From contig NIVC01003869.1 in the NCBI GenBank assembly GCA_002269645.1, positions 1 through 64,000 of the forward strand: a DNA stretch of 64,000 bases. Direction: 5' to 3'. The position numbers were made by a program, and so were the translations under genes. Positions 1-64,000 of this stretch are shown here, one piece after another. The notes under the pieces are model-generated. The model made no database searches and was not told the DNA's origin. It saw only the letters and a program-made list of their open reading frames with translations. This DNA is from Macrostomum lignano. Lineage: Eukaryota. The stretch's first letter is position 1. Every line of letters begins with the position of its first letter.

Positions 1-479
1 TCCGTCAGTCATCCGCCCCTTCATCCGTCAGTCATCCGCCCCTTCATCCGTCAATCATCCGCCCCTTCATCCGTCCGTCATCCGCCCCTTCATCCGTCAC
101 TCGTCCGCCCCTTCATCCGTCAGTCATCCGCCCCTTCATCCGTCACTCGTCCGCCCCTTCATCCGTCACTCGTCCGCCCTTCATCCGTCAGTCATCCGCC
201 CCTTCATCCGTCAGTCATCCGCCCCTTCATCCGTCAGTCATCCGCCCCTTCATCCGTCCGTCATCCGCCACTTCATCCGTCACTCGTCCGCCCCTTCATC
301 CGTCAGTCATCCGCCCCTTCATCCGTCAGTCATCCGCCCCTTCATCCGTCAGTCATCCGCCCCTTCATCCGTCAGTCATCCGCCCCTTCATCCGTCACTC
401 GTCCGCCCCTTCATCCGTCAATCGTCCGCCCCTTCATCCGTCACTCGTCCGCCCCTTCATCCGTCAGTCATCCGCCCCC
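1..479. repeat. 23-bp minisatellite (TCCGTCAGTCATCCGCCCCTTCA), about 21 copies, intron upstream of the first visible CLASP exon
   Basis: Period 23 read directly (unit restarts at 24). Ends about 35 nt before the acceptor cgcag|AAC at 515/516. Confidence 0.95.
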
Positions 480-515
480 TAATTTTCCATTCCGCCACCA
501 TCTCCATCGCCGCAG

Positions 516-12106
<11,591 letters not shown>

Positions 12107-12240
12107 AAGAAGCTGTTTATATATATATACCTGTGTTTTTCTCTATCTTTTTTGCTTTGGTTTTTTAGGGTTCACTTGCTAATTTATTCTGAAGACATGA
12201 CTCGCTGATTATTGAGTTGGTGACCTATTATCAAGCATTG

Positions 12241-12637
12241 ATGACTCACTGATGACTCACTTGGTTGCTCACTGAATATGACTCACTTAAATCTTTAAAT
12301 GACTCACTTAAATCTTTAAATGAATCACTTAAATCCTTTAATGACTCACTGAGTGCATCGGTGACTCACTTAAATCCTTAAATGACTCACTGAATGCATC
12401 GATGACTCACTTAAATCCTTAAATGACTCACTGAAGGCATCGATGACTCACTTAAATCCTTTAATGACTCACTGAATGCATCGGTGACTCACTTAAATCC
12501 TTAAATGACTCACTGAATGCATCGATGACTCACTTAAATTATTAGATGACTCACTTAAATCCTTAAAAGACTCACTGAATGCATCGATGACTCACTTCAA
12601 TCCTTAAATGACTCACTGAATACATCGATGACTCACT
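12241..12637. repeat. Alternating ~21-bp units (TGACTCACTTAAATCCTTAAA / TGACTCACTGAATGCATCGA) downstream of the CLASP stop
   Basis: About 18 exact TGACTCA heptamers counted by eye. Confidence 0.9.
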
Positions 12638-13574
12638 AAATGCTCTTTGATTCACCATTTAATAAATAATTTCAAATTGATTAATTATCAGAGGCTACAC
12701 TTGCTTATATGATATTTGCATCTGTAAAACTACTATGCGCCTCCCTCATCAGTGCTATTCAAAATATTCTTCATCTATTACTCTAATACTTCATCAAATT
12801 TGCTGACAGAGGTTTCAATAGAATAACAAGTATGAATTCTCAAATCTGTATTTTTTTAATAATTTACTAATCAACTAGTTTATTGTCCCAAACGAAATAT
12901 ATTTAGTTAATATTAGTATACTCTGAATGGTATAAGTATATGGTATTATATGATTAATGTGTTATTTTTCCAACGATATTTATTATTAGTGTGACATTAG
13001 TTATTTTAAAAATAACATAAAAATATATTGCATTTTTATTTCATCTTAAAATTTGTATTGTATAGTATTGGTGTGGATTAAATGGGGGCCCTGCCGCAAG
13101 CTAGTGAATATCCAAGCATATGATTATGATTAATGATGTAATCTCGTTAATTGTGTTTTATTGGCGTATATATATTTACATATGAAATATGAAATATGGA
13201 ACTTCGGAACAGCACTGACGCACTGCAGACTAAAATATATATGAAATTTATTAATCTACGTGTTGTCTGCCATTTTGTCTGCAATCTGCCAGTATTCTCT
13301 TAATGTTCCTGTTCAAGGCACTGTAAATAGTTTTCTTGATGCGTTTTTTAGCTTCACTTTTCTGCTAATTTATTCTTGCAGTCAGCAAAGAGGCGAGCTA
13401 ATTCATACCCTAAGCACGCTCTCACAGAGTGTACAGCAGCCCAGACTTTCTGACCGTCAGGCGTGTACAGTCTCTGTGCCTTCTGGGGGCTGGGCCTCGT
13501 AGGTGTGAAATTGATCCCCTGATCAATATTCGTGCATATAAGCCGCGCGGATGTATGTGGCCGCGCACGGGACT

Positions 13575-14240
13575 ACAGTGGGGCGCCAGGTACAGAGGGG
13601 GCGCCAATTACAGAGGAGCGGTGGCTACAGAAAGGGCCAAACAGCTACAGGGGGCGCTAGCTACAGAGGGAGGGGGCGCTAGCTACAGGGGGCGCTAGCT
13701 ACAGAGGGAGGGGGCGCTAGCTACAGGGGGCGCTAGCTATAGAGGGCGCCAGCTACAGAGGGCGCCAGCTACAGAGGGCGCCAGCTACAGAGGGCGCCAG
13801 CTACAGAGGGGACGCCAGCTACAGAGGGCGCCAGCTACAGAGGGCGCCAGCTACAGAGGGGACGCCAGCTACAGAGGGAGAAGCGCTAGCTACAGAGGGC
13901 GCCAGCTACAGAGGTTGCCAGCTACAGAGGGGACGCCAGCTACAGAGGGAGGGGCGCTATCTACAGAGGGCGCCAGCTACAGAGGGCGCCAGCTACGAGT
14001 ACAAAGGGGGCGCCAGCTACAGAGGGAGGGGGCGCCAGCTACAGAGAGAGGGGCGCTAGCTACAGAGGGCGCCAGCTACGAGTCCTAAGGGGGCGCTAGC
14101 TAGAGGCGGCGCCAGCTACAGAGGGAGGGGCGCTAGCTACAGAGGGCGCCAGCTACGAGTACTAAGGGGGCGCCATGCAGCTACAGAGGGAGGGGCGCTA
14201 GCTACAGAGGGCGCCAGCTACAGAGGGGGCGCTAGCTACA
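13575..14240. repeat. GC-rich ~16-bp minisatellite GCTACAGAGGGCGCCA
   Basis: Direct reading. Confidence 0.92.
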
Positions 14241-14584
14241 AAGAAGGCGCCAACTTCGGAGAGCGGATCCTGATAGCTCCTTTGCAAGCTACCCAAAATC
14301 TTTTATAATTCTGTAGTCATTATCAGCATCCCGAATCAAACGCAGCATTCGTAAGCTTAGGTTGCAGTTCTGTTGCAACAGTGGGCAGCTGTAAAAAGCA
14401 TCTTAGCATTCAATCCTGCTGACAGGATTCGTCCAGCGCATCTTTATTCGGCATAATTTAGTTTCCAAGTTGGAGTGTTTTGTCAATGTTTGAGTAGCTC
14501 ATACAGCTCTAGTTCACGAACAGAAATTGTAAATCAATAATATTTGTTATAGTTTGATCATCCTGCTGCACGCGATCAGAACGT

Positions 14585-15058
14585 TCAGCCGAGAAACTCC
14601 GAGATTCTCTTTCTGTAGCGGCGCTCGTTTTGGCGCAGCCACTTGGCGAGAGCCTCAGCCGATGTCTCCTCCTCCGGTGGGGGCACCGGCCACGGGCTGC
14701 CGCGTTTTCCTAGAAACTCGGACACTCGCTTTTCTATCGGGCTGGGTCGGTCGGTGTCAACTGGGGGGGGTGCGGTGAAATTAAGGAGTTGATTAGCGAA
14801 TCTAAGCCTGTCTGTGTGTCTGTCTTAGTGTCTGCCTGCCTGTCTCTCTGTGTGTCTGTCTTAGTGTCTGCCTGTCTGTCTGCTTGTCTGTGTCTCTGTC
14901 TGTCTCTCTGTCTTAGTGTCTGCCTGCCTGTCTCTCTGTGTGTCTGTCTGTCTGTCTGTCTGTCTCTCTGTCTTAGTGTCTGCCTACCTGTCTCTGTGTG
15001 TCTGTCTGTCTGTCTTAGTGTCTGCCTGTCTGTCTGTCTGTCTGTCTTAGTGTCTGCC

Positions 15059-15101
<43 letters not shown>

Positions 15102-15376
15102 GTGTGTGTCTGTCTGTCTGTCTGTCTGTCTGTCTTAGTGTCTGCCTGCCTGTCTGTCTGTCTGTCTCTCTGTCTTAGTGTCTGCCTGTCTGTCTGTCTG
15201 CCTGTCTGTCTGTCTGTCTGCCTGCCTGTCTGTCTGGCTGGCTAATCACCCACCCAACAAAGGGTGTAGCACACAGAACCGTCAATAAAGTTCTTATTCG
15301 TCTTACACGGCCTGGGCTCCACAGTCACTGCCGTCATCGCCATCAGCAGCATCAAAGCGAAGCGTGCAGATTTCAT
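14585..15376 (-). CDS. EFLamide/TRH-type neuropeptide precursor, 81 aa (exons 15376-15307 and 14760-14585)
   Basis: Spliced translation: [81 protein letters not shown]. It has a hydrophobic signal peptide, a GTAAGA donor, a ccccag acceptor with matching phase 1, and two dibasic-flanked xSEFLG peptides. A minus-strand AATAAA lies at 14448-14443. Confidence 0.85.
14806..15240. repeat. (TGTC)n-based microsatellite with TTAGTGTCTGCC interruptions, filling the neuropeptide intron
   Basis: Direct reading. Confidence 0.93.
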
Positions 15377-16017
15377 GAGATCTTCCGCTGATATTTCCAA
15401 CAATAACAAACGAAAGAAGATTTTGTTGCTAGAAGACAAGTGGAATCGAAGCAGAGCAATTGTTGCACCTTATATTGACTGAACGAGCCGGCCTTCTCAC
15501 TGGCTGCTCGCCTTAATTGGGCAGGGAAATCTGGCAAAACTTTTTTTCTTGTCCGGCTCCTCTCTCTTTGACACGAGTTCCTGTTTGAGCAGCTGGGTGC
15601 ATCGCTGCCTGTGCTTATAATTTACTGCCTTTGCTGCTGAGAAAATTGTCAATTTGAACGTTTGCAAAACTGTCATGTGTGGGCGATTACAAGGTGGGTG
15701 GGGGGGGGGTGGTAAACCGCGCCGCTGCACGCGCTGCCACAGATAATAAATAAATTTAGCATCTGTGCGCGCTGCTGCCTTGCTTCTTCTAAACTGGGGA
15801 ATTCTGCCGTATGAAGTAAAGTTAGCGTAGAGTTGCTCCATGATCATTGCAAACTGATGCATACACGAGGTCAGGCCGGTTAAATTGAAATCCTGCGAGC
15901 TATTGAAAACTTCGTCATAACCAGAAACAGAATTGCGACATGATCGACTCTGCATACCTCGAACTGCGGCTCTTCTTTCGAGTCTACGGCGTTTTGACTG
16001 CCAAAAATAATACGGTC

Positions 16018-16385
16018 TAACCTAACTGTAACCCTAATCCCAACTCTAATCCCTAATCCCTATCCTTAATCCCTAATCCCCAAATCTACTCTAATCCCTA
16101 ATCATTAATCCCTATCTCGAATACCTAATTCCTAATCCCTATCCCTAATCCATAATCCCTAATTCCTAATCCCTACTGTAATCCCTAATCCGTAATTCCT
16201 AATCCATTATTCCTAATCCCTACTCTAATCCCTAATCCCTAATTCCTAATCCATTATTCCTAATCCCTACTCTAATCTTTAATCCCTAATCCAAGGACTA
16301 CTTAAGTAGACACTATATACGTTACTTACTCGTACATGTAAGTCGTCCTTGCCTTAATCTCTATTCCTAATCCCTAATCCCTAGT
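16018..16385. repeat. Degenerate telomere-like tract (CCCTAA/CCCTAAT)n
   Basis: Mostly 7-bp CCCTAAT units with variants; interstitial position. Confidence 0.85.
16292..16351. mobile_element. 60-bp TIR mini-element (CAAGGACTAC family)
   Basis: Ends CAAGGACTACTTA / TAAGTCGTCCTTG. Flanks ccctaatc / ccttaatc (7/8 match, TSD-like). Confidence 0.7.
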
Positions 16386-17007
16386 TCCACCAGTGAACGA
16401 GCCGAGAGCGAGAGAACCCGAGGCCATGCTCATTTTTCACTGCTCATTCTCATGCGTGAAAAAAGTGATTGGAAATCGATCAGAGTAGTGATTTTTTAAT
16501 ATTTAGCTTGAAATGAGGCAAAAAGCGCAATAGGACGGCAATATTTTTATGACGCCTGATTTTCCACATAACGAGGCATATTTGTGTGCAATTTCTAGAG
16601 ATTCGGTTCATTGGGTAAAAAATTATCGATAAAAAACTAAAAACTTGATTTGTGACACTTTTGCTACTTCCGGGGCTAATTAACCGGGAAATGTTATAAA
16701 TTTTGAACTGAAATGCACGGTGTTCCAGACAGTTAATTTAACAAATTTCTTGAATTTCATAAACAAATCGATGTTTTTTCACGTAAAAAATGCCTTTTTT
16801 GCACCAAAATTCATGAGATTAAGCTGCATACCGCTTTGCATAATTTGCATTTGCACAGAGTTTGCAAGTACGTAAATAGCTTATCAATTATTATCTTGTC
16901 TTATCTTATCAATACTATTATTATATTTGCCCCACAGCCCTGCTGCAATTATCATTTTTATTCAGCAATCAGGGGGGGACAAGGGTCCGGCCGGGTATGC
17001 AATGAAC

Positions 17008-17412
17008 TAAGGACGACTGCTTGCACTGGCAATTGAATTTTAAAATATTTCCAGAATAGAATGTCCATATTCAATAAGCCTGCCATTACACTTCATCTGA
17101 GACTAATTAATTTTTCCCAGTCACAATGACTGAATCAGTTATCTCAGTAGCGGCAGTTTCAGAGGCAGAGAAGAAAAATCAATTAATTTATTTTATTACC
17201 TCTTCACCGCTTGTGACCGCTTGGGGGCTCTTTCATGGACTTCTACTATAGCTGTCAGCCAAGGAGTGCTAAACTAAGCTATCTGGATTTGAAACTAATT
17301 TTGCAATTATCGTTTATATTAATGAGGACTCAGATGTTGCGGAGCATCTAGACAAATTATCAAAACGGTAGTTTCCAGTCCACTATTGCTTAGCACATTT
17401 CAGTAGTCCTTG
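17008..17412. mobile_element. ~405-bp element with ends like the CAAGGACTAC family
   Basis: TAAGGACGACTG at 17008 and CAGTAGTCCTTG ending at 17412. No convincing TSD. Confidence 0.4.
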
Positions 17413-17643
17413 GCATGCGCCGACAATGAGCCCCAGCTGCAACTGGCAGGCACCACCCCCTTCCCCATCCTGCCCTGGGTTGGCCTGACAATGGACAATG
17501 GGTTATTGGCCAGGTGCTTTTAATAATTATCATTTTTCGGCTTCAGTTGGCGATCAGGGATCTAAGAGGAGAGAGAGACTCTATAAAGAGATGGATTTAA
17601 AACTCAGCATCCCCATCTCCAACTCAGCAACAGTCTCCCTGCG

Positions 17644-61681
<44,038 letters not shown>

Positions 61682-61803
61682 TACTAAGCTAACACCTTCA
61701 ACTATGAACTGACCGTTAATAACGCGCACATACTGTTCATATATTGTTCAACAGGCCATTGCTAACCTTCGAGTCACAGAGAGGGTACATGCCAAGGTTG
61801 TTG

Positions 61804-61842
61804 CAAGGACCACTGTAGTACACTGTACTACAGTAGTCCTTG
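61804..61842. mobile_element. 39-bp TIR-only mini-transposon (18-bp stem, 3-nt loop)
   Basis: CAAGGACCACTGTAGTAC-ACT-GTACTACAGTAGTCCTTG. Flanks ggttgttg / ggttgtta (7/8 TSD). Confidence 0.7.
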
Positions 61843-62079
61843 GGTTGTTATACACCCTGCGTGAGCGTGCGTGTGCTCAGACTGAGTAGAGTCCATGCAT
61901 GTTTGTTCGTTTTCTTCTCTCTCTCTTGAGCGTATTTTCTAGAACAGTTGCCTTTTTACCTATCTCCAGCGTACACTTTGGTTTCTTCTTTTTGTTTGTT
62001 GCTTATTTGAGAATATCGAAGACTTTACCAGCGTGTGAGAGCACAACTATTTTATTACCAAAATGGGAAAATAAAAAAG

Positions 62080-62330
62080 CGAGCAATTGGGGAACACGAG
62101 AATTTCCCGCAGGAAGTTTTACCGCCGAGGTTTGCCCGCAGGGTTTTTACAGTCTATAGACAATGCTTGACTAGATTAGAACTAGACTAAACTAGACTAG
62201 ACTAGACATAAACTTGACTAGATTAGAACTAGACTAGATTTCAAATCCGATTGGATTTGACTTGAATTTCCGACAGGAGAAACCCTGAGGGAAAACCTCG
62301 GCGGGAAATTCTCATAGACCCGAGCAATTA
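62080..62330. other. Small foldback-like element with imperfect inverted ends around a CTAGA(CT/TT)AG repeat
   Basis: GAGAATTTCCCGC..CCGCCGAGG (~62098) versus CCTCGGCGGGAAATTCTC (~62297); CGAGCAATT occurs on both sides. Confidence 0.4.
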
Positions 62331-62478
62331 TTGTACTAATAATGCAACTAGTGACAGGTAGCTGCTGTCTGTCTCAGCCACATTCATTTATGCTTTAGAG
62401 AGTGCACATGCCTGACGATTAGAAAGAATCAGGACCGTTGTACACCCTGTGTGAGCGTGTGTATGAGTGTGTGCCTTC

Positions 62479-62909
62479 CTGTTATACAACGCCGAGACCT
62501 GGACGCTGACAGACTCGCTCGAGGCTCAAGTCGACGCGGCGCACGCTGGCCTGCTGCGCGCCGCCTTCAAGATCGGCAACGAGCGAGTCACCAACACGGC
62601 GCTCTATCATCGCGCCGCCCTGGCCCGTCCTAGCGATCTGCTGCGCCGTCGGCGACTCCAGCTGGCAGGCCACGTCATCCGCGCCGAGGCCTACTGTCCG
62701 GAGCCGGTGCAGGAGGTGCTGCTACTTACGTTGCAGGCACCCTACCGGCGGGGACAGGCGAGGACTCGGCGCTACGTCGACTGTCTGCTGGCTGACGCCG
62801 GCGCCCCGGACTCTGCCGGCGGTGCAGCGTTTGTTCGCGCCCAAGCTTCGAAGCGCGCCATCTGACGCTGCTTTTGCGAACTGACAGCGTACTCTGTTGT
62901 TGTTGTTGT
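62479..62909 (+). mobile_element. 5'-truncated RTE-like non-LTR retrotransposon (RT C-terminal region) with (TTG)n tail
   Basis: LLYNAETWTLT...LLRAAF.I...VTN..LY...LRRRRLQLAGHVIR...RRGQARTRRYVD matches the RTE-type RT C-terminus. (TTG)n at 62895-62910; TSD TGTGCCTTC at 62470-62478 and 62910-62918. Confidence 0.85.
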
Positions 62910-63044
62910 TGTGCCTTCGTACAGTATTGGAGCGCTTGTATGTCAGCTCAGGAGTCAGCGAAATGGACAATTATGCAACCATCCTGCAAAATGGTTATTA
63001 TTAAATACCAGAATACCACACAGCTGCCTAACACCACAAATTTG

Positions 63045-63118
63045 GGCTAGGGTTAGGATTAGGGTTAGGGTTAGGGTTAGGTTAGGATTAGGGTTAGGGT
63101 TATGTCTAGGGTTAGGTT
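63045..63118. repeat. Interstitial (TTAGGG)n tract
   Basis: Direct reading, about 12 units with variants. Confidence 0.9.
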
Positions 63119-63142
63119 GGCAGTGAAATATGGTGTACTAGG

Positions 63143-63610
63143 CAAGGACTACTAAAGTAGATGTTAATGAGGCTGGTTTTCGCCGAAAAATACACTACGG
63201 AGATAGGAAGTTTTCATTTTTTCAACACAAAAATTGCTATTGCTTTTGATAGGAGGCAAACATAGAATCTGAACGAAAAGATTCTACGTATGTTCACCTT
63301 TGAATTACATGTTGCGCCTTTCTTATTGCTCTATTGATATTTATAAATCTTTTCGTTCAGAAAATTAGGATTCTATGTTTGCTTTTTAACGATTTTAGGT
63401 AAATGAAATGTATGTTAGAATAAAAAATTGACATGGAGTTCTAATATTCTAAACGAAAAGATTATAAAAATCAATAGAGCTAAAAAATGCACAACATATC
63501 AAAAGATGAACACTGGGTCTCCCCTCTATCAAAAGCAATAACAATCTTTGTGTTGAAAAAATGAAAACTTGCTATCTCCGCAGTGTATTTTTTCTTTAGG
63601 TAGTCCTTTG
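63143..63610. mobile_element. 468-bp non-autonomous TIR element (CAAGGACTAC family) with long subterminal inverted repeats
   Basis: CAAGGACTACTAAAG left and CTTTAGGTAGTCCTTTG right. The inverted block AAAAATACACT.CGGAGATAG.AAGTTTTCATTTTTT is at both ends. Flanks gtactagg / gtactaat (6/8). Confidence 0.75.
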
Positions 63611-64000
63611 GTACTAATTAAGCTACACATTAGTAATAAACATCATAAAAATTCCCAAAAATACACTATAAGGTCAATATCTATGGCACTTAAATGGCGA
63701 CATTGCTCCGTCTCGTTTCTTGAAAACCATTTTAGTAAAATAAGAAAACACTATAACAATTAGCAATATCCGCCCACGCATAGATAGCTCTACCTGGGGG
63801 GGGGGTTGTCGCCTATACTCGAACTGCAGACGGTTCAAGTGAGAAAACAATCACTGGAGAGCAGCAACACAGCCAGTCTACAGACGGGGAAAAAGCAAAT
63901 TTATGCAATTCTATTTCTGCTTGAATTAAAATGCAGAGCTTTTAGGATTTTTCCACAGCATTTATTTCCCAGTTTGATATATTAAGCTTTTTAATTTAAT

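Follow-up and report, generated by a model that had tools for sequence, protein, structure and literature searches.

A two-exon gene of Macrostomum lignano that probably encodes a precursor of EFLamide-type (protostome TRH-type) neuropeptides

The window analysed here, a 64-kb stretch of the Macrostomum lignano genome (contig C3869), carries on its minus strand, between positions 15376 and 14585, a small gene composed of two coding exons. When these are joined, the spliced 246 nt translate without internal stop into an 81-aa product. The features of the locus, listed in the direction of transcription, are the following:

15469..15474, minus strand: TATA-like box TATAAG of a putative promoter, lying 15-32 nt before the 5' ends that follow from the 5'-partial ORFs in GenBank
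15377..15460, minus strand: unspliced 5' UTR as annotated for the window copy (N-terminal extension of PAA49470.1)
15376..15307, minus strand: coding exon 1, 70 nt, phase-1 end; ATG at 15376; Met1-Pro23 and the first base of Phe24
15323..15376, minus strand: predicted signal peptide, about residues 1-18, by heuristics
15306..14761, minus strand: intron, 546 nt, GT..AG (GTAAGA...CCCCCCCCAG)
14760..14585, minus strand: coding exon 2, 176 nt including TGA; propeptide with two peptide copies and an acidic/Pro-rich spacer, ending GGC TGA
14702..14731, minus strand: first peptide unit, predicted to yield VSEFL-NH2; peptide codons 14725-14708, from the translation and a pattern match at C3869:14703-14722
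14585..14614, minus strand: RKR-ISEFLG-stop, predicted to yield ISEFL-NH2; peptide codons 14605-14588 and TGA 14587-14585, from the translation
14443..14448, minus strand: AATAAA, putative polyadenylation signal located about 140 nt beyond the stop codon, present in all three gene copies

Exon 1 ends in ...CCGT/GTAAGA at the donor site, the pyrimidine-rich acceptor reads CCCCCCCCAG/TTGAC, and the junction 15307>14760 creates the codon for Phe24. If the frame of exon 1 is read on in the unspliced sequence, a TAG follows after 22 intron codons. Most of the intron is filled by a period-4 array detected with Tandem Repeats Finder (14808-15240, 108.8 copies, consensus CTGT on the plus strand), which on the gene strand represents a degenerate (GACA)n microsatellite. 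The initial annotation had proposed exactly such an 81-aa two-exon gene with a microsatellite intron, and all its elements lie where they had been placed. It is also literally true that the ORF track misses the gene, as the stop-to-stop list holds at this locus only spurious microsatellite ORFs at 14714-15178 (+) and 14734-15174 (-).

The window as a whole is dominated by tandem repeats, among them a 22.5-kb array of a 42-bp unit at 38682-61223 (537 copies, 99% matches) with a strong G-skew. The only other coding signals found in the window are exons of a TRPM-like channel on the plus strand, at 23261-23749 (TRPM2-like domain, E 3.5e-17) and 33496-33996 (Ion_trans, E 1e-5), and a weak HEAT-repeat ORF at 11513-12106, also on the plus strand. 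A search of the window against Rfam revealed no family reaching threshold.

The 81-aa product is 100% identical to M. lignano proteins in GenBank (PAA85705.1, PAA49470.1, PAA76107.1) and UniProt (A0A1I8IUX7, A0A1I8JID1), which bears out the earlier guess of a flatworm host. A0A1I8IUX7 is exactly the 81-aa product, and the same sequence is contained in PAA49470.1. In GenBank the proteins are named "hypothetical protein BOX15_Mlig018869g1/g2/g3, partial" and represent three near-identical copies with an identical junction. Because the GenBank annotation of this assembly combines a genome-guided RNA-seq assembly and a de novo transcriptome, and uses ORFs which TransDecoder called (PMC5730564), the junction 15307>14760 already rests on transcript evidence: what had been proposed from the DNA alone is found in three public transcript-derived models. 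The description of the gene as hidden therefore holds with respect to the ORF track only; a spliced model is public, and it is functionally unannotated. Pfam finds no family match in the 81-aa protein, and the UniProt label "PSCyt2 domain-containing" is spurious, since Pfam does not reproduce it. A word-indexed homologue search with the 81-aa protein returned only the M. lignano cluster.

The public models also help to define the ends of the transcript. PAA49470.1, the model of the window copy on a 72,809-bp contig, begins IALLRFHLSSSNK..., and its N-terminal extension (IALLRFHLSSSNKIFFRLLLLEISAEDL) is the translation of window positions 15460-15377. In the assembled transcripts the 5' end lies at about 15460 for the window copy and at about 15442 for the other two copies. 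Because an in-frame TAA is located at 15472-15470, three codons upstream of 15460, and because the models have "5' partial" status, the 5' end of the transcript can be placed at about 15460-15442. The mRNA looks compact, with about 470 nt and an unspliced 5' UTR. An upstream non-coding exon at 16010-15958 (donor gtatgc) and an acceptor at 15388, both of which had been considered plausible, are unsupported and were rejected: the transcript-derived ORF in GenBank follows the genomic sequence uninterrupted from 15460 up to and including the ATG, so the annotated 5' UTR runs unspliced straight across 15388, and the upstream exon is unused in the annotated transcripts, whose start is bounded by the TAA.

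Searching the 764-Mb assembly of 5269 contigs reveals in total three copies of the gene, located on C3869 (the window), C307 and C841. The assembly is known to be in a duplicated state (PMC5730564), which agrees with the presence of several copies. The introns differ in length (546, 990 and 290 nt) and have identical donor and acceptor sites. The exons differ by five synonymous changes and one non-synonymous change (P50L), with a single synonymous difference in exon 1. One could argue that an open reading frame in such an extremely repeat-rich region is an artefact of annotation or assembly, or that it belongs to a decaying pseudogene and is open by chance, especially as the copies are too alike to prove purifying selection: they are 1-2% apart, and dN/dS is underpowered with only six coding differences. 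However, all three copies, on separate contigs, have preserved an open frame, donor and acceptor sites, TATA box and poly(A) signal despite introns of 290-990 nt, the models are transcript-derived, and the coding changes are five synonymous against one non-synonymous. We consider an artefact or pseudogene extremely improbable. Identical public products, three conserved copies, transcript-derived models and the double occurrence of KR[VI]SEFLG in only 81 residues together exceed what chance would produce, and we have practically no doubt that the gene is real and transcribed.

The N-terminus of the product resembles a signal peptide, as had been claimed, when judged by heuristics: it has a basic n-region (K2/R5), a hydrophobic core of 14 residues (F6-V19) with a Kyte-Doolittle 9-residue maximum of 2.6, and small residues at -3 and -1 in two candidate cleavage sites (AMT/A and AVT/V). 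The translation further confirms the two Gly-extended xSEFL units flanked by dibasic sites, with the boundaries EKR/VSEFLG/KR and YRKR/ISEFLG/stop. Thus the 8-residue unit KR[VI]SEFLG occurs twice within 81 residues, and both copies finish in SEFLG, the Gly being a candidate amide donor after the E-F-L core. Standard rules for prohormone convertases, carboxypeptidases and PAM allow cleavage and amidation to be inferred. According to them the signal peptide would be removed upon entry into the secretory pathway, and a prohormone convertase would cleave after the dibasic sites. A carboxypeptidase would then trim the basic residues of the first copy, a step which the second copy would not need, Gly being its last residue. 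Finally, peptidylglycine alpha-amidating monooxygenase would turn the C-terminal Gly into the amide, and VSEFL-NH2 and ISEFL-NH2 are the products predicted by these established processing rules.

A degenerate DNA pattern for SEFLGKR was run over the genome, with the reversed pattern as a control. Apart from the three copies of the window gene, clustered matches were found at two places on C181 and on C618, and the remaining isolated matches are at chance level (16 observed, 17 in the reversed control). The matches C37:1135992 and C37:1136159 were discarded, being part of a non-coding tandem repeat of the GTTTCTAGGAAA type with no open frame. The gene recovered on C181 and C618 is the following:

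G000 C181:328846-327935, C618:384325-383630 and C181:83666-84271: putative paralogue of the window gene, three exons, three copies

The predicted exons 1 and 2 of this gene code for MSSKANYRPIAYWLIIGAILIQLAQLPIVLA/AEA..., which makes a good signal peptide. Exon 3 contains a first unit followed by 6-16 more, mostly RPVSEYLGKR, and ends in ...RPVSEFLG-stop; the number of units (RPVSE[YF]LG-KR) in the individual copies is 7, 10 and 17. An AATAAA is located about 80 nt downstream of the stop. Like the window gene, it combines a signal peptide with KR-flanked xVSE[FY]LG units, and its peptide exon is likewise preceded by a phase-1 intron; also the final Gly stands directly before the stop, and the SEFLGKR codons are identical at 19 of 20 nt. 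It differs in having three exons and 7-17 units, whose number varies between copies, and in carrying mostly Tyr in place of Phe. Because of the shared phase-1 intron, the Gly-stop ending and the nearly identical SEFLGKR codons, the comparison points to a paralogue of the window gene. In the public protein collection the paralogue was found neither by a homology search with a 238-aa query nor by an exact look-up of the three models, and because both came back empty it seems to be unannotated. Transcripts that overlapped annotated repeats were left out of the GenBank submission (PMC5730564), and we infer that the paralogue may have been dropped by this repeat filter before submission.

The paralogue also bears on the question whether the 81-aa product could be a small secreted protein of another kind, such as a gland product or an adhesive, seminal or antimicrobial protein, which is not cut into amidated pentapeptides at all. 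The size of 81 aa and the Pro/Glu-rich middle part would suit many secreted proteins, and Pfam detected no domain. Nevertheless, the repeated unit is placed precisely between dibasic sites, with Gly as its last residue in every case, and the paralogue consists almost wholly of 7-17 such units, a hallmark of prohormones rather than of structural proteins. A non-neuropeptide function is in our opinion very unlikely, and judging from the translated sequences the window gene very probably encodes a precursor of amidated peptides.

Searching 1.84 billion (1.84e9) representative proteins with the precursor, using phmmer (HMMER), gave seven matches besides the M. lignano protein itself, with E-values from 4e-6 to 6e-4. 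Six of the seven are repetitive prohormone-like precursors. P0113 and P0116 have units of the RISEFLGKR type and KRARISEFLGKR units in up to about 15 repeats, P0115 has KRYSEFLGKR / KRFNEFLGKR units, P0114 has KRYGEFLGKR units, and P0117 and P0119 have KRIREFVGKR units. Thus the exact hexamers VSEFLG and ISEFLG recur, in the same KR context, in independent multi-copy precursors. The E-values are modest and aided by repetition, the shared motif comprising 5-6 residues plus the cleavage sites, and in pairwise alignments the similarity is limited to the peptide units and these sites, with nothing alignable outside. As the matches are proteins from SRA and metagenome assemblies, they show the pattern of the family and not its name, which comes from the literature.

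The EFLamides of arthropods have the same C-terminus as predicted here, -SEFL-NH2, derived from ...SEFLG followed by basic residues; examples are the decapod GSEFLamides, among them AMGSEFLamide and AVGSEFLamide of the lobster (PMC4696782), and TVGTEFLamide of Pyrrhocoris. They are treated as protostome orthologues of TRH, and their receptor, a TRHR orthologue, has been deorphanised in Locusta, where EFLa activates it (PMC7294237). The arthropod peptides usually have at least 7 residues with a Gly before SEFL, whereas in M. lignano pentapeptides with Val or Ile at this position are predicted. The M. lignano precursor further differs in having two copies in 81 residues and in coming from the phylum Platyhelminthes; compared with a family that is mostly multi-copy it is atypically small.

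Within the spiralians, the annelid Platynereis has FSEFLGamide, whose xSEFLG core is identical to that of M. lignano and whose pairing with a TRH-type receptor was shown experimentally in Platynereis (PMC5818035). Platynereis keeps the Gly, a further Gly donating the amide (FSEFLG-NH2). In M. lignano, by contrast, a single Gly directly precedes KR or the stop, and because of this the product is predicted to end in Leu-NH2, as in arthropods. Fulicin of molluscs is Phe-D-Asn-Glu-Phe-Val-NH2. It is counted among the TRH-type peptides (PMC11890989) and shares with VSEFL-NH2 the length and layout of an amidated pentapeptide, x-x-E-F-[V/L]-NH2; fulicin ends in Val and has a D-residue at position 2, and the match to M. 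lignano concerns the pentapeptide layout only. In the searchable literature, a TRH-type proneuropeptide of flatworms is named only from the polyclad Prostheceraeus crozieri (TRH/TRH2), a member of a different order. TRH2 of this species is expressed in ciliomotor-type larval neurons (2023 larval cell atlas, PMC10396302; review PMC13551398).

Because motifs of this kind are short, convergence has to be considered. The gene could encode a genuine amidated precursor in which xSEFL arose independently, a lineage-specific flatworm peptide ("npp") acting on another receptor, while the TRHR-like receptors of the worm have a different ligand. The lack of alignable similarity to the HMMER matches beyond peptide units and cleavage sites would agree with this, and both lineage-specific peptide families and orphan rhodopsin GPCRs are numerous in flatworms (PMC6114109). 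On the other hand, the recurrence of the exact hexamers in KR context in independent multi-copy precursors is not easily reconciled with it, and the known ligands of protostome TRHRs share exactly this C-terminus (PMC7294237, PMC5818035, PMC11890989). In addition, ligand-like and receptor genes co-occur in the genome (see below), and no other candidate TRH-type ligand turned up. We regard convergence as unlikely, and consider it likely that the gene belongs with the EFLamides.

Using human TRHR (identical in sequence to PDB 7wkd_R) as query, we identified four groups of paralogues in the M. lignano genome, with 2-3 copies each; their first exons lie at C369:159208-159822, C2527:11174-11851, C527:469383-469976 and C2137:10626-11126. 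They show 39-48% identity to the query over TM1-5, and 49-53% over TM6-7 in a second exon. All other GPCRs in the genome are at most 37% identical to human TRHR, with scores well below those of the four groups. For each of the four groups the best match in the PDB is TRHR with 135-160 bits; the next receptors (ghrelin, neuromedin U and CCK receptors) reach 83-88 bits, which leaves TRHR a lead of about 50-75 bits per group. Relatives of group A carry the name TRH receptor or TRH receptor-like in nemerteans, bivalves, mites, spiders, nematodes, vertebrates and sea urchins, and within the flatworms in Echinococcus, Taenia, Hymenolepis, Fasciolopsis, Trichobilharzia and Schistocephalus. In protostomes the clade of ETH receptors is sister to that of TRH receptors. 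None of the group A relatives is named "ETH receptor"; as ETH receptors are absent from the PDB, they are set apart from the four groups only by these names and by the high identity to vertebrate TRHR. These comparisons indicate that a TRHR orthologue is present in the M. lignano genome, and it appears fairly probable that the receptor of the predicted peptides is of the TRHR type.

The following account explains the observations best, and we hold it to be probable: the locus is a small preproneuropeptide gene of the EFLamide (protostome TRH-type, fulicin-like) family, whose products act on TRHR-type GPCRs. VSEFL-NH2 and ISEFL-NH2 would be released from peptidergic cells and would activate at least one TRHR-type receptor of the worm, a step which is modelled on FSEFLGamide in Platynereis and EFLamide in the locust. 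The EFLamide/TRH-type reading of the initial annotation is thus supported by the relatives, the paralogue and the TRHR-clade GPCRs in the genome, as far as sequence analysis reaches.

Among bilaterians, TRH-type signalling is ancient, and it is linked to growth, feeding and metabolism. In 2018 TRHR-like receptors were noted in flatworms, and their ligand was described as "not yet reported in flatworms" (McVeigh et al., PMC6114109). A survey of TRH-type peptides from 2025 covers molluscs, annelids, arthropods, nematodes and priapulids and no flatworm (PMC11890989), and a review from 2026 credits TRH to the polyclad larva only, stating that planarians and parasites lost many conserved peptides (PMC13551398). 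A flatworm proneuropeptide of this type, TRH2, had already been named in Prostheceraeus crozieri (PMC10396302), and the novelty at the level of the phylum is therefore smaller than had been hoped. For Macrostomum no TRH-type ligand was found in the reachable literature, where naming of such a ligand in flatworms is limited to the polyclad larva (2023). In the searchable literature there is neither a mention of Mlig018869 nor a flatworm paper on EFLamide, EFLGamide or SEFLamide, and the gene may have been described elsewhere before.

The finding overturns nothing; it fills an expected gap and will not surprise a specialist. What it adds is a candidate ligand gene with transcript support, a multi-copy paralogue and four candidate receptor groups in M. 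lignano. This species is accessible to transgenesis and RNAi. The question of ligand and receptor can now be reduced to a simple receptor assay in a tractable flatworm. Furthermore, the motif [ST]E[FY][LV]G followed by basic residues can be used to search for ligands of the TRHR-like GPCRs of parasites, which are conserved in Echinococcus, Taenia, Hymenolepis, Fasciolopsis and Trichobilharzia and are of interest as anthelmintic targets.

More tentatively, the two M. lignano genes, with VSEFL/ISEFL-NH2 and PVSEYL/PVSEFL-NH2 as predicted products, might be the first ligands defined by sequence for the TRHR-type receptors of flatworms, a family which is expanded to four groups in Macrostomum and orphan in tapeworms and flukes. 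If this is true, it would open a direct route to deorphanising the receptors of the parasites, and a TRH-type growth/feeding axis, possibly with a fulicin-like D-residue, would become testable in a transgenic and RNAi-tractable flatworm.

A search of the M. lignano genome with SEFLGKR as a degenerate DNA pattern reveals a second, multi-copy EFLamide-type precursor gene, present in three copies (loci L034, L036 and L037) on two contigs of the assembly (G000):

G000 C181:328846-327935, minus strand, multi-copy EFLamide-type precursor gene
G000 C618:384325-383630, minus strand, further copy
G000 C181:83666-84271, plus strand, further copy

This gene has three exons and encodes a signal peptide followed by 7-17 units of the form [RQL]PV[ST]E[YF]LG-KR, the C-terminal end being ...PVSEFLG-stop, and the copies are not equal in unit number. 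Because its protein was not found in the public protein collection, the gene is apparently unannotated. The 81-aa product of the window gene has two UniProt entries (A0A1I8IUX7 and A0A1I8JID1). A Pfam scan (E<=1) does not bear out their automatic name "PSCyt2 domain-containing protein", and this label looks spurious.

Similar motifs were found in eukaryotic contigs from metagenome/SRA assemblies (L031-L033; SRR25760724, SRR16916499, ENA ERZ23487155), where [10 protein letters not shown] / ARISEFLGKR is repeated about 15 times in single-exon ORFs. The hexamers within these units are identical to those of the predicted flatworm peptides. The matches at G000 C37:1135800-1136300 (L035) were rejected, as they lie in a tandem repeat built of GTTTCTAGGAAA-like units, which is non-coding and in which SEFLGKR codons arise twice by chance, a warning against searches by motif alone.

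At a rough estimate, at least half of the window consists of tandem repeats. Its part 1-37500 is very densely packed with unrelated mini- and microsatellite arrays (periods 4-84 bp), and a 22.5 kb satellite follows:

1759-4994, 5695-6690, 8271-10111, 10720-11533, 13573-14252, 21140-21785, 22512-23263, 23886-25687, 28624-29906, 34166-35020, mini-/microsatellite arrays (examples)
37120-37464, likewise, the second (CTGT)n array
16032-16292, degenerate (CCCTAAT)n array of 7-mers, read as TTAGGGA on the strand of the gene
38682-61223, satellite array, 42-bp unit TATAGGATAGGGGAGTTGAGGACCGTAGCTGAAGGACACTAT

The satellite comprises 537 copies with 99% matches, shows a strong and constant GC skew of +0.5, and leaves three reading frames open over about 6000 aa, which are surely not coding. 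The (CCCTAAT)n array lies some 570 nt upstream of the TATA box of the neuropeptide gene and resembles a telomere-like interstitial repeat whose unit is longer by one base.

ORFs with domain matches in the neighbourhood, the first two of them exon-sized:

23261-23749, plus strand, ORF with TRPM2-like domain (PF25508), E 3.5e-17
33496-33996, plus strand, ORF with Ion_trans (PF00520), E 1e-5
11513-12106, plus strand, ORF whose HEAT-repeat matches are weak and fall short of the Pfam cut-offs

The first two ORFs are probably exons of a TRPM-type cation channel gene that extends across this part of the window, its long introns being filled with repeats. The 11513-12106 ORF may be an exon of an adjoining gene.

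On the receptor side, TRH-receptor-type GPCRs of the M. lignano genome fall into four paralogue groups with 2-3 copies each (39-48% identity to human TRHR over TM1-5):

G000 C369:159208-159822, C31:395433-396047, C368:145590-146204
G000 C2527:11174-11851, C267:320313-320990, C1763:60800-61477
G000 C527:469383-469976, C1837:212058-212651, C1901:170760-171353
G000 C2137:10626-11126, C118:36245-36745

TRHR-like proteins occur in tapeworms and flukes as well. Compared with the one TRHR usual in invertebrates, the four groups of M. lignano are an expansion.
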